A stretch of 37,663 bases of DNA from Holophagaceae bacterium. Its GTDB lineage: Bacteria; Acidobacteriota; Holophagae; Holophagales; Holophagaceae. The stretch covers positions 10,435 through 48,097 of the forward strand of contig PMJK01000047.1 in assembly GCA_003158505.1 (NCBI GenBank), written 5' to 3'. Under the pieces are notes generated by a model. It was not told where the DNA came from. It ran no database searches and worked only from the letters and a program-made list of their open reading frames with translations. Position numbers and translations under genes: made by a program. Shown in pieces: positions 1-37,663 of this stretch (positions are counted from its first letter, which is position 1; every line of letters begins with the position of its first letter).

Positions 1-84
1 CGCATGAAGAAGCGCGTCATCGGCCTGGACCACGGCCGCATCGCCTTCGACCAGCCCGCCCCCACCAGCCTCGTGACAGTCTGA
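1..84 (+). CDS. ftsE: 3' end of ABC ATPase, probably cell division ATP-binding protein FtsE (partial)
   Basis: Frame 1 reads RMKKRVIGLDHGRIAFDQPAPTSLVTV-stop(TGA 82-84); 'KKRVIxLxxGRI' is the typical FtsE/ABC ATPase C-terminal strand. Only 27 codons visible. Confidence 0.55.
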   Translation, partial: RMKKRVIGLDHGRIAFDQPAPTSLVTV

Positions 85-126
85 CGCGCCGCAGGCTGTA
101 GGCTGAAGATTGAAGACTGGATCCCC

Positions 127-714
127 ATGGCCCAACCCCTCACCGATGCAAGGTTCGTCACGTCTGCAGCCGATGCCAAGAAGCTTGGCGTCTGCCATGC
201 GGAAGTGGCTTTCGTGGGGCGCAGCAACGTAGGGAAATCCTCGCTGCTGAATGCGCTCGCCAACCAGAAGCAGCTGGCGCGCGTGTCCAAGACGCCGGGC
301 CGCACCCGACTCATCAACGTGTTCCTCACGGGCCCGGACCGGTGGATCGTGGACCTGCCCGGCTACGGCTTTGCCACCGGCCCCGCCGCGGAGCGCGCCA
401 CCTGGCAGGCGATGGTGGAGGGCTACCTCACGGGCCGCGCCACCCTGCGCATGGTCTTCGTGCTGGTGGATGCCGAGGTGGGTCCCACCAAGCTGGACCA
501 CGCCATGATCGACTGGCTGCGGATGGAAGGCCTGCCCCACCGCATCGTGGCCACCAAGGCCGATCAGGTGAAGCCCAGCAAGGCCCTCAAGCAGCGCAAG
601 GACGTGGCCGCGGACCTGGGCCTCCAGGCCGGCGACATCGCCTGGGTGAGCGCCGGGAAGGGCACAGGCATTCCGGAACTGCGGCGCGAAGTGGCCGATC
701 TGCTGGTGCTCTAG
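127..714 (+). CDS. engB: Ribosome biogenesis GTP-binding protein YihA/YsxC (EngB)
   Basis: G1 GRSNVGKSS, SKTPGRT, G3 VDLPGYG, G4 TKAD, G5 VSA; 195 aa. Confidence 0.95.
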   Translation: MAQPLTDARFVTSAADAKKLGVCHAEVAFVGRSNVGKSSLLNALANQKQLARVSKTPGRTRLINVFLTGPDRWIVDLPGYGFATGPAAERATWQAMVEGYLTGRATLRMVFVLVDAEVGPTKLDHAMIDWLRMEGLPHRIVATKADQVKPSKALKQRKDVAADLGLQAGDIAWVSAGKGTGIPELRREVADLLVL

Positions 715-1781
715 AGCGTCTCCACCTTTCCATTCCGCCATACCATGAACCGCCCTTCGTGGGCCCAGGGCAGGGCGATGCCGTTGGCTTCCACTTCATG
801 GGTGTGGAAGTGTCCCGTGAGGAAGGTGGTGCCCGGGTGGGATTGGGCAGCACCCCGGAAGGCCTCGCGGGGGAAGGTGAGCTTATAGGTGACATTGGTG
901 GTGCGAAGCTTCCGCTCCATCCATGCGGACACCTTCCGGGCCGTGCCACTGGGCATCAGCCGGAAGGCCAGCCAGAGCAGCCCGGACCGCGAGACGAAAT
1001 TCCACAGGCGGTACTGGCGATCTTCGGTGTTGATCAGGTCACCGTGTTCCCAGGTCAGGGCTTCGCCCTCAAGCCGACCGCCGAGGCCTTCACCCATGAG
1101 GTCAAACCGCCCGGCATGGCGGTCCAGGAAGTACTCGCGGTTGCCCATCCAGAGCCCAACCCAGCGTCCGGCTGCGCGCCGCCGGTCCACCCAGTCCAGG
1201 AAGACTCGCTGGGATTCAGTCTCCATGCCTGGCAGGCCCACCCACACGTCAAACACATCGCCCAGGAAGAGCCAGTCGGCCCTGGGCAACCTGGCCGTGG
1301 CTTCCTCAAGGCCGGTCAGCTCTGAGTTCCAGTGCGGGTCTGCCACGAGGATCAGGTCCTTGGCTGAATCGAACCGCCGGGGTGCCCCACGCAACCAGGA
1401 GAGGGCACCCAGCCTCCGGGTGACGAGGAGTTGGGCGCTGCCGGCCAGGAGGCCCAGGCCTCCGCCCAGGGAGTCCGCCACCCAGTCGCCGAGTTCGCAG
1501 GACCGGCCGGGGACGAACAACTGATGCCACTCGTCCGTGGCGCCGAAGCAGGACACGGCCACGAAGACCAGCAGATGGCGCCGGTACATCGGGAGGCCGG
1601 GCCGATTGAGCCGCAGGGCGAGGTCCAGTACCAGGGCCAGGGCACCAAACACCGAGGCGTGGGCGAATTTGTCCAAGGGCGGCGGCAGCTGGAGGCCCAG
1701 GGGGTAGTGCGACTGGGCGCTCAGCCAGACGATGGTCGCGGCCACAGCCAAGGGGAGGATCCAGAGCCAACGCATGCGCAT
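711..1781 (-). CDS. VanZ-like membrane domain fused to LpxH-like (UDP-2,3-diacylglucosamine hydrolase-type) calcineurin-like metallophosphoesterase
   Basis: N-term DKFAHASVFG ... TDEWHQLFVPGRSCELGDWVAD (VanZ); C-term ADPH, LGDVFDVWVG, GNREY, HGDLIN..DRQY, GHFH (LpxH-type motifs). ATG at 1781 chosen; ORF is open to 1796. Confidence 0.8.
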   Translation of the reverse strand: MRMRWLWILPLAVAATIVWLSAQSHYPLGLQLPPPLDKFAHASVFGALALVLDLALRLNRPGLPMYRRHLLVFVAVSCFGATDEWHQLFVPGRSCELGDWVADSLGGGLGLLAGSAQLLVTRRLGALSWLRGAPRRFDSAKDLILVADPHWNSELTGLEEATARLPRADWLFLGDVFDVWVGLPGMETESQRVFLDWVDRRRAAGRWVGLWMGNREYFLDRHAGRFDLMGEGLGGRLEGEALTWEHGDLINTEDRQYRLWNFVSRSGLLWLAFRLMPSGTARKVSAWMERKLRTTNVTYKLTFPREAFRGAAQSHPGTTFLTGHFHTHEVEANGIALPWAHEGRFMVWRNGKVETL

Positions 1782-1817
1782 GACCCATCCAAGCACAGGC
1801 TGGCGCGGACGTCTGCT

Positions 1818-2306
1818 CTATTTCAGGGCAGCCACTCCTGCCGTGGCGCACTGGTTATCGTGCTCGCTGGTATCGCCGGAGACCCCGATGGCGCCGATGA
1901 TTTTGCCATCCACGATGAGGGGCTGGCCGCCCTCGACCGGCATCGCGCCCTGAAGCCGAAGGATCCGGAGTCCGGCCCCGCCTCCCGCCACGGCATCCTG
2001 GAAGGCCTTGGTGGGGCGTTTGTAGAGCACGGCGGAGCGGGCCTTGTCGATCGCCACAGTGGCGCTGGCGATCTGGGTGTTGTCCATCTTCTCGTAAAAG
2101 ACAAGGTTGCCGCTGGTATCGACGATGGCGATGGCCATGGTCCAGTTGTTTTTGGCAGCCTCCGCCCGCGCAGCGGCAGCCGGCTTTTTGGCGTCTTCCA
2201 GACTGATTGGCGCTCCATACGGATTGGGCATCTGGGCCAGCAGGCTCCCGCCACAGAGGGCGAGCATGGCCATGAACAAGGGGATGCGCTGGGATCTTGA
2301 TGACAT
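1818..2306 (-). CDS. GlcG/HbpS family heme-binding protein with signal peptide
   Basis: AIAIVDTSGNL, AIDKARSA, GGQPLIVDGKIIGAIGVSG..DNQCA; AGGAGG precedes ATG at 2306; hydrophobic leader ending LLA-Q. Confidence 0.88.
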   Translation of the reverse strand: MSSRSQRIPLFMAMLALCGGSLLAQMPNPYGAPISLEDAKKPAAAARAEAAKNNWTMAIAIVDTSGNLVFYEKMDNTQIASATVAIDKARSAVLYKRPTKAFQDAVAGGGAGLRILRLQGAMPVEGGQPLIVDGKIIGAIGVSGDTSEHDNQCATAGVAALK

Positions 2307-2461
2307 AGCTGGCCTCCTTATGTGTGGTAGCCCACGGTGGTTCGGCAGTCCCGCCTTGTCAAGAACCATTCACCTAGGGGCCGGCCTGAACAGGGTGCCG
2401 GGCTTCAGACGGACAGGCCCGGCCTCCATGCCGTGCTAGGGTGGCTGGGTCAGGTGCCGAC

Positions 2462-3601
2462 ATGATCCGAACCCTGGTTGCGGTGGCCTTTTTGCTCGCC
2501 GGGTTGCCGGGGCGAGGCCAGGCCTCCTTGGCACTTCTTCCGGCGCCCCGACCTAGCCTTGGGGAGGTGCGCAAGGGCATGGGCATTCCGTCCACAGACG
2601 ATGTCCGGGGCCAGCAGGACGCCATCGGCTTCGCGTCCAGGGCCGATCAGATGGCCCTGGTCTGGGAATGGTCGGCCCGGCCGCCCCTGCCCGAGGCTCT
2701 TGGCCCAAAACCGGCCCCCGGCGTCCTCGGCGCCATCTGCCCCCATGACGACTACCTCTTCGCCGGGCGCGTCTACCGTCAAGTGGTGCCGCTCGTCACC
2801 GCCCGGACCATCGTGCTGGTGGGGGTCTTCCACAAGTACCGCCGCTTCGGCGCCAGGAATACCCTGGTCTTCGATCCCTACCGCGCCTGGCGCTCCCCCG
2901 ATGGCGAGATCCGGGTGTCTGGGCTGCGAAAGGAACTTCTGGCCCAGCTGCCGCCCTCGGATGTCATCCAGGACGCCGCGATGCAGGACAGCGAACATTC
3001 CGTGGAGGCCATCGCCTACTGGCTGAAGCACCAGGACCCCAGCGTGGAAATCGTGTCCATCCTCGTGCCGTCGGCCTCGTTTCCTCGCTTTCGGGAACTG
3101 GCCTCCCACCTGGGGCATGCCTTGGCGGCCTCCATGCGGAAACGCGGATGGACGCTCGGTCGGGATGTGGCCATCGTGATCTCCTCGGACGGCATCCACT
3201 ACGGGACCGACTTTGCGTACGCGCCCTATGGGGAAGGCGGGGTGGACGCCTACCTGAAGGCCGTGGCGAGGGACCGCGAGCTGCTGACGGGGCCCCTGGC
3301 CGGGCCCGTTTCCCCGGAGAAGGCCGAGGCCTTCTACTCCACAGTGGTGGATCCCCAGAACCCCGACGCCTACCGCATGCCCTGGTGCGGACGCTTCTCC
3401 GTCCCTTTTGGACTGCTGCTGCTAGGCGAGACGGCGCGGGAGTTCGGGCTGCCGCCTCCGGAGGGATCCCCCATCGCCTTCGGCACGTCCATCAGCTTTC
3501 CCGAACTGCCCGTGAATCCCCTCGGCATGGGCGCGACGGCCCCCGCAAACCTGTACCACTTCGTGAGCTACCCGGGCGTGGTGTTCACCGGTGGAAAGTG
3601 A
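2462..3601 (+). CDS. MEMO1 / AmmeMemoRadiSam system protein B-like, apparently exported
   Basis: ICPHDDY, GVFH, EHSVE, SSDGIHYG, WCG correspond to MEMO1 motifs (PHAGY, GPxH, EHSxE, SSDxxHY, CG); N-terminal MIRTLVAVAFLLAGLPGRGQA signal-like. Confidence 0.8.
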   Translation: MIRTLVAVAFLLAGLPGRGQASLALLPAPRPSLGEVRKGMGIPSTDDVRGQQDAIGFASRADQMALVWEWSARPPLPEALGPKPAPGVLGAICPHDDYLFAGRVYRQVVPLVTARTIVLVGVFHKYRRFGARNTLVFDPYRAWRSPDGEIRVSGLRKELLAQLPPSDVIQDAAMQDSEHSVEAIAYWLKHQDPSVEIVSILVPSASFPRFRELASHLGHALAASMRKRGWTLGRDVAIVISSDGIHYGTDFAYAPYGEGGVDAYLKAVARDRELLTGPLAGPVSPEKAEAFYSTVVDPQNPDAYRMPWCGRFSVPFGLLLLGETAREFGLPPPEGSPIAFGTSISFPELPVNPLGMGATAPANLYHFVSYPGVVFTGGK

Positions 3602-3676
3602 GCTGAAACAGGCCGATTTTCATGCGTGATTGAAGACCACTGCGGTCCAATCGTCAGGATGTCCAGGAACCACTCC

Positions 3677-5971
3677 TCAGGCCTTGGTGGTCCAGGACAA
3701 CAGCGGTTGACTGGTGGGAAGGGACTGAATGTGTTGCTTGAGCTCTTCAAGGCTGAAGGGCTTGGCCAGCAAGGTGACGTGTGGATACGCGTTCACCAGG
3801 TCCAGAGCCGTCTGGTCTGCTCGACCTGTCGCCAGCAGGACCGGAACGGTCGGACACAGGATTCGAAGTCGCGGCAAGGTTCCGGTTCCCCCGAGTCCCG
3901 GCATGTTCAAATCGAGAATGACCAGGTCGGGCTGGACTCCCGCTTCGATTTTCGCTAGGGCTTCCTCTCCGCTGTGCACCGGAATGACAAGGTGCCCCAC
4001 CGCCTCCAGCAGCGTCTCTGTGGTGGTCCGCACAAGGTCATCATCGTCCACAAGAAGCACGCACAGGCTTCTCGAAGATAGCTCGGATTGTCCCCTCTTA
4101 CATATGCTCGCTTTTTCGAGGCCGGACATGTAGGCGGGGAATCGAATCCTTACGATGGTTCTGAGGCCGGGTTCGCTTTCCAGATCCATCTGGCCGTGGT
4201 GGGCCTTAACGGTGCTGTAGACCAAGGAAAGGCCCAGTCCCGTCCCCTTCCCCGGTTCTTTGGTGGTAAAGAAAGGAACGACGGCTTTTTCAAGAATATC
4301 CTCGGTCATGCCGCAGCCCGAATCCTCGACTTCAACTTCGACCCAGTCCACGCCTAGATTGCGGGTTCGGACGATGAGGGTTCCCGAGTCGGTCATGGCG
4401 TCCACGGAATTGACGCAAAGATTCATGAATGCATTGCCCAAGGCACTGGCATCACCGCGCATGGGACGGAGGTCATCTTCGAGATTCATCACCAGGCGAA
4501 CCTTAGACAAGGCGGATTGCTCCAGGAGCTGAACATTCTCATGAATGATCTCATTCAGGTTCAGTTCGCATTCCTCGGCTGGACTTCTCCGAGCGAGGTT
4601 CAGCAGACTCCTCACCATCTTTGCCCCACGCTCAGCGGCCTTGATGATGGTGCCCAAGGTTCGGTGAGAGGGGCTATTTGCCGGAAGGGACTGAATGTTG
4701 GCGGAAGCCAACCCGAGGATGGCCCCAAGAACATTGTTCATGTCATGCGCGACACCCCCGGCCAAGCTGCCGAGGTTTTCCAGATGCTGGACTTGTTGGA
4801 GCTTCGCCTGGAGTCTTGCATTCTCTTCTTCCGACGCTTTGCGCTCGGTAATGTCGGTGATCACCCCAACGAGCGCATTCAGGCTTCCGTCTGCATTGTT
4901 CAGCCGCTTTCCTGAAAAGTGCCCCCAGAAGTCGGTGCCGTCCAGCCGGATGTAGCGCCGTTCTGAAGAGACTGTATCCAAGCCGCCATACAGGACCTGC
5001 TGGAGCCGCTCTCCCCCAGCCTGTTTTTCGGATTCGTGGATATGGCCGGTGTAATGCGTCCCAACCACCTCCTGAAGCGTCGTCCCGAACATTTCGGCCA
5101 TCCGGTTGTTGGCATAGCGGATGGTGCCTTTGGGAGAGACCAGGATGATGCCCGCTTCCGAGGCATCGAAGATGGTTCTCAACTGCTCTTCGCTCTCCCG
5201 CAGCGCAGTCTCGGCTAGCCCCCGCTCTTGGAGTCGATTCAGATTCGATCTGCCCGCCAGCAGGATCGCCATCAGGCCCAATACCCAGATGACCCAGATC
5301 CCAATGGTCGTCGTCACATTGTGAATGCCGCTGGTCAGGAATGAATCCTGGTTAAGTGGAATCGTGAAGCTGATCCCACCCCGGATGTCCCCGACTTTGA
5401 ACCCTTGGGCCGCATGACAACGCAGGCAACCCTCCAAAGTGACCAGCGCACCCATGAAGCGGAGCCGAGAGTGCCCCGACAGGGTCGATACCTCCCAGTA
5501 CTCCCGGGGACCGGTTTCGAGTTTGTGTAGGGCTTTCTGCTCCCAGGCGTCTCCCATATTTTCTGAAAACAGTGGTCTTAGGCTGGCCATGTGTCCCTGC
5601 AACTCAGGGACAGGAATACCCAACTCGTGCATGAATTGGGTCATGTGGGCCGGATTGCCCATGGCGAAGGGCATGTCACCAGCTGCGTTGTTTCCGCGGT
5701 CTGGCGGGTCGAGTCTGTGGGGATTGGGACGATTTGGTTCATCCGGCAGGGCATACCCACTGCCAGATTGATTGATCAGCATGCGGACCATCACGTCCTT
5801 CTGGAAGTTCTCCCGGGCCCGGCTCAAGGCGTTGTCACGGCTCTCCCGATAGGAGTAGTAGGCTCCGAGACCCACGAAGGCAAACATGCCCAGGGTCCAA
5901 AGAACCGCTCGTGACATCACCTGCCTTCGCAGGTGGCGATCGGTCATTAGTTCCTTGGACCAGTGAGCCAT
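3677..5971 (-). CDS. Hybrid sensor histidine kinase/response regulator: periplasmic heme-c (DUF3365/Tll0287-like) sensor, PAS, HisKA, HATPase, receiver
   Basis: Two TM segments flanking [17 protein letters not shown]; PAS ending DITERK; H-box AHDMNN; [27 protein letters not shown]; receiver [13 protein letters not shown]. Confidence 0.9.
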
Positions 5972-6307
5972 GGCGTCATGCCCTAAGCGCGGTAGGTTGC
6001 TGATGCAGTTAAAAAAGGAAGAGTCGCATTCAGGTCATCTTGCCGACGCGGGTACCCCACCGACTACCTAGAGGTCATCCCTGAACTCATCGGAGTGATG
6101 AAGGTTTCGCGTAAAAAATGTCATTTCACTTGATTATATATATTTGGGAACACTTGGCTCTGTTCCTTCTCCAACCTTGGGTCCGACCTCAGGCTTAAAT
6201 CAGTAAACCTAATTTATAGAGTAGATTGTGTTAGGCAGCGGCAGCCCCCATGAGCCCAGGCCCAGTCGGCGAGGCTCCCTCAACGGATAGGTCGGACCTC
6301 CCTCGTA

Positions 6308-7057
6308 TCAATGGCCAACCAGTCGTCCAAGCATTTCCCAGCAGGCCAGTTGGGTTTTCTGGAACCCCTCCTCCTGGGGAACGATGTGCCAAAGCTGAAA
6401 GCGAGGGATGCGCCCCCGTTCATCGCTGGGAATGGGCAGAACGTCAAGGCCCGCCCGCTGGGCCAAGGCCATGGCCCTGGGCAGGTGCCAAGCGGAACTG
6501 AGCAGTCCAACCCGATGCCAACCCTCTTGGACCATTAGGCGCCCATAGGCCTGGATCTCATCCCGAGTGATGAAGCATGGCTCTTTGATATCACGGATGG
6601 CGCTGCTTGGAATGCCCAGGCTCTTCCAGATTTCGCGGGTTTCAGCACCAATATTCCGGCGGCCGCTCCGGGCATCATCCGACGTACCACTCGCCACCAG
6701 GCACCTCACCTTTCCTGCGCGCCACAGGCACGCGGCCTCGATGATGCGATCCCCGCTCACACCGAGAAAGGGACGCCCCCGTTCATCCACCTGGCTTCCC
6801 CCGCCCAGGACGAACAGGGCGTCCAAGGGGGCGGCGTTTTCGGGGAAGGGAGGAATGGTGGACTCCAGGCGGTTCATCAGCAAGGCGCCCACCTGCGGGT
6901 TGCCCGCCAGGCTGAACCCCAGGAAAAGGAAGGCGAGGAAAGCGCCCAGGTCTCGCATTCGTCGCTTGAAGGCCCAGAACATTGCCAGTAGAAGCCCAAG
7001 CCAGAGCAGGCCGGTGGGCATGCAAAGCATTCCGATAAGTTTGGTGAAGGCGAGCAT
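6308..7057 (-). CDS. YdcF/DUF218 (ElyC/SanA-like) membrane protein
   Basis: N-terminal TM helices, VLGGG, DRIIEA, T.DE, LLSSAWHLPRAM, WEMLG. Confidence 0.85.
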   Translation of the reverse strand: MLAFTKLIGMLCMPTGLLWLGLLLAMFWAFKRRMRDLGAFLAFLFLGFSLAGNPQVGALLMNRLESTIPPFPENAAPLDALFVLGGGSQVDERGRPFLGVSGDRIIEAACLWRAGKVRCLVASGTSDDARSGRRNIGAETREIWKSLGIPSSAIRDIKEPCFITRDEIQAYGRLMVQEGWHRVGLLSSAWHLPRAMALAQRAGLDVLPIPSDERGRIPRFQLWHIVPQEEGFQKTQLACWEMLGRLVGH

Positions 7058-7115
7058 GGCTCCATTCTGACCTATGGACGGTCAGGCCCGCCCATTCCCC
7101 TGCCAAGTCCGGCAG

Positions 7116-7958
7116 TCATTTCCAGCCCAGCCCCATCGCCCCCAGCGTCACCAGCACCACGCCGATCCATTGACGCACGCCGGGGCGTTCGCCGAGGGCC
7201 AGTGAGAAGATCACGGTGAACGCCACGGAAGTATTGCGAATCGTGGTGACCGCCGCGGCCCCTGTCATGGAGAGGGCCACCAGAAACAGGCTGAACCCCA
7301 GGGCGCACAGGAAGCCCGCCACAAGCACCAACCCCGGTTCTTCGGGGAGGACGCGGAACGCCGCGAGCCCCCTTCGCCGAATCCGCACGAGGGTCTGGAT
7401 GGGCAGACCGACGGCCATCGAAAGGCTGTAGAGCGCCAGCGGATGGGCCCCGTGGGCCAGGGAAAGTTTGTAGAACAGGATATAGCCCGCGATGAAGATC
7501 CCGGTGAGCAAGGCCCAGGGCAAAGCCCCACGGCTCCTTTTCCCCCCGGAAGATGACCCCAAGAGTGCCAGTCCGGTGCAGACTCCGATCACGCATACCA
7601 GGGAATTCCAATGGAAGGACTCGGCCATGAACAGCATGGAAACTGGCCACAGGATGGCGATGGAGCTACCTCGCATCCAGCTATAACTCCAACCTAGAGG
7701 CGCCCTCTCCAGGGTACGCACCAGCCCGACGAAGTAGCTGCCCTCGCACACACCCGCGGCCAACCCCCAAAGTACAGCCTGGGCGCCGGGGAAGGCCTTG
7801 CCTGGAATGAATGGGATGGCCGCCGCCGTGAGCAGCATGGACACCGCGAAAACCCCGGCAGAGGCGGAATCCAGGTCCTTGTTCTTCTTCAGCATCACGT
7901 TCCACAAGGCGTGGATGATCGCGGACGCGAATGCAAGAAGTAGCGCCGTCTGCGGCAC
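7116..7958 (-). CDS. EamA/DMT family transporter
   Basis: ~10 hydrophobic segments; SAIIHALWNVMLK start and IRNTSVAF..LGER end typical of DMT; GTG start. Confidence 0.85.
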   Translation of the reverse strand: MPQTALLLAFASAIIHALWNVMLKKNKDLDSASAGVFAVSMLLTAAAIPFIPGKAFPGAQAVLWGLAAGVCEGSYFVGLVRTLERAPLGWSYSWMRGSSIAILWPVSMLFMAESFHWNSLVCVIGVCTGLALLGSSSGGKRSRGALPWALLTGIFIAGYILFYKLSLAHGAHPLALYSLSMAVGLPIQTLVRIRRRGLAAFRVLPEEPGLVLVAGFLCALGFSLFLVALSMTGAAAVTTIRNTSVAFTVIFSLALGERPGVRQWIGVVLVTLGAMGLGWK

Positions 7959-8004
7959 GAGAACTCCACGGTGCCCGCAGAACGAGCAGGCTCTTTATAG
8001 CAGT

Positions 8005-8026
8005 GCGGCCACCTTGCGGTGGCCGC
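8005..8026 (-). terminator. GC-rich hairpin directly downstream of tRNA-Glu (possible terminator/processing signal)
   Basis: GCGGCCACC-GCAA-GGTGGCCGC on the minus strand, 9-bp perfect stem, 2 nt after the CCA; no clear U-tract. Confidence 0.5.
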
Positions 8027-8028
8027 TT

Positions 8029-8103
8029 TGGTAGTCCCAAGGGGAATCGAACCCCTGTTCCCGCCGTGAGAGGGCGGTGTACTGACCGCTATACGATGGG
8101 ACC
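8029..8103 (-). tRNA. tRNA-Glu (anticodon CTC)
   Basis: Reverse complement GGTCCCATCGTATAGCGGTCAGTACACCGCCCT-CTC-ACGGCGGGAACAGGGGTTCGATTCCCCTTGGGACTACCA: cloverleaf, TTCGA loop, encoded CCA. Confidence 0.96.
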
Positions 8104-8120
8104 ATCGATCAAGTTGTGAA

Positions 8121-8195
8121 TGGTTGGGGAGGAAGGATTTGAACCCTCACCTGACGGTACCAGAAACCGTTGTCCTACCATTAGACCACTCCCCA
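8121..8195 (-). tRNA. tRNA-Gln (anticodon CTG)
   Basis: Reverse complement TGGGGAGTGGTCTAATGGTAGGACAACGGTTT-CTG-GTACCGTCAGGTGAGGGTTCAAATCCTTCCTCCCCAACCA: cloverleaf, encoded CCA. Confidence 0.96.
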
Positions 8196-8287
8196 ATGAG
8201 TGGAAGATCCACTGTACCAGGTGCGGGACAAAAGACAAGGGGCGGTTCTGCCGATGAGGAGGTAGCCTTCCTGGCAGAGGTATTCAG

Positions 8288-8836
8288 ATGGCGGACCCGA
8301 TCAAGTTGGCGTACTTCATGGCGGTCAAGGAGGGGGCGAGCTACCTCGGGGGGCTCCTGGTCACGGATACCTCGGGCATCCCGCTGGATTTCCGCTACAC
8401 AGAACCTATCACGCCGACGCGTCTGCAGGGCATCCTCTACGGCAAATCCCTGGAGCCGCACCTCAAGGAAGAGGTCATCCAGAAGACCCTGCTCAAGGAG
8501 CTGAAAACTCCGCCGGACCTGTTCATCCTCAGCGCGACGGAGTTGGCCGGGGGCTGGTCCGGAGATGCGAAGTATCCGGTGCTCGCGGTGCAGAAGAGCC
8601 AGGAATCTCCCCTCGCGAAGGTGGGCGATGCCTTTCGGGCCGGGCCGCGGGAACTGCTCATCCAGCTGTCTGAGGGCGCGGCTCCGATGCGGGTGGTGTT
8701 CGCCGCCTCGGTGGATGCCATGGCTCAGGAACAGGCCGTGGTGAAGCTCCTGGAAGCCGGCTACCACATGGATCTCGCCGAACCCCTGGAGCGTGTCACG
8801 GCGGCCCTGCAGAGTCTCGTGGTGAAGGATTCCTGA
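8288..8836 (+). CDS. Conserved-looking hypothetical protein (182 aa), first gene of kinase/FHA-GGDEF operon
   Basis: GAGG upstream of ATG, strong GC3 bias, TGATG overlap with next gene; no recognisable family motif. Confidence 0.8.
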   Translation: MADPIKLAYFMAVKEGASYLGGLLVTDTSGIPLDFRYTEPITPTRLQGILYGKSLEPHLKEEVIQKTLLKELKTPPDLFILSATELAGGWSGDAKYPVLAVQKSQESPLAKVGDAFRAGPRELLIQLSEGAAPMRVVFAASVDAMAQEQAVVKLLEAGYHMDLAEPLERVTAALQSLVVKDS

Positions 8837-9621
8837 TGTTCGGCCGGATGAAAGACGCGATGACGGATGCGGCGGAAACGCTGCGGCGTGCCTTTGCCGG
8901 GCTGAAAGTCATGGAAGTCGCCCCAGAGCCCTTCCTCCCGCAGTGTCACGGAACCGTGGCTCTCGCTGTCGAGCCTCGGGCGGGTCTGGAAGCTCCAGTC
9001 ACGGTCTGCAGGGAGATGCGTCTGCTGCGGGAGGCCGTCGAAGGCCGGGCCCTCCAGCCCTTCCAAGCCGAACTGAAGGCAGAGGCCGGTTGGGCCCGGT
9101 GGGGAGCCGAAGCCGAGGTCATCCGCATGACGGCGCTTGAGGGTGGCCAGGCCGCCCGGGTCGCCGTGCCCCCACTGCCCCGCAAGGCCACGGTCCTTGG
9201 CCGGGTGGACCCACCCTCACGGCCCACCTCGCACAGACTGTCCGAGTCGTTGCCGCAGCCCAGCACCCGGCGCCTGGATCCCAGGCTTGACCAGGTCACA
9301 GCGGAAGCCGGTCTGGAATCCATGTTGTCCCTGGCGGTCCCCATCCGGAGTGAGAATATCCAACACCTGCCGAAGGGTATGTGGATGCGCTACACCCTGC
9401 AACTGGTGCGTGGAACGGGTGAAAACGTGCGGAACCTGGAGGTGCTCGGCCTGTTCCGCATTCCCCGCAAGGGCGTGGCCGACCTGCGCCATGATCCCAG
9501 GCTGGGCCGCATCCTGGTCCGACTGGAATCCTCGGCGATTCGATCGCCCCGTGTGCCATTCATCCTGGCCCGACGCAAGGACGATGGGTCCCTGCTGAGC
9601 TGCTTCGTGGAGGATCCATGA
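8836..9621 (+). CDS. Hypothetical protein (261 aa) with Pro/Arg-rich central linker
   Basis: Translationally coupled on both sides (TGATG at 8834-8838, ATGA at 9618-9621). Confidence 0.7.
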   Translation: MFGRMKDAMTDAAETLRRAFAGLKVMEVAPEPFLPQCHGTVALAVEPRAGLEAPVTVCREMRLLREAVEGRALQPFQAELKAEAGWARWGAEAEVIRMTALEGGQAARVAVPPLPRKATVLGRVDPPSRPTSHRLSESLPQPSTRRLDPRLDQVTAEAGLESMLSLAVPIRSENIQHLPKGMWMRYTLQLVRGTGENVRNLEVLGLFRIPRKGVADLRHDPRLGRILVRLESSAIRSPRVPFILARRKDDGSLLSCFVEDP

Positions 9622-10556
9622 CGCGCAAACCATCATCCAAACGGGAGTTCATCAGTACGGAGACAACGTCACTGTCTCCTGAAATGACAACGGAGGTCCG
9701 CACGAAGTCAGAGGGCGATGCCGAGCAGGCCTCGGCCGAGTGGGCCCTGGTGGCCTACGCGGGAGCGGCGCTGGGACGCGTGTTCCCCATTCGCGCCGGG
9801 TTGGTGATTCTGGGCCGTGCGCCAGATGCAGGGATCGCTCTGCTGGATGGCGAGGTGAGCCGGTACCACGCGCGGTTCCGGGTGGAAGAGGGTCATGTCC
9901 AGGTGGAGGATCTGGGATCCACCAATGGCACGCGGGTGAACGGGGAACTGATTCGTGGACCGGTAGATCTGCGCGCCGGAGATCGCCTCTCCATGGGTGG
10001 CCATGTTCTCAAGCTGGTGTTCCTGGATCCGCTGGAGCGGACCTTTCACGAGACCCTCCTCGACCTCAGCACCAAGGATCCTCTGACAGGCCTGGCCAAC
10101 AGGGGAAGTGTCCTGGCGGAGTTCCAGAACCGGTTCGGACTGAGCCTGCGCTACGACCGGCCTCTTTCGGTGGTGGTCTGCGACCTGGATCATTTCAAGC
10201 GGGTGAACGACACCTATGGGCATGGGGCGGGGGATTTCGTGCTTCATGTGTTCGGAGAGCGACTGATGGGAGCCCTGCGGGAGGCGGATCTGGCCGGCCG
10301 CATCGGCGGTGAGGAATTCCTCATGGTTCTCCCCGAAACGGATCTTTCGGGGGCCCGTCCATTCGCGGAAAGGCTTCGGAAAGCCATCAATTCGATGCCG
10401 GTCTCGTTGCCCTCGGGTGCCCTCAGCATCACCTGCAGTCTGGGCATCGCGGAGCGGACCGCCGCGGACCTCGAGGCCGGTCAGCTGCTGGCCCGGGCGG
10501 ATGCGGCCATGTACCAGGCGAAATCGGGCGGGCGGGACCGGGTCTGCCAGGGCTGA
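9618..10556 (+). CDS. FHA domain-containing diguanylate cyclase (GGEEF)
   Basis: FHA: LGR, VSRYHA, DLGSTNGT; DGC: DPLTGLANR, DLDHFKRVNDTYGH, RxxD I-site (READ), GGEEF; GGAGG RBS. Confidence 0.93.
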   Translation: MTRKPSSKREFISTETTSLSPEMTTEVRTKSEGDAEQASAEWALVAYAGAALGRVFPIRAGLVILGRAPDAGIALLDGEVSRYHARFRVEEGHVQVEDLGSTNGTRVNGELIRGPVDLRAGDRLSMGGHVLKLVFLDPLERTFHETLLDLSTKDPLTGLANRGSVLAEFQNRFGLSLRYDRPLSVVVCDLDHFKRVNDTYGHGAGDFVLHVFGERLMGALREADLAGRIGGEEFLMVLPETDLSGARPFAERLRKAINSMPVSLPSGALSITCSLGIAERTAADLEAGQLLARADAAMYQAKSGGRDRVCQG

Positions 10557-10576
10557 TCTCCGCTAGACTTTCCCGG

Positions 10577-11509
10577 ATGCCCCTCGATCCAACACCTCCC
10601 CATCCTTCTCCTCGGGATCTGGCCGCCGCGCCTGAGGAGGCGGAGCTCCTGGGGGAGATCGACACCCGGGAATGGGCGCTGATCCGCTATGTGGGCCAAC
10701 CCATGGGAGAGTTCATCTCGCTGCCCCCGGGAGGCCTAGAGCTGGGTCGGGCGCCGGAGAATGGGCTCTGCCTTTCCGAACCTGAGGTGAGCCGCCGCCA
10801 CGCTCGGTTGCAGATTTCGGCGGACCTGGAATCTGTCGAATTGCGGGATCTGGGATCCACCAACGGGGTATTCGTGAATGGAAAGCGGGTGCACGCGGAT
10901 CCGGGTCCGGTGCTGCTCAAGGCGGAGGATGTGATCCGGGTGGGCAGACATGCCTTCAAGCTCAAGCGCATGGATGCCCTCGAACGCCGGTACCACCGGG
11001 ACATGGTGGCGAGCACCATCCTGGATCCGCTCACGGGGGTGGGCAATCGGACCACCATCCTGTATCAGCTGGCATCCCAGGTGGAACTGGCCCGCAGGCA
11101 TCACCACCCCTTGGCCGTGATCCTTGCCGATCTGGACTGGTTCAAGAAGGTCAACGACACCCACGGCCACCGGGTCGGAGACCAGGTCCTGCAAGCCTTT
11201 GGGGCCCTGCTTCAGCACCGCCTCCGGGGCTCCGATCCTATGGGGCGTCTGGGTGGGGACGAGTTCCTCATCGTTCTTCCGGAAACGTCCGTGGCGCTGG
11301 CCATCTCGGCCGCCGAAGGACTGCGTCGGGCCCTTGCGGAGCATCCACTGAGCCTGGAAAACGGGCCGAGCCTGCATCTCACCTGCAGCCTCGGGGTGGC
11401 GGAGATGAAGGCTGGTGATGCCGATAGCGGTGCTTTGCTGGCCCGCGCTGACGCGGCTCTCTACGGAGCCAAGGCCGGGGGGCGCGATCGGGCGTTTCCG
11501 GCCCCATGA
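10577..11509 (+). CDS. FHA domain-containing diguanylate cyclase (GGDEF)
   Basis: FHA: LGR, VSRRHA, DLGSTNGV; DGC: DPLTGVGNR, DLDWFKKVNDTHGH, RxxD (RGSD), GGDEF. Confidence 0.93.
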   Translation: MPLDPTPPHPSPRDLAAAPEEAELLGEIDTREWALIRYVGQPMGEFISLPPGGLELGRAPENGLCLSEPEVSRRHARLQISADLESVELRDLGSTNGVFVNGKRVHADPGPVLLKAEDVIRVGRHAFKLKRMDALERRYHRDMVASTILDPLTGVGNRTTILYQLASQVELARRHHHPLAVILADLDWFKKVNDTHGHRVGDQVLQAFGALLQHRLRGSDPMGRLGGDEFLIVLPETSVALAISAAEGLRRALAEHPLSLENGPSLHLTCSLGVAEMKAGDADSGALLARADAALYGAKAGGRDRAFPAP

Positions 11510-12924
11510 ATGGGTTGCGGCTGCCGGCGCAGATTGGAAGCATACGCCTGCTGGATCCGCTCGGCGAAGGTGGCATGGCACTCGTCTTCCGGGGCGAGGA
11601 CCGCTTCCGGACCGGATCGTTCTGCGCCGTAAAACTGCTGCGCCCGGAAGTTCACCGCGACACGGATCTGGTCCGTCGGTTCCTCCGTGAAGGCGACGTG
11701 CTCACGCGCCTGTCCCATCCGGGGCTGGTCGAGATTTATTCTTTTGGGACATGCGGTGCCTGGCCCTACCTGGTGATGGAACTCCTGCCCGGCGGAAGCA
11801 TGAAGGGCTGCCAAGGCGAGGCCCCCGCGTCTCTGGCACGCCGACTGATCCCGGTCTGCGGGGCGCTGAGTGTGGCGCATGAGGCCGGGGTGGTGCACCG
11901 GGACCTCAAGCCATCGAACCTCCTGTTCGCCACGGACGGCCGCCTCAAGGTCACGGATTTCGGGGTGTGCTACTGGGAGGGAGAAGAGGGCCGGACCCGT
12001 GCCACTCGGAGTCAGATGGTCGTCGGAACTCTCGGCTACATGGCACCGGAGCAGCATGGCGATCCACGGAGGGTGGACGGCCGATGTGACGTCTATGCCT
12101 TGGGCGCGATCCTGTTCGAATACACCACCGGGCAGGCCTACGCCCAGGTCCAGATGCCTCCCGCGGCTGTCCGCCCGGGATTCCCGCCTCGCATGGCGGG
12201 GCTCATCATGCGCACGCTCCAGCCTGACCCTGCGAAGCGCCTGCCGGATATGGAATCTTTCGGACAGGAACTGTCCAATTGGCTCGAGAGTGCCGAGGCG
12301 GTGGGTTGGGGGGAAGAACCCCTTCCGGGATTCTCCGCGCAGGAGCGTGAGATGGCCACCGTCGCAGGTTTCCGTCGTGACGAAGGCCCCGAGGTCAGGC
12401 TGGCGCCCTATCTGGATGCCCTGGCCACAGGTCCCGTGGGCGTCCGACGGTCTGCGGGGGAAGGATTGATGGCGGCGGCCAGGCCCGGAGACAGCAGCTG
12501 GCTCGAGGAGGCCCTTGGTCGCGCATCCGAGGGCGCCCGGTTTGCGCTGGCGCGAGCCCTCGGGAAGGTGGGGGAGGCCGGCTCTCTCGGGCTCCTGCTG
12601 GCACTGCTGGAGGACCCCTTCGCCCAACGTGAGGCTGCGGAGGCCCTGGCCGAGGTGGCCCTGCGCACTGGCCAGGTCGAGGCGGCGCGAAGGGATCTTG
12701 GCGAACCTGGGCTGGGCGCGTCCTGGCGCTGGTCCGCCCGCGCAGCCCTGGGCGATGAGGCCTGGGCCCGGGCCCTGGCGGCCGAGTGGCCGCGCCTGAC
12801 GGCACCGTTCAGACTCCAGGCCCTGGAGGCCAGCCGACGCCTTCCTGAACACCTAAGGGGTGTCGTGAAATCGGCCACGTCCGACGCAAGCGGACAGGCA
12901 CGGACCGTCTGGGAGTCGCTCTGA
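11506..12924 (+). CDS. Hanks-type Ser/Thr protein kinase with C-terminal HEAT-like helical repeats, cytoplasmic
   Basis: GEGGMALV, AVK, HRDLKPSN, DFG, GTLGYMAPE, DVYALG; C-term ARALGKVG / AAEALAEV HEAT-like; no TM; ATGA overlap with upstream gene. Confidence 0.92.
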   Translation: MNGLRLPAQIGSIRLLDPLGEGGMALVFRGEDRFRTGSFCAVKLLRPEVHRDTDLVRRFLREGDVLTRLSHPGLVEIYSFGTCGAWPYLVMELLPGGSMKGCQGEAPASLARRLIPVCGALSVAHEAGVVHRDLKPSNLLFATDGRLKVTDFGVCYWEGEEGRTRATRSQMVVGTLGYMAPEQHGDPRRVDGRCDVYALGAILFEYTTGQAYAQVQMPPAAVRPGFPPRMAGLIMRTLQPDPAKRLPDMESFGQELSNWLESAEAVGWGEEPLPGFSAQEREMATVAGFRRDEGPEVRLAPYLDALATGPVGVRRSAGEGLMAAARPGDSSWLEEALGRASEGARFALARALGKVGEAGSLGLLLALLEDPFAQREAAEALAEVALRTGQVEAARRDLGEPGLGASWRWSARAALGDEAWARALAAEWPRLTAPFRLQALEASRRLPEHLRGVVKSATSDASGQARTVWESL

Positions 12925-12943
12925 TCCGCCGGGCGAGGGTTTA

Positions 12944-12995
12944 GAGTGCCTAACAGAACCCCGACGCGGCCCCGCGGGGGTTTTGTTAGGCACTC
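12944..12995. mobile_element. 52-bp MITE-like inverted-repeat element flanked by TTA direct repeat
   Basis: TTA|GAGTGCCTAACAGAACCCC-N14-GGGGTTTTGTTAGGCACTC|TTA; 19-bp terminal inverted repeats with one mismatch. May also act as a bidirectional terminator. Confidence 0.6.
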
Positions 12996-13256
12996 TTAGC
13001 CCTTCTTCGATCGCTCGGCGACCTTGTCCAGCGCCTCCCAGATCTGGCGGCAGTCATCGCAGGAGGACCGGGGATCGCCGCAGGGGAAGCCTTCCACGCC
13101 GATGCCCTGGCACTTGGGGTTCCGGAAGAAGAAGAGGAGTTCGTTCAGGGAGGCATGGACGCGCTGGCGCAGGGCCTCATCCGGCAGGGCCCGCAGGTTC
13201 TGGAGGAACTCCCATTCCGCTGCGCTGAGTTCAGGATGATCGATGGACTGGGACAT
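12996..13256 (-). CDS. Small hypothetical protein (86 aa) with C-x9-C-x6-C-x2-C motif, possible metal binder
   Basis: GGAG 5 nt before ATG at 13256; KCQGIGVEGFPCGDPRSSCDDCR. Confidence 0.7.
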   Translation of the reverse strand: MSQSIDHPELSAAEWEFLQNLRALPDEALRQRVHASLNELLFFFRNPKCQGIGVEGFPCGDPRSSCDDCRQIWEALDKVAERSKKG

Positions 13257-13363
13257 GGGCACTCCAGGCAGTTCCAGTATACGGACATCAGCGACCACAA
13301 ATCGCACTGCTGGAAAGCTCACCATTCTCGCAGCGCTGGATGACCAGGGCACCAGTGGCCACG

Positions 13364-15256
13364 CTACTTCTGGCCCTTTCCCTGGTGGGCCAGGATCTGC
13401 TCCATCTCATCCATGATGATGTTCATCTCCGCTATGGCCTTATCGAAGGGAGCCGAGGTGGTCATGTCCACGCCAGCATCCTTAAGGAGGTCGATGGCGG
13501 GCTTGGAGCTGCCCGAGGAGAGCATGCCGAGGTAGGCATCGCGGACCTTGGTGCCGCCTGCCTTCTGTTCCTCGCGGATCGCCTTGGCGATGCTCGTGGA
13601 GGCCACCATGCTGGTGGAGTACTGGAAGACGTAGAAGTCGTAGTAGAAGTGAGGGATGTAGGCCCATTCCACCGCCATCAGATCATCGACCTGGCAGATG
13701 CCCTGGTCGTGGCCATAGTAGTCGCGAAGCAGCTTGAGGTAGAGCTCGGAGAGCGTCTCGCCCGTGATGGGCTCGCCGCGCTCCGCCCGTTGGTGGACCT
13801 GCAACTCGAAATCGGCGAAGAGCGCCTGCCGGAAGAGGGTCTGGCGCAAGCCGTCGAGGGCGTTCCCCAGCAGCGCGAGCCGGGTGGAGTCATCCTTGGC
13901 CTTCCCGAGCATGTGGTGGAGCAGCAGGTTCTCGTTGAGGGTCGAGGCCACCTCGGCCACGAAGATGGGGTATTCCGAGGTCTGGAAGGGCTGGTGCTGG
14001 TAGGAGAGGTAGGTGTGCATTGAGTGGCCGCTCTCATGGGCCAGGGTCGAGACATCGTCGTATTGCCCGTTGAAGTTGAGCAGCTGGAAGGGGTGGATGC
14101 CGTAGACGCCGGTCGAGTAGGCGCCGGAACGCTTGCCGGTGCTGGGCAGGTAGTCGGTCCAGCGGCTTTCAAACCCCTTCTTGAGGACCGCCACGTAGGG
14201 CGCGCCCAGGGGAGCTAGCGCCTCCAGGGTGATGGCGCGGGCCTCGTCCGGTTCGAAGCGCAGATCCACCCTCCCGACCATGGGCACGTAGAGATCCTGG
14301 TAGCGGAGCTTCTCGAGGCCCAGCATGCGCTGCCGCAGTCTGAGGAAGCGGTGCAGGCTGGGTAGGCTGCGCCGAACGTCGGCCACCAGCTGCGTGTAGA
14401 CGGTGGTGGGGATGTCATTCTGGAACAGGGCCGCCGCGAGGGCACTGTCGAAGCGGTGGACCTTGGCATCGAAGAGGTGGCCCTTCACCTGGGCGTCGAG
14501 CGTGGTCCCGAAGGTGCGTTCGAAGCCCTTCAGGGTGACGAAGAAGCTCTGGAAGGCCAGGTCGCGGTCGGCCTTGACCTTCGAGGCGCGGTAGAGCGTG
14601 AAGGCGGCGGTGTCGAGCCGAACTTCGCCCGTGGAGAACTTCACGGTCGGGTAGGGCAGGTCGGCGTCCTTGAGGGTGCCGTAGCTGGTCTGACCCGTGT
14701 CAGTGAGATCGCTGGCCAGCGCCGCCACCTGTTCCTCGGAGGCTGAGAGCGTGTGCGGCTTCCAGCGCAGCACATCATCCAGGAAGACGCGGTAGGGGGC
14801 CAGCTTCGGCTCCTGGGCCAGGAAGCCACGCACTTTGGCCGGGTCGAGGGAAAGAATCTCCGGCCGGATCCAGGCGGTGGCGGAAGCGAGGTCCACACTG
14901 AGCTTCTGGGCCCCCTGCTTGAGCTCGCGGGGCCTGGTCAGGCGGGTGTCCTCGTCCGAACGGGAGCTGGCATAGACCGAGAGCTTGGCCAGGTCGATCT
15001 GGATGGCAGTCACGGCTTCGAGCCCGGCCAGCAGCGCCGAGGCCGAGTCGCCCAAGTGGCCCCGGTGCGCAGCCAGACCCGGAAGGCGGGCGGCTGCCGC
15101 GGCGCGCGTCTGTTCCCAGGCCTGCTCGGTGGCGAAGATGTCCTCCAGCTGCCACTTGTACTTTTCCGGTATCACTGAGCGTTCCCCGGTCAGGGCAGGG
15201 CTTGCGATTCCTGCGCAGAGAGCGAGGGTGAGGAATTGGTGGACGGGCTTTCGCAT
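13364..15256 (-). CDS. pepF: Oligoendopeptidase F (peptidase M3B) with signal peptide
   Basis: YKWQLEDIF, GKRSGAYS, LAHESGHSMH (HExxH), FVAEVAST, WAYIPHFY..FYVFQY. Confidence 0.93.
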   Translation of the reverse strand: MRKPVHQFLTLALCAGIASPALTGERSVIPEKYKWQLEDIFATEQAWEQTRAAAAARLPGLAAHRGHLGDSASALLAGLEAVTAIQIDLAKLSVYASSRSDEDTRLTRPRELKQGAQKLSVDLASATAWIRPEILSLDPAKVRGFLAQEPKLAPYRVFLDDVLRWKPHTLSASEEQVAALASDLTDTGQTSYGTLKDADLPYPTVKFSTGEVRLDTAAFTLYRASKVKADRDLAFQSFFVTLKGFERTFGTTLDAQVKGHLFDAKVHRFDSALAAALFQNDIPTTVYTQLVADVRRSLPSLHRFLRLRQRMLGLEKLRYQDLYVPMVGRVDLRFEPDEARAITLEALAPLGAPYVAVLKKGFESRWTDYLPSTGKRSGAYSTGVYGIHPFQLLNFNGQYDDVSTLAHESGHSMHTYLSYQHQPFQTSEYPIFVAEVASTLNENLLLHHMLGKAKDDSTRLALLGNALDGLRQTLFRQALFADFELQVHQRAERGEPITGETLSELYLKLLRDYYGHDQGICQVDDLMAVEWAYIPHFYYDFYVFQYSTSMVASTSIAKAIREEQKAGGTKVRDAYLGMLSSGSSKPAIDLLKDAGVDMTTSAPFDKAIAEMNIIMDEMEQILAHQGKGQK

Positions 15257-15376
15257 GGGGTTGGTCCTTTCGGGAGGGCGCTGACCTTCGGTTCGGGATT
15301 CAATTACATCATTTTCAACTGAGCCAAGCTCCCACCTGCCCGGTTGCCTTGATTTTGACCATGTCCGGGTCTTTTG

Positions 15377-15412
15377 ATTTAGGATTGACGAGTCCTAAAT
15401 ATAAACTACGAT
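15377..15412 (+). promoter_or_regulatory. Candidate sigma70 promoter of nrfHA with an overlapping palindromic operator
   Basis: ATTTAGGA-TTGACGAG-TCCTAAAT (8-bp perfect IR, 15377-15400) enclosing -35 TTGACG (15385-15390); -10-like TACGAT at 15407-15412, 16-bp spacer. Confidence 0.55.
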
Positions 15413-15456
15413 ATCCAGGTGCCAGGCCACTGCTCGGCACCTCGAATGGATGCCCC

Positions 15457-15954
15457 GTGAGTGGAAAGCGCCGATTCCTCTTCTTAAGCCTGGCAGCCTG
15501 TGTCTTCCTGGGGGTGTTCCTGGGATCCGGCGCCTACACCTTCGTGTCGGCCCACGGTACCTCGTACCTGTCCAACGATCCCGCGGTCTGCGTGAACTGC
15601 CACATCATGCGGGAGGACTACGACGGGTGGCGGCATGGATCCCATCATGCGGTGGCCACTTGCAACGACTGCCACCTGCCCCACGACAACGTGGTGCATA
15701 AGCTCTTCGTGAAGGCCAGCAACGGCTACCATCACTCGAAGGCCTTCACCCTCCTGGATTTCGCGGAGCCCATCCGTATCAAACCTGGCAATGCCCAGGT
15801 GCTGGAGGACAACTGTCTGCGGTGCCACGCCGAACTGGTCGACGAGATCACCGCCCACGGCACCCTGGGAGTTCCCACGGACCCCACGCAGAAGGCCGAC
15901 CTCTACGGCTGCGTCCGCTGCCACCAGGGCGTGGGCCACGGCCCCACCCGATGA
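15457..15954 (+). CDS. nrfH: Cytochrome c nitrite reductase small subunit NrfH (tetraheme, membrane anchored)
   Basis: TM anchor, SYLSNDP, four heme motifs CVNCH(IM), CNDCH, CLRCH, CVRCH..VGH; GTG at 15457 chosen (ORF open to 15349, but that part overlaps the promoter). Confidence 0.93.
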   Translation: MSGKRRFLFLSLAACVFLGVFLGSGAYTFVSAHGTSYLSNDPAVCVNCHIMREDYDGWRHGSHHAVATCNDCHLPHDNVVHKLFVKASNGYHHSKAFTLLDFAEPIRIKPGNAQVLEDNCLRCHAELVDEITAHGTLGVPTDPTQKADLYGCVRCHQGVGHGPTR

Positions 15955-16018
15955 TCCGCTCTGATTTCCTGAACTTCAACCTGACGATGCGTGCCGCCCA
16001 CACGGGAGGATCCCTCCG

Positions 16019-17509
16019 ATGACCGACAAGCCCACTCCCCTATTCTCCCGTCCCACGGTCCAGATGGGGCTCCTGGCCGCTGGCGCCGCGCTGGCCACTG
16101 TGCTGGTTATGGCCCTGTATTCCAGCATTTCCGGCCACAAGGCCGAAGCCCGGCAGACCAGTTTCAGGGTCGTGGATCTGGACGAAAAAACGGTCGATCC
16201 CGCCCAGTGGGGGAAGAACTTCCCCCGCCAGTACGACGGATACCTGAAGACCACCGAGAAATACGGCACCAAGTACGGAGGCGCCGGGAGCGAGGCCTTT
16301 CCCATCAGCAAGCTGAAGGAGGATCCGCGCCTGCCCATCATCTTCGATGGCTACGCCTTCGCCATCGACTACAACCGGCGTCGGGGCCATGCCTACATGC
16401 TGGACGACCAGAGCAAGACCCGGCGCGTGACGGAGAAGCCCCAGCCGGGCTCCTGCCTCCAATGCCACACCTCCAACACGGTGCTCTACCGGGAGGCGGG
16501 ACTGAAGGCGGGCGCCCCAGGCAGCCTAGACGACCCCTACCTCAGCCCCCAAGGCCAGGCTCAGGTCATGAAGGGCTTCGAGGCCCTGTGCAAGCTGCCC
16601 TATGCGGAGGCGGCCAAGTTGGCGAAGCATCCCATGGGCTGCATCGACTGCCACGACCCCAAGAGCATGCAGCTTCGCGTCACCAAGCCCGGCTTCATCC
16701 GGGGCATCGCCGTCCTGGCCGAGAGCGCCGAACCGGTGCCGCACCTGCCTTCCATCGAGACCTGGCGCAAGGGTGACCGGAAGGCACCCTATGATCCGAA
16801 TACCCAGGCCTCGCGCCAGGAAATGCGGTCCATGGTCTGCGGCCAGTGCCATGTGGAGTACTATTGCGGTCCCAAAACCACCCTGTTCTATCCCTGGAAC
16901 AACGGGCTGAAGGTCGAGCAGGAGGAGGCCTATTACGACAGCTACAAGTTCCCGGACGGCCATCGATTCTACGACTGGAAGCACACCCGGACGGGCGCCG
17001 AGGTGCTCAAGGCCCAGCACCCCGAGTTCGAGATGTGGAGCCAGGGCATCCACGCCCGGTCCGGCGTCTCCTGCGCCGATTGCCACATGCCCTACAAGCG
17101 CGAGGGCGCCATCAAGATCAGCGACCACCAGGTACGCAGCCCCCTGCTCGACATCAGCCGCTCCTGCCAGACCTGCCACCGCTTCCCCGAGGCGGAACTC
17201 AAGGCGCGGGTCGAGGCCATCCAGGACCGCACCAAGGCCTTGCTGGACCGGGCTGAGGAGGCCATCGTCAACCTCATCACGGACATCGAGGCCGCCAAGA
17301 AGGCCGGCCTGGACGAGGCCAGGCTCCAGCCCATCCTCGAACTCCAGCGCAAGGCCCAGTGGCGCGCGGACTGGGTCAATGCCGAGAATTCCATGGGCTT
17401 CCACGCCCCCCAGGAAGCCGCCCGCATCCTCGGCGAGGCCATCGACTTCGGTCGCCAGGGCCAGATCGCGCTGAGGGATCTGGGCGCGGCCAAGGTGGCA
17501 AAGAAGTAG
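16019..17509 (+). CDS. nrfA: Ammonia-forming cytochrome c nitrite reductase NrfA (pentaheme), CxxCH-type
   Basis: WGKNFPRQY, GYAF..DY..RGH, five heme motifs CLQCH, CIDCH, CGQCH(VEYY), CADCH, CQTCH; KAQHPEFE; AENSMGFHAP. Confidence 0.95.
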   Translation: MTDKPTPLFSRPTVQMGLLAAGAALATVLVMALYSSISGHKAEARQTSFRVVDLDEKTVDPAQWGKNFPRQYDGYLKTTEKYGTKYGGAGSEAFPISKLKEDPRLPIIFDGYAFAIDYNRRRGHAYMLDDQSKTRRVTEKPQPGSCLQCHTSNTVLYREAGLKAGAPGSLDDPYLSPQGQAQVMKGFEALCKLPYAEAAKLAKHPMGCIDCHDPKSMQLRVTKPGFIRGIAVLAESAEPVPHLPSIETWRKGDRKAPYDPNTQASRQEMRSMVCGQCHVEYYCGPKTTLFYPWNNGLKVEQEEAYYDSYKFPDGHRFYDWKHTRTGAEVLKAQHPEFEMWSQGIHARSGVSCADCHMPYKREGAIKISDHQVRSPLLDISRSCQTCHRFPEAELKARVEAIQDRTKALLDRAEEAIVNLITDIEAAKKAGLDEARLQPILELQRKAQWRADWVNAENSMGFHAPQEAARILGEAIDFGRQGQIALRDLGAAKVAKK

Positions 17510-17528
17510 TTGTAGGCTCTGGCAACAC

Positions 17529-17613
17529 AGCCCCGGGGGGGAAGGCTGGACTACCCCCTGGGGTTCGCCCGATGCGGCTCCCAGGGGAGCCCCGGATCCG
17601 CGGGGGCTCCTGG
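17529..17613. repeat. Two GC-rich hairpins between convergent nrfA and sensor kinase genes
   Basis: AGCCCCGGGGG...CCCCCTGGGGTT (17529-17565) and GGAGCCCC...GGGGCTCC (17586-17610); no U-tract. Confidence 0.4.
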
Positions 17614-17633
17614 CAGTGGCGGGATTCTTGTAT

Positions 17634-20600
17634 TCAGGTCCCGGCCCCCTCCGGATCCTGTTGGACAAGGATGGGGTTGGCCCCTGTTTGAATGCGAAGG
17701 ATCGCGTCCAGGTCCGTCGCTGCGCCTGGGTGGGTTTCCGGCTGGACCAGGGGAAGAGCGACCCTGAACATGGATCCCACATCGACGGTACTCTCCACCT
17801 CGATGCGGCCACCGTGAGCCTCCACGATCGAGCGGCAGATGTAGAGGCCCAATCCCCAGCCCTTCTTGGCATCCACTTCCTGGCCTTGCTGGAACGGGTT
17901 GAATAGCCGGGCGCATTGATGTTTGGGGATGCCCCGCCCCGTGTCCCAGACCTCCAGGATCCACTCCCTCTCCCCGAGGGAACTCCGCACACCCACCTCT
18001 CCTGTGGATCGGGTGAATTTGAGGGCGTTTTCCACGAGGTTGAACAGCACCTGCTGCATGGCGACAGGATCGAGGAGGATGTCCGCCTCCAAAGAAGCGG
18101 GGTCAAGACTCAAGTGGGTTCGAAGCCCCCGGGCCTCCGCCTTCAACGTCAGTGTGCCCTCCAGACTCTTGAGGATCTCCCTGGGGTGGCCGGCCTGCAG
18201 CGAAAGCTTGTCCGCCAGGGAATCTCCCCGGTTCCGGTCCAAGACGGCCTTGATAATGGCCTCCAGCCGCTTCGCCTCATGGGCCAGGACGCTGTACAAC
18301 TTCTGGACCTTGGGTTGGAGCCCCTCGGGATAACCCTGAAGCCTTTCGACACTGAGGAGGATGCTCGTCAGGGGGGACCGCAGGTCATGGCTCACCGTGT
18401 TGATCATCCCCATCCGCGACTCGAGCGTGTTCCGGAGTTCACGGTGGATCCATTCCATGGACTGGTTCCGAAGGGCCAATTCCTGGGTTCTTCCCTCCAG
18501 TTCCCGGGTGCGTGCCTGGACCTTATTCTCCAGGTCCCGGTTGTTCCGCTCGAGCTGCCGGAACCGCTGTTTGATCAGGGCAAAGCAGCCCAAGGCCAGC
18601 AGGACGATCCCAGCGCCCTTGGCCCAGAGGGTCAGGAACCAGGGCGGCTGGACCCTCAGCAGGACCGGTTGGGCTTCCCGCCAGGCCATTCCGTCCAGGC
18701 TCGCCCGGAAATGCAGCCGATGGGTGCCATAGCCCAACCCTCCGTAATTGATCCCGCCCAGGCCGGGTTCCAGGGGGTGCCAAGAAGCGCTCGGACCTTC
18801 CGACCTCGCCTCGAAGCGGACCGGAAAGGCGGTATTGGGGGAACCGGCGTCGACATGGACCGTAAGGCTCGTGATCCCGCGCGGCAGGGTCGCTTCCTTT
18901 GGCAACCAGGAAGATCCGCCTTCCCAGGTGACATCCAGCACCACAGGCGTCGGGGGAGGGAAGGTCGGGAAAGTCTCCTGGCGATCCAGGATGCAGACGC
19001 CCCCCACCATGCCGACCCAGAGCCGGCCCTGCTGGTCCTCCAGCGCCCCGGCCTGGTTGGTTTCGTCCGAAATCAGGCCCATCCGCCGGGTCAGATGGAA
19101 GACCCTCCCATCGAGGCTGACGAGGGTGATCCCCTTGGCGTGACCGATGGCCATCGTTCCCGTCGAGAGCCCGCGGATCCAGTTGATGCCGTAGAGGGGC
19201 TGGCCCCCTGCCTCCAGATTTGAAGTGGCCCAGGAGCCGTCCCCGGGCTCTCGCACCAGGAGGTCGTTGGAGGTCCCCACCCATAGGCGGTGGTTCTCAT
19301 CCACGTGAACGGCCAACACCTGTGACTTATCTGAGGGGTTGGCAGGAAAGGCCCGGCTGAAGGCTCCGTTCTTGAAACTGAACAAACCGAGGCTCGTGCC
19401 CACCAACAGGTCCTCATCCCGGGGCAGCAGGCAATGGACTGCGGAATAGCCGATCACGCCACGGGGGTCATGCAGCGCCAGGAAACGTCCCTTCGGATCC
19501 AATTCCGCCAGCCCCCGGTCCGTCCCCACCCATAGGCGGTCCTCCTGCCGAGCCATGCACTGGACGTGGGATGCTCCCAGTTCCTTGGGCCCCGGCAGGA
19601 GGCGGCCTCCGGAACCCAGGCGGTGCAATCCCTTGATCGTGCCGACCCAGGCTCCACCCTGGTCATCGGGGTAGAGTGCCCAGACATCCTCTGAAACCAG
19701 GCCATCCCGTCGACGCCACTGCTGGACGAGGCCCTTGCCTTCCTCCCAGAGGAACACGCCGTTGCTGCCGCCCACCAACATGCGTTTCCCGGGAAGCTCC
19801 AGGAAGCCGACCACGTTCCCAAGGCCCAGGTCGGCACCTGTATCCGGATGGCGGATCAGACTGTGGAGTCCCTGAAAAGGCTGGGTCCAGAGATAATCTC
19901 CATTGGTCCCGATCCACAGGGCCCCATGCCGATCACGGACCGCACAAAGGATCGAATCGCGACAGGGCAGACCCCGGGCATTGAGGAACTTGTAGGTGCC
20001 CTCGGGGCTCCGCAGGACGAGTCCATCGGACCCGAGCGCCAGGATGAGCTCGCCGTTGGACCCTATGGACAACTTCGTGAGGACCACCACCGGAGGCAAC
20101 CCTGGGAGCGATTCCACGCTCCACACACCCTCCTTGGTTCGCTTCAGCAGGCGCTCGGCCTGCAGAGCCCACAGCAGGCCCGAAGGATCCATCTTCAATT
20201 CGAGGATGGCACCGGGCTCGGTTCCCGGGGGCAGGGAGGCCTCCTCCAGCCGGGAACCATTCCAGCGGGCCAGGGTCCCCTTTCGAGTGCCGATCCAGAC
20301 CCCGTCTTCAGCGTCCACGGCGAGGGAGGTGATGGACTCGGAACGCCAGGGCTCAGGCAGGGGGACCCGTTCAAAGCGTTCCCCCCGGTTCTGGAACAAT
20401 CCCTGGTGGGATCCCACCAGGACCACACCCTGCCCGGTCTCCGCCAAGCAGTGGATGGCCTCGTTCTGGATTCCCTCATCCACGCCGAAGTTGGAGATCT
20501 GCCTCCCCCGGATCCGCGCAATCCCCCGCTCCTGGGAACCCACCCAGATGGAGCCCTCCCGGTCCTCCAACAGGCAGGTGACATACTTGGCCTTGAGCCC

Positions 20601-20993
20601 GTCCGCCGAATCAAAAAGCTGCGAGCCATTGGGTCCGAGGCGGACCAGTCCATCGCTCGTGCCTGCCCAGATGAACCCCTGCCGATCCTCCATCAGGGCC
20701 CAGATCTGGCTCTGGGGGAGGCCGTCCCGGTTGTCGAAATGGCGCATGGCCAGATCCTGGGCCCGGAGGGAACCCGCCAGGACCGCCCAAGCTGCGAACC
20801 GGACGAGCCAGCCTCGCCAGCCCCCCTTGGGCCTGCTCGCCCACCGCTCAGACAGGCCCTGCTTCCCACAGACCGATGGCCGTGGATCGCAGGGACTTGG
20901 ATGGGATTGGGATCGCATGGTTTCACAGGCCTTGGGCGCTGTCTCGGCATGGCGCTTCGTGAGGGTAATTTTGGGGATCAGAACATCTGCCAT
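17634..20993 (-). CDS. Sensor histidine kinase with periplasmic two-component regulator beta-propeller repeats and Y_Y_Y-like domain
   Basis: Repeated D..G.(I/L)W.GT..GL blades, GGINYGGLGYGTHRL..RA, VQPPWF + TM, SHDLRSPL, NLVENALKFT, DTGRGI, GLGL. True start probably downstream of 20993 (e.g. ATG 20918 or nearer the signal-like WLVRFAAWAVLAGSLRAQ). Confidence 0.88.
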   Translation of the reverse strand: MADVLIPKITLTKRHAETAPKACETMRSQSHPSPCDPRPSVCGKQGLSERWASRPKGGWRGWLVRFAAWAVLAGSLRAQDLAMRHFDNRDGLPQSQIWALMEDRQGFIWAGTSDGLVRLGPNGSQLFDSADGLKAKYVTCLLEDREGSIWVGSQERGIARIRGRQISNFGVDEGIQNEAIHCLAETGQGVVLVGSHQGLFQNRGERFERVPLPEPWRSESITSLAVDAEDGVWIGTRKGTLARWNGSRLEEASLPPGTEPGAILELKMDPSGLLWALQAERLLKRTKEGVWSVESLPGLPPVVVLTKLSIGSNGELILALGSDGLVLRSPEGTYKFLNARGLPCRDSILCAVRDRHGALWIGTNGDYLWTQPFQGLHSLIRHPDTGADLGLGNVVGFLELPGKRMLVGGSNGVFLWEEGKGLVQQWRRRDGLVSEDVWALYPDDQGGAWVGTIKGLHRLGSGGRLLPGPKELGASHVQCMARQEDRLWVGTDRGLAELDPKGRFLALHDPRGVIGYSAVHCLLPRDEDLLVGTSLGLFSFKNGAFSRAFPANPSDKSQVLAVHVDENHRLWVGTSNDLLVREPGDGSWATSNLEAGGQPLYGINWIRGLSTGTMAIGHAKGITLVSLDGRVFHLTRRMGLISDETNQAGALEDQQGRLWVGMVGGVCILDRQETFPTFPPPTPVVLDVTWEGGSSWLPKEATLPRGITSLTVHVDAGSPNTAFPVRFEARSEGPSASWHPLEPGLGGINYGGLGYGTHRLHFRASLDGMAWREAQPVLLRVQPPWFLTLWAKGAGIVLLALGCFALIKQRFRQLERNNRDLENKVQARTRELEGRTQELALRNQSMEWIHRELRNTLESRMGMINTVSHDLRSPLTSILLSVERLQGYPEGLQPKVQKLYSVLAHEAKRLEAIIKAVLDRNRGDSLADKLSLQAGHPREILKSLEGTLTLKAEARGLRTHLSLDPASLEADILLDPVAMQQVLFNLVENALKFTRSTGEVGVRSSLGEREWILEVWDTGRGIPKHQCARLFNPFQQGQEVDAKKGWGLGLYICRSIVEAHGGRIEVESTVDVGSMFRVALPLVQPETHPGAATDLDAILRIQTGANPILVQQDPEGAGT

Positions 20994-21110
20994 GACGACC
21001 CCTGTCGACCCGGTCGGCCCCGGGTCAGGCGAGCCGAGGGGAGGTCGCGGGGGGATTCCAGGGTGCAGGATGTAGACTCTGTCTCAGCTTTCCCTTGCTC
21101 AGGAGCTATC

Positions 21111-22400
21111 ATGCAGCTGAGCCAATGGGTTCTTGTCGGTCTACTGGCGATGCCCGCCGTTCTCGCGGCGCAAGCGGCGCCCATGAAAGCCATCCAGGGG
21201 GAGTTGGACCGGATCTACCCCGCCCTGGATGCCCTCTACCTGGACCTGCACCAGCATCCGGAGTTGTCCGGCCAGGAGGTGAAGACGGCCGTGAAGATGG
21301 CCGACCAGATGCGGAAGGCCGGGTTCGAGGTCACCACCGATGTCGGTGGCACCGGCGTGGTGGGCGTGCTGCGGAACGGCCAGGGGCCGACCCTCCTCCT
21401 CCGTACGGAACTGGACGCGCTGCCCGTGCAGGAGAAGACGGGGCTGGCTTATGCCAGCCAGGAACCCGGGGTCATGCACGCCTGCGGCCATGACCTCCAC
21501 ATGACCACCTTGACCGGTGCCGCCTCGGTCCTGAACCGTCTGCGGGACCGCTGGCGCGGCACCCTGGTCCTGGTGGCTCAGCCCGCGGAAGAGACCGTGG
21601 GCGGCGCCCGGGCCATGATCGCGGATGGTCTCTTCACCCGGTTCCCGAGACCCGATTTCGCCCTGGCGATCCACGACAGCGGCAGTGTCCCCGCGGGCCG
21701 GATCGCCTGGGTGGAGGGCTACGCCTACGCCAACGTGGACAGCGTGGACATCACCCTCTTCGGCAAGGGCGGCCACGGCGTCGCGCCCCACACCACGGTG
21801 GATCCCATCGTCCTCGCGGCCCGGACCATCCTCGCCCTGCAGACCCTCATCGCCCGGGAAAAGGACCCCATGGAACCCGGCGTGATCACCGTGGGCTCCA
21901 TCCACGCGGGCAACAAACACAACATCATCCCTGACGAGGCCAGGTTGCAGCTGACCGTCCGCAGCTACGCCCCGGCGGTGCGCAAGCAGCTGCTGGACGG
22001 CATCGTCCGCATCGTGAAGGCCGAGGCCACGGCAGGCCATTCCCCCAGGGAGCCCCTCATCGCGTTCAGCGAGGGCCAGGACGCGCTCTACAACGATCCG
22101 GCCTTCACCCGGCGGCTGGTGGCGGCCATCGGTAAAGGTTTGGGACCCGACAACGTGGTGGCGGGCAAGGCTGTCATGGGCGCCGAGGACTTCGGCGAAT
22201 TCGGGAAGGCCGCGGGCATCCCCTCGGCCATGCTCAGCCTCGGGGCCGTGGAACCGGTCCGGTTCAAAGCCGCCCTGGCCTCCGGAGAAGCGCTGCCCTC
22301 GCCCCATTCGCCCCTGTTCGCACCCGACAGGGAACGCAGCATCCGCACCGGCGCGGAGGCACTGATACTAGCGGCACTGGAGGTGCTGGCGGTGCCCTGA
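21111..22400 (+). CDS. M20D family amidohydrolase (hippurate hydrolase/ACY1-like) with signal peptide
   Basis: AGGAG before ATG 21111; LHQHPELS, ELDALP, MHACGHDLH, QPAEE, GGHG..PH, MGAEDF, HSPLF. Confidence 0.92.
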   Translation: MQLSQWVLVGLLAMPAVLAAQAAPMKAIQGELDRIYPALDALYLDLHQHPELSGQEVKTAVKMADQMRKAGFEVTTDVGGTGVVGVLRNGQGPTLLLRTELDALPVQEKTGLAYASQEPGVMHACGHDLHMTTLTGAASVLNRLRDRWRGTLVLVAQPAEETVGGARAMIADGLFTRFPRPDFALAIHDSGSVPAGRIAWVEGYAYANVDSVDITLFGKGGHGVAPHTTVDPIVLAARTILALQTLIAREKDPMEPGVITVGSIHAGNKHNIIPDEARLQLTVRSYAPAVRKQLLDGIVRIVKAEATAGHSPREPLIAFSEGQDALYNDPAFTRRLVAAIGKGLGPDNVVAGKAVMGAEDFGEFGKAAGIPSAMLSLGAVEPVRFKAALASGEALPSPHSPLFAPDRERSIRTGAEALILAALEVLAVP

Positions 22401-22685
22401 GGAAGGATCCAAGCGATCTGGAAGATCAGTCTGTATGAGACCAAGCGCGATCCCATCCATGAACGCACCGCAAGACCTGATGCCGCGACGATATTGAAAA
22501 CGCCGACTATGCCGTAGGCTTCCATACCCCCCAAGGAAGTGGCCCGCTTCCTCAGTGAAGCCATCAGCTTTGACTGTCATGAGCAGGCGGTCATGGGGGA
22601 TTTGATTATTGGTAAGGTCACGAAGAGAGAGCAAAGCTTCAAAAATCAATAGGCGGCGCTGAATCTCTGCGCTCCCTAATATCAT
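22401..22685 (-). other. Compositionally atypical segment, possible gene remnant (ORF 22368-22685 and an overlapping hydrophobic frame)
   Basis: Lower GC than host genes; 105-aa ORF starts 5 nt after GTTAAAC and runs into the amidohydrolase 3' end; no recognisable domain. Confidence 0.3.
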
Positions 22686-22761
22686 TGTCGGTTTAACGAA
22701 ATATGTTTATCGGACCAGGAGCTTGCGCCTTGGGTTGGGTTGAACGCAGAGGTGAAATTCA

Positions 22762-23607
22762 CTAGAAGGGAACTGAAAATGTTTCAAGGTCGGCCAGGAA
22801 GGATTCGACGCCATTATTCTTCCTCGAAAAGCATTTAGCGATAGGCATGATCATTCCTGTCCTTTCAATACGCTGTTTCATCTTGTTGACGCGTTCCACC
22901 CATGGCCCATCAAGCAGGACATAGTCACAACAATTTATCGGCATGGCCGCGTGCATTAGGTCAATGACATCATTTTTGGAGATTGATGCTGAACTGTCCA
23001 AGGTAAATCCTCGAAACAGCTCTCCCAAAATGACCATAGTTCTAGTTCGGTTATTGCCCGGGAGAGTAATCTTTGCCTTTCGAAGGTAATCGGAATCTTC
23101 CCGAATAGATTTGTGCCCTTCAATGATCATCTGGGTAACTTCGTCGATCGTTCGTGTCAGATCATTACGATTGATGTGAGTCATTGAGATGAAGCCTTCC
23201 ATGGTAAATCCATGGGGAGCGTCTTGGGCACGCTCCGCGAAGAGTTTGAGTTGTGGCAAATCAGCAGAAGGCCAAAACCTGCGGAGGCTGTTTTGTTCAC
23301 CTAGTTCTTGCTCATGAACCTTGTCCAGCGCAAAGTCCGTAAGAAACAGATTTGGCAAAAGGCGTTCAATAAATTGTTCTGCATTTGAACAATGTCGAGC
23401 ATCTTCCGCCCGAGTAAATTCACCGAGAGAAATATTTGAAAGAAGAAGAGTTCCTCCCTTAGACATAAGGGAGTTCACAAGCCGATCTTGAAGATAGTGA
23501 TCGTCAGAAAACAATCGAATAGCCCAATGATCAAGATAGACGGTTGGAGAATCGAAGCTCTGCCTCACATGAACGCCATCAGGAGCATCAAAGAAATTGA
23601 TTGGCAT
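22762..23607 (-). CDS. AT-rich hypothetical protein (281 aa), predicted PIN-like nuclease fold
   Basis: Long ORF in AT-rich DNA; VYLDHW, NISLGEF, NDVIDLMH, CDYVLLD give the D..E..D..D acidic pattern of PIN domains. CDS confident, fold inferred. Confidence 0.7.
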   Translation of the reverse strand: MPINFFDAPDGVHVRQSFDSPTVYLDHWAIRLFSDDHYLQDRLVNSLMSKGGTLLLSNISLGEFTRAEDARHCSNAEQFIERLLPNLFLTDFALDKVHEQELGEQNSLRRFWPSADLPQLKLFAERAQDAPHGFTMEGFISMTHINRNDLTRTIDEVTQMIIEGHKSIREDSDYLRKAKITLPGNNRTRTMVILGELFRGFTLDSSASISKNDVIDLMHAAMPINCCDYVLLDGPWVERVNKMKQRIERTGMIMPIAKCFSRKNNGVESFLADLETFSVPF

Positions 23608-23617
23608 ATAGTGAAAC

Positions 23618-24676
23618 CTAACGGTATTTGGCCGTCATAGCCTTCAGTGTCTTGGCGATGTGATCCCTCAGCGCTTTAGGCTCGATGACCTCCGCATCGG
23701 CCCCGAACTGCAGAACAAATCGAGTGGGGCCGGACAGTTCGGTGGCGTGGAAGCTCAGCAGTACGGTGCCGCCCTTTTCTTTGCGGACCGTGACGCCAGG
23801 CAGGGCGGGGGGGGCGTCCTGGAGGGCCTGGGGCCAGTTGGTGCCGCCGACGCGCACGCTCACGCGGAAGGGCGCCCCGGGGCTGAACCAGCCGCCGATC
23901 TGCAGGTCCCGGGCCTGCTCCATGGGGACCTTGTCAGGGATGAGGCCGCGCTTGCTGAGGGCCTTCGCCTCCTCGATGCGGGCCAGGCGGAAGTGCCGAG
24001 GTTCCTGCTTGGCGGGGTCCCAGGCCAGGAGGAAGGCGCCGCCGGAAAACACATCGTGGGTCAGGGTGAAGGGCACGACGGTACGGGCGCTGGTGCGCCC
24101 CGTGGACGCGGCCTTGTAGGTCAGCTCCAGCTCGCGGGGCCCTTCGGGATGGCCCAGGGCCAGCAGGACCTGGGTGAGCATTTTGGTGTCCAGGGCCTGC
24201 TGGTCGTCGGCGCCGCCGCGCACGCAGACGTGCGCCTGCAGGGCGCGGAAGAGATCCCGGTCGCGGGTGCTGAGGTGGCTGTCCGCCAGGGTGCGCAGGC
24301 CCTCCAGCTGATCGAACCAGAGCTCCGTAGCGGTGCCTTTCAGGGCCATGAGGGCAACCTCGAGTGCCATGCGGGCGTGGGGCGTGATGCGGCTATCCCA
24401 GTCCGGGGCCTTCTCCAAGGTGAAGTGGATGAGCGCGGGCCGGCCCTCCCGGCCCTTGCCGAAGCGGGCGCCCTGCTCCTCCAGCAACTGGATGGCACGA
24501 TCCACCGTGCGCATGGCCACGTCGCCTAGGCGGCGGGCTAGGCCCGCCTTGGTGATGCCCCGTCCTCCGGCATCGCGAATGGCCTCCAGCACCACCTGCA
24601 GCCGCTCCGGCTTCACCAGGTGGCCGCCGTCGGGCCGGGGGGATTCGAGGACTTTGCGGGACGCGGGACGGGTCAT
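23618..24676 (-). CDS. HTH-WYL-WCX transcriptional regulator (PafBC/DriD/BrxR/CapW-like)
   Basis: wHTH LARRLGDVAMRTVDRAIQLL; WYL core LTY..RTVVP..AFLLAWD..RHFRLARI; WCX VLQFGADAEVIEPKALR; GGAGG before ATG 24676. Confidence 0.9.
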   Translation of the reverse strand: MTRPASRKVLESPRPDGGHLVKPERLQVVLEAIRDAGGRGITKAGLARRLGDVAMRTVDRAIQLLEEQGARFGKGREGRPALIHFTLEKAPDWDSRITPHARMALEVALMALKGTATELWFDQLEGLRTLADSHLSTRDRDLFRALQAHVCVRGGADDQQALDTKMLTQVLLALGHPEGPRELELTYKAASTGRTSARTVVPFTLTHDVFSGGAFLLAWDPAKQEPRHFRLARIEEAKALSKRGLIPDKVPMEQARDLQIGGWFSPGAPFRVSVRVGGTNWPQALQDAPPALPGVTVRKEKGGTVLLSFHATELSGPTRFVLQFGADAEVIEPKALRDHIAKTLKAMTAKYR

Positions 24677-24742
24677 GGCGACCTCCGGACCCAGGATTGG
24701 CCAGCCAATGTCCAATGACAAGGGCTAGTTGTCGGGGCCGGA

Positions 24743-25873
24743 TCATCGGCCCAGGTGGAGTAGGTAGCCGGTCAGGCCCCCTCCGGCGATCACCCAGGTA
24801 GTGTTGACGCGCTGGCGGATGAGCAGCCAGGCGGCGGCTATGCCCAGGGCCACCGTCCAGGGCGAGGCCAGGGTGGCCCGGCCAAGGTCCCAGAGGGCCG
24901 TGGCCATGAGGCCCACGGCGGCGGCGTTCACTCCCTTCATGAAGGCCGAGACGGATGGTGACTTTCTGATCCGCGGCAGGAAGAATGCTCCGGCGCCCAC
25001 CAGCAGGAAGGCCGGCAGGAAGATGCCCATGGTGGCCACCAGGGCCCCGCGCCAGGAACCCAGCAGGTAGCCGATGAAGGTGGCTGTGGTGAACACGGGA
25101 CCCGGCGTCACCTGGCCCACGGCCACCGCGTCCAGCAGCTGCGTCTCCGTCAGCCAGCCCAGGCGATGCACCAGGTCGGTCCGCAGGTAGGCGATGAGCA
25201 CATAGCCGCTGCCGAAGAGGGTCGCGCCCACTTTCAGGAATACCCAGAAGAGACCACCCAGGCTGAAGGGCGCGGCCAGGGCTGGAAGTCCCGGCAACGG
25301 GAGCAGGGCCATTCCCAGGACGGATCCTGGGCGGGGCCGGGCGAGCATGAGGGAGATGACGCCGGCCCCCAGGATGAGCAGTGCCTCCTGGATGCCGAGA
25401 AAGCTCGACGCCAGGACCGCCAGGCCGAGCAGGACGTTGCGCCAGGTTCGCAGGGCCGAACGGCCCAGGTTCCAGACGGCCTGGGCTACGATGGCCAGCA
25501 CCACGGGCTTGATGCCCAGCAGGAACCCCTGGGCCGCGGGAAGCCGACCGAAGTGCACATAGAGCACGGCGAAGCCCAGGGTGAGCAGGGCCGCGGGCAC
25601 GATGAAGCAGAGGCCTGCCAGCACCAGTCCGCGCCATCCGGCCAGGGTGCGGCCGATGAAGATGGCCAGCTCCGTGGAATTGGGCCCGGGCAGCAGGTTG
25701 CAGAGGCCCAGGAGATCCAGGAAGGCAGCGTGGTCCATCCACTTCCGGCGGCGGACGACCTCCTCCTCCATCATGGCGATGTGGGCCGCGGGACCGCCGA
25801 AGGCCGTGAGGCCGAGCTTCAGGAAGAGCCCCGCGAGGGACTTCAGATGGCGCGGTGCCTGGACCTCATCCAT
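24743..25873 (-). CDS. chrA: Chromate efflux transporter (long-chain CHR family)
   Basis: FLKLGLTAFGGPAAHIAMM, LPGPNSTE, FGSGYVL, GQVTPGPVFTTATFIGY. Confidence 0.93.
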   Translation of the reverse strand: MDEVQAPRHLKSLAGLFLKLGLTAFGGPAAHIAMMEEEVVRRRKWMDHAAFLDLLGLCNLLPGPNSTELAIFIGRTLAGWRGLVLAGLCFIVPAALLTLGFAVLYVHFGRLPAAQGFLLGIKPVVLAIVAQAVWNLGRSALRTWRNVLLGLAVLASSFLGIQEALLILGAGVISLMLARPRPGSVLGMALLPLPGLPALAAPFSLGGLFWVFLKVGATLFGSGYVLIAYLRTDLVHRLGWLTETQLLDAVAVGQVTPGPVFTTATFIGYLLGSWRGALVATMGIFLPAFLLVGAGAFFLPRIRKSPSVSAFMKGVNAAAVGLMATALWDLGRATLASPWTVALGIAAAWLLIRQRVNTTWVIAGGGLTGYLLHLGR

Positions 25874-25969
25874 GCCCTCAGATCACCATGATCCCGGCAA
25901 AAAAGGCAAAGGCTTCTATCTCTCCAGGCAGGTTTGACTCGCGGGAGGGCGGCAGGGCGCGCCGTTCAT

Positions 25970-26587
25970 TCAGGACTGCCAGAACCCGAGGAAGGGACTG
26001 GGATCCCAGGGCGGTACCGTCTTCCGCCACCGGGCCGGACTTGCCAAAGACCCGCTGGACGGTGGTTCCAGCTCTGCATGGGCGCCGGCGTAGAGGGCGC
26101 TCCAGAGGGCGGCACGGATCGGGGCTTCTCCCAGCCGCGCCAGAGGCAATCCGACCTGGGTGGCATGGTCCCATCCGAGTTGCACATTGAGACGGCAGAG
26201 CCGCGCCATGATTTCGCCGTGGTCCAAGCCGGAGGTAAACGGCGTGGAGGCCTGCACCACTTGCTCCCGGAGATGGTAGGGTCCCCGCCCGACCTCGTCG
26301 TTGAAGCTTGAGCCGCCAAAAATCTCAGGTGGCACGGCCTGCCCGGCCGGATCCCAGGCCAGGCCGGAGGCGGCCGCGGCCACCTCGGCGGCCCAGTCCC
26401 AGGCCGTTCCCGTGGCGCTGAACACCACGGGGCCGGACTCGATGGCCAGCAGACCCAGGGCCACGCCTTCGACCCGGTTGCGAAGCTGGGCATAGCTCAA
26501 GGTTCCCCAGCCGGGGGCCGTGAGCGCCGGCCGCTCCTGCAGGCGGGCGGCACGCTGGATGAGAAGGTCGCGCAGGGTCTGGGTCAT
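25970..26587 (-). CDS. Hypothetical protein resembling a shortened AMP-binding (acyl-CoA synthetase) N-terminal domain
   Basis: TLRDLL..RA....RPAL.....TLSYAQLRNRVEGVALGL matches the A1 region of ANL enzymes; no TSGTTG loop; only 205 aa. Confidence 0.6.
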   Translation of the reverse strand: MTQTLRDLLIQRAARLQERPALTAPGWGTLSYAQLRNRVEGVALGLLAIESGPVVFSATGTAWDWAAEVAAAASGLAWDPAGQAVPPEIFGGSSFNDEVGRGPYHLREQVVQASTPFTSGLDHGEIMARLCRLNVQLGWDHATQVGLPLARLGEAPIRAALWSALYAGAHAELEPPSSGSLASPARWRKTVPPWDPSPFLGFWQS

Positions 26588-26752
26588 GGCCTGGTCAGTA
26601 TCGCAAGACGAGGGGTCACGGGCCAGCAGCCGGGCCAGACCCCGAAATCATTCTTCGGATCAACCCTGCATCCTCGAGGCGGGTCAGAAGGAGAGTCCAG
26701 AGTTCGTCCACCCTTTCGGAGCCTCACTCCGACCCCCATCCCGGAGGCCTGC

Positions 26753-28462
26753 ATGCGCTTTACCACCCGCTCCCTGAACCCCCTGGCCCTGCCGGCGGGT
26801 CTCAGCATCCTGGCCCTGCTCACCGCCTGCGGCGGCAGCGGTTCCTCAAGCCCTGCTGGCGTCGTGGCACCTCCCACGGGAACAGCCAATGTCCTGATCA
26901 CGGACGCCCCTTCCGACGACTGGAGCACCCTCCAGGTGCAGGTGACGAAGGTCACCCTGGTGCATCAGGAAGATCACTCCAAGGAAGAAATTGCCTTCAG
27001 CGGCAATGCCACCATCAACCTGGTGGACATGGACAGCATCGGCGAGCTGCTGGCGGCGGCCCAGATTCCCGTCGGCAGTTACGACCTGATGCGGGTCTCC
27101 GTCAACACGGACCCCACCACCATGAGCATCATCCCCGAGGGAAGCTCAACGCCCGTGCCTTCCAGCCAGATCCATATTGTGGGCAGCGGCGTCATTCCCG
27201 TGGCCATCAGTCCGGTCCTGTCGGTCACCTCGGGCGGGAGCAATGCCGTCCAGGTGGACTTCGACCTGGCCCATCCTCTCTTCATCAACCAGACGCCCAC
27301 CGGCGACGTGGTGCTCAACTTCCAGCTCAAGTTCCGGCCCAACCCATCCGCCCTGCATCTGATCCAACTGCACCGCAATGTGGGCGCCATCACGAGCCTC
27401 AACGCTACCGCGGGCACCTTCCTGATGCACACGGTGCACGGTCGCGACCTCACTCTCAGCACGGACCTGAACACGAAATTCTACGATGTGGACAACCGCC
27501 CCTTCTCCGTCGGCAGCTTCTCTGGTCTGGCCGCCGCAGACGCGGTGATGGTCGCCTCTCGCCTGCAGGACGACGGCAGCCTCTATGCCGTGCGGGTCTG
27601 GTACTGCACGACCGCCAACGCCGCCAACCTGCCCATCGCGACCTGGTCGCCCGAAGGCCACGTCGTGAGCGTGAACACCACCAACAACAGCATGCTCGTG
27701 GACAATGCCGACGGCCATCCCCGCACCATCGACATCGACAGTGACACGGCCTTCACCTTCCAGCAGTCCGTGACCATCGGCACGGGCCAGTCCTACCTCG
27801 CCGACGTGAGCCATGGATTCAAGGTCACCGTCGACGTGAAGGACCCGCTGGCCAGGCCCATGCACGCCAGCACGGTGAACATCGAGCGGGCCGTGGATAG
27901 CGGATACATCGACAGCTCCACCACGTCCACCACTCTCACCTACGGTCAGGCTTATATGAATAACTTCCGTCACTACGCCTACGGGCCCGCTTTCAGCTGG
28001 TGGGACTACGCCCAGCCCAGTTCCGCCTCCACCAGTGTCAATGCCTTTGTGGCCGCACTGACGGGGGTAGGCACCACCCGCGTGATGGGCATCAGTAGCC
28101 TGACCTGGGACCCTGCCACCGCTCTCTGGGATGCGAATACGGCCGTTCTCCTGCCCGTCGCCCTGCCCGTGGCCACCATCGTGCAGAGCTACAACGCAGC
28201 TACGGGGACGATGCAGATCTCCTACACGGATCCCATCACCGCCAGCGTCGTGACAAAGACCATCGATCTCACGTCCGCCGCGGGAGGAGGGCAGACCCTG
28301 GTGATGAAGGTCGTCCGGCAGAACGGCGTAATCACCTCGGGATTGGACGATCCTGCAAATTGGGCTGCGGACCTCATCACCAGCGCCACCAAGGTCTGGG
28401 TCACCGTGGTGCCCCAGGCCGATGGCACCCTGGCCGCCTATAGCGTGGTCGTCCTGGAATAG
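26753..28462 (+). CDS. Lipoprotein with DUF4382 domain followed by DUF5666-like beta domains
   Basis: GGAGG RBS; lipobox LLTAC-GGSG; VLITDAP, IPVGSY, VDFDL typical of DUF4382; Thr/Ser-rich beta-strand repeats. Confidence 0.8.
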   Translation: MRFTTRSLNPLALPAGLSILALLTACGGSGSSSPAGVVAPPTGTANVLITDAPSDDWSTLQVQVTKVTLVHQEDHSKEEIAFSGNATINLVDMDSIGELLAAAQIPVGSYDLMRVSVNTDPTTMSIIPEGSSTPVPSSQIHIVGSGVIPVAISPVLSVTSGGSNAVQVDFDLAHPLFINQTPTGDVVLNFQLKFRPNPSALHLIQLHRNVGAITSLNATAGTFLMHTVHGRDLTLSTDLNTKFYDVDNRPFSVGSFSGLAAADAVMVASRLQDDGSLYAVRVWYCTTANAANLPIATWSPEGHVVSVNTTNNSMLVDNADGHPRTIDIDSDTAFTFQQSVTIGTGQSYLADVSHGFKVTVDVKDPLARPMHASTVNIERAVDSGYIDSSTTSTTLTYGQAYMNNFRHYAYGPAFSWWDYAQPSSASTSVNAFVAALTGVGTTRVMGISSLTWDPATALWDANTAVLLPVALPVATIVQSYNAATGTMQISYTDPITASVVTKTIDLTSAAGGGQTLVMKVVRQNGVITSGLDDPANWAADLITSATKVWVTVVPQADGTLAAYSVVVLE

Positions 28463-28480
28463 CGAACGGGTTCATGCTTG

Positions 28481-28507
28481 AAAGCGGCGCCCCCGGGCGC
28501 CGCTTTT
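28481..28507. terminator. Bidirectional rho-independent terminator
   Basis: AAAGCGGCGCCC-CC-GGGCGCCGCTTTT GC-rich stem with A/T tails between convergent genes. Confidence 0.8.
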
Positions 28508-28539
28508 ATGTCGAGCGCAGTGGCGGCGCAAAGGGTGAA

Positions 28540-29703
28540 TCAGGCCCAGGCGGTGATCGCCCCGACATTGAAGCTGGGATGCCGGTCCATGAGGGGGCGG
28601 GGCGGAGGGATGGATCCGATGTCGTGGAAACCCGCATGCGCCAGGGCGCGCACCCACGCTTCGGGCGTGAGGAAGCCGTGGACGGGTCGCCACCGGGGGT
28701 CCAGTTCCACGTCCGTGAAGCTCCGGATGAAGGAGAAGAAGAATTCCAGGTAGATGGGGTGCTCCAGGGATGGTTTGAGGCATTCGCCCAGGATCAGGCG
28801 GCCACCCTTCCGAAGCCGGGTCCGCAGGTCCTGGAGCACCGTCTCCAGGTTCCTGGCCACATGCACCACATTGATGCCGATGATGACATCCAGGCTCCCG
28901 GCGGCGATGCCCTGGTCCCCCAGGGAGCGGTTCAGATCCAGGGTTTGAAAGGCCAGGGGCAGCACCGGTAATTCCGCCGTCAGGTCCCGCTGGGCCCGCC
29001 GCAGGAAAGCTGGGGCCACGTCCGTGAACCGGTACTCGGCGATGCGGTCCAGCCAGCCCTCCTCGACCCCCCGGTGGGCCACCAGCCGGGCGAAGGAACC
29101 TGCCCCCGCCCCCAGTTCCAGGATCCGGGTGCCCGGGGTCAGGCCCTGGCGGAGGGCCAGCAGCGTGAGCAGGTTGTTGGGGTAGTAGACCAGGTTGTCG
29201 TTGCGGAAATAGGCCAGCCACAAGGGGAACAGGGTCAGATCGAAGAGCAGCGCGTCCCCCGCCTTGCCTTCCGTGAAGAAGGGCCGGATGCGCGACCGGA
29301 CCCCGTCCAAAAGATCGAAGTTGACGCCGTGGCCGGGAGCCTCGATGTCCACGGCTTCGCGGATGCCAGCGAGATCCAGGTCCGGAACCCCGTTCAGCGC
29401 GTAGACACCGCCATCGCATCGGAGCAGGCCTTCGGACACAAGGAACGGCAGCATCCAGGCCAGGGGTTTGCGAGCCTGGTCGGGCAGGCCCTGGCAGAGC
29501 CCATCGAGGGTGGTGCCGACCCGAAGGCGGTCTTCCCATCCCAGATCGAAGAGCAGCAGCAGGCAGATCCGAGCTGTGTACAAGGACGAGGCCCGGTGCA
29601 GCACCAGGAAGGGGCGGGTCAGGAGGGGCATGATCTCCGGCCCCTGCGGCCCCAACAGGTCAAGGCTGGGTGGAGCCTCGATGGGGCCGAGGCGATGAAC
29701 CAT
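28540..29703 (-). CDS. Class I SAM-dependent methyltransferase (Methyltransf_12, PKS C-methyltransferase-like)
   Basis: ILELGAGAGS, YRFTDVAPAF, LDLN..L..QG, DVIIGINVVH, LRKGGRLILGE; start overlaps prs stop (TGATG). Confidence 0.85.
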   Translation of the reverse strand: MVHRLGPIEAPPSLDLLGPQGPEIMPLLTRPFLVLHRASSLYTARICLLLLFDLGWEDRLRVGTTLDGLCQGLPDQARKPLAWMLPFLVSEGLLRCDGGVYALNGVPDLDLAGIREAVDIEAPGHGVNFDLLDGVRSRIRPFFTEGKAGDALLFDLTLFPLWLAYFRNDNLVYYPNNLLTLLALRQGLTPGTRILELGAGAGSFARLVAHRGVEEGWLDRIAEYRFTDVAPAFLRRAQRDLTAELPVLPLAFQTLDLNRSLGDQGIAAGSLDVIIGINVVHVARNLETVLQDLRTRLRKGGRLILGECLKPSLEHPIYLEFFFSFIRSFTDVELDPRWRPVHGFLTPEAWVRALAHAGFHDIGSIPPPRPLMDRHPSFNVGAITAWA

Positions 29704-30650
29704 CAGTCCATCATTTCGCTGATGCTCCGTCCTCCGTGGATGCGCAGGATCGCGTCACCGAAGAGCGCCGCGGTGGATAGCACCTTGAGGTTGGGCAATT
29801 GCCTGGCGCGCTCCGGCGAAACGGGAATGCTGTCGGTGACCACCAGCTCGTCGAGGTTGGCGGAATTCAGGGTCTCCAGCGCGCTGCCAGAAAACACCGG
29901 GTGCGTGACGCCCACTCGCACGGAACGGGCGCCCAGCTCGCGGAGGATGCGGGCGGCCTCCTTGATGGAACCACCGGTGGCGATCTCATCGTCGTAGATG
30001 ATGGCATCCCGGTTCTTCACGTCACCGATGAGGGCCACGCTCTGGGCCTTTTCGGAGTCGTCGAAGCGGCGCTTGTCGATGATGGCCATGGGTACGGAGA
30101 GGCGCTTGGCGAAGTGGCCCGCGAACTTGGCCGCGCCGGCGTCCGTGGCCACCACCGTGGTATTCGAAAGGTCCTTGGTCTTGAAGTAGTTCGAGAGGAT
30201 GGGCGTGGCCAGCAGCTGGTCCGCCGGCTTGCGGAAGAAGCCCAGGATCTGGGGGGCATGCAGCGTCATGGTCAGCACGCGGTCCGCCCCTGCGGTTTCC
30301 AGCAGGTCAGCCACCAGCCGGGCCGTGATGGAAATGCGCGCCTCGTCCTTCTTGTCGCTCCGGGCATAGGGGAAATAGGGCAGCACCGCCGTGATGCGGG
30401 CGGCGGAAGCGAACTTCAGGGCGTCGATGAGGATGAGCAGTTCCATCAGGTTGTCGCTGACGGGAGGGCAGGAGGACTGGATGACGAAGACATCCGCCTC
30501 TCGGACGTTCTCCTCGACCTTCACCTTGATGTTCTCGTTGGAGAACCGCGTCACCTTGAGGCGGCCCAGCGGCATGCCCATGTGGGTAGCGATACCGCTC
30601 GCCAGGTCCGGGTGGCTGCTCCCGGAAAAGACCTTCATCTCGCCGAACAT
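29703..30650 (-). CDS. prs: Ribose-phosphate pyrophosphokinase
   Basis: FSNEN, NLMELLILIDALK, PYFPYARSDKK, LHAPQI, DKRR, DDEIATGGS, THPVFS; ATG 30650 after GGGGGA. Confidence 0.95.
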   Translation of the reverse strand: MFGEMKVFSGSSHPDLASGIATHMGMPLGRLKVTRFSNENIKVKVEENVREADVFVIQSSCPPVSDNLMELLILIDALKFASAARITAVLPYFPYARSDKKDEARISITARLVADLLETAGADRVLTMTLHAPQILGFFRKPADQLLATPILSNYFKTKDLSNTTVVATDAGAAKFAGHFAKRLSVPMAIIDKRRFDDSEKAQSVALIGDVKNRDAIIYDDEIATGGSIKEAARILRELGARSVRVGVTHPVFSGSALETLNSANLDELVVTDSIPVSPERARQLPNLKVLSTAALFGDAILRIHGGRSISEMMD

Positions 30651-30705
30651 GGATCCCCCGATCGTAAATTCAGTGTAACCCACCGACCGAATTCTTGAGG
30701 GCCGC

Positions 30706-31248
30706 CTAGCTTTTCTGCCGCGTCTTGATGGGGGAGACGAAGCGGTAATCGATGTCCCAAGGGAAGTAGATCCACTCCTCCTGCCGGAATTCCCGGACAA
30801 AGGTGTCGACAATGGGACGGCCCAGGGGTTTGGCATAGATGGTGGCGAAGTGGGCCTTGGGCAGCCGCTCGCGCACGGCCCGGGCGGTCTTGCCGGTATC
30901 CACCAGGTCGTCGATGAGCAGCCAGCCATCACCATCGCCATCGATGCTCTTCAGCCAGCGCAGCGCCCCTTGGGCCTGCTCGGCCTGGCCATCCTCGGAG
31001 GCCCCGTAGCTGACCACGCAGACCGTGTCGATGAGCCGGATTTCCAGTTCCCGGGCGATGAGGGCCGCAGGTACGAGCCCGCCCCGGGTGATGGCGATGA
31101 TGCCCTTCCAGTCGCCGAGGTCGTGCAGCACCCGCGACAGGTAGCGGGTGTCGCGGTGCAGTTCGGGCCAGCTGATCACCACCTGGCCCTGGTAGGGGTC
31201 GCTGGGGTGCCGAGAGGCTCCGGTGCCTGGATTCGGTTCGGTCGTCAT
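30706..31248 (-). CDS. gpt: Xanthine(-guanine) phosphoribosyltransferase
   Basis: WKGIIAITRGGLVPA..ARELEIRLIDTVC..SY, LIDDLVDTGKT, HFATIYAKP, WIYFPWD. Confidence 0.93.
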   Translation of the reverse strand: MTTEPNPGTGASRHPSDPYQGQVVISWPELHRDTRYLSRVLHDLGDWKGIIAITRGGLVPAALIARELEIRLIDTVCVVSYGASEDGQAEQAQGALRWLKSIDGDGDGWLLIDDLVDTGKTARAVRERLPKAHFATIYAKPLGRPIVDTFVREFRQEEWIYFPWDIDYRFVSPIKTRQKS

Positions 31249-31285
31249 GGGTTTCTCTCTCGATGGGTTGATGGGGATGCTGAGC

Positions 31286-32587
31286 CTAGACTTTGCCGCC
31301 GCCAACCCGTTCGATGTGTGCGCCGACGCCCTGGAGTTTCTTCTCGAGTCCCGAGTAGCCGCGGTCCAGGTGATAGATGCGGTCCACGATCGTCTCGCCC
31401 CTGCATACGAGACCTGCGATCACCAGGGCGGCGCTGGCCCGGAGGTCCGTGGCCATCACGGTGCAGCCGGTCAGGTCCGCGGGGCCCGCGACGATGGCCG
31501 TGTGGCCGTCCGTGCGCAGGTTCGCGCCCAGGCGCTCCAGCTCCATGGCGTGCTGGAATCGGTTCTCGAAGATGCCTTCGTTGATGACGCTGATGCCGCA
31601 GGCCTGGGTCATGACGGCCATGACCTGGGCCTGCAGGTCCGTGGGGAAGCCTGGGAAGGGCAGGGTGGTCACATCCTTGGAACGCAGCTTCTGACCAGGT
31701 TCCCGCTGGATGCGGAGCTGGCGGCCATCTTGGCCCTCCCGCTCGGTGATGACGCAACCCGACCGTTCCAGCAGGTCCAGCAGGGAGCGCAGGTGTTCTG
31801 GCTCGCAGCGGTCCAGCACCACGTCGCCGCAGGCGGCGGCCACGGCGCAGAGGTAGGTGCCAGCCTCGATGCGGTCGGGAATCACCGCGTGCTCGCAGCC
31901 ATGGAGGCTCGCCACGCCGGTGATGGTCAAGGTCCCGGTGCCGATGCCCTCGATCTGCGCGCCCATGCTGACGAGGAGCTGAGCCAGATCACCGATCTCG
32001 GGTTCCAGGGCGGCGTTCCGCAGGATCGTGGTGCCCTCGGCCAGCGAGGCGGCCATGAGGATGTTCTCGGTGGCGCCCACGCTCACTTTCTCGAAGGTGT
32101 GGTCGATGGCCTTCAGGCGCCCTTTCACGGAGGCATGGATGTAGCCGTGGCTGATTTCAATCCGAGCGCCCATGCGCTCCAGAGCTTCCAGGTGCAGGTT
32201 CACGGGCCGCGCGCCGATGGCGCACCCACCGGGCAAGCTCACGGTGGCCTTGCCGAAGCGGGCGAGCAGGGGCCCCAGCACCAGGATGGAGGCCCGCATG
32301 GTCTTCACCAGATCGTAGGGCGCCTTGGGATCCTCGCTGCCGGCGCAAGCCAGCTTCGCGGTCAGTTCGAAACCCTCCTCTTCGGGCGTCAGGGTGGCTT
32401 CCGTGCCCAGGGCCTGAAGCACCTTCACCATGGTGCGGATGTCGGCCACCGCCGGCAGATTGGACAGGACGATGGGGTCCGGCGTCAGCAAGGCCGCGGC
32501 CAGGCAGGGCAGGGCCGCATTCTTCGCGCCCGACACCCGGATGCGCCCCCACAGGGGATGTCCACCTTGGATCACCAGTCGGTCCAT
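31286..32587 (-). CDS. murA: UDP-N-acetylglucosamine 1-carboxyvinyltransferase
   Basis: SGAKNAALP, MRASILVLGPL, LPGGCAIGARP (active-site Cys present), SVGATEN, PDRIEAGT, FPTDLQAQ, TDLRA, HLDRGY. Confidence 0.97.
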   Translation of the reverse strand: MDRLVIQGGHPLWGRIRVSGAKNAALPCLAAALLTPDPIVLSNLPAVADIRTMVKVLQALGTEATLTPEEEGFELTAKLACAGSEDPKAPYDLVKTMRASILVLGPLLARFGKATVSLPGGCAIGARPVNLHLEALERMGARIEISHGYIHASVKGRLKAIDHTFEKVSVGATENILMAASLAEGTTILRNAALEPEIGDLAQLLVSMGAQIEGIGTGTLTITGVASLHGCEHAVIPDRIEAGTYLCAVAAACGDVVLDRCEPEHLRSLLDLLERSGCVITEREGQDGRQLRIQREPGQKLRSKDVTTLPFPGFPTDLQAQVMAVMTQACGISVINEGIFENRFQHAMELERLGANLRTDGHTAIVAGPADLTGCTVMATDLRASAALVIAGLVCRGETIVDRIYHLDRGYSGLEKKLQGVGAHIERVGGGKV

Positions 32588-32846
32588 CGAAACTCCAGCC
32601 CTCCAGCGTAGCCCAACCTTGCAGGCCCCGGTGGAGCGGCCTATCCAGGCAGGACCAATGCAGCGGCTCGCCGCACTGACCAGATGTCACGGCGGCGCTC
32701 CTGCATCAAAGCGAGGCCGAGCCCAATGGCTGGGTTTGAACGGAACTGAATGAAATAATCGGCATGCATTCAGACTATTTTTCGTTTTTATCATTGGTGA
32801 TAGGGTAGCCCTCCGCTCAAGCCTGAGCCCTTTAAAGGAGGCAGTT

Positions 32847-33455
32847 ATGTATTCAAGACACCTTCTTTCGCGCGTGCTGATCGGCAGTCTCGCCTTGACT
32901 CTGCCGCTCCTGGCCCAGGAGACCAAGGCGAAGGCCCCCACGGCCGAGCAGCAGGCCTTGATGCAGGCCTGGCGGAAGGCCGCGACGCCCGGCCCCAACC
33001 ATCAGCTCCTCGGCTCGCTCACGGGGGAATGGACCTTCGCCACCAAGATGTGGATGGAACCAGGGGCTCCGCCCGAGAACTCCACGGGCACTGCCGTCTA
33101 CACACCACTGATGGATGGACGATATATCCAGGGGGATTACAAGGGCACCTTCGGTGGGATGGCCTTCCAGGGGCTCGGTCTCACGGGCTACGACAACGTG
33201 GCCCAGCATTTCACCGCCACCTGGGCCGACAACATGGGCACGTCCATCACGCTGATGACCGGCAGCTATGACCCCGCCACCAGGACCTTTACCTACCTGG
33301 GCGACATGGACGACATGATGAAGCCAGGCGTGAAGGTGAAGGTTCGCCAGAACGTGAAGATCCTGAGCGCCGATTCCCACGTCATGGAGTGGTACGAAAC
33401 GCGGGGCGCCAAGGAGATCAAGACCATGGAGATCACCTATAACCGGCAGAAATAA
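32847..33455 (+). CDS. DUF1579 domain exported protein
   Basis: AAGGAGG RBS, signal peptide, ATPGPNHQLL..GEW, GLTGYDN, WADNMGT, MEITYNR. Confidence 0.85.
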   Translation: MYSRHLLSRVLIGSLALTLPLLAQETKAKAPTAEQQALMQAWRKAATPGPNHQLLGSLTGEWTFATKMWMEPGAPPENSTGTAVYTPLMDGRYIQGDYKGTFGGMAFQGLGLTGYDNVAQHFTATWADNMGTSITLMTGSYDPATRTFTYLGDMDDMMKPGVKVKVRQNVKILSADSHVMEWYETRGAKEIKTMEITYNRQK

Positions 33456-33801
33456 AGGGGGGTTCCCCACTTGGCTGAATCCCAGCCGACATGAGGCTTC
33501 CAGTCATTCAGTGGAGTCCGCCCATGGCATCGCGCTCCCCCGCCGAGATTCGCGCCACGAGCCGCCGGATCTCGGCGGCGGATTACCTGGGCACGATCCG
33601 TTCCTAGTGGTACCCGCGCGAAATAGCTGGATCATCCAGCCTGCTTATGGGCACCACGGCCCCATTGCCAAGGCGCCTCTATGGGGATATCCCGCAATTT
33701 TTTGCTGGCCCTCCGCCTTCGACCCTGGTCAAATTATAAAACAGACTCCGTTATCCACTATGCTTTTCGAAATCCTATCAATCGATTCAGGAGTGGTTCG
33801 C

Positions 33802-34371
33802 ATGTTGAATAATCAAGTCCCCACGGGAAACCCCGGAGTGGTCGGGTTGGCCGGCTTCGGTCTCACGACGATGCTTCTCCAGTTCCACAATGTGGGCTGG
33901 TGTGGCGTGGGCCCGATCATCGCGCTGGCCTTTGTCTTCGGTGGCCTGGCGCAGATGGTCGCCGGCTTCCAGGAGTTCAAGTGCGGGAACAACTTTGGCT
34001 ACAGCGCCTTCGTTTCCTACGGCGCCTTCTGGATTTCCCTCGGTGTCATTTTCATGCTGAACCATTTTAATATTTATCGATCCGAGACCAAGGATGTCGG
34101 GTGGTTCCTCGTGGGTTGGACGCTGTACACCTTCGTCATGTGGGTTCCATCGATGAAGATCCATGGCGCCATGGCGATCACTTTCACGCTTCTGCTGATC
34201 GGCTTCATCCTGTTGGACCTGGCCCATTTCGGTTTTCCGGACATGACCAAGGTCGCAGGATACGAGCTGATGCTTTGCGCCCTGTCGGCCTGGTACATGA
34301 TGGCCCATGCCATCTTCTCGCAGGTATTTGGGCGGGACGTGTTGCCGGTAGGCAAACCCTGGATCAACTGA
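33802..34371 (+). CDS. satP: Acetate/succinate uptake channel, GPR1/FUN34/YaaH (SatP) family
   Basis: CAGGAG RBS; GNPGVVGLAGFGLTT, FGGLAQ, GNNFGYSAFVSYGAFW; six TM; GR.VLPVG end. Confidence 0.88.
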   Translation: MLNNQVPTGNPGVVGLAGFGLTTMLLQFHNVGWCGVGPIIALAFVFGGLAQMVAGFQEFKCGNNFGYSAFVSYGAFWISLGVIFMLNHFNIYRSETKDVGWFLVGWTLYTFVMWVPSMKIHGAMAITFTLLLIGFILLDLAHFGFPDMTKVAGYELMLCALSAWYMMAHAIFSQVFGRDVLPVGKPWIN

Positions 34372-34439
34372 ACGTCGCCCGAGTCCTCAGTAGGATGACG
34401 GGCGGAAACACTTCTGATGAATGACCAAGGAGGATGTTT

Positions 34440-34919
34440 ATGAAGACATGGAATCTGTTGGCCACTCTGTTGATGACCCCGTGTTTTACGGTCAACGCCT
34501 GGGCCCAGCCATCGGCCACAAAAGAAGAATGCGTCCTCAAATGTCATGAAGCCGCAGCTCTGATCAACGTCAAGGGCCTGGCCATTGCGGCCAAAGAAAT
34601 CGGCGAACCGAAGGGGCCCTTTGTATGGAAGGACAGCTATGTATTCATGATGAACCTGGATGGCAAGATGCTGGCGCATCCCATGCAGCCCGAGCTCACC
34701 CAGCTTCCCCACTGCCTCTTGATCACCGATCCTACGGACAAGGCGATATTCGTGAATTTCGTCAACATGGCCCGCAATGTCGGTCAGGGGTGGGTGGAGT
34801 ACATGTGGCCTCGACCCGGCCAGAAGACGCCTTCGAAGAAGATCACCTACATCTACCGGGTTCCAGGGAAGGACGTCTTCGTGGGCGCCGGAGTGTATGT
34901 GGGCGGAATGATGTACTGA
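34440..34919 (+). CDS. Stand-alone exported single Cache (sCache_2-type) domain protein
   Basis: AAGGAGG RBS; signal peptide; F..KDSYVF, MLAHP, D.., GWVEYMWPRPG..K.TY, VGAGVY. Confidence 0.85.
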   Translation: MKTWNLLATLLMTPCFTVNAWAQPSATKEECVLKCHEAAALINVKGLAIAAKEIGEPKGPFVWKDSYVFMMNLDGKMLAHPMQPELTQLPHCLLITDPTDKAIFVNFVNMARNVGQGWVEYMWPRPGQKTPSKKITYIYRVPGKDVFVGAGVYVGGMMY

Positions 34920-34937
34920 ATCCTGGTACTGCCGGGC

Positions 34938-35870
34938 TCACGGGCGGGAAGAGCGCATGGGATTTCGCAGGGAACCGCCAAGCACGACACATCCCAGAGC
35001 GGCGGCGATCAGCCCGGTGCCGGCCCACTGCCAGCTGCTGATAGATTCATGAAGGGTGAACACGCCCGCGGCCAGGCCGATGATCGGAACCCCGAGGCTG
35101 AATGGAGCGACCCGATTGGCCGGATGGCGCATGAGCAGGCCTGTCCATAGCGCGTAGGCGACGATGGTCGACACCCAGCCGAGGTAGGCGACCGCGAGCC
35201 AACCGCCCCATGGCATCTCGAGCCACGCCCAGCGGACCGGCGCCGGGTCGAACAGAAGCGTCATCCCCAGGAACGGAAGGATCGGCACCAGGCTGCTCCA
35301 GACCATGAAAGGCACGATCTTGAAGGGTGCATTCGTTCCGCGCGCCCGGCGCACGATCAGATTGGAAGCTGCCCACATGGCCGCTGCCCCCAGCGTCAGG
35401 ACAAGGCCCGGCCACGTCGTGATCGACACTTGGGCGCGCAAGGAATGGACGATCTGCTCTGCGGCGATGCAGGCCAGGCCAAGGCCCGCGAGTACCAGTC
35501 CGATGACCAGGGGTCGGTCCGGCTTTTCACCCAGGAGGGCGAAGCAAAAGAAGGCGGTGAAGAAGACCTGAGTCTGCATGAGCACGGAGGCCAGAGCAGC
35601 GGTCATTCCCATGTGCAGGCCCGTGAACAGCAAGCCGAATTGGCCAACCCCCTGCAGAAGCCCGTAGCCAACCACCCAGACCCAGCGCACCTGGGGACGC
35701 GGCACCACAAGGATCAAGGGAAAGACCGCAAAGACGTACCGGGCGAGGCCCAACTGGAACGGTGTTAAGGCCCGCAGGCTGACCTTCATCACGACGAAAT
35801 TCGAGCCCCAGATGAGCATCACACCCAAGGCGGCCACGAAGTCAATGGCGCGAAAGCGGGAAGCGCTCAT
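34938..35870 (-). CDS. EamA family transporter (O-acetylserine/cysteine exporter EamA/YdeD-like)
   Basis: IWGSNFVVMK, GQFGLLF, LASVLMQTQVFFT, RVAPFSL; ten TM; ATG 35870 chosen. Confidence 0.88.
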   Translation of the reverse strand: MSASRFRAIDFVAALGVMLIWGSNFVVMKVSLRALTPFQLGLARYVFAVFPLILVVPRPQVRWVWVVGYGLLQGVGQFGLLFTGLHMGMTAALASVLMQTQVFFTAFFCFALLGEKPDRPLVIGLVLAGLGLACIAAEQIVHSLRAQVSITTWPGLVLTLGAAAMWAASNLIVRRARGTNAPFKIVPFMVWSSLVPILPFLGMTLLFDPAPVRWAWLEMPWGGWLAVAYLGWVSTIVAYALWTGLLMRHPANRVAPFSLGVPIIGLAAGVFTLHESISSWQWAGTGLIAAALGCVVLGGSLRNPMRSSRP

Positions 35871-35974
35871 GCGCCCGCCCCCAGGATGATGCAATGGATG
35901 GGATGGTTTATCGCGGTCTTCCATTCAAGGCCATTCGTTCTCTGCTTCGTGTCTTGCGGAGATTGGCGCCGGTT

Positions 35975-36406
35975 TCAGAGGATACGCCCCCGCAGGGCCT
36001 TCCGCGGAACCGCCCCCCAACTGCGCCCGTCCTGACTCTCGGGCCGGTTGTCTCCGAGGACCAGGTAGCCCGCACCACAGGCCTGCTGGCCCTCTCCGCC
36101 ACGTTCAGGATGGAGAACCCAGGGTTCTTCCTGCCGCTGGCCGTTGATCCATAGATCCGGGCCCCGCCAGACCACGACCTCACCGGGCAAGCCCAGCACC
36201 CGTTTCACAGAGGATCCACGCGGTCCTTCCACGACCCAGATCTCGCCGCGCCGGGGTGCGTGACCGGCCCATGTCCGCAAGGCCCAGCGCAGGTCGCCAT
36301 CGGCGAGGGCGGGTTCCATGCTATGCCCTATGACATGCACGGGGTGCACCACCCCAAACGGGGAAAGGACCAGAGCCAGGGCCGTGAGCGGGATCCAGGG
36401 ACGCAT
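35975..36406 (-). CDS. lepB: Signal peptidase I (S26), short single-TM form
   Basis: GHSMEPAL (catalytic Ser), VKRVLGLPGE (catalytic Lys), YLVLGDNR..SQDGR.WG. Confidence 0.88.
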   Translation of the reverse strand: MRPWIPLTALALVLSPFGVVHPVHVIGHSMEPALADGDLRWALRTWAGHAPRRGEIWVVEGPRGSSVKRVLGLPGEVVVWRGPDLWINGQRQEEPWVLHPERGGEGQQACGAGYLVLGDNRPESQDGRSWGAVPRKALRGRIL

Positions 36407-36421
36407 GGGTGAACCTGGCCC

Positions 36422-36775
36422 CTAGGGTCCGACGGCTATCCTCCGCCCTCTCCCATCCGTCAACGCCACTTCCTTCAGGCGGGCGGGGGCGGGAACGAAG
36501 GGAGTGAGTTCAGCCAGAAGCCGCCGGGCCAGGGCCAGGGGCCCGTCGAGGCCCAGGTCCGAAAGCAGCCGTCCCTGCAGGGGCGCCAGACTGCGGTCCA
36601 GGGCGGTCTCCAGCTCCCGGAAGTCCACCACCACGTCGAAACCGTCCAGGCCCTGCCGCGCAGCCACCACTTCCACGGTGTAGTCGTGCCCCTCCCAACG
36701 GTCGCCTACCTTGAAGACCACCGACAGGGGGCGGGTCACGGCGGCTTCAAAGTAAAGGGGGGAGATGCTTCCCAA
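36422..36775 (-). CDS. 6-pyruvoyl-tetrahydropterin synthase/QueD-like T-fold protein, degenerate
   Basis: GHDYTVEV, LD...VVDFREL; TTG start after GGAG; lacks most catalytic residues. Confidence 0.65.
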   Translation of the reverse strand: MGSISPLYFEAAVTRPLSVVFKVGDRWEGHDYTVEVVAARQGLDGFDVVVDFRELETALDRSLAPLQGRLLSDLGLDGPLALARRLLAELTPFVPAPARLKEVALTDGRGRRIAVGP

Positions 36776-36922
36776 GACTGACTCCAGGTCGGGCCTTCAG
36801 TTTGTCATGGCCACGGCTACACTGGGCCTTCGACCGCATACCCGATAACCAGGTGAGACAATTAAAAGACCTCGGCCTCGTCCCAGGGACTGTTCTGACC
36901 GTTGATCGCAAGGAGGGACCCC

Positions 36923-37663
36923 ATGAAGGCCCTGGAAATCGCGCTGTTCTGGATCATGACCCTGGCCGCGGGCGGGTTCTTCCTTTGGACCATGCGCCAG
37001 CGGCTGGCCACGCTCAAGGCGGGCCTGCCGGACAACCGCTTCGACCAGCCCTGGGAACGGATGAAGGGCATCTTCACCCTGGTCCTGGGCCAGAAGCGGC
37101 TGCTGAGGGACAAGTACGCCGGCATCTACCACATCCTGATCTTCTACGGGTTCTGTGTGCTGAGCCTACGCTCGCTGGGGCTCATCGCCGAGGGGCTCTT
37201 CCCGGCCTTCCACATGACCGAGGCCCTGGGTGGCTTCGGCCTGGGCTATCAGGCCACCAAGGATGTGTTCGAGGTGCTGGTGCTCCTGGGCCTGGGCCTC
37301 TCCACCTTTCGGCGCCTGGTGATCAAACCCTGGCGCCTGGAGAACTCCGCGGATGCCTGGGCCACCCTGGGCCTCATCGGTGGCCTCATGATCACGGACC
37401 TGCTGGCGGACGGTGCCTTCGTGGCCATGAATCATCCCGCCTGGGCCTCCTGGTCACCGGCAGGGGCCCTGGTCGCCGGATGGCTGGCCGGACTGAGCCA
37501 GGGCGGGGCGCTCGCCCTCTTCAAGACCATGTGGTGGCTGCACCTGGCGATCCTCTACACCTTCGCCAACTTCCTGCCCTACTCCAAGCACTTCCACGTG
37601 TTCACCTCGGTCTTCAACATCTACTTCCGCGACCTGGAGCCCAACAAGAACCTCAAGCCCATG
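36923..37663 (+). CDS. Membrane-bound Fe-S oxidoreductase (FadF / HdrED-like), 5' part, truncated by window end
   Basis: AAGGAGG then ATG 36923, open to the end: MKALEIALF..GQKRLL..AGIYHILIFYGF..WWLHLA..FLPYSKHFHVF..NIYF; these TM motifs precede the ferredoxin and CCG domains in this family. Not in the ORF track because it has no stop. Confidence 0.8.
   Translation, partial: MKALEIALFWIMTLAAGGFFLWTMRQRLATLKAGLPDNRFDQPWERMKGIFTLVLGQKRLLRDKYAGIYHILIFYGFCVLSLRSLGLIAEGLFPAFHMTEALGGFGLGYQATKDVFEVLVLLGLGLSTFRRLVIKPWRLENSADAWATLGLIGGLMITDLLADGAFVAMNHPAWASWSPAGALVAGWLAGLSQGGALALFKTMWWLHLAILYTFANFLPYSKHFHVFTSVFNIYFRDLEPNKNLKPM

What the first reader, a model, noticed from the sequence alone, without database searches (positions are those of the whole stretch)
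22762..24676. WYL regulator followed 10 bp later by an AT-rich PIN-like gene: candidate defence/toxin module
Seen: GC-rich HTH-WYL-WCX gene, stop at 23618, then ATG at 23607 of a sharply AT-richer 281-aa ORF bearing YLD...E...ND.ID..H...DY...D; the last ~50 WYL codons also look less GC-biased. Known: WYL regulators (BrxR, CapW, DriD, PafBC) sense nucleic acids/DNA damage and often control anti-phage genes; PIN domains are RNase toxins/effectors. Inference: a foreign stand-alone PIN RNase, with no visible antitoxin, placed under a damage-responsive promoter; the slot behind the WYL gene may be a variable cargo hotspot.
Basis: partly seen in the sequence, partly recalled or inferred. Interest (0 to 1): 0.74.

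Follow-up and report, generated by a model that had tools for sequence, protein, structure and literature searches.

The report
Stranded integron cassette behind WYL gene
The AT-rich gene behind the WYL regulator is a PIN-like (probable nuclease) gene of a large unnamed family that travels as an integron gene cassette; here one copy has landed exactly on the regulator's stop codon and become stuck, so the pairing looks like an insertion accident and not a conserved defence module.

Summary
A GC-rich HTH-WYL-WCX gene (23618-24721, -) is followed 10 nt later by a 281-aa ORF (22762-23607, -) at 45% GC, against about 69% in the flanks.

The ORF matches no Pfam, NCBIfam, PADLOC or PHROG model. A confident AlphaFold model matches only PIN domains at the top of the list (VapC and relatives, Z up to 7.9). 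The family is large (758 clusters at 50% identity) and under purifying selection (dN/dS about 0.1).

The interpretation needs revising. No relative keeps a conserved neighbour, and none of 21 other loci has a WYL gene nearby. In a same-genus genome the gene is cassette 2 of an integron array with four attC sites. The window's genome has two integron integrases and more than 20 attC sites.

In the window the cassette's 5' core site GTTAGGT overlaps the WYL stop codon. The WYL gene is core in the genus and keeps its native C-terminus. The cassette's attC is only a non-folding vestige. Only 2 of 62 genus genomes carry the gene, and only this one has it next to WYL. Independent metagenome contigs bridge both junctions.

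Best reading: a cassette inserted at a secondary genomic (attG-type) site, then immobilised, and probably read through from the WYL promoter. An earlier first-stage note in this scan (e1-5456609) had already flagged the GTTRRRY junctions on this same stretch.

The parts
23618..24721 (-). HTH-WYL-WCX regulator gene, core in the genus. Its last sense codon (CGT) and stop codon (TAG) overlap the cassette core site. An alternative start is the ATG at 24676.
   Evidence: Pfam WYL and WCX. Orthologues at 79-91% identity in 24/24 sampled genus genomes, all ending ...Y-R-stop.
23616..23622 (-). Left junction: GTTAGGT (a GTTRRRY integron core site). The inferred crossover lies between G 23622 and T 23621. 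The T of the Arg codon and the TAG stop of WYL would then come from the cassette.
   Evidence: Sequence. Same position and spacing as GTTAGGC, 8 nt before the ATG, in the same-genus cassette L001. DNA homology with L001 starts here, 15 nt before the ATG. The host attI and attC sites end in GTTAGGC.
22697..23621 (-). Inferred cassette-derived insert (925 nt): an 8-nt leader, the PIN-like ORF and the attC vestige.
   Evidence: Left end as above. The right end is inferred from the vestige and the GTT at 22695-22697; it is not proven.
22762..23607 (-). 281-aa PIN-like ORF (GC 0.45). Its core resembles VapC. It carries an N-terminal beta-hairpin and a helical insertion of about 110 aa (residues about 100-210).
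   Evidence: AF2 pLDDT 87, pTM 0.86. The top 36 structural matches are all PIN-fold domains, Z 7.6-7.9, rmsd 3.2-3.3 A over 126-127 of 133-134 VapC residues. 228 homologues and 758 clusters. dN/dS about 0.1.
22691..22761 (-). Degenerate attC vestige: weak matches to the 5' and 3' halves of the host attC type, with the central part missing, ending in GTTAAAC (22691-22697).
   Evidence: Half-site similarity P about 0.015 (shuffles) and 0.044 (genome windows). It does not fold (-3.0 kcal/mol, z +0.4) and the attC covariance model gives only 4.4 bits, E 1.6.
22430..22652 (+). Frameshifted, AT-drifted remnant of the 3' end of an nrfA-like cytochrome c nitrite reductase gene, convergent with WYL as in relatives.
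   Evidence: tblastx and alignment: 61-64% nt identity to the genus nrfA 3' ends, a 1-nt insertion, the stop codon lost, GC 0.52. In five relatives nrfA lies convergent within 1 kb of WYL.
21100..22400 (+). Host-GC peptidase-like gene forming the right flank (called 'M20' in the working notes from its sequence; no family scan was run on it). Homology with the nearest relative ends at 22409.
   Evidence: 82% nt identity to G018, where it sits in a different genomic context.

Best explanation
The 281-aa gene belongs to a large, unnamed family of ~280-aa proteins with a PIN-like (VapC-type) nuclease fold interrupted by a helical insertion. The family moves between bacteria as a single-gene integron cassette. 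The host here is a peat/permafrost Acidobacteriota MAG with two integron integrases and a pool of ~124-nt attC sites. One such cassette was recombined outside the integrons into a GTT triplet at the very end of a genus-core WYL regulator gene. This is an attC x secondary-site ('attG'-type) insertion. Because the cassette begins with TTAGGT, it re-created the last base of the Arg codon and a TAG stop, leaving the WYL protein unchanged. It also placed its own ATG 10 nt downstream with no promoter or terminator between. The attC then decayed (central deletion, AT-biased drift), which immobilised the cassette, while the ORF stayed intact under selection. Shown: fold, family size, cassette status of relatives, left junction, integrases, uniqueness of the WYL adjacency, and reality of the assembly. 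Inferred: the exact right junction, the integrase as the agent, co-transcription or translational coupling with WYL, and Mg-dependent nuclease activity with a toxin or defence-type role that is kept harmless until triggered, possibly by the inserted helical domain.
For: Family and fold: no Pfam, NCBIfam, PADLOC or PHROG hit. AF2 pLDDT 87. The top 36 rows in two structural searches are all PIN-fold domains, and the first unrelated fold appears at Z 4.8-5.3. D26 and D233 are invariant or nearly so even at 25-48% identity.

Cassette status of relatives: no conserved neighbour in 19 loci, and DNA homology is confined to the ORF plus 15 nt upstream. L001 (= G049, same genus) has the gene between two attC sites in an array of four (114, 78, 69 and 16 bits), followed by a BrnT/BrnA-type pair, of which only BrnA scored weakly. 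An upstream GTTNNNN is matched by its reverse complement ending in AAC after the stop in 9/17 loci, against 1.3 expected (0 of 500 permutations), with exact matches in 4. Canonical attC hairpins follow the gene in L003 and L012.

Host: two integrases at 434 and 430 bits against a cut-off of 265. attI ends in GTTAGGC, and there are at least 22 attC 3' halves.

Junction: GTTAGGT overlaps the WYL stop. The orthologues sampled end natively in ...TACCGN-stop.

Uniqueness: 2/62 genus genomes carry the gene, and in G049 WYL is on another contig.

Literature: integrases insert cassettes at genomic 5'-GWT-3' sites. Such cassettes are expressed when near resident promoters, and they may be domesticated by loss of attC (10.1101/2022.09.11.507474).

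Assembly and a hint of expression.
Against: No functional attC is detectable at the 3' end in the window. The vestige is only weakly significant (P about 0.015-0.044), so the right junction, and hence integrase-mediated insertion, is not proven. The flanking nrfA remnant is also low in GC (0.52) and equidistant from all genus nrfA genes. The whole 1.2-kb low-GC block could therefore have arrived together by another route. The PIN assignment rests on fold only (Z below 8); no sequence-level match to PIN profiles was found. E63 falls below 90% conservation in the wider family. Transcription with WYL is not shown: RNA-library contigs cover parts of the ORF and the vestige region but not WYL, and they may come from contaminating DNA.
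Confidence: 0.6

Rival explanations
1. A genuine WYL-controlled toxin or defence module: the WYL protein senses nucleic acid or damage and has evolved to control the PIN-like effector as a functional pair.
For: The genes are co-oriented, 10 nt apart, with no intervening promoter-like or terminator-like site. The arrangement is stable across 15 peat and permafrost runs from about 10 studies. The ORF is intact and the family is under purifying selection. WYL regulators are known to control defence genes (general knowledge of BrxR, CapW, DriD and PafBC).
Against: There is no co-occurrence anywhere else: 0 of 21 other family loci has a WYL gene within 6 kb. None of the 19 genus WYL orthologues whose flank was read has the gene downstream, and in G049 the two are on different contigs. 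The WYL gene is a core gene that predates the insertion. There is no PADLOC model hit for the ORF.
Confidence: 0.15
2. The whole low-GC block (about 22410-23620: the nrfA 3' remnant plus the PIN-like gene) came in as one piece. The route would be homologous or illegitimate recombination with DNA from a lower-GC organism, or it is the last remnant of a decayed cassette array at this site. On this view the GTTAGGT border is inherited from the donor's cassette context and does not mark a de novo integrase event here.
For: The attC is not functional. The nrfA remnant has GC 0.52 and is an outgroup to all genus nrfA 3' ends (61-64% identity). There is a slight drop in GC and identity in the last ~100 nt of WYL. 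The locus is rearranged relative to the nearest relative.
Against: Homology with the same-genus cassette begins exactly at the core site. The WYL 3' end is not exceptional in private substitutions. The remnant lies at the native position relative to WYL (convergent nrfA in five relatives), so it is explained more simply as a decaying host pseudogene. There is no second cassette and no attC hit anywhere in the window.
Confidence: 0.2
3. The protein is not an active nuclease: a PIN-like or Rossmann-like scaffold with another role such as binding or regulation. Alternatively the fold match reflects only a common alpha/beta arrangement.
For: Z scores are below 8, and the tool's own note says such values can reflect common arrangements. 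No PIN HMM match. A stand-alone active PIN toxin with no antitoxin should be harmful to its host.
Against: The 36 best matches are all PIN-fold domains and each covers over 90% of a VapC chain. Acidic residues sit at the expected ends of strands 1 and 4 and at the start of the preceding helix, and they are invariant (D26, D216, D233).
Confidence: 0.2

Closest known systems
Isolated integron cassettes (SALIN) and attC x attG genomic insertion (Loot et al., bioRxiv 10.1101/2022.09.11.507474)
   Same: A single promoterless cassette ORF lies outside any integron in a genome that encodes integron integrases. GTT (5'-GWT-3') is present at the junctions. It is placed just downstream of a resident gene, from which it can be expressed. 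The paper itself proposes loss of attC as a route to 'domestication'.
   Different: SALINs are defined by a detectable attC; here the attC is only a non-folding vestige. The insertion is natural and old, not experimental. It sits precisely on a stop codon, so the host gene is untouched.
VapC / PIN-domain toxins of type II toxin-antitoxin systems
   Same: The same core fold by structural comparison (Z 7.6-7.9). Conserved acidic residues at the equivalent strand ends. Found among toxin-antitoxin cassettes in integron arrays.
   Different: Twice the size (281 against about 130 aa), with an N-terminal hairpin and a helical insertion of about 110 aa. No match to Pfam PIN models. No adjacent antitoxin gene in any of 19 loci.
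Phage-defence integron cassettes (bioRxiv 10.1101/2024.07.02.601719, seen as title and abstract only)
   Same: A single-gene cassette of unknown function, predicted to be a nuclease, in cassette arrays alongside toxin-antitoxin pairs.
   Different: No defence phenotype has been tested. No PADLOC model. The family was not found on plasmids or phages, so it appears confined to chromosomal, environmental integrons.
WYL regulators of defence or damage genes (BrxR, CapW, DriD, PafBC)
   Same: HTH-WYL-WCX architecture, with the regulator encoded just upstream of a putative effector.
   Different: Only weak similarity to the solved examples (E about 5e-4 or weaker). This regulator is a core gene whose effector neighbour is unique to one species, so the link is positional and not evolved.

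Membership tests
Integron gene cassette (mobile) | 5' boundary at a GTTRRRY core site, followed by a short leader and one ORF | tested here: met
   GTTAGGT at 23616-23622, 8 nt before the ATG. Same layout as the L001 cassette (GTTAGGC + 8 nt + ATG)..
Integron gene cassette (mobile) | attC recombination site (R''-L''...L'-R' imperfect hairpin) directly after the ORF | tested here: not met
   In the window: attC covariance model 4.4 bits, E 1.6; fold -3.0 kcal/mol, z +0.4; only weak half-site similarity. Met in relatives L001 and L003 and L012. The window copy is therefore called cassette-derived, not a mobile cassette or a SALIN.
Integron gene cassette (mobile) | Integron integrase and other attC sites in the same genome | tested here: met
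   Two TIGR02249 hits above the cut-off. attI and attC next to them, and an array on C62.
attG-type genomic cassette insertion | Insertion at 5'-GWT-3', with relatives showing the uninterrupted site | tested here: inconclusive
   GTT at the left junction and at the proposed right junction. 19 orthologous WYL genes end ...CGN-stop without the insert. No same-species empty site is available and the right junction is uncertain.
PIN-domain nuclease (VapC-like) | PIN alpha/beta/alpha fold with a parallel sheet | tested here: met
   The top 36 matches are all PIN-fold domains, Z up to 7.9, rmsd 3.2 A, 126 of 133 residues. Z below 8, so support is moderate.
PIN-domain nuclease (VapC-like) | Conserved acidic residues forming the metal site | tested here: inconclusive
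   D26, D213/D216 and D233 are invariant or nearly so. E63 is invariant in close homologues but below 90% in the wide family. Positions were assigned from secondary structure, not from a side-chain superposition.
PIN-domain nuclease (VapC-like) | Match to PIN sequence profiles | tested here: not met
   No Pfam hit at E <= 1 for the protein, nor at E <= 0.01 for 36 diverse members. PDB profile search: best PIN hit E 0.48.
Type II VapBC toxin-antitoxin pair | Conserved adjacent small antitoxin gene | tested here: not met
   No ORF cluster of 70 aa or more is shared across the 19 loci other than the gene itself. DNA homology is limited to the ORF. ORFs under 70 aa and RNA antitoxins were not tested exhaustively.
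WYL-regulated defence system (BrxR/CapW type) | Regulator and effector co-occur across genomes | tested here: not met
   0 of 21 other family loci with a WYL gene. None of the 19 genus orthologue flanks read carries the effector. The two are on different contigs in G049.
WYL-regulated defence system (BrxR/CapW type) | Effector matches a known defence model | tested here: not met
   PADLOC: 0 families for the ORF. The WYL protein hits only generic CRISPR-associated WYL models.

The most novel reading that the evidence does not exclude
The family is a new single-polypeptide PIN-like defence or abortive-infection nuclease in which the ~110-aa helical insertion acts as a built-in inhibitor or sensor (a fused toxin-antitoxin logic). 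This locus would then be a natural case of an integron cassette being wired into a host regulator's transcript by insertion on its stop codon, creating a new regulator-effector operon in one step.
Probability: 0.2. Interest if true: 0.7.

Novelty: new member of a known kind. Interest (0 to 1): 0.5.

Why it matters
The finding turns an apparent 'WYL + toxin defence module' into a documented natural example of something so far shown mainly in the laboratory. An integron cassette has left the integron, landed at a GTT in the chromosome and lost its attC. It sits where a resident promoter can drive it, and because it landed on a stop codon the host gene is unharmed. It also flags a large family (hundreds of clusters), strongly conserved and completely unannotated, of PIN-like proteins that circulate as solitary cassettes in environmental integrons. 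This family is a reasonable candidate for functional screening as a nuclease, toxin or phage-defence gene. As a caution for genome mining, adjacency to a WYL regulator is not by itself evidence of a defence system.

Tried and rejected
2. The attC covariance model R1, built from six host attC sites and two from L001, found nothing convincing in the window. The model is specific to the Acidobacteria attC type and did not detect attC sites of other phyla.
3. My own attC scanners were too strict or too noisy: they missed known attC sites. Only the R'/R'' complementarity test and the individual folds were kept.
4. Sequence searches against the PDB with two family profiles gave no significant PIN hit. 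Foldseek alone gave no match at E <= 0.001.
5. No hits in plasmids, none of note in PHROGs, and the protein atlas gave only unnamed clusters.
6. Assembly chimera was rejected.
7. Synteny between the window and the same-genus array through the neighbouring histidine kinase was rejected: the two kinases share 22% identity and are paralogues.
8. A foreign recombination tract reaching into the WYL 3' end is not supported beyond a marginal GC dip.
9. An attC-like R''/R' pair inside the WYL 3' end (ACCGAAC...GTTAGGT, -18.6 kcal/mol) was treated as chance in GC-rich coding DNA.
10. The metagenome scan added only four loci.
Full report
**Observation.** The window holds, on the minus strand, a 367-aa ORF (23618-24721) and, 10 nt after its TAG stop, a 281-aa ORF (22762-23607). 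The first carries Pfam WCX (5.2e-13) and WYL (1.8e-09) domains and a weak N-terminal HTH. GC drops from about 0.70 to about 0.45 exactly at the junction and recovers near 22400; the genome mean is 0.638.

**The 281-aa protein.** It matches no model in Pfam, NCBIfam, PADLOC or PHROGs. It is nonetheless a real, conserved protein.
- 228 homologues at 55-80% identity occur in Acidobacteria, Thermodesulfobacteriota, Chlorobiaceae and many Beta- and Gammaproteobacteria.
- 758 cluster representatives at E <= 0.001 turn up in an exhaustive profile search, nearly all about 280 aa long.
- None of 36 diverse members has a credible Pfam family.
- dN/dS is about 0.1.

An AlphaFold model built on the alignment is confident (pLDDT 87, pTM 0.86). 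A Foldseek-independent search of 48,161 PDB representatives, and a second look at Foldseek's own top 1000, both give lists whose first 36 rows are all PIN-fold domains. These include VapC toxins, the SMG6/EST1A, Nmd4, Rrp44, HARP, Nob1 and Utp24 PIN domains, and one PIN-fold cyclodehydratase. The best is Z 7.6-7.9 at rmsd 3.2-3.3 A over 126-127 of the 133-134 residues of Rickettsia VapC2. The first unrelated fold (class I tRNA synthetases) appears at Z 4.8-5.3.

The secondary-structure order is strand-helix-helix-strand-helix-helix-strand, then a helical insertion at residues about 100-210, then helix-strand-helix-strand-helix. This fits a VapC core split by the insertion, with an extra N-terminal hairpin. 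D26 (end of strand 1), D213/D216 (start of the helix before strand 4) and D233 (after strand 4) are invariant or nearly so, even among members at 25-48% identity. E63 is invariant only among the closer homologues.

I accept 'PIN-like fold, probable metal-dependent nuclease' at about 0.8 for the fold and lower for the activity. No sequence-level link to PIN profiles was obtained.

**How the gene travels.** I fetched 18 genomic loci and later 4 metagenomic ones. No ORF other than the gene itself is shared across them, apart from local synteny among three Thiobacillus genomes. Nucleotide homology with the window is confined to the ORF, extending only 15 nt upstream in the closest case. The neighbours are typical of variable regions. 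Judged by eye from their sequences, they include toxin-antitoxin pairs, restriction-modification genes, a TIR-like protein, a recombinase and transposases; only the L001 neighbours were scanned against a library.

The flanks show integron signatures. GTTAG-type core sites lie 15-37 nt before the ATG, and RYYYAAC boxes lie just after the stop. I tested this in four ways.
1. The window's genome, a 3.29-Mb MAG in 188 contigs, encodes two integron integrases well above the curated TIGR02249 cut-off (434 and 430 bits against 265). None of 14 control genomes reaches the cut-off. Both lie at contig ends, next to an attI ending in GTTAGGC and low-GC cassettes. The genome has a homogeneous ~124-nt attC family with at least 22 recognisable 3' halves, and an array with about nine attC-like 5' matches on contig C62.
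2. A covariance model of this attC type finds four sites in L001. They bracket the PIN-like gene (78 and 114 bits), then a BrnT/BrnA-type pair (69 bits; only BrnA scored, weakly), then a 192-aa ORF (16 bits). L001 proves to be G049, a member of the same genus as the window's organism.
3. In 9 of 17 loci an upstream GTTNNNN heptamer has its reverse complement, ending in AAC, within 80 nt after the stop. This is what a cassette's own R'/R'' pair should look like. The null expectation is 1.3, and none of 500 permutations reached 9. The match is exact in L002, L003, L007 and L060.
4. The sequences after the gene in L003 and L012 fold into canonical attC hairpins: an R-box stem, symmetrical unpaired spacers and a bulged L-box stem (-15.3 and -14.8 kcal/mol; z -2.2 and -2.7).

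The family is therefore carried by integron cassettes. It was not found on plasmids.

**The window copy.** Its 5' end is GTTAGGT followed by 8 nt and the ATG, the same layout as L001 (GTTAGGC, 8 nt, ATG). This heptamer occupies 23616-23622 and contains the WYL stop codon. The inferred crossover point, G|TT, falls inside the last sense codon CG|T.

The WYL gene is a core gene. All 24 genus genomes sampled have an orthologue at 79-91% identity. The 19 whose 3' flank was read end natively in ...TAC-CGN-stop, followed by unrelated, host-GC DNA. So the regulator predates the insert and its protein sequence is unchanged: the cassette supplies the degenerate third base of the Arg codon and a new stop.

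Only 2 of 62 genus genomes carry the PIN-like gene. In the other one (G049) the WYL orthologue is on a different contig from the cassette array. The neighbouring histidine kinases in the two genomes are paralogues at 22% identity, so there is no shared synteny. No WYL-like gene lies within 6 kb of any other family locus.

**The 3' side is less clear.** The 109 nt between the ORF stop and the next recognisable feature contain weak matches to the 5' and 3' halves of the host attC type, in the right order and ending in GTTAAAC (22691-22697). The central part is missing and many G/C positions read A/T. The combined similarity has P about 0.015 against shuffles and 0.044 against random genome windows. 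The stretch does not fold (-3.0 kcal/mol, z +0.4), and the attC model gives only 4.4 bits. I call it a vestige and do not file the window copy as a mobile cassette or a SALIN.

Beyond it, 22430-22652 on the plus strand is a frameshifted remnant of the 3' end of an nrfA-like gene that has lost its stop codon. It has GC 0.52 and 61-64% identity to every genus nrfA. An intact nrfH/nrfA pair lies at 15232-17509. In five relatives nrfA lies convergent within 1 kb of WYL, so the remnant sits at the native position. It is most simply a decaying host pseudogene left by a rearrangement that brought in the kinase and peptidase genes. The alternative, that the whole 1.2-kb low-GC block arrived together, cannot be excluded and is kept as a rival.

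**Reality and expression.** Fifteen peat and permafrost DNA runs from about ten studies hold 83% or more of the sampled words of 22300-23800. One contig from a run not flagged as the possible source spans 21900-23697 with no mismatch, and another spans 23577-23851, so both junctions are real. Contigs from two wetland metatranscriptome libraries match parts of the ORF (22806-22956, 22839-23085) and of the downstream region (22529-22679) at 100%. This is only a hint of transcription, since DNA carry-over is possible and WYL itself is not covered. No promoter-like or terminator-like site lies between WYL and the ORF, and 10 nt leaves no room for one.

**Mechanism proposed.** An integron integrase recombined a circular PIN-like cassette (attC) with a GTT at the WYL stop codon. 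This is the attC x attG route demonstrated experimentally by Loot et al. They report a 5'-GWT-3' target with cleavage after the G, expression of inserted cassettes near resident promoters, many isolated cassettes in genomes, and possible domestication through attC deletion by replication slippage (10.1101/2022.09.11.507474).

The promoterless ORF is then transcribed by read-through from the WYL promoter, or a promoter further upstream. It may be translated by termination-reinitiation 10 nt after the WYL stop; neither this copy nor L001 shows an obvious Shine-Dalgarno sequence (by eye). Loss of a functional attC fixed the gene in place.

What the protein does is inferred only. It is probably a Mg/Mn-dependent nuclease. 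Since it stands alone without an antitoxin in every locus, it is presumably inactive until triggered, and the inserted helical domain and N-terminal hairpin are candidates for that control. Integron cassettes are known to be rich in toxin-antitoxin and phage-defence genes (abstracts seen), which makes a defence or addiction role plausible but untested.

The fold guess, the foreign origin and the absence of an antitoxin are borne out. The idea of an evolved WYL-controlled defence module is not: the association is unique to this species and is explained by the insertion mechanism. The region behind WYL is variable in the genus, but through ordinary rearrangement of host-GC DNA. A separate first-stage note on the same stretch (e1-5456609) had already pointed to GTTRRRY junctions. 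I reached the same reading independently and tested it here.

**Verdict.** This is a cassette-derived, immobilised PIN-like gene fused to the stop codon of a core WYL regulator gene. It is a new member of known kinds (integron cassette, secondary-site insertion, PIN-like superfamily). Two points make it moderately interesting: the scarless stop-codon insertion that creates a de facto operon, and the size and complete lack of annotation of the protein family.

Noticed in passing
G000 contigs C188:26846-27790 and C172:27675-28553 (outside the window); C62:1-12365 (L056): Two full-length integron integrase genes sit at contig ends next to attI (…GTTAGGC) and low-GC cassettes. The contigs break inside a homogeneous ~124-nt attC repeat. 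C62 carries an array with about nine attC-like 5' matches. The integrons are fragmented in this MAG.
   Followed up: partly
window 22430-22652 (+) and 15232-17509 (+): A frameshifted, AT-drifted remnant of an nrfA 3' end lies beside the insert, and an intact nrfH/nrfA pair lies 5 kb away. The kinase and peptidase genes between them look like a later rearrangement. The remnant is equidistant (61-64%) from all genus nrfA genes.
   Followed up: partly
window 24743-25873 (-): The chromate transporter gene (Pfam Chromate_transp, 8e-90) just upstream of WYL is missing at this position in the nearest relative G018, where about 300 bp of a dispersed repeat-like sequence lies instead.
   Followed up: no
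window 23616-23743 (-), inside the WYL 3' end: ACCGAAC ... GTTAGGT, 128 nt apart, form an R''/R'-like pair with a strong fold (-18.6 kcal/mol). ACCGAAC arises from substitutions specific to this species. This is probably chance in GC-rich coding DNA, but it could in principle mimic an attC next to the insertion point.
   Followed up: no
L059 (JGI metagenome contig, 1308 nt): An identical copy of the ORF plus downstream region begins only 4 nt before the ATG, so the assembly breaks at the WYL junction. This could reflect the GC shift, or strain heterogeneity at the junction.
   Followed up: no
L001:5597-8284 (same-genus genome G049): The cassette array lies far from any intact integrase; G049 has only integrase fragments with internal stops. 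Its order is a 97-aa ORF, the PIN-like gene, a BrnT/BrnA-type pair and a 192-aa ORF, with four attC sites in all.
   Followed up: partly
family alignment A3 (residues of the window protein): E101 and D116, at the start of the helical insertion, are conserved in 90% or more of the family even at 25-48% identity. They may extend the active site or make a contact with the insertion.
   Followed up: no
PDB entry 9z7o chain C: A 203-aa chain named 'Escherichia VapC' is the only PIN-named sequence hit of the family profile (E 0.48, residues 42-147 of the profile). It is unusually long for a VapC and may share part of the insertion.
   Followed up: no
window 8029-8195 (-): tRNA-Glu(CTC) and tRNA-Gln(CTG) genes lie in tandem, unrelated to the finding.
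   Followed up: no
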